Source: Crocosphaera subtropica ATCC 51142 | GTDB taxonomy: Bacteria; Cyanobacteriota; Cyanobacteriia; Cyanobacteriales; Microcystaceae | NCBI RefSeq assembly: GCF_000017845.1 | Contig: NC_010546.1 | Coordinates: 1,950,001-1,982,000 of the forward strand | Direction: 5' to 3' | Length of the DNA stretch: 32,000 nt | Shown: piece by piece, positions 1 to 32,000 of the stretch | Numbering within the stretch: the stretch's first letter is position 1 | Layout of the letters: every line of letters starts with the position of its first letter | Made by a program: the position numbers and the translations under genes | The notes under the pieces: generated by a model | The model's database searches: none | What the model was told of the DNA's origin: nothing | The model's input: only the letters and a program-made list of their open reading frames with translations

Positions 1-262
1 TATCGGTACAATTATCAGCAATGACAATAATTTTTTCGGGGAAATCAACTTGATTAATGATAGATTTTAAAGGGATCTCAATAACAGTTTCTTCATTATA
101 AGCAGGAATTAAAATATTGAAGTCAACTTTATTATCTAGTTTGATTTCCGATATTTCAGCAACAGGAAATAAAGACATTAAACATTCAAAAGATAAGACC
201 AAACAAGGAATTAAAATCAGACAAGCAATAAAAATTAGTAAGATTTCTAAGAATAGTATCAT
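1..262 (-). CDS. Family 2 glycosyltransferase, N-terminal part (3' end runs off the window)
   Basis: Not in the ORF track because there is no stop in the window. Hand translation from ATG (262-260): MILFLEILLIFIACLILIPCLVLSFECLMSLFPVAEISEIKLDNKVDFNILIPAYNEETVIEIPLKSIINQVDFPEKIIVIADNCTD. It has an N-terminal TM helix, then ILIPAYNEE and ADNCTD, the usual opening motifs of GT-A/GT2 enzymes. It starts 25 nt after the stop of the co-directional GT4 gene. Confidence 0.6.
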   Translation of the reverse strand, partial: MILFLEILLIFIACLILIPCLVLSFECLMSLFPVAEISEIKLDNKVDFNILIPAYNEETVIEIPLKSIINQVDFPEKIIVIADNCTD

Positions 263-287
263 AGTTTAAACTTTAACAATAATCAAT

Positions 288-1490
288 TTAATGAATAGAC
301 TCAAATAATAATTTCAGTTTTTGTGCTTCTTGGGTGACATTATGGTTTTCTTTTACCAGTTTAATGCCAATTTTACCCATATTTTTTAATTCAGAAATAG
401 GAGTATCTAAAACAGTTTTCATGGTGCTAACTAAGGCTTCAACGGAACCAGCAGGAACCAACCAACCTGATTCTCCAGGAATAACTAATTCAGGAATTCC
501 AGCAATATAAGTGCTAATAACAGGACGACCTAAGGCCAGACTTTCCATAATAACAACCGGTAAACCTTCAGCAAAACTAGGTAACACCATAACTTGTGAT
601 TGTAAGATATATTTTTGGACTTGTGCTTGAGTTGCCCATCCTGTAATCTCTACTGTATCCTCTAAATTGAAACGGTTTATCGATTCTTCAATCGGTTGTC
701 TTAATTCTCCATCACCCACTAAAATTAATTTGAAATCATAGCCTTCACCAACTAACTTACTAGCTGCTTCTATTAATAAATATTGACCTTTTTGTTCACT
801 TAAACGACCCAGAGAAACAAAACAGGGTTTTTCAGGCATAGGTTGATAAGAAAAAGATAAAAAAGCATCATCAACCCCGCAATGAACAATTTTTATTTTA
901 TCCCAGTCTTTAAACTCACACCAGCGATAAAGTTGACTTTTTCCATAGGAACTAATGGCAACCACAAAAGCAGCCCTTTTTATTTTTTCAGGTAAAGCGA
1001 TCGCCTCAACTTTATCAAACTCCTCTGGTCCATGAACCGTAAAACTATAGGATACACCGCTTAACACATTATTGAGTAACAAAACGGTGGTAGAATTAGT
1101 TCCAAAATGAGCATGAAAATGGCTAATTTCTAAATAAGAAAATCGCTCTACTAAAACACAAGCTTCTGCTAAATAGGCTAAATTCAATATTAATCCTCTA
1201 TCAGAATTTAAACCTATTTTAATCGTTAATTGTAATGCTTCTAACCAACGCTTGGGTCGAGTGATAGCTACTTTGAGAAAACTAATTAATAAACCAATAA
1301 TTCCTACATCTAAAATGATATTAGTTTTGGCTAATTCCTCTTTATCAGCCTTATCAATTAATGGTTCTTGACAAGCACGGATTGAAAATCGTGTAATCGG
1401 AACTCCTAGTGCTTCTAACGCTAGGATCTCTCGCCGAATGAAACTATGACTAATTTTTGGATACTGATTAATTAAATAGGCAATTTTCAT
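288..1490 (-). CDS. Family 4 (GT-B) glycosyltransferase, WcaL/EPS-type
   Basis: 400-aa ATG ORF. The C-terminal half carries the GT4 E-x7-E signature EGLPVVIMESLALGRPVISTYIAGIPELV. Forms an operon-like pair with the downstream GT2 gene. Confidence 0.85.
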   Translation of the reverse strand: MKIAYLINQYPKISHSFIRREILALEALGVPITRFSIRACQEPLIDKADKEELAKTNIILDVGIIGLLISFLKVAITRPKRWLEALQLTIKIGLNSDRGLILNLAYLAEACVLVERFSYLEISHFHAHFGTNSTTVLLLNNVLSGVSYSFTVHGPEEFDKVEAIALPEKIKRAAFVVAISSYGKSQLYRWCEFKDWDKIKIVHCGVDDAFLSFSYQPMPEKPCFVSLGRLSEQKGQYLLIEAASKLVGEGYDFKLILVGDGELRQPIEESINRFNLEDTVEITGWATQAQVQKYILQSQVMVLPSFAEGLPVVIMESLALGRPVISTYIAGIPELVIPGESGWLVPAGSVEALVSTMKTVLDTPISELKNMGKIGIKLVKENHNVTQEAQKLKLLFESIH

Positions 1491-1710
1491 CTTATTTTTT
1501 CCTAAGATTTAGCCTGATGATGGGACTACATATATACAATACATGAAAACTTCTTCTATTTAACTAAATAAGTATTTATGCTGAAATGAGTCAACTGATT
1601 TATGTTAACTGTCCACTTTTAATTTATAATAGAAGGTATAGGTTATGGGTAAAAAATCTGTGCGTCTACAGCCCAAATCCTAAACAAGCATTATCTTAAT
1701 AACATAGTCG

Positions 1711-2790
1711 ATGAACCATCACCCCGAAGAAACATCACCACAGCTTTCTGAAGAACAAGCTCAAGAATTAATGCGATCGCTTCTCCACAAAGAAGGAACC
1801 TGGGTAGACTGGGGAAAAACCTGTCAACAGCTACAAAAAGCAGGCTATAACAGTCAAACCCTCTTTGAAAAAACTGGGTTTCAAGCCAGTCAACAAAATT
1901 TAATTATCGTGGCTGCTCAAGTGTACGAGAGTTTAGTGAATACTGAAGTGTCCGAAGACTTGTTAAGTTACTATCGTGGACCGAAAAGTGATGTTCTCTA
2001 CGAACTACGGATCTTAAACCAAACTCAACGAGCGATCGTCGCACAATTAGCTAAAGATAAAACTTTAGACGCAATAGAAACAAAAGAGGTAGCTAAAACC
2101 TTTCAAACCTTCTCTTTAATGCCTCAACTGCCTCCAGGGTTTACCCTTCATCCTGGAGACGCAATGGCTTATCAAGCTTGGAAACAAGCAAAGCAAAAAA
2201 AAGACCTTCAAGCGCGCACTCGTTTGATCGCTAAAGGATTAAAATATGCTTTTTCCAACACCGCCAGAGAAGCCATTGAAAAATTGCTCAGTGATTTTAC
2301 TGTAACGCCTGAACGCAGCGCACCTTTAATGCCCCTCTATCGAGTTCAAAACCAAGAAGAGATATCCCGTATCGTTCCCTTGGCTGGAACCCTTCCCTTG
2401 AGCAAAAATGAGGTGTTAGGAGTCAAAAAATTAGACATCGTTAGCCCCTTTAACTCTGTTACTCACCATAACACAGGGTCAGTGGTTCCCCTACCGAGTT
2501 GGCAAGCTGTCTTAACTGCAGTTGATCCAGTAGCTATTTTATGTCAAAGCGATCGCCTACCTCAGTCTTTAACAGGGAAACCAGAGGAAGTTTTAGTCTT
2601 AATTGATCGTAGTCAAACGAACTGGGACGATCAGAGTTATTTCTTGGTCGAAGAAGCAGAAGAATTAACCTTTAAATGGTTTGCTGAACAACCGTCTACT
2701 CCCTTATTAGGTAAAGTTATTATTGTTTTAAGACCTAAAAAGATTTTTGATGAAAATAATTTGTTAGAACCCTGGCAAATGGATGATTAA
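1711..2790 (+). CDS. raf1: RuBisCO accumulation factor 1 (Raf1)
   Basis: 359-aa ATG ORF. The N-terminal block LSEEQAQELMRSLLHKEGTWVDWGKTCQQLQKAGYNSQTLFEKTGFQASQQNLIIVAAQVYESL and the overall length match my memory of cyanobacterial Raf1. Contains HIP1 sites. Confidence 0.8.
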   Translation: MNHHPEETSPQLSEEQAQELMRSLLHKEGTWVDWGKTCQQLQKAGYNSQTLFEKTGFQASQQNLIIVAAQVYESLVNTEVSEDLLSYYRGPKSDVLYELRILNQTQRAIVAQLAKDKTLDAIETKEVAKTFQTFSLMPQLPPGFTLHPGDAMAYQAWKQAKQKKDLQARTRLIAKGLKYAFSNTAREAIEKLLSDFTVTPERSAPLMPLYRVQNQEEISRIVPLAGTLPLSKNEVLGVKKLDIVSPFNSVTHHNTGSVVPLPSWQAVLTAVDPVAILCQSDRLPQSLTGKPEEVLVLIDRSQTNWDDQSYFLVEEAEELTFKWFAEQPSTPLLGKVIIVLRPKKIFDENNLLEPWQMDD

Positions 2791-2808
2791 ACTGACATAC
2801 CAGTATCA

Positions 2809-2844
2809 ATCAATATCTTAAGTTAAATCAATATCTTAAGTTAA
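2809..2844. repeat. Perfect 18-bp tandem duplication (atcaatatcttaagttaa x2)
   Basis: Read directly: 2809-2826 and 2827-2844 are identical. Lies between the raf1 stop and the tRNA-like fragment. Confidence 0.9.
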
Positions 2845-2858
2845 ATGTGTCGCTGTAC

Positions 2859-2914
2859 AGCAATATATCGGACTCGAACCGATGGCTCCATCACTCGTAA
2901 TGACGGTGCATCTC
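2859..2914 (-). pseudogene. Diverged 3'-half remnant of a tRNA-Thr-like gene (putative distal att repeat)
   Basis: The T-arm core tatcggactCgaaccgatg (2866-2884) matches 8252-8270 of the intact tRNA-Thr at 18/19 positions, in the same orientation. Weaker similarity extends through the anticodon arm, the D-stem 3' side and the acceptor 3' strand (agcaatat vs agccacgt). There is no D-arm and no canonical 7-bp acceptor stem, so it is not a functional tRNA. Confidence 0.55.
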
Positions 2915-3439
2915 GACCCCCTAAATCGCTGTAACTCCCATCATATATACATCACAAACCTGAACTCATGATAACTTCGACTTTATTACATAGATAGCTG
3001 AAAAGCAAAATATTAACCTCAATTTATTTCTCTCTTTTTTTATTTTAATTAGAAAAGATTCTCAATACTAGGTTTTGATAATTTGAAGAAAATGTATCAT
3101 TTCTATACAAAATAGGGTTGAAGAAAATAAAATAGCTATCGTTTAAAATTATAATTTCATTAATTTAATTTTTAGCTAAAAATGATTTGTTATTTTTTGA
3201 TTTTTGAAGGGGATGAATTTGATTAAAATTATTTTTATTTGAGTTTTGATGAAAGAAATTAAAGATATAGATATAGGGTATGTCCTTTTCCAAGGTAATT
3301 TAAAGATCGAATGTATTGTACAGATAATTCAGTGATCTTGAAAGAAAAGCATTTGTTAATTTCGGTACACAACTTGGGAATACTCACTTTAACAGCATAA
3401 AAATTAACCACTATCCCCAATTTGGAAAATTGAGCTAGT

Positions 3440-5851
3440 ATGTTTGAATTAATTAATGGTAATGCTCAAAAGTTAGACTATTCTTTTTTATTACTGACTC
3501 ATTTAATGTGTGCAGATCAACAGATACATAATAAGGAGTGGCAGTATTTAAAACAAGTTGAAAATACACTGATGGTAAGCGTATTTACTAAGGAAGAACA
3601 AGATAAGATAATCACACAAGATGAAACTATGTTATCTGTTGAAACGGTTGCTCAAAAAATAGCCAAAACTGAATACGATTCCTTGATTAAACAATTAGTA
3701 CAATTTGCTCACATTGATGATTTTTATGCACCGTCAGAACGTAAAATGATTGAGACTATTAGAAAAATGTGGGGGTTAAGTCAGAGACAAGTTAAATATT
3801 TGGAGTTGAATCAGTCATTGCAAAAGATGACTCCATTAGCCCCTATAAAACACAGTAAGAAAAAAATCAATTTAGGAGATGATTATACAAAGGCACTTAA
3901 ACAATGTGCTAAAGTTGCAAACCAAGATTTTTCTTTAACTAAAAAATACTTAAAAGAGACAAAAATTATTCTTGAAGTATTAGAGAAAACAATTATCAGA
4001 CAACTTGATTATCATAAAAATCATAATAGTCAATTTAAAAATGAAACTTACAAAGATATCCTTAAACAATTAGAAGCAACTCAACAGTCATTAAATACGG
4101 AAATTAACAAACAAATCGATCAAGCTATTGATTCTCTCCATGCAAAAGAACGTTCTCTTAAATATTTTACTATTGCTTTTATGGGAAGAACTAAAGCAGG
4201 TAAAAGTACACTCCATGCAGTCATGACGGGAGAAGGTTGGGAAGCAATAGGTGTAGGAAAACAACGCACTACTCGTTTAAATCGTGTTTATGAATTGTCA
4301 GATATTCGGATTATTGATACTCCTGGAATTGGTGCGCCTGGTGGAAAAAGTGATGAAGAAATTGCTCAAAGTGTTATTGATGAAGCTGATGTTATTTGTT
4401 ATGTAGTCACTAATGATAGTATTCAAGAAACAGAGTTTGAGTTTCTAAAACAATTAAAAGAAAAATCAAAACCCTTAATTGTTTTACTCAATCTCAAAGA
4501 TAATGTAAAGGATAGTCGGCGGTTACAACGTTTTCTAAAAAATCCTGACAAATTGTTTAAAAAAGAAGGTAACGATGGTATAGCAGGTCATATTTCCAGA
4601 ATTCGACGCTATGCTAAAGAGCATTATAGTAACGACTATTTTCCTATTATTCCTGTGATGTTATTAGCCGCACAAATATCTAAAGAAATTGAAGATAAAC
4701 AGCAAGCAGAACAACTTTTCAAAGCCAGTCGAATAGATGACTTTTTTACAGCTATTCGTGAATCAATTATAGATTATGGAAGTATTAGGCGATCGCAAAC
4801 TTTATTAGGTTCAACGGTTGGTAATATTGAACAACCCAATCAATGGATTAAAAAAGAATTAGAAAGTTATCAAAACCTAACTAATACTTTAAAAGATCAA
4901 TCTGTAAACGTCCAAAAAAATATTAAACAAGCTCAAAAAGATTCAAGATTATTATTGAAGCAAAGAATTGATGAAACCTTTGAAACAGCAATTCAAACAA
5001 TTCCTTCCTTTGCAGAAGATTATTGGAATGCTGATGCAGATACACTACAACGAGAATGGGCAAGAAAGATGAATCAGATTAAGTTGGATAAGCGAGTTGA
5101 AAACAGTTATAAAGAAGCTGGTCAACAATTTAACGAAGTTGTTAAAGATATCTTGGATGAAGTTGAACAAGAATTAATATTAATGTCTAACTTAAATGGT
5201 CATAAGTTTAAGTTTTCTCAACAAGATTCTAATGATTTTTGGAGAATGGCGTTAAAATTCGGAGGAGGTTTATTAGCAGTTGGAGCAGGATTAGTAGCAT
5301 TATTTTTCCCACCATTTGCTGTTATTTTAGGAGGGGTTGCTTTTGGAGGAGGTATTTTAAATGCCTTGGGTGGTTTTATGAAATCAAAATCTGAAAAACG
5401 AAAAAAAGCAGTTAATAATATTTCTGATAATTTAAGAAGTCAACTTAAAGAACAACAAGAAGAGACTGTTGAAAAAATGTGTAATGAGTTTGATACTAAT
5501 TGTCTTAAACTTAAGCAGACAATCAATACTTATTTTAAAAATTATTTTGAAATTTTTAAGGAGCTTTATGAGTGTTTTATCCTAAGAAATAAAGATTTAT
5601 TTGAAAATTGTGATTCTTTAAATTGTGCTTATTCTAAACGAATAATTGATTATTCTCGTCAAAAGTATGAACCGTTAACTGAAAATAATATCAATAAAAT
5701 TATTGTGAAGGTTGATAGAAAATTTGGTGACGAAATAAAAATTCAAACTCAACACTTTTTAAATTTAAAAGTCAACCAATCTCAACTGGAACAAATTTTA
5801 CAAGAAAAGATTTCTATCATTGATTTACAAGGAAAGTCTTTACTCAAATAA
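3440..5851 (+). CDS. TerB-like N-terminal domain / dynamin-like P-loop GTPase with coiled coils and a Gly-rich transmembrane hairpin
   Basis: 803-aa ATG ORF. Residues 1-115 hold two AD/DD-x(6-7)-E helical repeats (CADQQIHNKEWQYL; HIDDFYAPSERKMIETI), which I infer to be TerB-like. GTPase motifs: G1 GRTKAGKST (4184-4210), G3 DTPG (4316-4327), G4-like NLKD (4490-4501). Long K/E/Q-rich helical regions follow. Hydrophobic hairpin GGGLLAVGAGLVALFFPPFAVILGGVAFGGGILNALGG lies at 5261-5374. Confidence 0.85.
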   Translation: MFELINGNAQKLDYSFLLLTHLMCADQQIHNKEWQYLKQVENTLMVSVFTKEEQDKIITQDETMLSVETVAQKIAKTEYDSLIKQLVQFAHIDDFYAPSERKMIETIRKMWGLSQRQVKYLELNQSLQKMTPLAPIKHSKKKINLGDDYTKALKQCAKVANQDFSLTKKYLKETKIILEVLEKTIIRQLDYHKNHNSQFKNETYKDILKQLEATQQSLNTEINKQIDQAIDSLHAKERSLKYFTIAFMGRTKAGKSTLHAVMTGEGWEAIGVGKQRTTRLNRVYELSDIRIIDTPGIGAPGGKSDEEIAQSVIDEADVICYVVTNDSIQETEFEFLKQLKEKSKPLIVLLNLKDNVKDSRRLQRFLKNPDKLFKKEGNDGIAGHISRIRRYAKEHYSNDYFPIIPVMLLAAQISKEIEDKQQAEQLFKASRIDDFFTAIRESIIDYGSIRRSQTLLGSTVGNIEQPNQWIKKELESYQNLTNTLKDQSVNVQKNIKQAQKDSRLLLKQRIDETFETAIQTIPSFAEDYWNADADTLQREWARKMNQIKLDKRVENSYKEAGQQFNEVVKDILDEVEQELILMSNLNGHKFKFSQQDSNDFWRMALKFGGGLLAVGAGLVALFFPPFAVILGGVAFGGGILNALGGFMKSKSEKRKKAVNNISDNLRSQLKEQQEETVEKMCNEFDTNCLKLKQTINTYFKNYFEIFKELYECFILRNKDLFENCDSLNCAYSKRIIDYSRQKYEPLTENNINKIIVKVDRKFGDEIKIQTQHFLNLKVNQSQLEQILQEKISIIDLQGKSLLK

Positions 5852-5952
5852 ACAATGAGACAGATAAAGTTTGTATCTCAAGTTAAATTCCATTAAAGTT
5901 TTTTCCAAAACCAAATCACTCACCATCTTATTCACTTATCGAGGATAATCAC

Positions 5953-7674
5953 ATGACTACTTTTAAAGCTGCTGCGATCGCTAATCTTTTTGAAACAACA
6001 ATCACTAAATTTCGTGAGTTACTAGACACCACTAACCAACTAGAAATTAAACAAAAATTAGATAAAGAATTAGAACAACATCAAGAACAAACTTTTTTAA
6101 CCGTTGCATTTGTCGGACAATATAGCGCAGGAAAATCAACTATCATTTCTGCATTGACAGGAAAAAGAGATATTAAAATTGATGCAGATATCGCTACTGA
6201 TAAAACCACATCTTATGATTGGAATGGAATTAAAGTCATTGATACTCCTGGACTTTTTACAGATCGAAAAGATCACGACCAAATTACTTATGATGCTATT
6301 CATAAAGCAGACTTACTCATTTTTTCTCTCACTTATATGTTGTTTGATTCTATTACAGTTGAGAACTTTAAAAAGTTAGCTTATGATCAAGGATATGATT
6401 GGAAAATGATGTTAGTGATTAATAAAATGTCAAACGAAGCAGGAGAAGAAGCAGAAAAAATAAATAACTATCGTCACAGTTTAGCAGAAGCAATTAACCC
6501 CCATTATCTTAATGATTTTCCTGTGTGTTTTATTGATGCCAAAGATTATTGTGAAGGAATAGATGAAGAGGATGATTTTCTTTTAGAAATGAGTCGGTTT
6601 CCTACTTTTATTGATGAATTAAATAACTTTGTACAAGCTAAAGGTTCTCTTGCTCGTTTTGATACTCCTGTAAGAATTTCTCTGAGTTATATTGATGAAG
6701 TACAATTACAATTAATGCGAGACTCAGATGAAGATGCAGCTTTTTTCCATATTCTCAATCAATTATCTCGTAAAGTTCGGAAAGAACGTAATAAGTTACG
6801 TAATGAAGTACAAAGTATTATCCTCAGATTAACATCAGTAATTTGTACTGAAGGTAATAACTTAGCAGCAGCAGTAGGAGATAAAAATTTTGAAACTCTC
6901 AATAAACAAGCAGAATTAAATGTTCAGAAATATTATGAAAAAGCAGAAAATGAACTACAAGAGCTATTTGAATCTGCTGTTGAAGAAATTAGAGATGAAG
7001 TAAGAAAGGTTTTTGAATCTAATTTTGCTCAAACTTTTTTTACTTATCTTGAAAATAATTTTTCGTTTCATCAAAAACATCCTGACGACGGAATTAATAT
7101 TGAACAATTGAAAAATCAATTCAATGGACTCAAAAATATTGCAGAAACCGTAGGATTAGAAATAGGAAAATTAGCAACTCGAAACTTTATGAAAATTCCC
7201 AGTAAACCAGGATTTTTAAAAGGTATAGATGTGATAGGAGGCGACGTTCATAAAGGAGTTTTGCAGGTGGGAAAAGTTGTCGGATTTAAGTTTAAACCTT
7301 GGCAAGCGGTTCGTTTTGCTAAAAATATTGGTAATGCTGCTAAATTTCTTGGGCCAGTTTTAGGGGTTGTTGCATTAGGAATTGATGTCTTAGACGAAAA
7401 ACAAGAAATGAAAAGAGAAAAACAAATGTCTGATTGTCGTCGTGAAATTAATAGTACATTTCAATCTGTTGCTAAAGACTTAGAAAATCAAATACACATT
7501 CAACTCAATGATTTTGAAAAACAAGTTTATAATGAAATAGAGCAACAAATTAAGAAAGTGCGTCAACAACAAGAAGATGCTGTTTCTGCTTCTAATATTA
7601 ATGTTCAAAAACTAACAGAGATTCGTAAAGAATTTGAGCTAATTCTAAAAGAAATTAGTGAAACAATTAATTAA
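5953..7674 (+). CDS. Dynamin-family GTPase (LeoA/BDLP-like), paralogous partner of the upstream gene
   Basis: 573-aa ATG ORF with a GAGGA RBS 8 nt upstream. G1 GQYSAGKST (6115-6141), G3 DTPG (6241-6252), G4-like NKMS (6421-6432). The NTPase core aligns by eye with the upstream protein. Helical/coiled-coil stalk, with a Gly-rich hydrophobic segment FLGPVLGVVALGIDVL (7345-7392). Confidence 0.85.
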   Translation: MTTFKAAAIANLFETTITKFRELLDTTNQLEIKQKLDKELEQHQEQTFLTVAFVGQYSAGKSTIISALTGKRDIKIDADIATDKTTSYDWNGIKVIDTPGLFTDRKDHDQITYDAIHKADLLIFSLTYMLFDSITVENFKKLAYDQGYDWKMMLVINKMSNEAGEEAEKINNYRHSLAEAINPHYLNDFPVCFIDAKDYCEGIDEEDDFLLEMSRFPTFIDELNNFVQAKGSLARFDTPVRISLSYIDEVQLQLMRDSDEDAAFFHILNQLSRKVRKERNKLRNEVQSIILRLTSVICTEGNNLAAAVGDKNFETLNKQAELNVQKYYEKAENELQELFESAVEEIRDEVRKVFESNFAQTFFTYLENNFSFHQKHPDDGINIEQLKNQFNGLKNIAETVGLEIGKLATRNFMKIPSKPGFLKGIDVIGGDVHKGVLQVGKVVGFKFKPWQAVRFAKNIGNAAKFLGPVLGVVALGIDVLDEKQEMKREKQMSDCRREINSTFQSVAKDLENQIHIQLNDFEKQVYNEIEQQIKKVRQQQEDAVSASNINVQKLTEIRKEFELILKEISETIN

Positions 7675-7852
7675 ATCTATTTGTCCTAAAAGATGATTGA
7701 AAAAACCAAAAATTAGGGTAGAATTATGATATTTCTTCTCCTGTTTTGACTCTAATGTGGCTAATGTCATGCAAAATCTACTCTATAGAAAAGGTAATGA
7801 TTTTTTAGTCAAATTTTGTCCAAACTGATTTGAGATAATAAGTATTTTAATG

Positions 7853-7882
7853 ACAGCTAAACTTAGATTTAGCTGTTTTTTT
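7853..7882 (+). terminator. Rho-independent terminator closing the two-GTPase operon
   Basis: 9-bp perfect stem acagctaaa / tttagctgt (7853-7861, 7868-7876), 6-nt loop, then tttttt (7877-7882). Confidence 0.7.
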
Positions 7883-8244
7883 GATCTTTAGTATTTTTAA
7901 ATTATTTTTCACTTCTTCAAAAATCCCCTCTCAGATACTTATCGTTCTCTTTAATTTGATCTTTTATAGAAATCACACCTATGTTTCAATCATTTTCTTG
8001 AGACTGAAGAAAAATCTAATATTCATTTTGATGAACTCATCAAGATATTCAAAATCATGTATATCGTTAAAATCTTGAAAATTACTTATTATTTTATTGA
8101 CTTTGTTTAGTAGAAATGCAAATGTTTTATAAAAGTTAAAAAATAGCATTATGACTAGGTTTGAGGGTTATTGGATCTGATGTGTAATTACACTACGAAC
8201 TATACAGATGTGTAATGAGGTGTGTAATTGTTAGGGGTGAAGTA

Positions 8245-8317
8245 AGCCACGTATCGGACTTGAACCGATGACCCCATCATTACGAGTGATGTGCTCTACC
8301 AACTGAGCTAACGTGGC
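8245..8317 (-). tRNA. tRNA-Thr (anticodon CGU)
   Basis: The reverse complement folds as a canonical cloverleaf: GCCACGT TA GCTC AGTTGGTA GAGC A CATCA CTCGTAA TGATG GGGTC ATCGG TTCAAGT CCGAT ACGTGGC T. CCA is not encoded. Confidence 0.95.
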
Positions 8318-8376
8318 CTGGAATCAGGTTACATTCATAATGTATCATATTCTAACAGTGTCAATAAAATTTTTGC

Positions 8377-8646
8377 ATGGAGAAACCACCTAAAAAGTCT
8401 CGTCAGTCTCGTCCTCAACTTGATCCTGAAAAATATGCGTCTTTAAAAGCAGAAGCGGAAGCCCCTTACAAGGGTTTGAGAAAATTTTTTTATATTGCCT
8501 TTGGTGCCTCTGGTTTTATTGGGGCTGTGGTATTTTTAGCTAAATTAGCTGCAGGAAAAGAAGTTGCTTCTACTTTACCGAATTTTGCTTTACAAGTAGG
8601 CGTTGTTGCACTCATGATCTTTTTGTTTCGCTTAGAAAGTAAGTAA
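8377..8646 (+). CDS. Small conserved two-TM membrane protein (possibly DUF3493-like)
   Basis: 89-aa ATG ORF. Basic N-terminus followed by two hydrophobic helices (FFYIAFGASGFIGAVVFLAKLA; FALQVGVVALMIFLF). Host-like composition. Confidence 0.65.
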   Translation: MEKPPKKSRQSRPQLDPEKYASLKAEAEAPYKGLRKFFYIAFGASGFIGAVVFLAKLAAGKEVASTLPNFALQVGVVALMIFLFRLESK

Positions 8647-8659
8647 CATTTTCCCTGTT

Positions 8660-8851
8660 TTAATCATCAATTAAAATCTCTCCTTCAAAAATTTGTTGTT
8701 GTAATTCGCGATATAATTTCATTTCTTCTCTGGTTACTTGGTGATCAGAACGAATCGCTGCTTTAATCTCTTCGTCTTCTTGGCTTGATAATCGACCATC
8801 AGTTAAGGCTCTTTCGATCATTTTTTGTATTTTGTTAGTATTAGCATCCAT
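8660..8851 (-). CDS. Small acidic hypothetical protein
   Basis: 63-aa ATG ORF, helical and charged (TDGRLSSQEDEEIKAAI...). Convergent with the 8377 gene. No recognisable catalytic motif. Confidence 0.55.
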   Translation of the reverse strand: MDANTNKIQKMIERALTDGRLSSQEDEEIKAAIRSDHQVTREEMKLYRELQQQIFEGEILIDD

Positions 8852-9127
8852 TGTCCTGTCCCCCCATCTTTCATGGATTAACTATCAACTCAGTATATAT
8901 CAGTTTTTGAGATAGTGAACTAAGCTACTCTGTATGTTCCTATTATATTCTTGTGACTAACTTTGAACCATAACTAATTTCTAAACAGATTGGCAACATA
9001 TTTACATTTTGTGCGTCTTGAGAAAACAAGCTTATTTTTCATAACTTGTTCCTCACTTATTTTGCCAATTCTCATGACAATTTTTAAATCATTTTTTACT
9101 CCTTCTTGTTTAGCTACTTTGTGTTTC

Positions 9128-9457
9128 ATGACTCTACCGAGTGAAGCGGTAACCCGTTCGAGTTTATATCTTCCCAATAAAAATTTTTGTGCAGTTTATC
9201 AAGGCAGAATTAATAATGAACATCAATTTGTTCTCTGGGTCAATCAAGAAGATGAATTGAGGGTTCAAGCTAATGATTATTTAGAGGTTGCTGTTAGTCA
9301 TCAAGGCAATGTCATCACCCCTTATCAAGTAGATTCAGCTAAGAAACCCATGATTTCCCAATGGTTTTATCATACAAAAGTGCAACAAAAACATATCATT
9401 TCAGTCAAAGGAAATACCTCTAAAGCTAATATTCGCCTCTGTCTTTACCAAAAATAA
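9128..9457 (+). CDS. Hypothetical protein (start uncertain)
   Basis: Only the C-terminal ~95 aa of track ORF 8990..9457 look protein-like (NKNFCAVYQGRINNEHQFVLWVNQEDELRVQANDYLEVAVSHQGNV...). The first in-frame ATG is at 9128. The upstream TTG-started part is F/L/S/C-rich antisense-like sequence. Confidence 0.3.
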   Translation: MTLPSEAVTRSSLYLPNKNFCAVYQGRINNEHQFVLWVNQEDELRVQANDYLEVAVSHQGNVITPYQVDSAKKPMISQWFYHTKVQQKHIISVKGNTSKANIRLCLYQK

Positions 9458-9825
9458 TTGATTTCTGTCCAAAATCTTACTCTTTTGACATCTTGCACCT
9501 GCTTAAAAACTACTTAATTGGGAGAAGTAAGAGAAAACATCAACCCATCACAGAGCTTGATTTTGACTCTCGGTATTTTTAAATTGAAGTTTTTTATACT
9601 TTTCTTTAAGTTTTTTAAGTTAGGTCAGGATGTTAATTTATATCATAAATTGTTAAGCAATATTTTTAATGAAAAATTAACATTTTAGGGCTTGAAAAAC
9701 CGATAATTCTTGCTTAAATTGACTTACTGCTTTAGTAATTACCTAAAAGAATCTACTATTTCGTTACATAAATTTAGGTAATAATACTGCAACCTTAGAT
9801 GTTTAAATAATCGGGAAAATAAAAA

Positions 9826-10881
9826 ATGATCAATAAACAGCTTGGAATTATCGGTGCGATCTCTGTCGGGTTTATTACGGGAACTACCTTACCCGCTTAT
9901 ACTGCTAATTTGAACTATTTTTACGATCCCTCTAATAGTGTTGCCAATAATGCGCTGAACTTAACTGATAATATCCTGAATGTCATCAATTATTACGAAG
10001 GACTACAGGGTGATTTTTCGTCAGAAGCAGAAATGATTGTTAGGGATACATTTGTTAATCTCTCGAACTATATGGGAACAGATGGACTTGATAACGCTAT
10101 AGCAGCAGGTTTTCGTCCTTTTACCCCTATATTTAAAGGACACGGCGTTCATTATGTTAAACCATTGAATATTCTTGATCCTGCTAAGGCCACTGAACCT
10201 ATCGGTTTAAATTTTGATGAACACGGAAATTTAGTAGCAGCATTTTATTTTCAGGAACAGCACGTCATCAATGGACCAGGGACAGGTTTCTACAGCACGC
10301 TTGAAGACATTGAACCCAATGAACTTATCACCCACTATCAAAACTTTAAAGAGGATTATAATACCTCTGCGCCAGATATTTTTGACGATTTTGGTAATTT
10401 AGCAGCTTGGCACACTCATAATGATGTAAAAATTGATAATATCGGGTCTTTAGATTCAGAAGAGGTAGTTTTTGGCCAAGATTTATCAGACCAAGAATGG
10501 GTACACGCACTCTTGACTGGACTAGGTGATGATGACATTGATCTTGCTATCTACGAACAAGAACAATCTGATCCCTCTGATCCGTCTCAATACCCTTTTT
10601 ATAATACTCTGATGACTCCTGGCTTTCATATGATTCATATCTGGTTAGGAGCAGAAAATCAGGATGGTTTATTTGCAGGGACTCACGATGATGTTGCACC
10701 GAATGCGGTGGACGAACATGGGGGTCACGGGGGTCATGGTGGACATGGAAATGGCGGTATTCCCTCCGAACCGCAAGACCCTGTCAGTGTTCCTGAACCC
10801 TCTGTTTTAGGGATGTTAGCCACCAGTGGATTGTTGGGTTTGGTATCAGCTTTAAAACGTCGCTTCAACAAAGCTAAATAA
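9826..10881 (+). CDS. Secreted PEP-CTERM-anchored protein with a (HGG)3HG repeat
   Basis: 351-aa ATG ORF. N-terminal signal peptide (IIGAISVGFITGTTLPAYTA). C-terminal VPEPS (10789-10803) + hydrophobic helix + KRRFNKAK is the PEP-CTERM sorting signal. HGGHGGHGGHG lies at 10717-10749. Confidence 0.85.
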   Translation: MINKQLGIIGAISVGFITGTTLPAYTANLNYFYDPSNSVANNALNLTDNILNVINYYEGLQGDFSSEAEMIVRDTFVNLSNYMGTDGLDNAIAAGFRPFTPIFKGHGVHYVKPLNILDPAKATEPIGLNFDEHGNLVAAFYFQEQHVINGPGTGFYSTLEDIEPNELITHYQNFKEDYNTSAPDIFDDFGNLAAWHTHNDVKIDNIGSLDSEEVVFGQDLSDQEWVHALLTGLGDDDIDLAIYEQEQSDPSDPSQYPFYNTLMTPGFHMIHIWLGAENQDGLFAGTHDDVAPNAVDEHGGHGGHGGHGNGGIPSEPQDPVSVPEPSVLGMLATSGLLGLVSALKRRFNKAK

Positions 10882-10918
10882 GTGATATCCAACAACACAG
10901 GGATTGTCTTCAGATTAT

Positions 10919-11296
10919 TTAACCTGCCCAGGTTTTCAATAACCATCCTAAGACGATCCCTAACCCCCCAAAGCGAACAATTTGCCAAAACACTTCCCCT
11001 AATAGTCCTTGGCGAATTCCTTCCCATAAAAGGGTTTTTACGTCGTCCTCGGTTAATAAGTTACTTTCTAGGGTAATGGTTAACTGTTGTAGTTCTTCGT
11101 TAATTTTCTGCACCTCTACCATCTCTTGTGGGGACAAGGTACTTAATCTTTCTTCTAAGTTTAATTTTTGTTTTTGAGCTTGTTGAACCTGTTTGTAGCG
11201 TTCTTTAAGCTTTAGCAGCGATCGCTCTACTTCCATCAAAGCGGTTTCAAATTCTTCGTCAGGGTTTGGGGACTGATTAGATTCAAGAGGAGACAT
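10919..11296 (-). CDS. Coiled-coil hypothetical protein with C-terminal TM helix
   Basis: 125-aa ATG ORF. K/E/Q-rich heptad-like region, then FWQIVRFGGLGIVLGWLL. Contains a HIP1 site (11218-11225). Confidence 0.65.
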   Translation of the reverse strand: MSPLESNQSPNPDEEFETALMEVERSLLKLKERYKQVQQAQKQKLNLEERLSTLSPQEMVEVQKINEELQQLTITLESNLLTEDDVKTLLWEGIRQGLLGEVFWQIVRFGGLGIVLGWLLKTWAG

Positions 11297-11370
11297 TCTC
11301 GCTACAGTTATTAGTTAAACTTAAGGTAGAGCAATCTTACAGTTGCTCTACTCTTATCTTAAACTTAACG

Positions 11371-11652
11371 ATGTCTTCTATGTCTGAAGTTTTCCAAACC
11401 GAGTCACTACAATCCGTTTCCTCCCTAGAACTCGCTCAAGCTCTAGCGCAACAGTTAAGTATTACTCCCAATGATTGGCACCGGCTTAAAGGCGATCGCC
11501 AAGCACAGGCAAAACAGCAATTAGCAACGGCTTTAGTGTTTTTGCTCAACAATCAGCCCGATGAAGCTTTAGCCCACATTAACCAGGCTGCTGGATGGCT
11601 GGATCGCTCAGTCTCTCCCCTTCCTTGTCCTGGCCATGGAACGAAAGGCTAA
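11371..11652 (+). CDS. Conserved hypothetical protein
   Basis: 93-aa ATG ORF of host-like composition with a HIP1 site (11492-11499). Divergent from the 10919..11296 gene. Confidence 0.6.
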   Translation: MSSMSEVFQTESLQSVSSLELAQALAQQLSITPNDWHRLKGDRQAQAKQQLATALVFLLNNQPDEALAHINQAAGWLDRSVSPLPCPGHGTKG

Positions 11653-11663
11653 AAATTCACACT

Positions 11664-11700
11664 CCCCATCTAATTGATAAATGTTAAAGGTTAGATGGGG
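11664..11700. terminator. 10-bp perfect hairpin between convergent genes (possible bidirectional terminator)
   Basis: ccccatctaa (11664-11673) / ttagatgggg (11691-11700) with a 17-nt loop. Abuts the cyclase stop codon. There is no strong T-tract on either side. Confidence 0.35.
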
Positions 11701-12777
11701 TTAGGCAAACCAAGATTGATTCATATTTAATAGATTTTCTAAGTCTTGAAAAGTAATACCATAAGTAACCGTAGGTTGTTCATAACCCTTAAGATTAACG
11801 ATGTACTGACAAAACAATTTGTCTATGTTTTGGAACTCTACAGAATAGAGATAGGTTTCCTCTCCAATGGCTACATCTAACCCTAACTCCTTAGTAGCCG
11901 ACTCTAAGCGAAATGCTGCGTTAACGGTGTCTCCAATGGCAGTATAGTCAGGATGATCTCCACTGCCTGTATTACCTACCATTGAATAGCCAGTATTAAT
12001 TCCTGCCCCAATTTTTAATTCAAAGGGAACTGGATATTCTTGACTTAGCTGTTTGGTCATCTGGTTAAGATCCCGTACGGCTTGGAAAACTTGCATCACG
12101 TCAGCTTGGGTGACTTCATTTTCTCCGTGAAACCAAATGGCCATTACTGCATCACCAATGTATTTATCGACCCAACTCCCTGCGTTACGAATAATTTCCC
12201 CTGCCTGACGAAACCAATTCCCAATTAAAGAGGATAAGATTTCTTCGTCTAATTGTCGTGTTAAGGTGGTAAAGTTCCTCATATCTACCACCATTACAGA
12301 GGTTAAGCGACGTTCATGCAAAACCATAGTATCGTGATCAACGAAGTCTGGATGAGTGATACCGCTACGATCTCTTGGAGGACTATGAAAAGCAACATTG
12401 GTTTTGCCAAAGGTAACTTTATCCCCACTTTTCAGGGTGACAGGAATACCCACACGACGATCATTGACAAAGGTTCCGTTACGACTCCCTAGATCGATCA
12501 GTAAAAAATCCCCCGTTTCAGTGGATTGCAAAATAGCATGGTTACGGGAAATACAGTGATCTCCAATAGAAAAATCGTTGTCTTTTCCTCGACCAATCGT
12601 CCAATAGTTCTTACCCACCAAAGGAAAATAACGTTTACCTTTAGCAATGTCTAACAGCAGATGGGGAGTATTGGCGAGATTATCCACAGATATTTGAGAG
12701 GGTGGCAGTAGGACAACAATCAAAGGGACACGGCCTATTTCATTGTACCGACTTACGCAAAAGAAGCAGCAAACCAA
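11701..12777 (-). CDS. FHA-domain class III adenylate/guanylate cyclase (Cya1-like)
   Basis: FHA motifs WTIGRGKDNDFSIGDHCISRNHAIL...DLGSRNGTFVN. Cyclase core LTSVMVVDMRNFTTLT...KYIGDAVMAIWF...GINTGYSMVGNTGS...YTAIGDTVNAAFRLES. The track start at 12777 is a TTG giving an odd VCCFFCVSRY leader, so a shorter start (TTG 12723) is more likely. Confidence 0.9.
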   Translation of the reverse strand: MVCCFFCVSRYNEIGRVPLIVVLLPPSQISVDNLANTPHLLLDIAKGKRYFPLVGKNYWTIGRGKDNDFSIGDHCISRNHAILQSTETGDFLLIDLGSRNGTFVNDRRVGIPVTLKSGDKVTFGKTNVAFHSPPRDRSGITHPDFVDHDTMVLHERRLTSVMVVDMRNFTTLTRQLDEEILSSLIGNWFRQAGEIIRNAGSWVDKYIGDAVMAIWFHGENEVTQADVMQVFQAVRDLNQMTKQLSQEYPVPFELKIGAGINTGYSMVGNTGSGDHPDYTAIGDTVNAAFRLESATKELGLDVAIGEETYLYSVEFQNIDKLFCQYIVNLKGYEQPTVTYGITFQDLENLLNMNQSWFA

Positions 12778-13475
12778 AATAGACTATCTACTAAGATTGT
12801 ACTTAATACCGCACCCGCTAACGCCCACCAATGATGATCGGATTTTTGCATGGCCCATAAACCCATACCTAATAGTCCATTGGCTAATACCACTGCCCAA
12901 CTGGTTCCCCAAGGGGTTTGCACTTGTTCTAATGCGGATTGAAAAATAGGGGTGGCTAGACTGGGGTCAACTTGCATCAGTTGTCGCCAATGGGGAATCA
13001 GTCCCGTCACATAAAAATAAGCATCGGTGATAGCAGTTCCTAACAGGGAACCAACATAAAAGAAATTACCCACTTGTCCCCATCCTCGCCACAGACACCA
13101 CACAGCAATAGGAATGCCGATAGATTCGATGGGAAGATGGATAAAGGGTTCCCAACGAAACCAACCCCAATAGATCGCACCGGCTAGCCAACTCCAACTA
13201 AACCCAAATAACAAATCTCCCCATAAATGGGTCTTGGGTCGCTTCATCAGATAAAAAGCTAACCATAACCATCCCCCCGTCATGATCACGCTGATTTCAG
13301 GGCAGAAACGCACTAAGGGGGCTTCTATAAATACGGGAACAGACACCAAAAAACCGGCAGCTAAAAATGTTAGCCAATTTTTGACTATTGGGCGACTGAA
13401 AAACGGTTCACCCGCAGAGGCATGATCTGAGGACGTTAAAGAATGAGTGGTCACGGTGGATGGGGTAGAAATCAA
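12753..13475 (-). CDS. Multi-pass integral membrane protein, cyanobacteria-conserved type (possibly DUF3120-like)
   Basis: 240-aa ORF (TTG start; GTG alternative at 13454). About 6-7 hydrophobic, W-rich helices. Host-like composition. Confidence 0.7.
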   Translation of the reverse strand: MISTPSTVTTHSLTSSDHASAGEPFFSRPIVKNWLTFLAAGFLVSVPVFIEAPLVRFCPEISVIMTGGWLWLAFYLMKRPKTHLWGDLLFGFSWSWLAGAIYWGWFRWEPFIHLPIESIGIPIAVWCLWRGWGQVGNFFYVGSLLGTAITDAYFYVTGLIPHWRQLMQVDPSLATPIFQSALEQVQTPWGTSWAVVLANGLLGMGLWAMQKSDHHWWALAGAVLSTILVDSLFWFAASFA

Positions 13476-13739
13476 CGTTTGTTAACCTTTATGTATATTA
13501 TGAGTTTTTCTTTACTTTACTTAACTTATCGCAAAACTTCTTCTTAGGGTATATCCCCTAGGGGGGCATACGATTTTATAGTAACGAAATTCTCTAGATC
13601 CGTCAATGCGTAGGGGTTGAACGGTGTTATGACTCTATTACAGTGTTATGCCCTGAGAAAAATTTATAGGGTTATAATATTGTTAAGTTTCTGAGCATAA
13701 TTATTTTAAAGATAAAAATCGTGAAATAAAAATAATAAT

Positions 13740-14330
13740 ATGACCACACAATTAAATCTAGAAACTAACTCGACGGCTGAACAAATTATTGTTTTTCCAG
13801 GCTGCTATCATTGGCAACAGTTTAAAACCATACAATCTATTATTAATGAACAATCAACCGCAAAAATAAGTTAGTTAGATGGACAAATTGAACTGATAAC
13901 AACAGGAGAAGATCATCAAAGAATTAAAACGATATTAGGTTTTTTAATTGAACTTTATTTATGTGAAAAAGAGATTGACTATCTTCCTGTCGGAAGTGCA
14001 ACCCGTGAAGCAGAAATAAAAGGCGCATCTTTTCAACCTGATGAATCTTATTATCTCGATAAAACTAGAAAAAATCCTGATTTAGCGATAGAAGTTATCT
14101 TCACCAGTGGAGGAATTAATAAGTTAGAAAAATATAAACGCTTTGAGGTTACTGAAGTTTGGTTTGGGCAAAATAATCAGTTATCAATTTACTATTTGAA
14201 CAATGGCGAATATAAACAGGTTAATCACAGTATTGTATTACCTGAATTAGATATTAATGTGTTAGTAAAATGCGTTAGTTTGCCTTCTAGACCACAAGCT
14301 AAAAAGATTTTTATGGAAGGGTTAAGATGA
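13740..14330 (+). pseudogene. Uma2-family (DUF820) endonuclease gene interrupted by one in-frame TAG
   Basis: Hand translation from ATG 13740: MTTQLNLETNSTAEQIIVFPGCYHWQQFKTIQSIINEQSTAKIS*LDGQIELITTGEDHQRIKTILGFLIELYL...FQPDESYYL...NPDLAIEVIFTSGGINKLEKYKRFEVTEVWFGQNN...YYLNNGEYKQV...LPELD...*. The stop TAG at 13872-13874 sits where the family has Tyr (ISYLDG). The frame is otherwise intact to TGA 14328-14330. Confidence 0.8.
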
Positions 14331-14341
14331 TTCTTAAATCT

Positions 14342-14650
14342 CTAAGATGAGACTAACTTTCTAACTAATTCTATATCTAATTGTAATAAATTAGCCGTTT
14401 GTTCAATCGTAAATCCTTGTTTAATCAAACTAGGAATTAATTCTAATTTTGCCTCAAGTTTACCCTCTATTTTACCTTCATCACGGGCTTCTTGATAAAA
14501 GCGTGTTTGTTTTAAATCATTTAATCCTAACATTTCTTCGATTTCCTCCCGACTTTTCTCTGGAGACTTATAGATAACAATAGTTTCTATTAAATTAAGA
14601 ACATTTTGGCGAATGGGTTCATCGGTAAGTTCTTCTGTTGCTTGATTCAA
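14342..14650 (-). CDS. Rpn-family (PD-(D/E)XK putative transposase) C-terminal, DUF4351-like fragment; probably a 5'-truncated remnant
   Basis: 102 aa with a TTG start and an in-frame stop only 5 codons upstream (14666-14668). IETIVIYKSPEKSREEIEEMLGLNDLKQTRFYQEARDEGKIEGK is the characteristic C-terminal block of this family. The ~180-aa N-terminal nuclease domain is absent. Confidence 0.5.
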   Translation of the reverse strand: MNQATEELTDEPIRQNVLNLIETIVIYKSPEKSREEIEEMLGLNDLKQTRFYQEARDEGKIEGKLEAKLELIPSLIKQGFTIEQTANLLQLDIELVRKLVSS

Positions 14651-14740
14651 TAATTGTTGACTTTTTTAAAAAATATCGCCTAATTTATTTTGTTTTCATT
14701 ATAATATACTTGTTATTTCAGTATCTGTAAAGATTAAACA

Positions 14741-15160
14741 ATGAAAGATTCTCATAAAATATCACAATCTATCTCTAATGTGGGCTTTATATCAGGAGGA
14801 ATACAGGCAGCAATTGGCGATAATATACAAAATATGACAACTGTATCTGATCAGGAAAATAATACTTTTTCTTCAACAGAGATGATTAAATTATTATCTC
14901 AAATAGAAAAAGTAATTAAAAATACTGATTTTCCTCCCGAAGCAGAAGAAATGAAAAGGAAAATTGAGCATTATGTAACACAATCTAAAATGGAAGCTGA
15001 AATTAAGAATCCTGACAAGCAATTTATTCGTACTAAACTAGAACAAGTATCTACCGACATAGAAAAAGCGAGTAAGACTTTTGATTCTGTTAGCAATTTA
15101 TGGCGAAAAGTTAAGCCACTATGTTTAAAATTATTAGGGTTATTGAGTAACATGGTATAA
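14741..15160 (+). CDS. Orphan helical protein, first gene of a two-gene cassette
   Basis: 139-aa ATG ORF, very AT-rich. N-terminal GGIQAAIGDNIQN (14795-14815 core), then an E/K-rich helical region ending LCLKLLGLL. Confidence 0.55.
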   Translation: MKDSHKISQSISNVGFISGGIQAAIGDNIQNMTTVSDQENNTFSSTEMIKLLSQIEKVIKNTDFPPEAEEMKRKIEHYVTQSKMEAEIKNPDKQFIRTKLEQVSTDIEKASKTFDSVSNLWRKVKPLCLKLLGLLSNMV

Positions 15161-15196
15161 AAAAAGTTTAAGTTTAATTCGTGGAGAAGGTAGAAG

Positions 15197-15883
15197 ATGT
15201 CAAAACCTTTGCATAGTTCACACTTTGGAGATAATCACAAGAATGATTTTGAAATTTGTCAAAATGCAGAAAACTCAGTTATGAATGGAGGGATGCAGTC
15301 TGCTATTAATCACGGAAATGGCTCGATCAATCAAAATCAAATTATTAATTATCAAAATCATAATTCTATTAAATTAGAAAAAGATACGATAAAAAGTTTT
15401 TCTCGAAGTGAAATACATAAGCAAGCTAGTCTAAATTTTTTATTGTATTTTATCTGTGCTATTTGTGTTTTCTTATTTTTTAAAATTTTACCCTTGTTAT
15501 TCGATATTAATAAAATTTACTTTTTTGTTTTGTTTTTGTGCTTTTTTATTTCTTTTAGTATAGTTAAATTCTATCGTTATCCGTATATTTTGATGTTTTT
15601 ACTTCGTAAAATCAATTGTGAACATTATTTAGGACAAGGAATATTTTTATATAAGTCTTCCAATGGCAATTGTATTATATACTGTAAGTCTGCACAATGT
15701 AATTATTCTAGTTGTGAGCAAGGAATTGTTTATTTACAAGATCCGCCCCCTAGAGAAAAAGAAAATCATACATATATCGGGAAATGCAATAAAGGAGGAA
15801 AAGCCCATGTATATAAGGTTTCTGATAATTTCATTGGTATTCCTCATACTCAAGGATTTGATTGGCGTAAACTTAATGAATAA
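15197..15883 (+). CDS. Orphan membrane protein with N/Q/H-rich N-terminus, two TM helices and a C-terminal Cys cluster
   Basis: 228-aa ATG ORF with a GGAGAAGG RBS upstream. N-terminal GGMQSAI (15287-15307). TM helices at about residues 78-103 and 107-126. C159-x3-C-x4-C-x4-C173 (15671-15715), plus C141 and C197. Confidence 0.55.
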   Translation: MSKPLHSSHFGDNHKNDFEICQNAENSVMNGGMQSAINHGNGSINQNQIINYQNHNSIKLEKDTIKSFSRSEIHKQASLNFLLYFICAICVFLFFKILPLLFDINKIYFFVLFLCFFISFSIVKFYRYPYILMFLLRKINCEHYLGQGIFLYKSSNGNCIIYCKSAQCNYSSCEQGIVYLQDPPPREKENHTYIGKCNKGGKAHVYKVSDNFIGIPHTQGFDWRKLNE

Positions 15884-15922
15884 TTTTTGTCTTCAAAAAA
15901 TTTGCTAAATAGTCTAACTTCT

Positions 15923-15950
15923 AAAATAAAAAAGGTGGGCAATGCCCACC
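15923..15950 (-). terminator. Rho-independent terminator of clpB (hairpin also faces the convergent + strand gene)
   Basis: ggtgggc (15934-15940) aat gcccacc (15944-15950). On the minus strand it is followed by ttttttatttt (complement of 15923-15933). Lies 8 nt after the clpB stop. Confidence 0.8.
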
Positions 15951-15957
15951 CGACAAA

Positions 15958-18576
15958 TTAAACTGTTACCATCTCAGATGGTAGACGTTTAAAGGTTAAT
16001 CTTTCATCTTCAACATCAGCAAAGATAGTGTCACCTGGTTTGAATTCTCCCCTTAAAATTGACTTAGCGATAGGGGTTTCTAAGTACCGTTGAACCGCCC
16101 GTTTTAAAGGTCTTGCACCATATACCGGATCATAACCGATATCAGCAACAAAATCTAAGGCCACATCAGCTAATTTCAGGGACATTTTTTGGTCTTCTAA
16201 ACGACTTCTGAGGAGTTGAATTTGTAGCTTAACAATTTCTCGCAGTTGTTCTTTTTCTAAGCTATGGAAGATGATAATTTCGTCGATACGATTGAGAAAT
16301 TCAGGACGGAAATTATTACGCATTGCGTCCATGACACGGGAACGCATTTCGTCATAATGACTATCGTCTCCAGCCACATCTAAAATGTATTGAGAACCGA
16401 TATTACTGGTCATGATAATGATAGTATTTTTGAAATCTACTACCCGACCTTGAGAGTCTGTTAAGCGTCCATCGTCGAGAATTTGTAACATGATGTTGAA
16501 GACATCACCGTGGGCTTTTTCTATCTCGTCAAAGAGAATGACTGAGTAGGGACGACGACGAATGGCTTCCGTTAATTGTCCTCCTTCATCGTAGCCTACA
16601 TACCCTGGAGGCGCACCAATTAAACGGGATACGCTATGCTTCTCCATATACTCGGACATATCGATACGAACGATCGCTTCTTCGGTATCAAAAAGATTCT
16701 TCGCTAAGGCTTTGGCTAATTCTGTTTTACCGACACCCGTGGGTCCCAAGAAAATGAAACTAGCGGTAGGACGATTGGGATCAGAAAGTCCGGCACGAGA
16801 ACGCTGTATAGCTTCTGAAACGGCGGTAACAGCCTCTTCTTGTCCAATCACTCTCTCGTGTAATTCGTCCTCTAAATGTAATAGTTTTTCCTTCTCAGAT
16901 TCCACTAATTTACTGATAGGTATTCCTGTCCATTTAGAGATAATCTCAGCAATATCTGACTCGATAACTTCCTCCCTTAATAAAGTTTTACCTGTGGTTT
17001 GTCGTTCTTCAATTTTGCTTTCTAACTCTTTAACTTGTCGCTGTAAATCTGTTAGTTTGCCATAGCGTAATTCAGCAGCTTTATTAAGGTCATAATCTCG
17101 TTCAGCTTGTTGAATTTCTAAGTTGACTTGATCAATCGTTTCTTTGAGTTCACGAATCTGATCAATGACTTCTTTTTCTGCTTGCCATTGGGCATTGAGT
17201 TGAGATTGTTCTTCTTTGAGATCAGCTAATTCTTTTTCTAGTTTTTCTAGGCGTTCACGGGAAACTTGATCCTCTTCTTTTTGTAAGGATAAGCGTTCCA
17301 TTTCTAACTGCAGAATCTTACGATCAACTTCGTCTAATTCTTCGGGTTTAGAGGTGATTTCCATCTTTAATTTAGCGGCTGATTCGTCTACCAAATCAAT
17401 GGCCTTATCCGGTAAGAAGCGATCGCTAATATAACGGTTAGATAACATGGCTGCTGCAACGAGTGCAGTGTCAGCAATTTTAACCCCATGATGGACTTCA
17501 TAACGCTCTTTGAGTCCCCGTAAAATGGAAATCGTATCCACTACATTCGGTTCATTGACTAATACCTCTTGAAAACGTCTTTCGAGGGCTGCATCCTTCT
17601 CAATATATTTACGATATTCATCAAGGGTTGTTGCCCCAATACAGCGCAATTCTCCCCGTGCTAACATAGGTTTTAATAGGTTCCCTGCATCCATAGCCCC
17701 TTGAGTGGCACCGGCACCCACAACGGTATGAATTTCATCAATAAAGAGGATAATATTGCCTTGAGAATCAGTGACTTCTTTTAAAACAGCTTTCAATCTT
17801 TCTTCAAATTCTCCGCGATATTTTGCCCCAGCAATAAGTGAACCCATATCCAAAGCAATTAACTTTCTATCCCGCAAAGATTCAGGGACATCTCTGTTAA
17901 TAATTCGTTGTGCCAAACCTTCAACAATTGCCGTTTTACCCACGCCAGGTTCCCCAATTAAAACGGGATTATTTTTGGTTCTACGGGACAATATTTGAAT
18001 GGTTCGGCGAATTTCATCATCCCTACCAATCACCGGATCAAGTTTACCTTCTCTGGCTAATTGAGTTAAATCTCGTCCATATTTTTCTAAGGCTTCGTAT
18101 TTATTTTCAGGATTTTGATCGGTCACTTTTTGATTTCCTCTCACTTGTTTAATAATCTCTTTTAAGTTGTTTTCACTTAGACCAAATTCCTTGAACAAAT
18201 TTTTACCAAAACGATCATCTTTACTGTAGGCTAAGAGTAAATGTTCAATGGAAATATAGTCATCTTCAAATTCTTTGCGAAACGTCTCACTTCTGTCAAG
18301 TAAACTGTCTAAACTACGACCTAAATAGACGGACTCTCCAGGGTTCGAGACTTTCGGTTGACGACGAATAAATTCTTCAGTTCGATCGCGTAATTTTGGA
18401 ACACTAATATTAGCTTTATTGAAGATGCTTGTAGCGAGTCCCTCTTGTTCAGTCAGAGACTTCATTAAGTGTTCACTTTCAATTTGTTGCTGACTATTTT
18501 GTTTAGCAATATCTGGGGTTCGCACGATCGCTTCCCAGGCTTTTTCTGTAAATTGATTAGGATTAGTTGGTTGCAT
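15958..18576 (-). CDS. clpB: ATP-dependent chaperone ClpB
   Basis: 872 aa. Two AAA+ modules (Walker A GEPGVGKT and GPTGVGKT; Walker B ILFIDEIH and [11 protein letters not shown]). Long middle coiled coil, Clp N-domain, GAR sensor motif. Confidence 0.97.
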
Positions 18577-18761
18577 TGTTAGAATTATCTATAATTAGTT
18601 ACACTGTTATTGTAATCTGGCTTACTCTATTAATAACGGCGGTTTACCCTACTTTTCTAGGTTGGGTTTACATCAAATAATAATTAATAATTAACCATTA
18701 CAAAATTCTGTTTTTTTCCTGAATACTTCTTTAATTAAAATATTGATTGATTGCGAAAATT

Positions 18762-18792
18762 TGACAAAATGTTGGAAAATTGTGTTATAATG
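18762..18792 (+). promoter_or_regulatory. Candidate sigma70-type promoter for the RRM protein gene
   Basis: TTGACA (18762-18767), 19-nt spacer, TGtTATAAT extended -10 (TATAAT 18787-18792). This would give a ~115-nt 5' UTR. The spacer is longer than optimal. Confidence 0.35.
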
Positions 18793-18916
18793 ATATATGA
18801 GCAACGCACATTGAGAGAAAAATAACTTAGTTAGAATTAACCGTTTTATTGTTTAGTATCGGTAATATTTTCTCCGAAGATCACGCTCGAAACGTCGAAA
18901 TCAAGATAGATCGTTC

Positions 18917-19162
18917 ATGTCAATTTATGTCGGAAACCTCCCTTACGAGGTAACAGAAGCAGACCTAAACTTTGTTTTTTCGGATTATGGTTCAGTCAAA
19001 AGAGTCCATGTCCCCACAGATAGAGATACGGGTCGTCCTAGAGGGTTTGCCTTTGTAGAATTAGAACAAAAAGCAAACGAAACGAATGCCATTGAAACCC
19101 TAGATGGGGCAGAATGGATGGGACGTACTATGAAAGTTGATGAAGCCCGTCCTCGCAGATAG
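18917..19162 (+). CDS. RRM-type RNA-binding protein (cyanobacterial Rbp family, short form)
   Basis: 81 aa. RNP2 IYVGNL and RNP1 RGFAFVEL motifs. Confidence 0.95.
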   Translation: MSIYVGNLPYEVTEADLNFVFSDYGSVKRVHVPTDRDTGRPRGFAFVELEQKANETNAIETLDGAEWMGRTMKVDEARPRR

Positions 19163-19184
19163 TATTGCTAACTTTATCGTATTG

Positions 19185-19228
19185 AAGAGATTCACCTATT
19201 ATTTAGATGAATCTCTTTTTTATTATTT
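19185..19228 (+). terminator. Rho-independent terminator after the rbp gene
   Basis: 10-bp perfect stem aagagattca (19185-19194) / tgaatctctt (19208-19217), 13-nt loop, then ttttattattt. Confidence 0.65.
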
Positions 19229-19838
19229 AAGATTCCGGACAAGGTTCACCAAAACGACTAACTTCTTCATTTTTAAGAGATTGAGATTGAGACTCAACCC
19301 AGTGGTGATAATCTTGGGCTAATTGGTTAAGCAGACGTTGTTTAATGCGATTGAGAACCCCTCTCAAAAGACCATTACCCGTCATTTTTAATAAGGAATC
19401 AGGAGTCAATCTTAAGGCAGGGGGTAAATCCACTTCAACGGTTAAATTGGCTTGTCCTTGTAAATAGGTTTTTCCCTCTTTTTCTTGAGGGCATAATTTC
19501 CCTTTGAGGGTTAAAGAAAAGCGATCATTAATATAATCAATTCCCCGAATTTCACAATCTTGAGATCGTAAAAAAACCGTTCCTTGACTATTAGACCAAA
19601 CACCCAAAATAACCGTCGGCTGAAAATGATACATCTCCATAAAATTTAAAGGGCGCATCTTCAGACGAAAGTCATTATCCGAGAGTTGTTCCATTAACTT
19701 AGGATCAGCGATCGCCTTAACTAATCGTTGGGGTTGTCTAAGATAATGGTGAATGGGAATGGGGGTTTGTTTAACTGGTAAAGAAAGGGATTCAGAGGCT
19801 TTGAACTGAATCGGATGGGAAAAGTTTTGATTAGGCAT
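19227..19838 (-). CDS. Conserved cyanobacterial protein, DUF1997-like
   Basis: 203-aa ATG ORF of host-like composition with a HIP1 site (19708-19715). Family assignment is from memory of similar sequences only. Confidence 0.7.
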   Translation of the reverse strand: MPNQNFSHPIQFKASESLSLPVKQTPIPIHHYLRQPQRLVKAIADPKLMEQLSDNDFRLKMRPLNFMEMYHFQPTVILGVWSNSQGTVFLRSQDCEIRGIDYINDRFSLTLKGKLCPQEKEGKTYLQGQANLTVEVDLPPALRLTPDSLLKMTGNGLLRGVLNRIKQRLLNQLAQDYHHWVESQSQSLKNEEVSRFGEPCPES

Positions 19839-20041
19839 TGAAAATGTTATAAGTTCTATCCTCGTGTGATAAGAAATACACTACAGGAAAATTGCTAAAA
19901 TCTATAATTTTGATTAAGAACCTATTGTAACACCCCTAGACTTAAGGGATCTAGGGGTTTATGATGAGATAAATTCCTTCTCATTGGGAAAAGCCGGCTT
20001 CTTGGTAAGCCATAAAAAATTGTTGTTGGGAGAAAACTTTA

Positions 20042-20551
20042 ATGCGAGATGCCGTTACCACGTTAATTAGAAACTATGATCTTACCGGCCGTTATTTAGA
20101 TCGGGATGCCATGGCCAACCTCAAATCCTATTTTGAGTCAGGAACCGATCGCATCAGTGTGGCTGCCTTAATTAACGCCAATTCCCCTGTGATCGTTAAA
20201 GAAGCAGGGCTTCAACTCTTTGAAGAAGTCCCAGAATTGATTCGTCCAGGGGGTAACGCTTACACTACCCGTCGTTATTCAGCTTGTTTACGGGACATGG
20301 ATTATTATCTCCGTTATGCTAGTTATGCTTTAGTCGCCGGAGATCCCACCGTTCTCGATGAACGAGTTTTACAAGGGTTACGCGAAACCTATAACTCTTT
20401 AGGGGTTCCCATTGCCCCCACGGTTAGAGGTATCCAAATAATGAAAGAAAAGATCAAAGCCATGGCCGCCGATGCAGGGGTAGAAGACACATCGTTTGTG
20501 GACGAACCCTTTGATCACATGAGTCGTGAGTTTAGTGAAATCTCTGTTTAA
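20042..20551 (+). CDS. apcF: Allophycocyanin beta-18 subunit ApcF
   Basis: 169 aa. MRDAVTTLIRNYDLTGRYLDRDAM... N-terminus and the phycobiliprotein core YTTRRYSACLRDMDYYLRYASYALVAGD (chromophore Cys in SACLRD). Confidence 0.93.
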   Translation: MRDAVTTLIRNYDLTGRYLDRDAMANLKSYFESGTDRISVAALINANSPVIVKEAGLQLFEEVPELIRPGGNAYTTRRYSACLRDMDYYLRYASYALVAGDPTVLDERVLQGLRETYNSLGVPIAPTVRGIQIMKEKIKAMAADAGVEDTSFVDEPFDHMSREFSEISV

Positions 20552-20572
20552 TGACTTTATCTAAAAAATAGA

Positions 20573-20610
20573 AGCGATCGCTTTTCTCAGAGGCGATCGC
20601 TTTTTTATTT
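20573..20610 (+). terminator. Terminator hairpin built from two HIP1 palindromes
   Basis: agcgatcgc (20573-20581) / gcgatcgct (20593-20601), 11-nt loop, then tttttattt. Confidence 0.65.
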
Positions 20611-20680
20611 GTCTTGCGTCAACATCTGGTAGTTCACAGAAGTACCATATAAACTAAAATAAAGACTAAAACGATATCTT

Positions 20681-23482
20681 ATGCTTAAAGCTCTATTTGG
20701 TGATCCTAATACCCGCAAAATCAAAAAATTACAGCCTATCGTTGCCGAAATCAATTTGCTCGAAGAAGATATTCAACACCTATCCGATGAACAACTCAAG
20801 GAAAAAACGGTTGAATTTCGAGAAATGCTTGATAAAGCTAACAACGATGAAGAATTAGAGGATATTTTAGAGGAAATTCTCCCAGATGCTTTTGCCGTTG
20901 TCCGAGAAGCTGCCAAGCGTGTCTTAGGAATGCGTCACTTTGACGTACAGTTAATGGGGGGAATGGTACTCCATCAAGGACAAATTGCTGAGATGAAAAC
21001 AGGGGAAGGAAAAACTCTTGTAGCGACCCTTCCCGCTTATCTCAACGGACTCACAAGCCGAGGGGTACATATTGTCACCGTCAACGACTATTTAGCCCGT
21101 CGGGACGCAGAATGGATGGGACAAGTCCATCGTTTTCTGGGGTTAACCGTCGGACTCATTCAGTCAGGAATGAACCCAGAAGAACGGAAGAAAAACTATG
21201 CTTGTGACGTTACGTATACCACCAACAGTGAACTGGGATTCGATTATTTACGGGATAATATGGCCACGGCTATGGCCGAAGTGGTACAGCGTCCCCCTAA
21301 CTATTGCATCATTGACGAAGTGGACTCCATTCTCATCGATGAAGCCCGTACTCCTTTAATTATTTCTGGTCAAGTAGAAAGACCTACTGAAAAATATATT
21401 AAAGCAGCCGAAATTGCCAAACAACTAGAAAAACAAGAATCAGAAGAAGATCCCAAAGACTACGAAGTAGACGAAAAAGCCCGTAACGTTTTAATGACCG
21501 ATCAAGGGTTTGAAAAAGCAGAACAATTACTAGGGGTGGGTGACTTATACGATCAAGAAAATCCCTGGGCCCATTACATCTTCAATGCTATCAAAGCTAA
21601 AGAATTATTCACCAAAGATGTTAATTACATTGTTAAGAATAAAGAAGTGGTCATCGTCGATGAATTTACTGGTCGGGTGTTAGCCGGAAGACGTTGGAGT
21701 GATGGACTGCATCAGGCGATCGAAGCCAAAGAAGGGGTTCCTATTCAACGAGAAACCCAAACCCTTGCCACCATTACCTATCAAAATTTTTTCTTGTTGT
21801 ATAACAAACTTTCAGGAATGACCGGAACGGCTAAAACCGAAGAAACGGAACTAGAAAAGGTCTATAATCTGCAAGTTACCATTGTTCCGACGAACCGACC
21901 CTCTCAACGCTATGACTTTCCTGACGTAGTTTATAAGACCGAACCTGCTAAATGGAAAGCCGTAGCAGCAGAAGTTGAAGAAATGCACAAAATGGGTCGT
22001 CCTATTCTTGTCGGAACCACCAGTGTGGAAAAGTCCGAAGTCATCTCCGCCTTACTACAACAAAGCAATATTCCTCATAATATCCTTAACGCCCGACCCG
22101 AAAACGTAGAAAGGGAATCAGAGATTGTTGCCCAAGCCGGACGAAAAGGGGCTGTTACCATCGCCACCAATATGGCAGGACGAGGAACCGATATTATCTT
22201 AGGGGGTAACTCTGACTATATGGCCCGTTTGAAAATTCGGGAATATCTCATGCCTCAAATTGTGATGCCAGAAGATGATAACCTTATGGCCGGAGGGATG
22301 GGAAGTAATAATCGTCGCCCTCAAGGGTTTGGTCAAGACAGCAAAAAGAAAAAATGGCAACCCTCTGCTGATATTTTCCCCACAGACCTCTCTCCAGAAA
22401 CCCAAAATATGCTGAAAGAAGCGGTAAAATTTGCCGTGGATCAGTATGGACAACAAAGTTTATCGGAACTAGAAGCTGAAGAGAAAATCGCCATTGCCTC
22501 GGAAAATGCCCCCACAGATGACCCTGTGATCGAAAAATTGCGGGAAGTCTATAAGCTTATTCGTAAGCAATATGACGCATTTACGGACAAAGAACACGAT
22601 GAAGTGGTAGACAAAGGAGGACTTCATGTGATTGCCACAGAACGTCACGAGTCCCGACGTATTGATAACCAGTTACGAGGACGGGCCGGACGACAAGGGG
22701 ACCCCGGATCAACTAAATTTTTCCTCAGTTTAGAAGATAACTTATTGAGAATTTTTGGCGGCGATCGCGTGGCCGGCTTGATGAATGCCTTCCGGGTTGA
22801 AGAAGATATGCCCATCGAGTCCAAAATGTTGACTCGTTCCTTAGAAGGGGCCCAAAAGAAAGTAGAAACTTTCTACTATGACACCCGTAAACAGGTGTTT
22901 GAATACGATGAGGTGATGAATAACCAAAGACGGGCCATTTATGCTGAACGTCGTCGGGTACTCGAAGGGTTAGACCTTAAAGAACAAGTGCTACAATACG
23001 CGGAGAAGACCATGGATGAAATTGTCGACGCTTACGTTAACCCTGAGTTACCCCCCGAAGAATGGGATGTAGAAAACTTAGTCAGCAAGGTTAAAGAGTT
23101 TGTTTATCTCCTCGAAGATATCACCGCCAAAGATATGGAAGATATGACCGTAGCAGAGATGAAAATCTTCCTACACGAAGAAGTGAGAAAAGCCTACGAT
23201 ATCAAAGAAGACCAAGTGGATAAGGTTCGTCCTGGTTTGATGAGAGAAGCAGAACGATTCTTTATTTTGCAACAAATAGACACCCTCTGGCGTGAACACC
23301 TACAGTCAATGGATGCTTTACGGGAGTCCATCGGGTTACGGGGTTATGGACAAAAAGACCCCCTCATTGAATATAAACAAGAAGGATACGAAATGTTTTT
23401 AGAGATGATGATCGATATTCGTCGTAATGTGGTCTATTCACTCTTCCAGTTCCAACCCCAAGGACAACCACAAGCAGTTTAG
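20681..23482 (+). CDS. secA: Preprotein translocase ATPase SecA
   Basis: 933 aa. Walker [45 protein letters not shown], and [10 protein letters not shown] motifs. Confidence 0.98.
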
Positions 23483-23577
23483 TTAGGAGATGGGGTAAGG
23501 AGAGTTATCTGATAATTTTCCTACTCCTTCTCTCTCTATGCTATAACCTTAAATCGATAATTGATAACCGAATGAAA

Positions 23578-23663
23578 CGGAGAGGGTGGGATTCGAACCC
23601 ACGTTGGCTATTAACCAAACCCGATTTCAAGTCGGGCGCGTTCGACCACTCTGCCACCTCTCC
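23578..23663 (-). tRNA. tRNA-Ser (anticodon UGA), class II with long variable arm
   Basis: Reverse complement: GGAGAGGTGGCAGAGTGGTCGAACGCGCCCGACTTGAAATCGGGTTTGGTTAATAGCCAACGTGGGTTCGAATCCCACCCTCTCCG. Acceptor GGAGAGG/CCTCTCC, anticodon loop CTTGAAA, T-arm GTGGG TTCGAAT CCCAC. Confidence 0.95.
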
Positions 23664-23966
23664 TCAGTTTATTAACCATTCTAACAGAACTTGGCAAAAA
23701 TTTTCCTATTTTTTAGTTTCTTCTCCAAATTCCCTAAACAAAAGTTAAATCAAGGATTTTTTACGATATTTAGTATTATTTACTATTACTTAAAATGTCT
23801 TAATATAGCGGTCTTAAGATTATTTTTATTGGAATTAGAGATATAATTGAGTTAATAATTAAAGAATGATACACAACAAAAATAGCTAAAATTAAACCTT
23901 AGCAAATACCTTACTCAGTTCCATCAGACTTTAAGGATAATGTTGATTGAAAATCCCTTACTATAA

Positions 23967-25574
23967 ATGACAGCACAAATAACAAAGCCAAAAAAATTTG
24001 CTTTAACCACACCCTTATATTATGTGAATGGGGTTCCCCATATTGGTAGTGCCTACACCACAATTATCGCCGATGTCATTGCCCGTTATAAACGGTTGAT
24101 AGGAGAGGACGTTCTCTTCATTACCGGAACCGATGAACATGGGCAGAAAATACAACGAACCGCCGAAGAAAAAGGACTTTTGCCCCAAGACCATTGCGAT
24201 CAAATTGTGGCCAGTTTTGAAGCATTATGGCAGAAACTAGATATTCAATATGATCGCTTTAGTCGTACCACCGCCCCCCGTCATCAAGCCATCGTCAAGG
24301 AATTTTTTGAGCGAGTGTGGGATAACGGAGATATCTATCTTGCACAACAACAAGGGTGGTATTGTGTGCAATGTGAAGAATTTAAAGAAAAACGGGAATT
24401 ATTAGAAGATGGTTGTTGTCCCCTACATCCTAACAAAAAAGCAGAATGGCGAGACGAAGAAAATTATTTCTTTAAATTGTCCAAATACCAAAGCAAATTA
24501 GAAGAACTCTACAAAAATAACCCTCAATTTATCGAACCAGAAAGCCGTCGCAACGAAATTCTTAACTTTATTAATCAAGGCTTACAAGACTTTTCCATAT
24601 CCCGCGTCAACCTAGCGTGGGGCTTTCCCATCCCCACAGACCCCGATCATACCATCTATGTGTGGTTTGATGCCCTGTTAGGCTATGTTACAGCCCTACT
24701 CGACCCAGAGGAGGAACCAACCCTAAACAATGCCTTATCTGATTGGTGGCCAATTAATTTACATTTAATCGGTAAAGATATTTTGCGCTTTCATGCCATC
24801 TATTGGCCAGCTATGTTAATGTCAGCAAAATTGCCGTTGCCCCAGAAAATTTTTGGTCATGGTTTTTTAACAAAAGATGGACAGAAAATGGGTAAAAGCC
24901 TAGGAAACACCTTAGATCCCTTTGAATTAGTGGATAAATATGGTGCGGACGCAGTGCGCTACTATTTCTTAAAAGAGATAGAATGTGGAAAAGATGGTGA
25001 CTTTAACGAAACTCGTTTTGTTAATATTCTCAACGCCGATCTCGCTAACGATTTAGGGAATTTGCTCAACCGAACCTTAGGAATGACTCAAAAATATTGT
25101 CAAGGGTCATTACCTAAGATGACAGCAACAGAATTACCCCAAGAACATTCCCTCAAAACCATAGGCTTGACCTTAGGGGAGAAAGTAATCAACGCCTATG
25201 AAACGCTCAAATTCAATGAGGGATGTGAGGAGATTTTGACCTTAATTCAAGCAGGGAATAAATTCATCGATGAACAAGCCCCCTGGCGTTTGTTTAAAGA
25301 AGGAAAACAGGCCGAAGTAGAAAAGATTTTGTATGGAGTGTTAGAATCAGTGCGTCTGGCTGCTTATTTATTAGCTCCTATTATTCCTAATTTGAGTAGC
25401 AAAATCTACCAACAACTGGGGTTTTCCGTGGACTTTAATCAAAGCGATCGCTTGAATGAAGTTATTCCTTTTGCTCACCATAGTCAATGGGGGAAACTAG
25501 CGGTTAATCAAGGGTTAGCTAAACCTCAACCCATCTTTGCTAAACTGGATCTTCCCTCAGAAGATAACCCTTAA
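23967..25574 (+). CDS. metG: Methionine--tRNA ligase
   Basis: 535 aa. HIGH-type motif PHIGSAYT, KMSKS-type motif KMGKSLGN, Cys-knuckle CVQCEEF...CCPLH. Confidence 0.96.
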   Translation: MTAQITKPKKFALTTPLYYVNGVPHIGSAYTTIIADVIARYKRLIGEDVLFITGTDEHGQKIQRTAEEKGLLPQDHCDQIVASFEALWQKLDIQYDRFSRTTAPRHQAIVKEFFERVWDNGDIYLAQQQGWYCVQCEEFKEKRELLEDGCCPLHPNKKAEWRDEENYFFKLSKYQSKLEELYKNNPQFIEPESRRNEILNFINQGLQDFSISRVNLAWGFPIPTDPDHTIYVWFDALLGYVTALLDPEEEPTLNNALSDWWPINLHLIGKDILRFHAIYWPAMLMSAKLPLPQKIFGHGFLTKDGQKMGKSLGNTLDPFELVDKYGADAVRYYFLKEIECGKDGDFNETRFVNILNADLANDLGNLLNRTLGMTQKYCQGSLPKMTATELPQEHSLKTIGLTLGEKVINAYETLKFNEGCEEILTLIQAGNKFIDEQAPWRLFKEGKQAEVEKILYGVLESVRLAAYLLAPIIPNLSSKIYQQLGFSVDFNQSDRLNEVIPFAHHSQWGKLAVNQGLAKPQPIFAKLDLPSEDNP

Positions 25575-25631
25575 CAACTGAAAAAATTAACATTTTTTCT
25601 ATTTTTGTATTGAAAACAACCACTATTTACG

Positions 25632-26309
25632 ATGAAATACAAACCCGAACTCACAAATAACTTTCATACTCCCTCCTTTTTCGACGAGCAAAGAGGCTTA
25701 TCAGCAATGTATGATGACTTTGAAGATGATTCGATTTTTTCTCCAGAACAAGTCTTAGAAAATCGCGGTAGAGTTGCCATTTTTATTGATGGATCGAATC
25801 TTTTTTACGCTGCATTACAATTAGGCATTGAAATTGATTATACAAAGCTACTTTATCGTTTAACCGAAGGATCTCGTCTCCTCAGAGCGTTTTTCTACAC
25901 AGGAGTAGATCGCACCAACGAAAAACAACAGGGGTTCTTGTTGTGGATGAGACGCAATGGTTATCGGGTCATTGCTAAAGACTTAGTACAATTGCCTGAT
26001 GGCTCCAAAAAAGCTAATTTAGACGTAGAAATCGCTGTGGACTTGATGGCTTTAGTGGGTTCCTATGACACCGCTATCATTGTCAGTGGGGATGGAGACT
26101 TAGCCTATGCGGCCGACTCCGTGAGTTATCGCGGGGCCCGCATCGAAGTGGTCAGCTTACGATCAATGACCAGCGATAGTTTAATTAATGTGGCAGATCG
26201 TTACATTGACCTCGATCAAATCAAAGAGGATATTCAAAAAACCCGCAAGCCCAACTTATCTTATAACGGTTACTCTAGCGTTGGAATGGTCGAACAGAAT
26301 AACCCTTAA
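25632..26309 (+). CDS. NYN-domain (LabA/DUF88 family) protein
   Basis: 225 aa. VAIFIDGSNLFY...DVEIAVDLM...IIVSGDGDLAYAA acidic-residue pattern of NYN/PIN-like RNases. Confidence 0.85.
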   Translation: MKYKPELTNNFHTPSFFDEQRGLSAMYDDFEDDSIFSPEQVLENRGRVAIFIDGSNLFYAALQLGIEIDYTKLLYRLTEGSRLLRAFFYTGVDRTNEKQQGFLLWMRRNGYRVIAKDLVQLPDGSKKANLDVEIAVDLMALVGSYDTAIIVSGDGDLAYAADSVSYRGARIEVVSLRSMTSDSLINVADRYIDLDQIKEDIQKTRKPNLSYNGYSSVGMVEQNNP

Positions 26310-26390
26310 GTTCGGACAGAGAGAAAGGGTAGGAACACTCAAAAGGTAATGGATTGACCCTTCCTTGATGCTTCCTACACCCTAATTATT

Positions 26391-27926
26391 CTAAAAGATA
26401 AGATGAAGATATTGGCAGAGGGTTCCTGCATTAACCCCTAATTCAGTCCGCTCTTGTGCAGCTAACATTCCTGCCTTGGCGTGCCACCAAGCTGCCGTTG
26501 CCACCATTGCATCTAAAGGATGCTGAATCCTAAGATTTTGGGCCAGTAGTCCTCCAATTAACCCCGTCAACACATCCCCACTCCCTCCCCTAGCTAAAGC
26601 CGGGGTACTCTGGGGGATGATCCAAATTTTGCCTTGAGGATTCGCAATAATTGTTCTTGCTCCTTTTAATAAAATAATTGCTCCACTTTGACTAGCAGCC
26701 CTTTTTGCTGCACCGATTCTATCTTTTTCAGGATTATCTATATCAGGAAAAAGACGTTTAAACTCACCTAAATGGGGAGTTAATACTGTGGTTCCCTGAC
26801 GTTGCCTTAAGCATTTCCCTGTTCCCAGTTGAGCCAGAATATTAAGTGCATCTGCATCTAAGACAATCGGACATTCCGCTTTTAAAACTTTAGCCACCAC
26901 ATCAATTCCGTCTCTGGTTAACCCTGGACCACAAGCGATGATATCATAGGAGTCGAAGTCTGTTGCAAGTGGGGGCAGTGAAGCAATCGCCCCCTTTTCC
27001 GACTCTGGACAATCAATAATTAAACCATCAGGAATTTTACTAACTAATAAGGGTTTGAGGGATTCAGGCACAGCCACCGATAACATTCCGACACCACTGC
27101 CTTGGGCCCCTAATGCGGTGAGAATAGTCCCACCTGCGTAACGACGAGAACCACAGATGACCAATAAATGTCCCTGTTGATATTTATGGGTAACTTGGGG
27201 ACGGGACAAGGGCAAAAACTCTAATGCTAGGGTTTCGGTTAGCAGTTGTAAGGGGACGGGTTGGGAAATAATTGACCACACCTCTCGTAAAGGAATACCA
27301 AAATCGATCCTTTCTGCTTCACCCATATAAGCTAAGGCTTGGTCCTGAAAATAAGCTGGTTTCCATAACCCCAAACAGAGACTATGGGTGGCTTGCACTG
27401 CTGTGCCTAACACTTCCCCTGTGTCTGTGTGTAACCCCGAAGGAATATCAATACTGACCACAGGGGTCGACCATTCATTGAGACGATCAACCTCCATCGC
27501 CAAATTACCAGACAGCGATCGCGTTAATCCAAACCCAAATAAGCCATCAATGATTAATTGACAATTTTGTAAAGATTCTACATCGTCATAATAAGGAATA
27601 CCCAAACTGTCAGCATAGCGAGCGTGTTTTTGAGGTAACTCTTTTAATTTTGCCAAAGGACGATATAAACCAACCTCATACCCTTGTAGATGTAATTCTC
27701 TGGCAATAACTAACGCATCTCCTCCATTATGCCCTGGACCCACTAATATCCCCACTTTAGATGCAATTTTGAGGGGATAAAGCTGTTGAATCCGTTGAGA
27801 CATCATCAAGGCCGCTTTTTCCATTAAAGCAGCCACAGGCATACCGGCCGCAAATAGTCTCTCTTCAATGTTAGCCATTTGTTCGGCTGTCACCACAATC
27901 GAATCAAGTTCTTGTCTCGGTTGCAT
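26391..27926 (-). CDS. nnr: Bifunctional NAD(P)H-hydrate repair enzyme Nnr (epimerase + ADP-dependent dehydratase)
   Basis: YjeF-N motifs (GPGHNGGDALVIAREL, IIDGLFGFGL) and a carbohydrate-kinase-like C-domain (GPGL, GSGDVLTG). The track ORF starts at GTG 27977, inside the IS terminal hairpin. I place the start at ATG 27926 (MQPRQELD...). Confidence 0.88.
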   Translation of the reverse strand: MQPRQELDSIVVTAEQMANIEERLFAAGMPVAALMEKAALMMSQRIQQLYPLKIASKVGILVGPGHNGGDALVIARELHLQGYEVGLYRPLAKLKELPQKHARYADSLGIPYYDDVESLQNCQLIIDGLFGFGLTRSLSGNLAMEVDRLNEWSTPVVSIDIPSGLHTDTGEVLGTAVQATHSLCLGLWKPAYFQDQALAYMGEAERIDFGIPLREVWSIISQPVPLQLLTETLALEFLPLSRPQVTHKYQQGHLLVICGSRRYAGGTILTALGAQGSGVGMLSVAVPESLKPLLVSKIPDGLIIDCPESEKGAIASLPPLATDFDSYDIIACGPGLTRDGIDVVAKVLKAECPIVLDADALNILAQLGTGKCLRQRQGTTVLTPHLGEFKRLFPDIDNPEKDRIGAAKRAASQSGAIILLKGARTIIANPQGKIWIIPQSTPALARGGSGDVLTGLIGGLLAQNLRIQHPLDAMVATAAWWHAKAGMLAAQERTELGVNAGTLCQYLHLIF

Positions 27927-27954
27927 AGATATTCTTTCTTCGTTCAAATGCTTG

Positions 27955-28150
27955 TATACAGATTTTGACACTCCCACGGGGTTCTACCCGTGGGATTCTT
28001 GCTTCACAGACCCTTATCTAGCCAATCAAAGATTGACCCCGACAGTATGTCTCCACAAGCATTTTCATTCACGGACTGCCCGACCGCCACTAGACCACGA
28101 TTTCTTATTATTTGGCCAGCTGCAACGTCCCTATTTGTTTGATACCCACA
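27955..28150 (-). ncRNA. Putative TnpB guide RNA (omega/reRNA) scaffold region; boundaries approximate
   Basis: Established: TnpB guide RNAs derive from the 3' end of tnpB plus the right element end. Seen: an 8-bp perfect hairpin cccacggg gttcta cccgtggg (27973-27994), 10 nt downstream of the tnpB stop. No covariance model was run. Confidence 0.35.
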
Positions 28151-29320
28151 ATAAGGACAACAATGGAGTCTATCTGATAGACTTTTTTTACCTGTATGAG
28201 TATTACAATTAGGACAAATTTGGCTGGTATAGTCTTTATCTACCTTAAGAAAATAGACATCTCTTTTCCAGCAAACATACGCCAAAATATTGAAGAACTG
28301 ACCAAAACCAGCATCTAATGTATGCTTACCAAACAAGCCTTTAGCCCAAGCTTTTAAGTTAATATCTTCTACAAATATCATGCCAGCTTGATCACACAAA
28401 TGATGAGCTAATTTAAAATGCCAGTCTTTTCTAGTATCGTGGATCTTTTGATGAACTCTAGCTATTTTAGACTGAAGTTTTTGCCAATTATTAGACCCCT
28501 TTTTCTTGTTCTTTAACCTTCTTTGCAGTGATTTCAACTGGCCATGAAGTTGATTAAAAAACCGAGGTCTTTTGACTAATTCCCCATCTGAAGTAGCTAA
28601 GTATGAATCAAGTCCGATATCTACCCCTAGAGGATGTCCATGTATCGGGGTTTCAGGGATGTTGACCGCTAACTGATAACTTAGCTGTACAAAATACCCT
28701 GATGCCCGTTTAACTACCCTAATTTGTTTGATAAGAAACCCATCAGGAATAGGTCTAGACATTCTCATTTTTACCTCCCCAATTTTGGGAAGTTTTACCC
28801 AACCACTGCCTACCCATTCTTGCTTAACTGATGGGTAGAGAAAACTTCTCATTTTCTTCTTATAGCGTGGAAAACCAAAACCCCTTTCCCACATATTGAC
28901 AAACGCAGCCTCCAAAGTTCTTAGAGTCTGTTGCAACACTTGAGAGTGAGGTTCCTTTAATTCAGAGTAGCTTTTCTTGGCTTCTGTTAAAGATTTACAT
29001 TGAGAATTGTAGGTAGGTTTAGGAGCATTTGGATTAATTATGTATTCAGAATGAATTGAACAAGCATTGATAGGCGACTTACGACTGTTCACCCAATCCT
29101 TCCTTTCTCGAAGTGCGTAGTTATAAATTTTTTTGCACGTTTCAAGATATGTCTCAATTTTTTGAACTTGAGATTTTTTAGGCTTGAGTTTAAAGTCGTA
29201 AGTCATCGTTATCATGCCCTCGTTATAACATAGTTAATAAACGGTTTTCAATTTATTAACTATGTCTTCACTCCGACTAAAATCGAGGGGCTGTGTGGCG
29301 AATCGCATTCGCCACCCTGT
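27960..29320 (-). mobile_element. IS200/IS605-family element carrying tnpB only (no tnpA); ends approximate
   Basis: The tnpB ORF is flanked by perfect hairpins. On the right-end side: 27973-27994. On the left-end side: gtggcgaat cgc attcgccac (29295-29315), plus a 13-bp inverted repeat catagttaataaa/tttattaactatg (29229-29241 / 29252-29264). No Y1 transposase ORF is nearby. Exact termini cannot be set from a single copy. Confidence 0.7.
28004..29215 (-). CDS. tnpB: TnpB (IS605 OrfB family RNA-guided endonuclease)
   Basis: 403 aa. N-terminal YDFKLKPKKSQ...; RuvC-I LGVDIGLDSYLATSDG, RuvC-II IFVEDINLKAW, Zn-ribbon CPNC...CPYC, RuvC-III NRDVAAGQII. The catalytic residues appear intact. Confidence 0.95.
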   Translation of the reverse strand: MITMTYDFKLKPKKSQVQKIETYLETCKKIYNYALRERKDWVNSRKSPINACSIHSEYIINPNAPKPTYNSQCKSLTEAKKSYSELKEPHSQVLQQTLRTLEAAFVNMWERGFGFPRYKKKMRSFLYPSVKQEWVGSGWVKLPKIGEVKMRMSRPIPDGFLIKQIRVVKRASGYFVQLSYQLAVNIPETPIHGHPLGVDIGLDSYLATSDGELVKRPRFFNQLHGQLKSLQRRLKNKKKGSNNWQKLQSKIARVHQKIHDTRKDWHFKLAHHLCDQAGMIFVEDINLKAWAKGLFGKHTLDAGFGQFFNILAYVCWKRDVYFLKVDKDYTSQICPNCNTHTGKKSLSDRLHCCPYCGYQTNRDVAAGQIIRNRGLVAVGQSVNENACGDILSGSIFDWLDKGL

Positions 29321-29507
29321 ACACCCCGTCGGGCAAACTACATCTTACCCTGAAAAGCTGTGAGCTTTGTTTGCAACACCCTGTAAGGAAGGATAAACAG
29401 GATTAACCTGATCGCATATCTTAAGACTAGATTTTTAAATAGACAGTGATTAATAATATAAGCTAAATTGGTAACGAGTATGTATAAGTTCAACACATTC
29501 ACATCTC

Positions 29508-29963
29508 ATGAAGGAAACCCTAGAAGAAACTCCAAAAATTCGTTCTTTAGAAGATGCGTTACATCGGTGTCAATATCTCGGTATGCGTATTAGTCGTCAA
29601 CGTCGCTATATATTAGAGTTATTGTGGAAAAGCCAAGAACATCTATCGGCAAGAGAAATTTATAATCGTCTCAGTCAAAATGGTAAAAATGTTGGTCATA
29701 CCTCAGTGTATCAAAACCTTGAAGCCCTATCCAGTCAAGGGATTATCGAATGTCTAGAACGATGCGATGGACGACTTTATGGAACCATTACCGACTCCCA
29801 TAGTCATGTTAACTGTCTAGATACTCAACAAATTATTGATGTTCATGTTGAGCTTCCCTCTGAGTTGATCCAACAGATAGAAGCACAAACCGGGGTGACT
29901 ATCACTGACTATCGTATTGATTTTTATGGCCATAAAGAGCCAGAACAGTCTAAACTAATATGA
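29508..29963 (+). CDS. Fur-family metalloregulator
   Basis: 151 aa. Winged-helix part LSAREIYNRLSQNGKNVGHTSVYQNLEALSSQGII and the metal-site segment DSHSHVNCLD. Subfamily (Fur/Zur/PerR) is not resolvable by eye. Confidence 0.85.
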   Translation: MKETLEETPKIRSLEDALHRCQYLGMRISRQRRYILELLWKSQEHLSAREIYNRLSQNGKNVGHTSVYQNLEALSSQGIIECLERCDGRLYGTITDSHSHVNCLDTQQIIDVHVELPSELIQQIEAQTGVTITDYRIDFYGHKEPEQSKLI

Positions 29964-29996
29964 AATATTAAGTAAGCCTTAATCTGTGGAATTTTT

Positions 29997-31682
29997 GTGA
30001 GCGATCGCCCTATTTACCTTCTACTGGTAGACCAAGACCCCATTTTTCGCTTAGGACTCGCAACGATCTTAAGTAACTATGCTCAATGGGAAATTACGAG
30101 TCAAACGGATAACTTAACAGATGCCATAACCCAGTTATCCAATAACACAGTTGATTTAATTATTTTAGAGCCTAATTTAACAGATAAGGGGTTAACCGTT
30201 GAAACCTTTTATCAACAAATAAAAGAAATTCAGCCTCAGACAAAAGTATGTTTATTAAGTTATGACCTGAGTTGGGAACGACAGCAAGAATTACAAAAAA
30301 TAGGCATCGAAGGATATTGTAATAAAGGGGAACTGATAGAAGTTTTACTAGAAAAGTGGCAAAAAATAATTCAAGGGGAATTGATTTGGCCAATCACTGT
30401 TTCTAGTCAATTATCTCAGAGCCATAGAACAATTGCTAAAAGAAACTGGCTTTCTAAAGTTAGAAAATCAGGGATTGAGCAAATTGATAGTAATTTGCAA
30501 TTGATTAATCAAAACCTTAATAATCATCTGATTTCTATATGGGATAAAATCTTTTGGCAGGGCAGAAAACGAGAATTATTAACAGCCCGTTGGATAGTTG
30601 AACAGTTATTACCAGTTGATGTCATTATTGTCCCTTCGCAAAGAACGAATTCACAAATCATTAGAACAGAAAAGTTGATATCAAAAGGAACATTAGTAGC
30701 AACGGGAGAATGGTTGGAAATTTTTGAGAAAACTAATGATAAGCTTCAAAATGATCTTAAAAATTTAACTAACTTTCTTCTAGAAATTGATATTTTAAAA
30801 TTTGAAAAAAAACAAGAAATCTTAGAATTAGTTTTAAGGCAATTTGAGAGAATTATTAGTGATTTCAAGTTTATTGAGACGAAAAGTATGCAGTTATCAA
30901 GAAATCGGTTATCTATTTTAGAAAGGTTATGGAGAGAATCAGCCTTAATCTTTTTAAGTAAATACTGTCTCAATGAACAACAAGTATCCTTAGAAGACAT
31001 GGAAATCTTAGTAGAAGAAAATGAAGAATTAGTGTCTAATGAGATATTAAAAAAGATTCCTTGTTTTCCAGAATTATTTGATTATATTATTTTAGACACT
31101 GAATCAGAGCTTCCAAGTATTAACCAGTCAAATCCATCAGAAAAAAAGACAGATAATCAAGAAACTATCTTGCATAATGTGGTTATTCAAGTGGCTAACG
31201 GCATTGTGGCTTTAATTTTAAATTATTTTTCTGATAATGAAAAAGTTAAAACCAACTTATATAATATAGATATGGCATCATCAAGGGAAATTGCAAGATT
31301 CAGGAATCGTCTAGCCTGGGAATATAGAAAACAAGAATATTGGCAAGAACCAAAAAATATTTTTGAGAGTCAATATCAACTCTTTTTCTTCACGGAAAAA
31401 GGCATCGATTGCACCGTCATTTATTCTCCCCGTCAACAAGAATTAGAAGCCTTAAGGGGATTGCGTTGGACGGTGACCATTCTCTTAGAAATTAGAGATG
31501 CGATCGCCCCACTGTTACGATCCTTGGTAGGAACCGTTGGCAAAACCTTAGTCTATATTTTAACGCAAGTCATCGGTCGAGGCATTGGCTTAGTGGGTAA
31601 AGGAATTGTACAAGGCATTGGCAATAGTCTTTCCGAAAGAGATTATCCAAACAAACCCACAAGACACAATTCAAAATCCTAA
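29997..31682 (+). CDS. Response-regulator-like (pseudo-receiver) protein with DUF3685-type C-terminal region
   Basis: 561 aa, GTG start overlapping a HIP1 site. Receiver-like N-terminus (LLVDQDP...DLIILEPNL...CLLSY...CNKG) with Glu58 (GAG 30168-30170) at the phospho-acceptor position. Long helical C-terminal region ending in a Gly-rich hydrophobic stretch. Confidence 0.8.
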   Translation: MSDRPIYLLLVDQDPIFRLGLATILSNYAQWEITSQTDNLTDAITQLSNNTVDLIILEPNLTDKGLTVETFYQQIKEIQPQTKVCLLSYDLSWERQQELQKIGIEGYCNKGELIEVLLEKWQKIIQGELIWPITVSSQLSQSHRTIAKRNWLSKVRKSGIEQIDSNLQLINQNLNNHLISIWDKIFWQGRKRELLTARWIVEQLLPVDVIIVPSQRTNSQIIRTEKLISKGTLVATGEWLEIFEKTNDKLQNDLKNLTNFLLEIDILKFEKKQEILELVLRQFERIISDFKFIETKSMQLSRNRLSILERLWRESALIFLSKYCLNEQQVSLEDMEILVEENEELVSNEILKKIPCFPELFDYIILDTESELPSINQSNPSEKKTDNQETILHNVVIQVANGIVALILNYFSDNEKVKTNLYNIDMASSREIARFRNRLAWEYRKQEYWQEPKNIFESQYQLFFFTEKGIDCTVIYSPRQQELEALRGLRWTVTILLEIRDAIAPLLRSLVGTVGKTLVYILTQVIGRGIGLVGKGIVQGIGNSLSERDYPNKPTRHNSKS

Positions 31683-31765
31683 ATCACGGCCGAGAGATTC
31701 CCCTAGATGCAGCTTCATCGTTCATAATAAAAATAAAGAGTAATTTTTCTAACAACTAACTGGTT

Positions 31766-32000
31766 ATGAAATACATCTCCTCCTTAACCTCACGACAATA
31801 TCAATCGACTACAATGGTTCAGCCCAAACAACAGAAATCAACGACTCGTCAGCACAGTCGCCAACGTCGTTTAATGGGATGGGGGAAATTAATAACCAGC
31901 GGACTCTTCTTACAATTGTTATTAATAGCCGGCCCTGGTTGGGGACAAGAGGAAAAAGAACAATATAGTTATAGTGAACTGCTCAATGATATTAATGCAG
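31766..32000 (+). CDS. ftsH: Probable FtsH-type membrane protease, N-terminal part (runs off the window)
   Basis: Not in the track. Hand translation from ATG 31766: MKYISSLTSRQYQSTTMVQPKQQKSTTRQHSRQRRLMGWGKLITSGLFLQLLLIAGPGWGQEEKEQYSYSELLNDINA. A basic leader, a TM helix, then the YSELL..I motif typical of FtsH N-termini. Only 78 codons are visible. Confidence 0.45.
   Translation, partial: MKYISSLTSRQYQSTTMVQPKQQKSTTRQHSRQRRLMGWGKLITSGLFLQLLLIAGPGWGQEEKEQYSYSELLNDINA

Follow-up and report, generated by a model that had tools for sequence, protein, structure and literature searches.

Integrase-less island remnants, or cis-mobilizable elements (CIMEs), were reportedly described by Pavlovic et al. 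in 2004, and tRNA-flanked islands of marine picocyanobacteria are said to have been described by Coleman et al. in 2006. CIMEs retain att sites that still work, and their mobilisation in trans is possible. In the Islander definition of genomic islands, one end has an intact tRNA or tmRNA gene, and the other, downstream, a cognate 3' fragment of like orientation that lies outside any full-length tRNA gene, with an integrase gene inside, a size of 2-200 kb and an unoccupied site in relatives (PMC4383910). A frequent cargo of such regions is defence genes, among them Eleos, an experimentally demonstrated defence operon that usually resides in defence islands and occurs in cyanobacteria (10.1101/2022.05.11.491447), and for which the name 'Dynamins' is also used (10.1101/2022.12.12.520048). 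Only the Bacillus vietnamensis Eleos system was tested, against the jumbo phages AR9 and PBS1, and its defence required intact P-loops in both proteins (10.1101/2022.05.11.491447).

We analysed a 32,000-nucleotide stretch of Crocosphaera subtropica ATCC 51142 (the window), in which a strain-specific AT-rich islet with two GTPase genes lies between raf1 and tRNA-Thr(CGT) (Table 1). The segment 2866-8292 is probably (about 0.7) what is left of a genomic island that entered tRNA-Thr(CGT) by integration, lost its integrase and carries leoBC-leoA. By the Islander definition it has an intact tRNA gene, a cognate 3' fragment that is not a full-length gene and a size of about 5.4 kb, but it fails the integrase filter because no tyrosine-recombinase integrase gene is present. 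Like Islander-type islands with an anticodon-centred (class A) attP, it combines a regenerated tDNA with a 3' fragment in the same orientation, duplicated from the anticodon stem, and has foreign composition and accessory cargo within 5.4 kb, whereas its fragment is damaged (hairpin inverted, acceptor strand apparently deleted) and mobility is not expected. CIMEs and the picocyanobacterial islands share with it att-like repeats around cargo without a recombination module, and the use of a cyanobacterial tRNA 3' end as a recurrent hotspot. Unlike in CIMEs, the distal core is inverted and truncated, and mobilisation in trans is therefore unlikely. We regard it as an ordinary decayed tRNA-integrated defence islet; events of this kind are well known, and the present one can be followed in unusual detail.

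Table 1 Features of the tRNA-Thr(CGT) islet and its borders
Feature	Position	Strand	Remarks
raf1 (Rubisco accumulation factor 1)	1711-2790	+	left flanking core gene
Two tandem copies of TATCTTAAGTTAAAT	2814-2846	+	18-nt period; between raf1 stop and flank motif
Native tRNA-Thr 3'-flank motif TGTACAGCGACACAT	2845-2859	-	directly after fragment; 15/16 to SU3 flank; also in L071
Displaced, decayed 3' fragment of tRNA-Thr, attR-like	2866-2910	-	anticodon arm, variable loop, T-arm; acceptor 3' strand probably deleted
Anticodon hairpin of the fragment	2889-2906		reverse-complemented relative to tRNA; loop TTACGAG versus CTCGTAA
Left AT-rich non-coding spacer	2911-3439		GC about 0.25
leoBC, dynamin-like GTPase (predicted), 803 aa	3440-5851	+	PADLOC LeoBC PDLC03841, E 8.1e-115, profile 6-595/601; Pfam
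leoA, dynamin-like GTPase (predicted), DLP_helical domain, 573 aa	5953-7674	+	PADLOC LeoA PDLC03839, E 1.9e-130, profile 6-558/559; Pfam
Right AT-rich non-coding spacer	7675-8243		GC 0.268
Terminator-like hairpin and T-run	7852-7877	+	downstream of leoA
attL-like identity segment, 49 nt	8244-8292	-	anticodon-stem 5' strand to tRNA 3' end
Intact tRNA-Thr(CGT), regenerated target gene	8245-8317	-	Rfam RF00005, 69.8 bits; ARAGORN
Promoter-like site TTGACA-16-CATTAT	8337-8364	-	just upstream of tRNA-Thr; kept in relatives (TATGAT region)
DUF3493/LPA1-like gene	8377-8646	+	right flanking core gene

The tRNA-Thr of the original prediction is called at the same position by both Rfam and ARAGORN, and the reported T-arm match at the far end of the islet was reproduced on recomputation (2866-2884 against 8252-8270, 18/19). 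When the window was searched with the 28-mer TGATGGGGTCATCGGTTCAAGTCCGATA at up to three mismatches, only 8252-8279 and 2866-2893 were recovered, with no occurrence expected in shuffled sequence; the fragment core thus aligns significantly with tRNA-Thr, at 25/28 positions and in the same orientation. A direct-repeat search gave the same pair as 35 nt at 83%. The similarity does extend into the anticodon arm, as had been claimed, but there the hairpin is inverted, matching the tRNA at 16/17 positions as reverse complement and at 11/17 directly, and an inverted-repeat search independently recovered the hairpin pair at 94%. The further claim of similarity in the acceptor 3' strand is doubtful: the match is 4/7, which probably does not reflect homology, and comparison with the L071 and SU3 flanks, to which this stretch aligns, indicates a deleted strand.

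ARAGORN reports a tRNA-Arg(ACG) at 2858-2930, with a cloverleaf that includes a 6/7 acceptor stem, an anticodon stem and a T-arm, and the region has a stable fold (z -3.6). A genuine tRNA-Arg, or a decayed full-length paralog resembling tRNA-Thr through ordinary family similarity, is nevertheless highly improbable. A search of 241 nt with the Rfam tRNA model RF00005 gave no match, although hits up to E<=10 were admitted; the D-arm is degenerate and the minimum free energy fold is rod-like, not a cloverleaf. It is tRNA-Thr(CGT) specifically that the anticodon stem and T-arm match almost perfectly, the 'ACG' loop is obtained exactly by reverse-complementing the Thr loop, and the supposed acceptor 3' strand is the part that aligns to the L071/SU3 flank. 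We rejected the tRNA-Arg call and regard it as a pseudo-tRNA scar.

The fragment is followed by 15-16 nt of native tRNA-Thr 3'-flank sequence, TGTACAGYGACAYAT. Elsewhere in the 78 loci searched (about 1 Mb), this motif occurs only 12-18 nt 3' of tRNA-Thr(CGT), in SU3 and in the metagenome contig L071, and in the same orientation; about 0.007 chance occurrences are expected in these loci, and 0/282 control 75-mers reached the motif score against the SU3 flank. The homology is about 16 nt long. In L071 the tRNA is identical to that of 51142 (73/73), has the motif directly 3' and is linked to a DUF3493 gene (85% aa identity). Judged from 134 nt of flank, L071 represents the putative unoccupied arrangement.

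On the right-hand side, the linkage between the DUF3493 gene and tRNA-Thr(CGT) is conserved across Crocosphaera. Homology to the sister genomes CCY0110, BG0011 and SU3, and to loci L059-L063, breaks exactly at 8244, the 3' end of the tRNA, and the ancestral genes beyond it (135/158 aa and 422 aa) have been replaced in 51142. Two further metagenome contigs bear on this position: L068 has an intact tRNA with its flank, and L069 has only the 3' 49 nt of the tRNA with the same flank, preceded by Phage_integrase ORFs (E 6e-9 and 4e-10). As in the window, the anticodon stem is where the 49-nt duplication of L069 begins, and 8244-8292 is 98% identical to it over these 49 nt. From their sequences, L068 and L069 correspond to an empty site and an attR-type junction of an element with a predicted tyrosine integrase, different from the islet; they offer, from a related population, a living case of this tRNA position being occupied by an element that bears an integrase. 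No tRNA-Thr attP is present in the relatives of this integrase (L074-L078, of which L074 is phage-like). The original prediction had taken the order of tRNA gene, island and direct repeat as the footprint of site-specific integration, and the flank motif, L071, the L068/L069 pair and the breakpoint at 8244 all strengthen this view. A search for a donor element showed the att core and relatives of LeoA both to be absent from viral contigs.

The block between tRNA and fragment is compositionally the most deviant stretch of the window. Its predicted AT-richness was borne out by a GC content of 0.298 at 2791-8244, compared with 0.384 in the remaining window, and the codon and signature statistics agree: GC3 of leoBC and leoA (0.185 and 0.159) is the window minimum, the other genes being mostly at 0.27-0.41, and the dinucleotide-signature distance peaks at 3001-8000 (101, compared with 30-60). 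The composition is uniform across the whole 5.4 kb, including the spacers. The low GC3 is in part intrinsic to the gene family, since the homologous pair in L073 is also AT-richer than its neighbours. Another low-GC patch lies at 13.5-16 kb of the window.

The spacers of about 0.5 kb expected on either side of the genes contain just short stop-free stretches (2931-3439, 509 bp; 7675-8244, 570 bp). As had been foreseen, no recombinase is found anywhere in the islet: Pfam searches of all ORFs and six-frame Pfam and PHROG searches of both spacers gave no match or remnant, and neither did tblastn of the islet with the L069 integrase. No phage genome matches the islet. In the left spacer, conservation with the homolog in L072 is confined to the final ~90 bp (3354-3439), likely the operon promoter and 5' UTR. 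The right spacer has no counterpart in L072.

The two cargo genes lie on the same strand, 101 bp apart, and are assigned by near full-length profile matches to LeoBC and LeoA of the Eleos/'Dynamins' defence system. The P-loops (GRTKAGKS in LeoBC, GQYSAGKS in LeoA) and both DTPG motifs are intact. The pair resembles Eleos (Millman et al. 2022), which is homologous to ETEC LeoABC, in its two adjacent dynamin-like GTPases, intact P-loops and island-like location. In contrast to Eleos, LeoBC is extended at its N-terminus by about 150 aa that match TerB weakly, a trait common to most of the cyanobacterial homologs, and LeoA scores 120.8 bits with the NCBIfam LeoA subfamily model, below the cut-off of 325. 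The pair may have an anti-phage function in 51142. Two GTPase genes labelled 'unknown' in a model diazotrophic cyanobacterium thereby receive a concrete identity, an Eleos operon, and a probable origin in a now immobile island targeted to tRNA-Thr. This should help annotation and work on defence islands in cyanobacteria, and is conceptually not new.

The LeoBC/LeoA family is widespread in cyanobacteria, with a homolog on a Pseudanabaena plasmid, and in L072 and L073, too, the two genes stand side by side as a conserved module. The closest relative of the cargo is L072 (76-82% nt identity), whose 4.6-kb contig is too short to provide genomic context. Both predicted HIP1 sites (4789 and 5974) are present, and conservation of the 4789 site in L072 supports the proposed cyanobacterial donor. 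These sites and the wide occurrence of the family would also suit a pair ancestral to Crocosphaera and lost in the sisters, with AT-richness a family trait and the tRNA-like sequence incidental, as would the L073 pair, which lies AT-richer than its neighbours in ordinary chromosomal context. We regard this history as improbable. The sister Crocosphaera genomes lack the pair, contrary to a shared presence at this locus in all relatives; it would take several independent losses, with CCY0110, BG0011, SU3 and the L065/66 lineage having other genes 3' of tRNA-Thr. The best non-self LeoBC identity is 62% in a protein database that includes the sister-genome proteins, compared with 85-95% for core proteins among the Crocosphaera genomes compared, and the tRNA fragment and flank motif are left unexplained.

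On the left side the neighbour named in the original prediction, raf1, was upheld by Pfam. Beyond its stop codon, homology is lost in every relative (51 raf1 loci). An empty site with raf1 adjoining tRNA-Thr had been expected, but is absent in about 10 Crocosphaera relatives, because the raf1 3' end is an independent synteny breakpoint. A search for the empty site from the raf1 side showed only this separate breakpoint, nothing downstream being shared in any relative. Since no genome has raf1 beside tRNA-Thr, an extra rearrangement is required at the left junction.

These observations leave some room for two separate histories, in which the fragment is the scar of an older island or rearrangement at this hotspot and the Eleos operon arrived independently, for instance by homologous or illegitimate recombination after transformation, or with another element. 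The att-like repeats are tied to the cargo by no integrase or other element gene, more than one event at tRNA-Thr is required in any case, both the tRNA and raf1 3' ends are breakpoints in many lineages, and L072 shares only the genes and ~90 bp upstream, without the spacers. Separate arrivals are nonetheless unlikely, though they keep appreciable weight: the operon is the sole occupant of the interval from the regenerated tRNA to the displaced fragment and fits entirely within it, the 5.4 kb are uniform and deviant in composition, spacers included, and defence operons are typical island cargo.

In the preferred history of integration and decay, a tyrosine integrase would have recombined at an anticodon-centred att site of tRNA-Thr(CGT) in the 51142 lineage, with an element that had the 3' ~49 nt of a tRNA-Thr(CGT) in its attP. 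This would have rebuilt a working tRNA at 8245-8317 and moved the former 3' part and native flank 5.4 kb away, to 2845-2910. The integrase and whatever else came with the element would later have been deleted, so that today only leoBC-leoA stands as an intact operon, with an AT-rich non-coding spacer on either side. The fragment would then have decayed: it acquired three substitutions, lost the acceptor strand and had its anticodon hairpin inverted. Because of this decay, excision of the islet would no longer be possible. The original proposal of a decayed element that delivered the GTPase pair is supported by the flank motif and L068/L069 as far as decayed integration is concerned, whereas arrival of the operon with the tRNA-targeting element is inferred from its position. 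The lost integrase was presumably of the L069 type, and the order of events given here is a probable one. Against the model stand the lack of a detectable integrase or remnant, a flank-motif homology of only ~16 nt, the partly intrinsic low GC3, a closest cargo relative (L072) devoid of context, relatives of the L069 integrase that have no tRNA-Thr attP, the need for an extra rearrangement at the left junction, a T-arm pattern for which a single integration is insufficient, and the absence of viral or phage matches to the att core or islet.

The T-stem of the 51142 tRNA-Thr(CGT) is ATCGG/CCGAT. The only differences between this gene and its counterpart in four other Crocosphaera genomes are 9 nt, every one of them 3' of the anticodon; 54 nt are identical. 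In the displaced fragment the T-arm is of the 51142-type and not of the sister-type, which occurs nowhere in the window. One-step integration into a sister-type tRNA, which predicts a sister-type T-arm in the fragment, was rejected on this basis. At least two recombination events must therefore have taken place at tRNA-Thr, and either an earlier T-arm replacement or a tandem array that was later reduced has to be assumed. Both T-arm types are found with both flank types, in a four-gamete pattern. We also considered the DUF3493 gene for polarising T-arm evolution; its identities (0.83-0.87) are too close to decide on a sister relationship between 51142 and L071. In Crocosphaera, integration and rearrangement recur at the 3' end of tRNA-Thr(CGT), a hotspot that leaves chimeric T-arms.

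A more speculative, and on balance doubtful, extension is that a hairpin flip on a once-functional attR reversed the polarity of the site and locked the island. In parallel, as the pairing of both T-arm types with both flank types suggests, the traffic of such elements would shuffle T-arms among Crocosphaera tRNA-Thr genes. The flip could have come about through an integrase acting on the near-palindromic core, or through template switching at the hairpin. If true, a defence islet would be domesticated by the specific route of att-core inversion, and island gain and loss would drive the evolution of chimeric tRNA genes. The anticodon hairpin corresponds to the crossover, or overlap, region of an anticodon-centred att site. 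In addition to the two tandem copies of TATCTTAAGTTAAAT beyond the flank motif, a third copy is located at 5874-5888.

The islet, an AT-rich block of about 5.4 kb between tRNA-Thr(CGT) and a distal copy of part of this gene (2866-2910, minus strand), has a GC content of 0.298, compared with 0.384 in the remaining window. Its two GTPase genes have the lowest GC3 values of the window (0.185 and 0.159), and the dinucleotide-signature distance reaches its maximum at 3001-8000, bearing out the AT-richness that had been estimated from a hand count. Both HIP1 sites named in the original prediction were confirmed in the sequence and, as it stated, no recombinase was found anywhere in the islet. The spacers on either side of the GTPase pair gave no Pfam or PHROG matches in all six frames. 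Beyond the DUF3493 gene lie core genes (ClpB, SecA, tRNA-Ser, MetRS and others).

Features of the islet and its immediate neighbourhood
Feature	Coordinates	Strand	Remark
GT4 glycosyltransferase	288-1490	-	
Raf1	1711-2790	+	
GTPase, 803 aa (LeoBC)	3440-5851	+	
GTPase, 573 aa (LeoA)	5953-7674	+	
Terminator-like hairpin and T-run	7852-7877		past leoA
tRNA-Thr(CGT)	8245-8317	-	Rfam 69.8 bits
Promoter-like site	8364-8337		upstream of tRNA-Thr
DUF3493/LPA1-like protein	8377-8646	+	

The proposed same-orientation copy of the tRNA-Thr 3' part is real: it matches the intact gene at 18 of 19 T-arm positions and at 25 of 28 over TGATGG..CCGATA, where a shuffled sequence is expected to give no such match, and a repeat search returned a direct repeat of 35 nt at 83% (pair D4). 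The similarity had also been claimed to continue into the anticodon arm and the acceptor 3' strand. The anticodon hairpin is indeed present, but reverse-complemented (16/17 inverted vs 11/17 direct; recovered independently as inverted pair I9, 94%), which is why the "anticodon" of the fragment reads ACG, the complement of CGT. The acceptor 3' strand fared differently, as alignment to metagenome contig L071 and to the sister Crocosphaera genome SU3 indicates that it was deleted; in the ARAGORN cloverleaf, the 6/7 "acceptor stem" would therefore be chance pairing of flank sequence. ARAGORN annotates 2858-2930 as tRNA-Arg(ACG), a candidate ruled out by the silence of the Rfam tRNA model (no match to this interval, even at E<=10), a degenerate D-arm and a non-cloverleaf MFE fold.

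The linkage of tRNA-Thr(CGT) to DUF3493 is kept in the sister genomes CCY0110, BG0011 and SU3, a Crocosphaera MAG, XPORK-15E and PCC 7424, and the relatives' homology to the window ends exactly at 8244, one base beyond tRNA-Thr. The ancestral neighbours 3' of tRNA-Thr, common to CCY0110, BG0011 and the MAG, are two genes, one of 135/158 aa and one of 422 aa (aldehyde-dehydrogenase-like); both are replaced in 51142. At the opposite side we compared 51 raf1 loci, with about 10 Crocosphaera genomes among their sources. Homology at the nucleotide level stops precisely at the raf1 stop codon (2790/2791), and the downstream sequence is different in each genome. In none of these relatives is tRNA-Thr, either GTPase gene or DUF3493 found within 10 kb of raf1, and therefore the predicted empty site, with raf1 beside tRNA-Thr, does not exist among them. 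The raf1 3' end is an independent synteny breakpoint.

A 28-mer common to tRNA-Thr and the copy matched four metagenome contigs (L068-L071). In L068 the tRNA-Thr(CGT) gene is intact, its T-arm is of the ATCGG type and its flank is homologous to that of CCY0110 and BG0011; in L069 just the 3' 49 nt of an L068-type tRNA-Thr, from the anticodon-stem 5' strand, abut the same flank, and two Phage_integrase ORFs that overlap each other precede them. Together, the two contigs give a textbook picture of an anticodon-centred tDNA island (criteria in PMC4383910), with L068 as the empty site and L069 as the attR junction. On the left, the L069 duplication and the similarity in the window fragment have limits that agree within 2-3 nt. 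The tRNAs of L070 and L071 are identical to that of 51142 (73/73), with 3' flanks that differ from each other, and L071 also has a linked DUF3493 gene (85% aa identity).

The 16 nt past the window fragment (TGTACAGCGACACATT) match the SU3 tRNA-Thr 3' flank at 15/16, a score that none of 282 control intergenic 75-mers reaches against this flank, and also match the L071 flank (TGTACAGTGACATAT). The motif TGTACAGYGACAYAT is single-copy in the window. Across 78 loci, about 1 Mb in all, its sole occurrences are those beside the 51142 fragment and, in the same orientation, 12-18 nt 3' of tRNA-Thr in SU3 and L071. Since it is found elsewhere only 3' of tRNA-Thr, the fragment would still lie on a native tRNA-Thr flank, as expected of a displaced 3' end, and L071 shows the probable unoccupied arrangement.

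Between the tRNA-Thr of 51142 and those of CCY0110, BG0011, SU3 and the MAG, 54 nt are identical. The 9 nt that differ all lie on the 3' side of the anticodon; they comprise four T-stem pairs with compensated changes (GCGAG/CTCGC, against ATCGG/CCGAT in 51142) and one variable-loop base. The distal copy carries the 51142-type T-arm and the sister type is absent throughout the window, so one integration into a sister-type tRNA would be insufficient. The GCGAG T-arm is found with the CCY0110-type flank and with the motif flank (SU3), and the ATCGG T-arm likewise with both (L068; L071 and the window fragment). This four-gamete pattern implies repeated recombination between T-arm and flank, the outcome to be expected if islands integrated and were then lost imprecisely. 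Thus, the resident tRNA would already have been of the ATCGG type by the time of the last integration, which displaced the tRNA 3' end.

PADLOC identified the cargo as LeoBC (E 8e-115, profile 6-595/601) and LeoA (E 2e-130, profile 6-558/559), both with intact P-loop and DxxG motifs, and by these profiles the pair is a predicted Eleos ("Dynamins") system. Eleos is homologous to ETEC LeoABC, was shown to give B. subtilis a protection against jumbo phages that depends on the P-loops, and occurs in about 1% of genomes, including cyanobacteria, usually in defence islands (10.1101/2022.05.11.491447; 10.1101/2022.12.12.520048). The same adjacent two-gene module is present in L072, a 4.6-kb contig (76-82% nt identity), and in L073, a Xenococcaceae MAG locus, and a Pseudanabaena plasmid carries a homolog. 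Cyanobacterial homologs of LeoBC/LeoA number about 1900. Outside the strain, LeoBC matches reach 62% (L072) and then <=48% (filamentous cyanobacteria) in a database that includes the sister-genome proteins; the pair is therefore accessory DNA specific to the strain, with a cyanobacterial ancestry. L072 also has the HIP1 site of position 4789. The L073 pair likewise exceeds its neighbours in AT content, which makes low GC3 in part a trait of the family.

The best explanation, to which we give a probability of about 0.7, is an old island whose tyrosine integrase would have inserted it at an anticodon-centred site within tRNA-Thr(CGT); the integrase would subsequently have been lost and the distal att fragment truncated and polarity-flipped, while the Eleos defence operon was retained. 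Of the spacers, only about 90 bp 5' of leoBC are shared with L072, the remainder of both being unique, AT-rich and non-coding. The main rival, in which tRNA scar and Eleos cargo have separate histories at the same hotspot, we regard as unlikely. The decayed-island reading involves a kind of element already known, the hairpin inversion and T-arm shuffling being its sole mildly unusual aspects.

LeoBC residues 1-150 (3440-3890) form an N-terminal extension outside the PADLOC profile, with a weak TerB match (E 0.002); TerB (PF05099) is precomputed in most cyanobacterial LeoBC homologs listed, which points to a TerB-LeoBC variant of Eleos in cyanobacteria.

The L069 tyrosine integrase (268-1920, minus strand) is split into overlapping 331-aa and 170-aa pieces, in which about 100 residues are repeated through a partial tandem duplication. 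It has only two relatives (59% and 48%) in a 5.8-billion-protein database, the latter on L074, a phage-like 26.9-kb contig with DNA polymerase A, Bro-N/KilA-N and a GC of 0.31. GAACTCC heptamer repeats occupy L071 1-70 (reverse strand), about 70 nt downstream of tRNA-Thr.

Throughout the genus, rearrangements at the raf1 3' flank are extensive. Crocosphaera sp. XPORK-15E has tRNA-Ser(CGA) (L010 11784-11869) 700 bp downstream of raf1, and in the MAG locus L005 secA and tRNA-Ser(TGA) (14073-14158) lie 5.5-8.5 kb from raf1, against 18-21 kb in the window. Two tandem copies of TATCTTAAGTTAAAT with an 18-nt period (2814-2846) separate the raf1 stop from the tRNA fragment, and a third occurrence (5874-5888, 14/15) lies between leoBC and leoA; strings of a similar kind, ATCTTAAG(T)T, are found in the tRNA-Thr 3' flanks of L068, L070, CCY0110 and BG0011.

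A PEP-CTERM-motif gene (9826-10881, plus strand) lies between a 127/155-aa ORF and a 125-aa ORF whose counterparts adjoin in the Crocosphaera MAG loci L065/L066, and is thus an indel relative to that lineage. Another low-GC patch (13476-15900; GC 0.28-0.31, GC3 about 0.20), between DUF3120 and clpB, holds a 102-aa ORF, a gene fragment that matches no more of DUF2887 than its C-terminal end, alongside two ORFs without Pfam match, and may be a further accessory or decayed insert. At 28004-29215 (minus strand) a 403-aa TnpB/OrfB_IS605-family protein (OrfB_IS605, Cas12f1-like TNB and HTH_OrfB_IS605 domains) is encoded with no adjoining TnpA; its relatives in L071 and in the loci L016/L050 are at 27-34%.

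Follow-up and report, generated by a model that had tools for sequence, protein, structure and literature searches.

Within the 32,000-nucleotide stretch of the Crocosphaera subtropica ATCC 51142 genome analyzed here (hereafter, the window), two adjacent genes, A and B, probably make up an Eleos (LeoBC-LeoA) system of bacterial dynamin-like proteins, of a subtype in which the large subunit bears a TerB domain; we assign this reading a probability of roughly 0.7. In PADLOC profile searches, A matched LeoBC (PDLC03841) with an E-value of 8e-115, aa 148-791 covering profile positions 6-595 of 601, and B matched LeoA (PDLC03839) with an E-value of 1.9e-130 (aa 2-572, profile positions 6-558 of 559). 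The sequence-only reading of this locus had recognized a pair of dynamin-like GTPases, which is borne out by PADLOC, Pfam, and the fold matches of the A model, but had left open the relationship with Eleos and the possibility of a new family. Both proteins fall inside Eleos, and the pair is not a new family because they score cleanly, and over nearly their full lengths, as LeoBC and LeoA. The system is thus a known one, with an uncharacterized TerB subtype; Table S5 of Millman et al. 2022 already lists the pair of the conspecific strain ATCC 51472, along with those of many other cyanobacteria. Pfam MMR_HSR1 was detected in both proteins, and B additionally matched Pfam DLP_helical (1.9e-15) and scored 120.8 bits with NCBIfam DLP_LeoA_gen, under the cutoff of 325 for that family.

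The two open reading frames are co-directional and 101 nt apart, and no plus-strand terminator-like site other than the one following B was found in 2800-8400, in agreement with the layout originally described, so that A and B form a co-transcribed two-gene operon (Table 1). The start codon of A agrees with the starts of its homologs in an alignment, and B is preceded by a good Shine-Dalgarno sequence. A promoter search in the AT-rich region upstream of A yielded consensus-level matches only, no more numerous than expected by chance.

Table 1 Features of the LeoBC-LeoA locus and its edges (window coordinates).
Feature	Positions	Strand	Remarks
tRNA-Arg(acg)-like element, left islet edge	2858..2930	-	ARAGORN call only
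AT-rich upstream intergenic region, presumably operon promoter and 5' UTR	2931..3439	+	no ORF of at least 60 aa; GC ~0.27-0.31
Gene A, LeoBC-type large dynamin-like GTPase	3440..5851	+	803 aa
TerB domain of A, aa 14-127	3479..3820	+	Pfam TerB (PF05099), profile and fold matches
G domain core of A, aa 244-351	4169..4492	+	Pfam MMR_HSR1 7e-15; Dynamin_N at cutoff
Gly-rich hydrophobic hairpin of A, aa 603-647	5246..5380	+	Kyte-Doolittle maximum 2.31 over 45 aa
Gene B, LeoA-type small dynamin-like GTPase	5953..7674	+	573 aa
Hydrophobic paddle/tip segment of B, aa 459-481	7327..7395	+	hydropathy 1.82, single segment
Intrinsic terminator 3' of B	7852..7882	+	10-bp stem (7852-7877), 6-nt loop, T-run
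tRNA-Thr(cgt), right islet edge	8244..8318	-	ARAGORN; Rfam tRNA 69.8 bits

The GTPase motifs noted in the initial reading are present with the same G1-G3-G4 spacing in both proteins: GRTKAGKS (aa 249-256), DTPG (aa 293), and NLKD (aa 351) in A, and GQYSAGKS (aa 55), DTPG (aa 97), and NKMS (aa 157) in B. The phosphate-binding loops of both GTPases are intact, and the P-loop and DTPG are invariant across 32 homologs of A; the fourth residue of the B G4 motif is not the canonical Asp, and the same NKMS is found in the validated LeoA. The two proteins can be aligned with each other (BLASTP, 23% identity across 253 aa, E = 3e-10), that is, they are detectably paralogous at the sequence level, as the proposed tandem paralogous pair implied. 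Gly-rich hydrophobic segments were likewise confirmed in both. That of A, with a central Pro-Pro turn, is sited at the stalk tip and is predicted to insert into the membrane; its motif GGG...AGA...FF.PP.G is kept across the family, and the segment lies inside the LeoBC profile match, albeit with low pLDDT in the model, so that it is a feature of the LeoBC family rather than an addition to this particular large subunit, as had been suggested. The B segment, a paddle shorter than the A hairpin, is located within the DLP_helical match and within the region aligned to residues 443-563 of LeoA (4aur).

In the AF2 model of A (pLDDT 79), the G domain leads into a helical neck and a trunk that ends in a hydrophobic tip. 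A Foldseek search with this model retrieved BDLP (4e-10), IniA, LeoA (5e-8), mitofusins (MFN1/2), and Cj-DLP, with E-values ranging from 4e-10 to 1e-5, so that both BDLP and LeoA, the comparisons initially proposed, are among the best matches. A is a LeoBC-type fusion-class dynamin-like protein (DLP) with long helical stalks, and B is a LeoA-type DLP. The domain layout of the A model is shared with fusion-class DLPs such as Nostoc BDLP1, Mycobacterium IniA, Campylobacter Cj-DLP1/2, and the mitofusins (best structural hits: 2j69, 4e-10; 6j72, 1.7e-9; 5oxf_C, best TM-score, 0.35/0.44), but these proteins show only 12-15% sequence identity, lack TerB, and are missed by the LeoBC and LeoA profiles.

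The closest characterized counterpart is the LeoBC + LeoA pair of Bacillus vietnamensis NBRC 101237, a "Dynamins" or Eleos system (the latter name from Cury et al. 2022) that protects against the jumbo phages AR9 and PBS1, defense being abolished by P-loop mutants (Millman et al. 2022). The gene order is the same, LeoBC followed by LeoA, adjacent and co-directional, and the P-loop, DTPG, and LeoA NKMS motifs are shared; the validated LeoBC is 28% identical to A (E = 8e-48) and the validated LeoA is 32% identical to B (E = 3e-43). The match between the large subunits begins at residue 147 of A: the validated LeoBC (716 aa) lacks TerB, whereas in A some 146 additional residues precede this point and form the TerB domain. 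Phage protection was demonstrated only for this TerB-less pair. In enterotoxigenic Escherichia coli (ETEC) H10407, where Leo has been linked to vesicle and toxin release, LeoA alone is inactive and a heterodimer has been proposed (Michie et al. 2014). ETEC LeoA (PDB 4AUR) is matched by B in a sequence search (E = 3e-13) and by A at the level of the fold, has a comparable hydrophobic glycine-rich paddle at the trunk tip, and is likewise encoded downstream of the LeoBC gene(s). The ETEC large subunit, however, is split into LeoC and LeoB, whereas A is a single polypeptide, and LeoC starts with an N-terminal membrane anchor (Michie et al. 2014) where A has TerB instead. The TerB domain thus occupies the same end of the large subunit as this anchor.

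The N-terminal TerB domain of A, postulated in the sequence-only reading, is real. Pfam TerB scored 18.8 bits in the full-length scan, under the cutoff of 24.4, but reached 27.1 bits in a scan of aa 1-148 by themselves; TerB was detected in the N-termini of all 32 homologs (best E = 2.3e-13), and a profile of the region matched 2ou3 in the PDB (E = 5e-4). The domain is modeled as all-helical (pLDDT 84), and the top five PDB matches in Foldseek are all TerB-like (2h5n, 2ou3; probability 0.84-0.99), with modest statistics (TM-score 0.42-0.51, E = 0.1-0.6), the next matches having a probability of at most 0.14. With known TerB proteins (PF05099; 2ou3, Npun_F6341; 2h5n, PG1108), it shares an all-helical domain of ~115 aa with two acidic motifs, although the identity to the solved TerB-like structures is just 11-16%; rather than being standalone or encoded in a ter operon, the TerB of A is part of the same polypeptide as a dynamin-like GTPase. 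We found no mention of a TerB-LeoBC fusion in the searchable literature, in line with the initial impression that it is undescribed. It is, however, not a local acquisition as had been surmised: among the 128 nearly full-length relatives nearest to A, each representing a 50%-identity cluster, 97 carry TerB, down to ~28% identity, one of them in a Firmicute-like mobile element. TerB-LeoBC is therefore an old, widespread LeoBC subtype that is common in the family.

The genomic setting allows for readings other than a working defense system. The GC content of the pair is 0.304 and that of the surrounding islet (2931-8243) 0.296, compared with 0.383 in the rest of the window. Of the two tRNA genes thought to bound this islet, the tRNA-Thr(cgt), with its 3' end pointing toward the islet, is solid, whereas the tRNA-Arg(acg) is only a weak tRNA-like element, whose Rfam score (18.6 bits) falls short of the gathering score (29) and whose D-arm is aberrant; its 3' half resembles that of the tRNA-Thr, and a degenerate tRNA or an att-like remnant is the probable explanation. 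Apart from A and B, the islet ORFs of at least 60 aa are a 65-aa TTG ORF at 7881-8078 and one internal out-of-frame ORF, and there is no integrase among them. Low GC, an intact tRNA at one end with a degenerate direct partial repeat at the other, and the missing integrase would all be expected if the islet were the inert remnant of a tRNA-integrated mobile element, with the pair no longer functional in ATCC 51142. We regard this as highly improbable, given that neither A nor B is truncated and both keep their catalytic motifs and the residues conserved in the family, that B retains its ribosome-binding site and the operon its own terminator, and that several independent sequencing runs all gave the identical locus. 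The arrangement between tRNAs is specific to the ATCC 51142 genome and not the general setting of the pair. A somewhat more credible, although still doubtful, alternative is that the cyanobacterial pair is not a dedicated anti-phage system but serves membrane maintenance under stress, mending or reshaping the cytoplasmic or thylakoid membrane, a role put forward for DynA of B. subtilis and for cyanobacterial DLPs, with TerB reporting envelope or metal stress. A review has argued that cyanobacterial DLPs may serve thylakoid dynamics (PMC5827413), and the pair is flanked in the window by core photosynthesis and proteostasis genes (Raf1, DUF3493/LPA1-like, ClpB, SecA), PADLOC detecting no other defense genes there. 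Among 122 immediate-neighbor ORFs from 31 non-redundant cyanobacterial loci, PADLOC likewise found few defense matches, most of the neighbors being housekeeping genes, so that there is no clear defense-island enrichment; for the Eleos family as a whole, defense co-localization of 60% has been reported (Millman et al. 2022), in contrast to these loci. The high diversity of the subtype within cyanobacteria and the C-terminal Hsp70, YbjN, or GUN4 modules of some relatives, which hint at proteostasis or pigment-related functions, point the same way. Against this stand the clear homology to a validated defense pair and the patchy distribution, a search of 185,579 species genomes having given 182 pattern-confirmed hits. 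The pairing itself is stable: a LeoA-like gene lies directly downstream of the A homolog in most of 80 cyanobacterial loci, the few exceptions being mostly contig ends, as well as on a plasmid, next to a helicase, a methyltransferase, and a Tn3 transposase, and in a Firmicute-like integrative element. The expected co-occurrence was thus found, but the position is variable, even between Crocosphaera species, no conserved neighbors were found among the homologous loci, and the GC content of the pair is below that of its flanks in 40 of 41 loci. Variable position, plasmid copies, and low GC are traits of an accessory rather than a housekeeping gene pair.

How the TerB-bearing Eleos pair might work can be outlined from its family (Michie et al. 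2014; Millman et al. 2022). A would be seated in the cytoplasmic or thylakoid membrane via its hairpin and would recruit B, the two G domains dimerizing heterotypically on GTP, and the resulting assembly would tether or remodel the membrane; in the validated homolog, such membrane action would block jumbo-phage infection, with both P-loops required. TerB appears in the model to be tethered to the core through a flexible linker (aa 127-144, pLDDT ~30), and it retains its paired acidic motifs. Its most likely role would be that of a sensor or targeting module, gating assembly on a cue close to the membrane, for example a metal ion, a small ligand, or a membrane perturbation. It is less probable that the TerB region is a mere structural cap or an oligomerization helix bundle that senses no ligand, so that the system would operate like TerB-less Eleos. 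TerB-less LeoBC do exist, one of them fully functional, and TerB is also missing from P0002, the nearest relative of A that is not from its own genome (62% identity); the modest fold-search statistics and the Asp that A carries where at least 90% of homologs have Gly94 fit this possibility as well. Speaking against a passive cap are the broad retention of the domain across the related clusters, the invariance or near-invariance of the paired D26/E33 and D93/E100, the tandem duplication of TerB in some family members, and its recurrence in Bunzi and Shango, defense systems presumed to survey the membrane (Millman et al. 2022).

Extending the sensor reading, we tentatively suggest that TerB-LeoBC could be a dynamin gated by a ligand or by the state of the membrane, with TerB holding LeoBC/LeoA off until a membrane-proximal signal arrives. 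Such a signal might come from phage entry, as an influx of ions or a disturbance of the envelope, or it might be a small molecule of the Ter type. Should this be the case, TerB would be a "membrane surveillance" sensor shared by Eleos, Bunzi, and Shango, and the TerB form would be a major Eleos architecture, the trigger of which would be open to direct study.

The pair of GTPases on the islet, A and B, is an ordinary member of Eleos, the bacterial dynamin anti-phage system composed of LeoBC and LeoA, and is in effect already catalogued. Three lines of evidence lead to this assignment. The PADLOC LeoBC model matches A over residues 148–791 (E = 8e-115, profile positions 6–595 of 601) and the LeoA model matches B end to end (E = 1.9e-130). 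When aligned directly with the validated pair of Bacillus vietnamensis NBRC 101237 (sequences from the supplement of Millman et al. 2022), A is 28% identical to LeoBC (E = 8e-48; the alignment starts at residue 147 of A and residue 7 of the Bacillus protein) and B is 32% identical to LeoA (E = 3e-43). Finally, Table S5 of Millman et al. 2022 includes a LeoBC-LeoA pair from 'Cyanothece sp. ATCC 51472', which, according to the NCBI taxonomy, belongs to the same species as ATCC 51142, along with numerous further cyanobacteria, Calothrix PCC 7507 among them. The profiles and the direct alignment rule out a new family outside Eleos, a possibility that the sequence-only reading had left open. The window is chromosomal DNA from Crocosphaera subtropica ATCC 51142 (formerly Cyanothece), the genome of which encodes a protein with 100% identity to A, and the gene order, LeoBC followed by LeoA, is the same as in the ETEC Leo locus.

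The claim that A and B are a dynamin-like GTPase pair is borne out. Pfam recognizes MMR_HSR1 and Dynamin_N in both proteins and DLP_helical in B; a sequence search with B finds the crystal structure of ETEC LeoA; and the best structural matches of the AlphaFold model of A (pLDDT 79, pTM 0.73) are Nostoc BDLP, IniA, LeoA, mitofusins and the Campylobacter DLP pair. The two proteins are distant paralogues, and their alignment, which covers the G domain and the first stalk helices, shows 23% identity (E = 3e-10). The layout read from the sequence, that is, two co-directional ORFs closed by one terminator, is present as described, as are the quoted GTPase motifs, with the same spacing in A and B, and the Gly-rich hydrophobic segments, which consist of 45 residues with a central Pro-Pro in A (aa 603–647) and of a single 23-residue stretch in B (aa 459–481). 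Family-wide, the fourth position of the G4 motif is not the canonical Asp: NKMS is found in B and in the validated Bacillus LeoA, and in LeoBC this position is variable (NLKD in A, NVKH in Bacillus), so that guanine specificity may, judging from these motifs, be achieved differently.

Features of the window around the A-B pair.
Feature	Position	Strand	Remark
Left flank			Raf1 and GT4 glycosyltransferase
18-nt tandem duplication	2808–2843		two copies; repeat family D10
tRNA-Arg(acg)-like element	2858–2930	-	islet edge
ORF A	3440–5851	same strand as B	803 aa
ORF B	5953–7674	same strand as A	573 aa; 101 nt between A and B
Terminator-like hairpin with T-run	7852–7882		single
tRNA-Thr(cgt)	8244–8318	-	islet edge
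Right flank			DUF3493/LPA1-like protein; farther out ClpB, allophycocyanin-family protein, SecA, MetRS
FHA-cyclase gene	11701–12777	-	FHA domain fused to class III nucleotidyl cyclase
Second AT-rich patch	13500–16000		GC about 0.29; between DUF3120 and clpB
Small ORF in patch	14741–15160	+	no Pfam match
Small ORF in patch	15197–15883	+	no Pfam match
IS605-family OrfB/TnpB gene	28004–29215	-	Cas12f-like TNB domain; transposon-associated

The N-terminus of A was proposed to be a TerB-like domain, and this assignment is sound. Pfam TerB scores below the cutoff on full-length A (18.8 bits) and passes it on the isolated N-terminus (27.1 bits vs a cutoff of 24.4), and the N-termini of all 32 sampled non-redundant homologues match, the best with an E-value of 2.3e-13. 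Used as a profile, the same N-termini retrieve PDB 2ou3 (E = 5e-4), a Nostoc punctiforme 'tellurite resistance protein of COG3793'. The model of aa 1–148 is a seven-helix bundle (pLDDT 84), the five best PDB matches of which are all TerB-like (2h5n, 2ou3; probability 0.84–0.99, TM 0.42–0.51), with noise beyond. The domain contains two conserved acidic motifs, CAD26..E33 and D93..E100; position 94 is Asp in A and Gly in most homologues. In the full-length model, the linker that connects TerB and the core (aa 127–144) is predicted with low confidence. In most cyanobacterial homologues, TerB and the LeoBC core are separated by an extra conserved stretch of about 45 aa (alignment A2), LSxGARLLKGxxSxLSRxL...APExxGRKIEQLRREILLAGPEY, which is absent from A and from a sub-clade in which the P-loop lies near aa 249.

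The TerB domain had been read as an acquisition of this large subunit. Instead, the TerB-LeoBC fusion is an old, widespread subtype that was not acquired in the Crocosphaera subtropica lineage, given that the domain is present in most related clusters, even among members that are only 28–32% identical to A. Among 1.84 billion cluster representatives, all of which were searched, there are 1,441 relatives (360 at E of 1e-30 or better); among the best 150 of these, 128 are near full length, and the family profile detects the N-terminal domain in 97 of the 128. Four members only 28–32% identical to A pass the Pfam TerB cutoff, one of them in an integrative element (integrase, RecQ, PIN, MazE, YodL, SpoVG) that is Firmicute-like, as judged from the neighbouring genes, and encodes a 568-aa LeoA partner directly downstream. 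Together with the 32 of 32 sampled homologues, these counts rule out a one-off local fusion. A word-indexed search with A retrieved more than 1,900 relatives, and the best 120 are nearly all cyanobacterial (43–48% identity over 97–99% of A) and mostly carry a precomputed PF05099 annotation. The subtype is already visible in database annotations, including some JGI product names of the form 'tellurite resistance protein B-like/GTP-binding protein', and appears to account for a substantial part of the LeoBC relatives and for the majority of the cyanobacterial ones, among them the Calothrix PCC 7507 homologue (P0066). TerB-less LeoBC proteins (~650 aa) are a minority among the closest relatives of A. 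The validated Bacillus LeoBC (716 aa) lacks TerB, whereas A possesses it. In agreement with the sequence-only reading, no described system with this fusion was found in the literature searched, which did not cover Anantharaman, Iyer and Aravind 2012 on TerB architectures.

Several relatives of A contain further modules. P0002, which at 62% identity is the closest relative from another genome, has no TerB and carries GUN4 at its C-terminus, a tandem pair of TerB domains is present in each of two others (P0003 and P0005), P0012 and the proteins of three genome loci (L025, L039 and L073) end in a YbjN domain, and P0023 also belongs to this set. The 1340-aa P0074 ends in a complete Hsp70. In Escherichia coli DjlA, a TerB-like domain is joined to a J domain, so that the Hsp70 fusion may, by analogy, be a second TerB-chaperone link.

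The islet was described as tRNA-bounded, which is true of the end with the genuine tRNA-Thr; the 'tRNA-Arg' at the other end, an ARAGORN call, falls short, at 18.6 bits, of the Rfam tRNA gathering score of 29 and has an aberrant D-arm. The anticodon stem, variable region and T-arm of this element closely match the tRNA-Thr, whereas in the anticodon loop it is exactly reverse-complementary to the Thr loop (inverted match of 17/18 nt). Because the two elements lie on the same strand and resemble each other, the islet lies on the 3' side of an intact tRNA and has a partial direct repeat, tRNA-like in character, as its other boundary, as in a tRNA-integrated island. The islet contains no integrase, an Rfam scan of the window identified no ncRNA on it, and a search for repeats turned up no clean one of att type other than the tRNA-like similarity. 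Between the Raf1 stop codon and the tRNA-Arg-like element, immediately adjoining the latter, there is a perfect tandem duplication of AATCAATATCTTAAGTTA.

The islet flanks are core cyanobacterial genes, and the GC content is 0.30 for the pair vs 0.38 for the remainder of the window. An exact-sequence look-up of the flanking DUF3493 protein returned only the locus of the same strain, and defence models gave no convincing match among the neighbours within the window. The FHA-cyclase matches PADLOC models of the Pycsar cyclase PycC (up to 2.7e-21), which probably reflects generic cyclase-domain similarity; no adjoining effector gene is evident. A 139-aa ORF of the second AT-rich patch shows a weak, partial match to the PADLOC candidate-system model PDC-M14B (E = 1.5e-6), and TnpB genes like the one in the window are the source of 'Cas12f' PADLOC matches near homologous loci.

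Across genomes, the pair stays together while its surroundings change. A scan of 185,579 species genomes, which relies on two peptide patterns and hence gives a lower bound, confirmed at least 182 relatives; in most of the 80 loci fetched, which come from cyanobacteria or metagenome bins, a LeoA-like gene lies directly downstream, the exceptions being mostly contig ends. A universally syntenic housekeeping gene is rejected on the same loci: the commonest neighbour family occurs in 13 of the 80, no other neighbour is conserved, and the context differs at the congener locus L001. The pair of Crocosphaera sp. XPORK-15E (58% identity for A, 73% for B) has a different genomic context, and a plasmid copy in Pseudanabaena galeata adjoins a Tn3 transposase, a DEAD-box helicase and a methyltransferase. 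The GC content of the pair is below that of the flanks in 40 of 41 loci, which may partly reflect the Lys/Glu/Asn/Ile-rich coiled coils. Variable position, a plasmid copy and low GC are traits of accessory genes. The neighbour scans lend no support to an enrichment near defence genes in cyanobacteria. The immediate neighbours in cyanobacterial loci are mostly housekeeping enzymes, with few defence or mobile-element matches, so that the 60% defence-island co-localisation reported for the whole family is not evident there; a tRNA within 10 kb was found in only 4 of 40 loci, which also eliminates the tRNA-flanked island as a family trait. One metagenomic locus (L002) contains, upstream of TerB-LeoBC, an extra partial LeoA-like fragment (7993–8469; 57% identity to B aa 394–553), which points to a local duplication or a rearrangement of the pair.

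The P-loops and G3 motifs of A and B are intact and conserved, and both proteins have hydrophobic tips. On its own, LeoA shows neither binding nor hydrolysis of GTP, and it was proposed to require LeoBC across the G domains (Michie 2014); the validated pair protects against jumbo phages only and needs both P-loops (Millman et al. 2022); and for TerB, which associates with membranes, a part in membrane surveillance has been suggested in two further systems that contain it, Bunzi and Shango. We propose that the hairpin would hold A in the membrane with both stalk arms facing the cytoplasm and that A would recruit B, whereupon GTP-driven heterotypic assembly would tether or reshape the membrane, blocking infection or sealing damage, with TerB gating or localising the assembly. 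To this architecture and mechanism as a whole, we assign a probability of roughly 0.7. Whether the pair serves anti-phage defence in Crocosphaera subtropica ATCC 51142 is close to an even bet, and a membrane-maintenance role in cyanobacteria seems rather unlikely.

A large branch of Eleos carries a sensor-type domain, whereas the only tested system lacks it. Being a recognizable domain of this type on a flexible tether, TerB, which is also found in the Bunzi and Shango defence systems, offers a concrete handle on the infection trigger of Eleos, and in cyanobacteria, the pair is a candidate for cyanophage defence or for protection of membranes or thylakoids.
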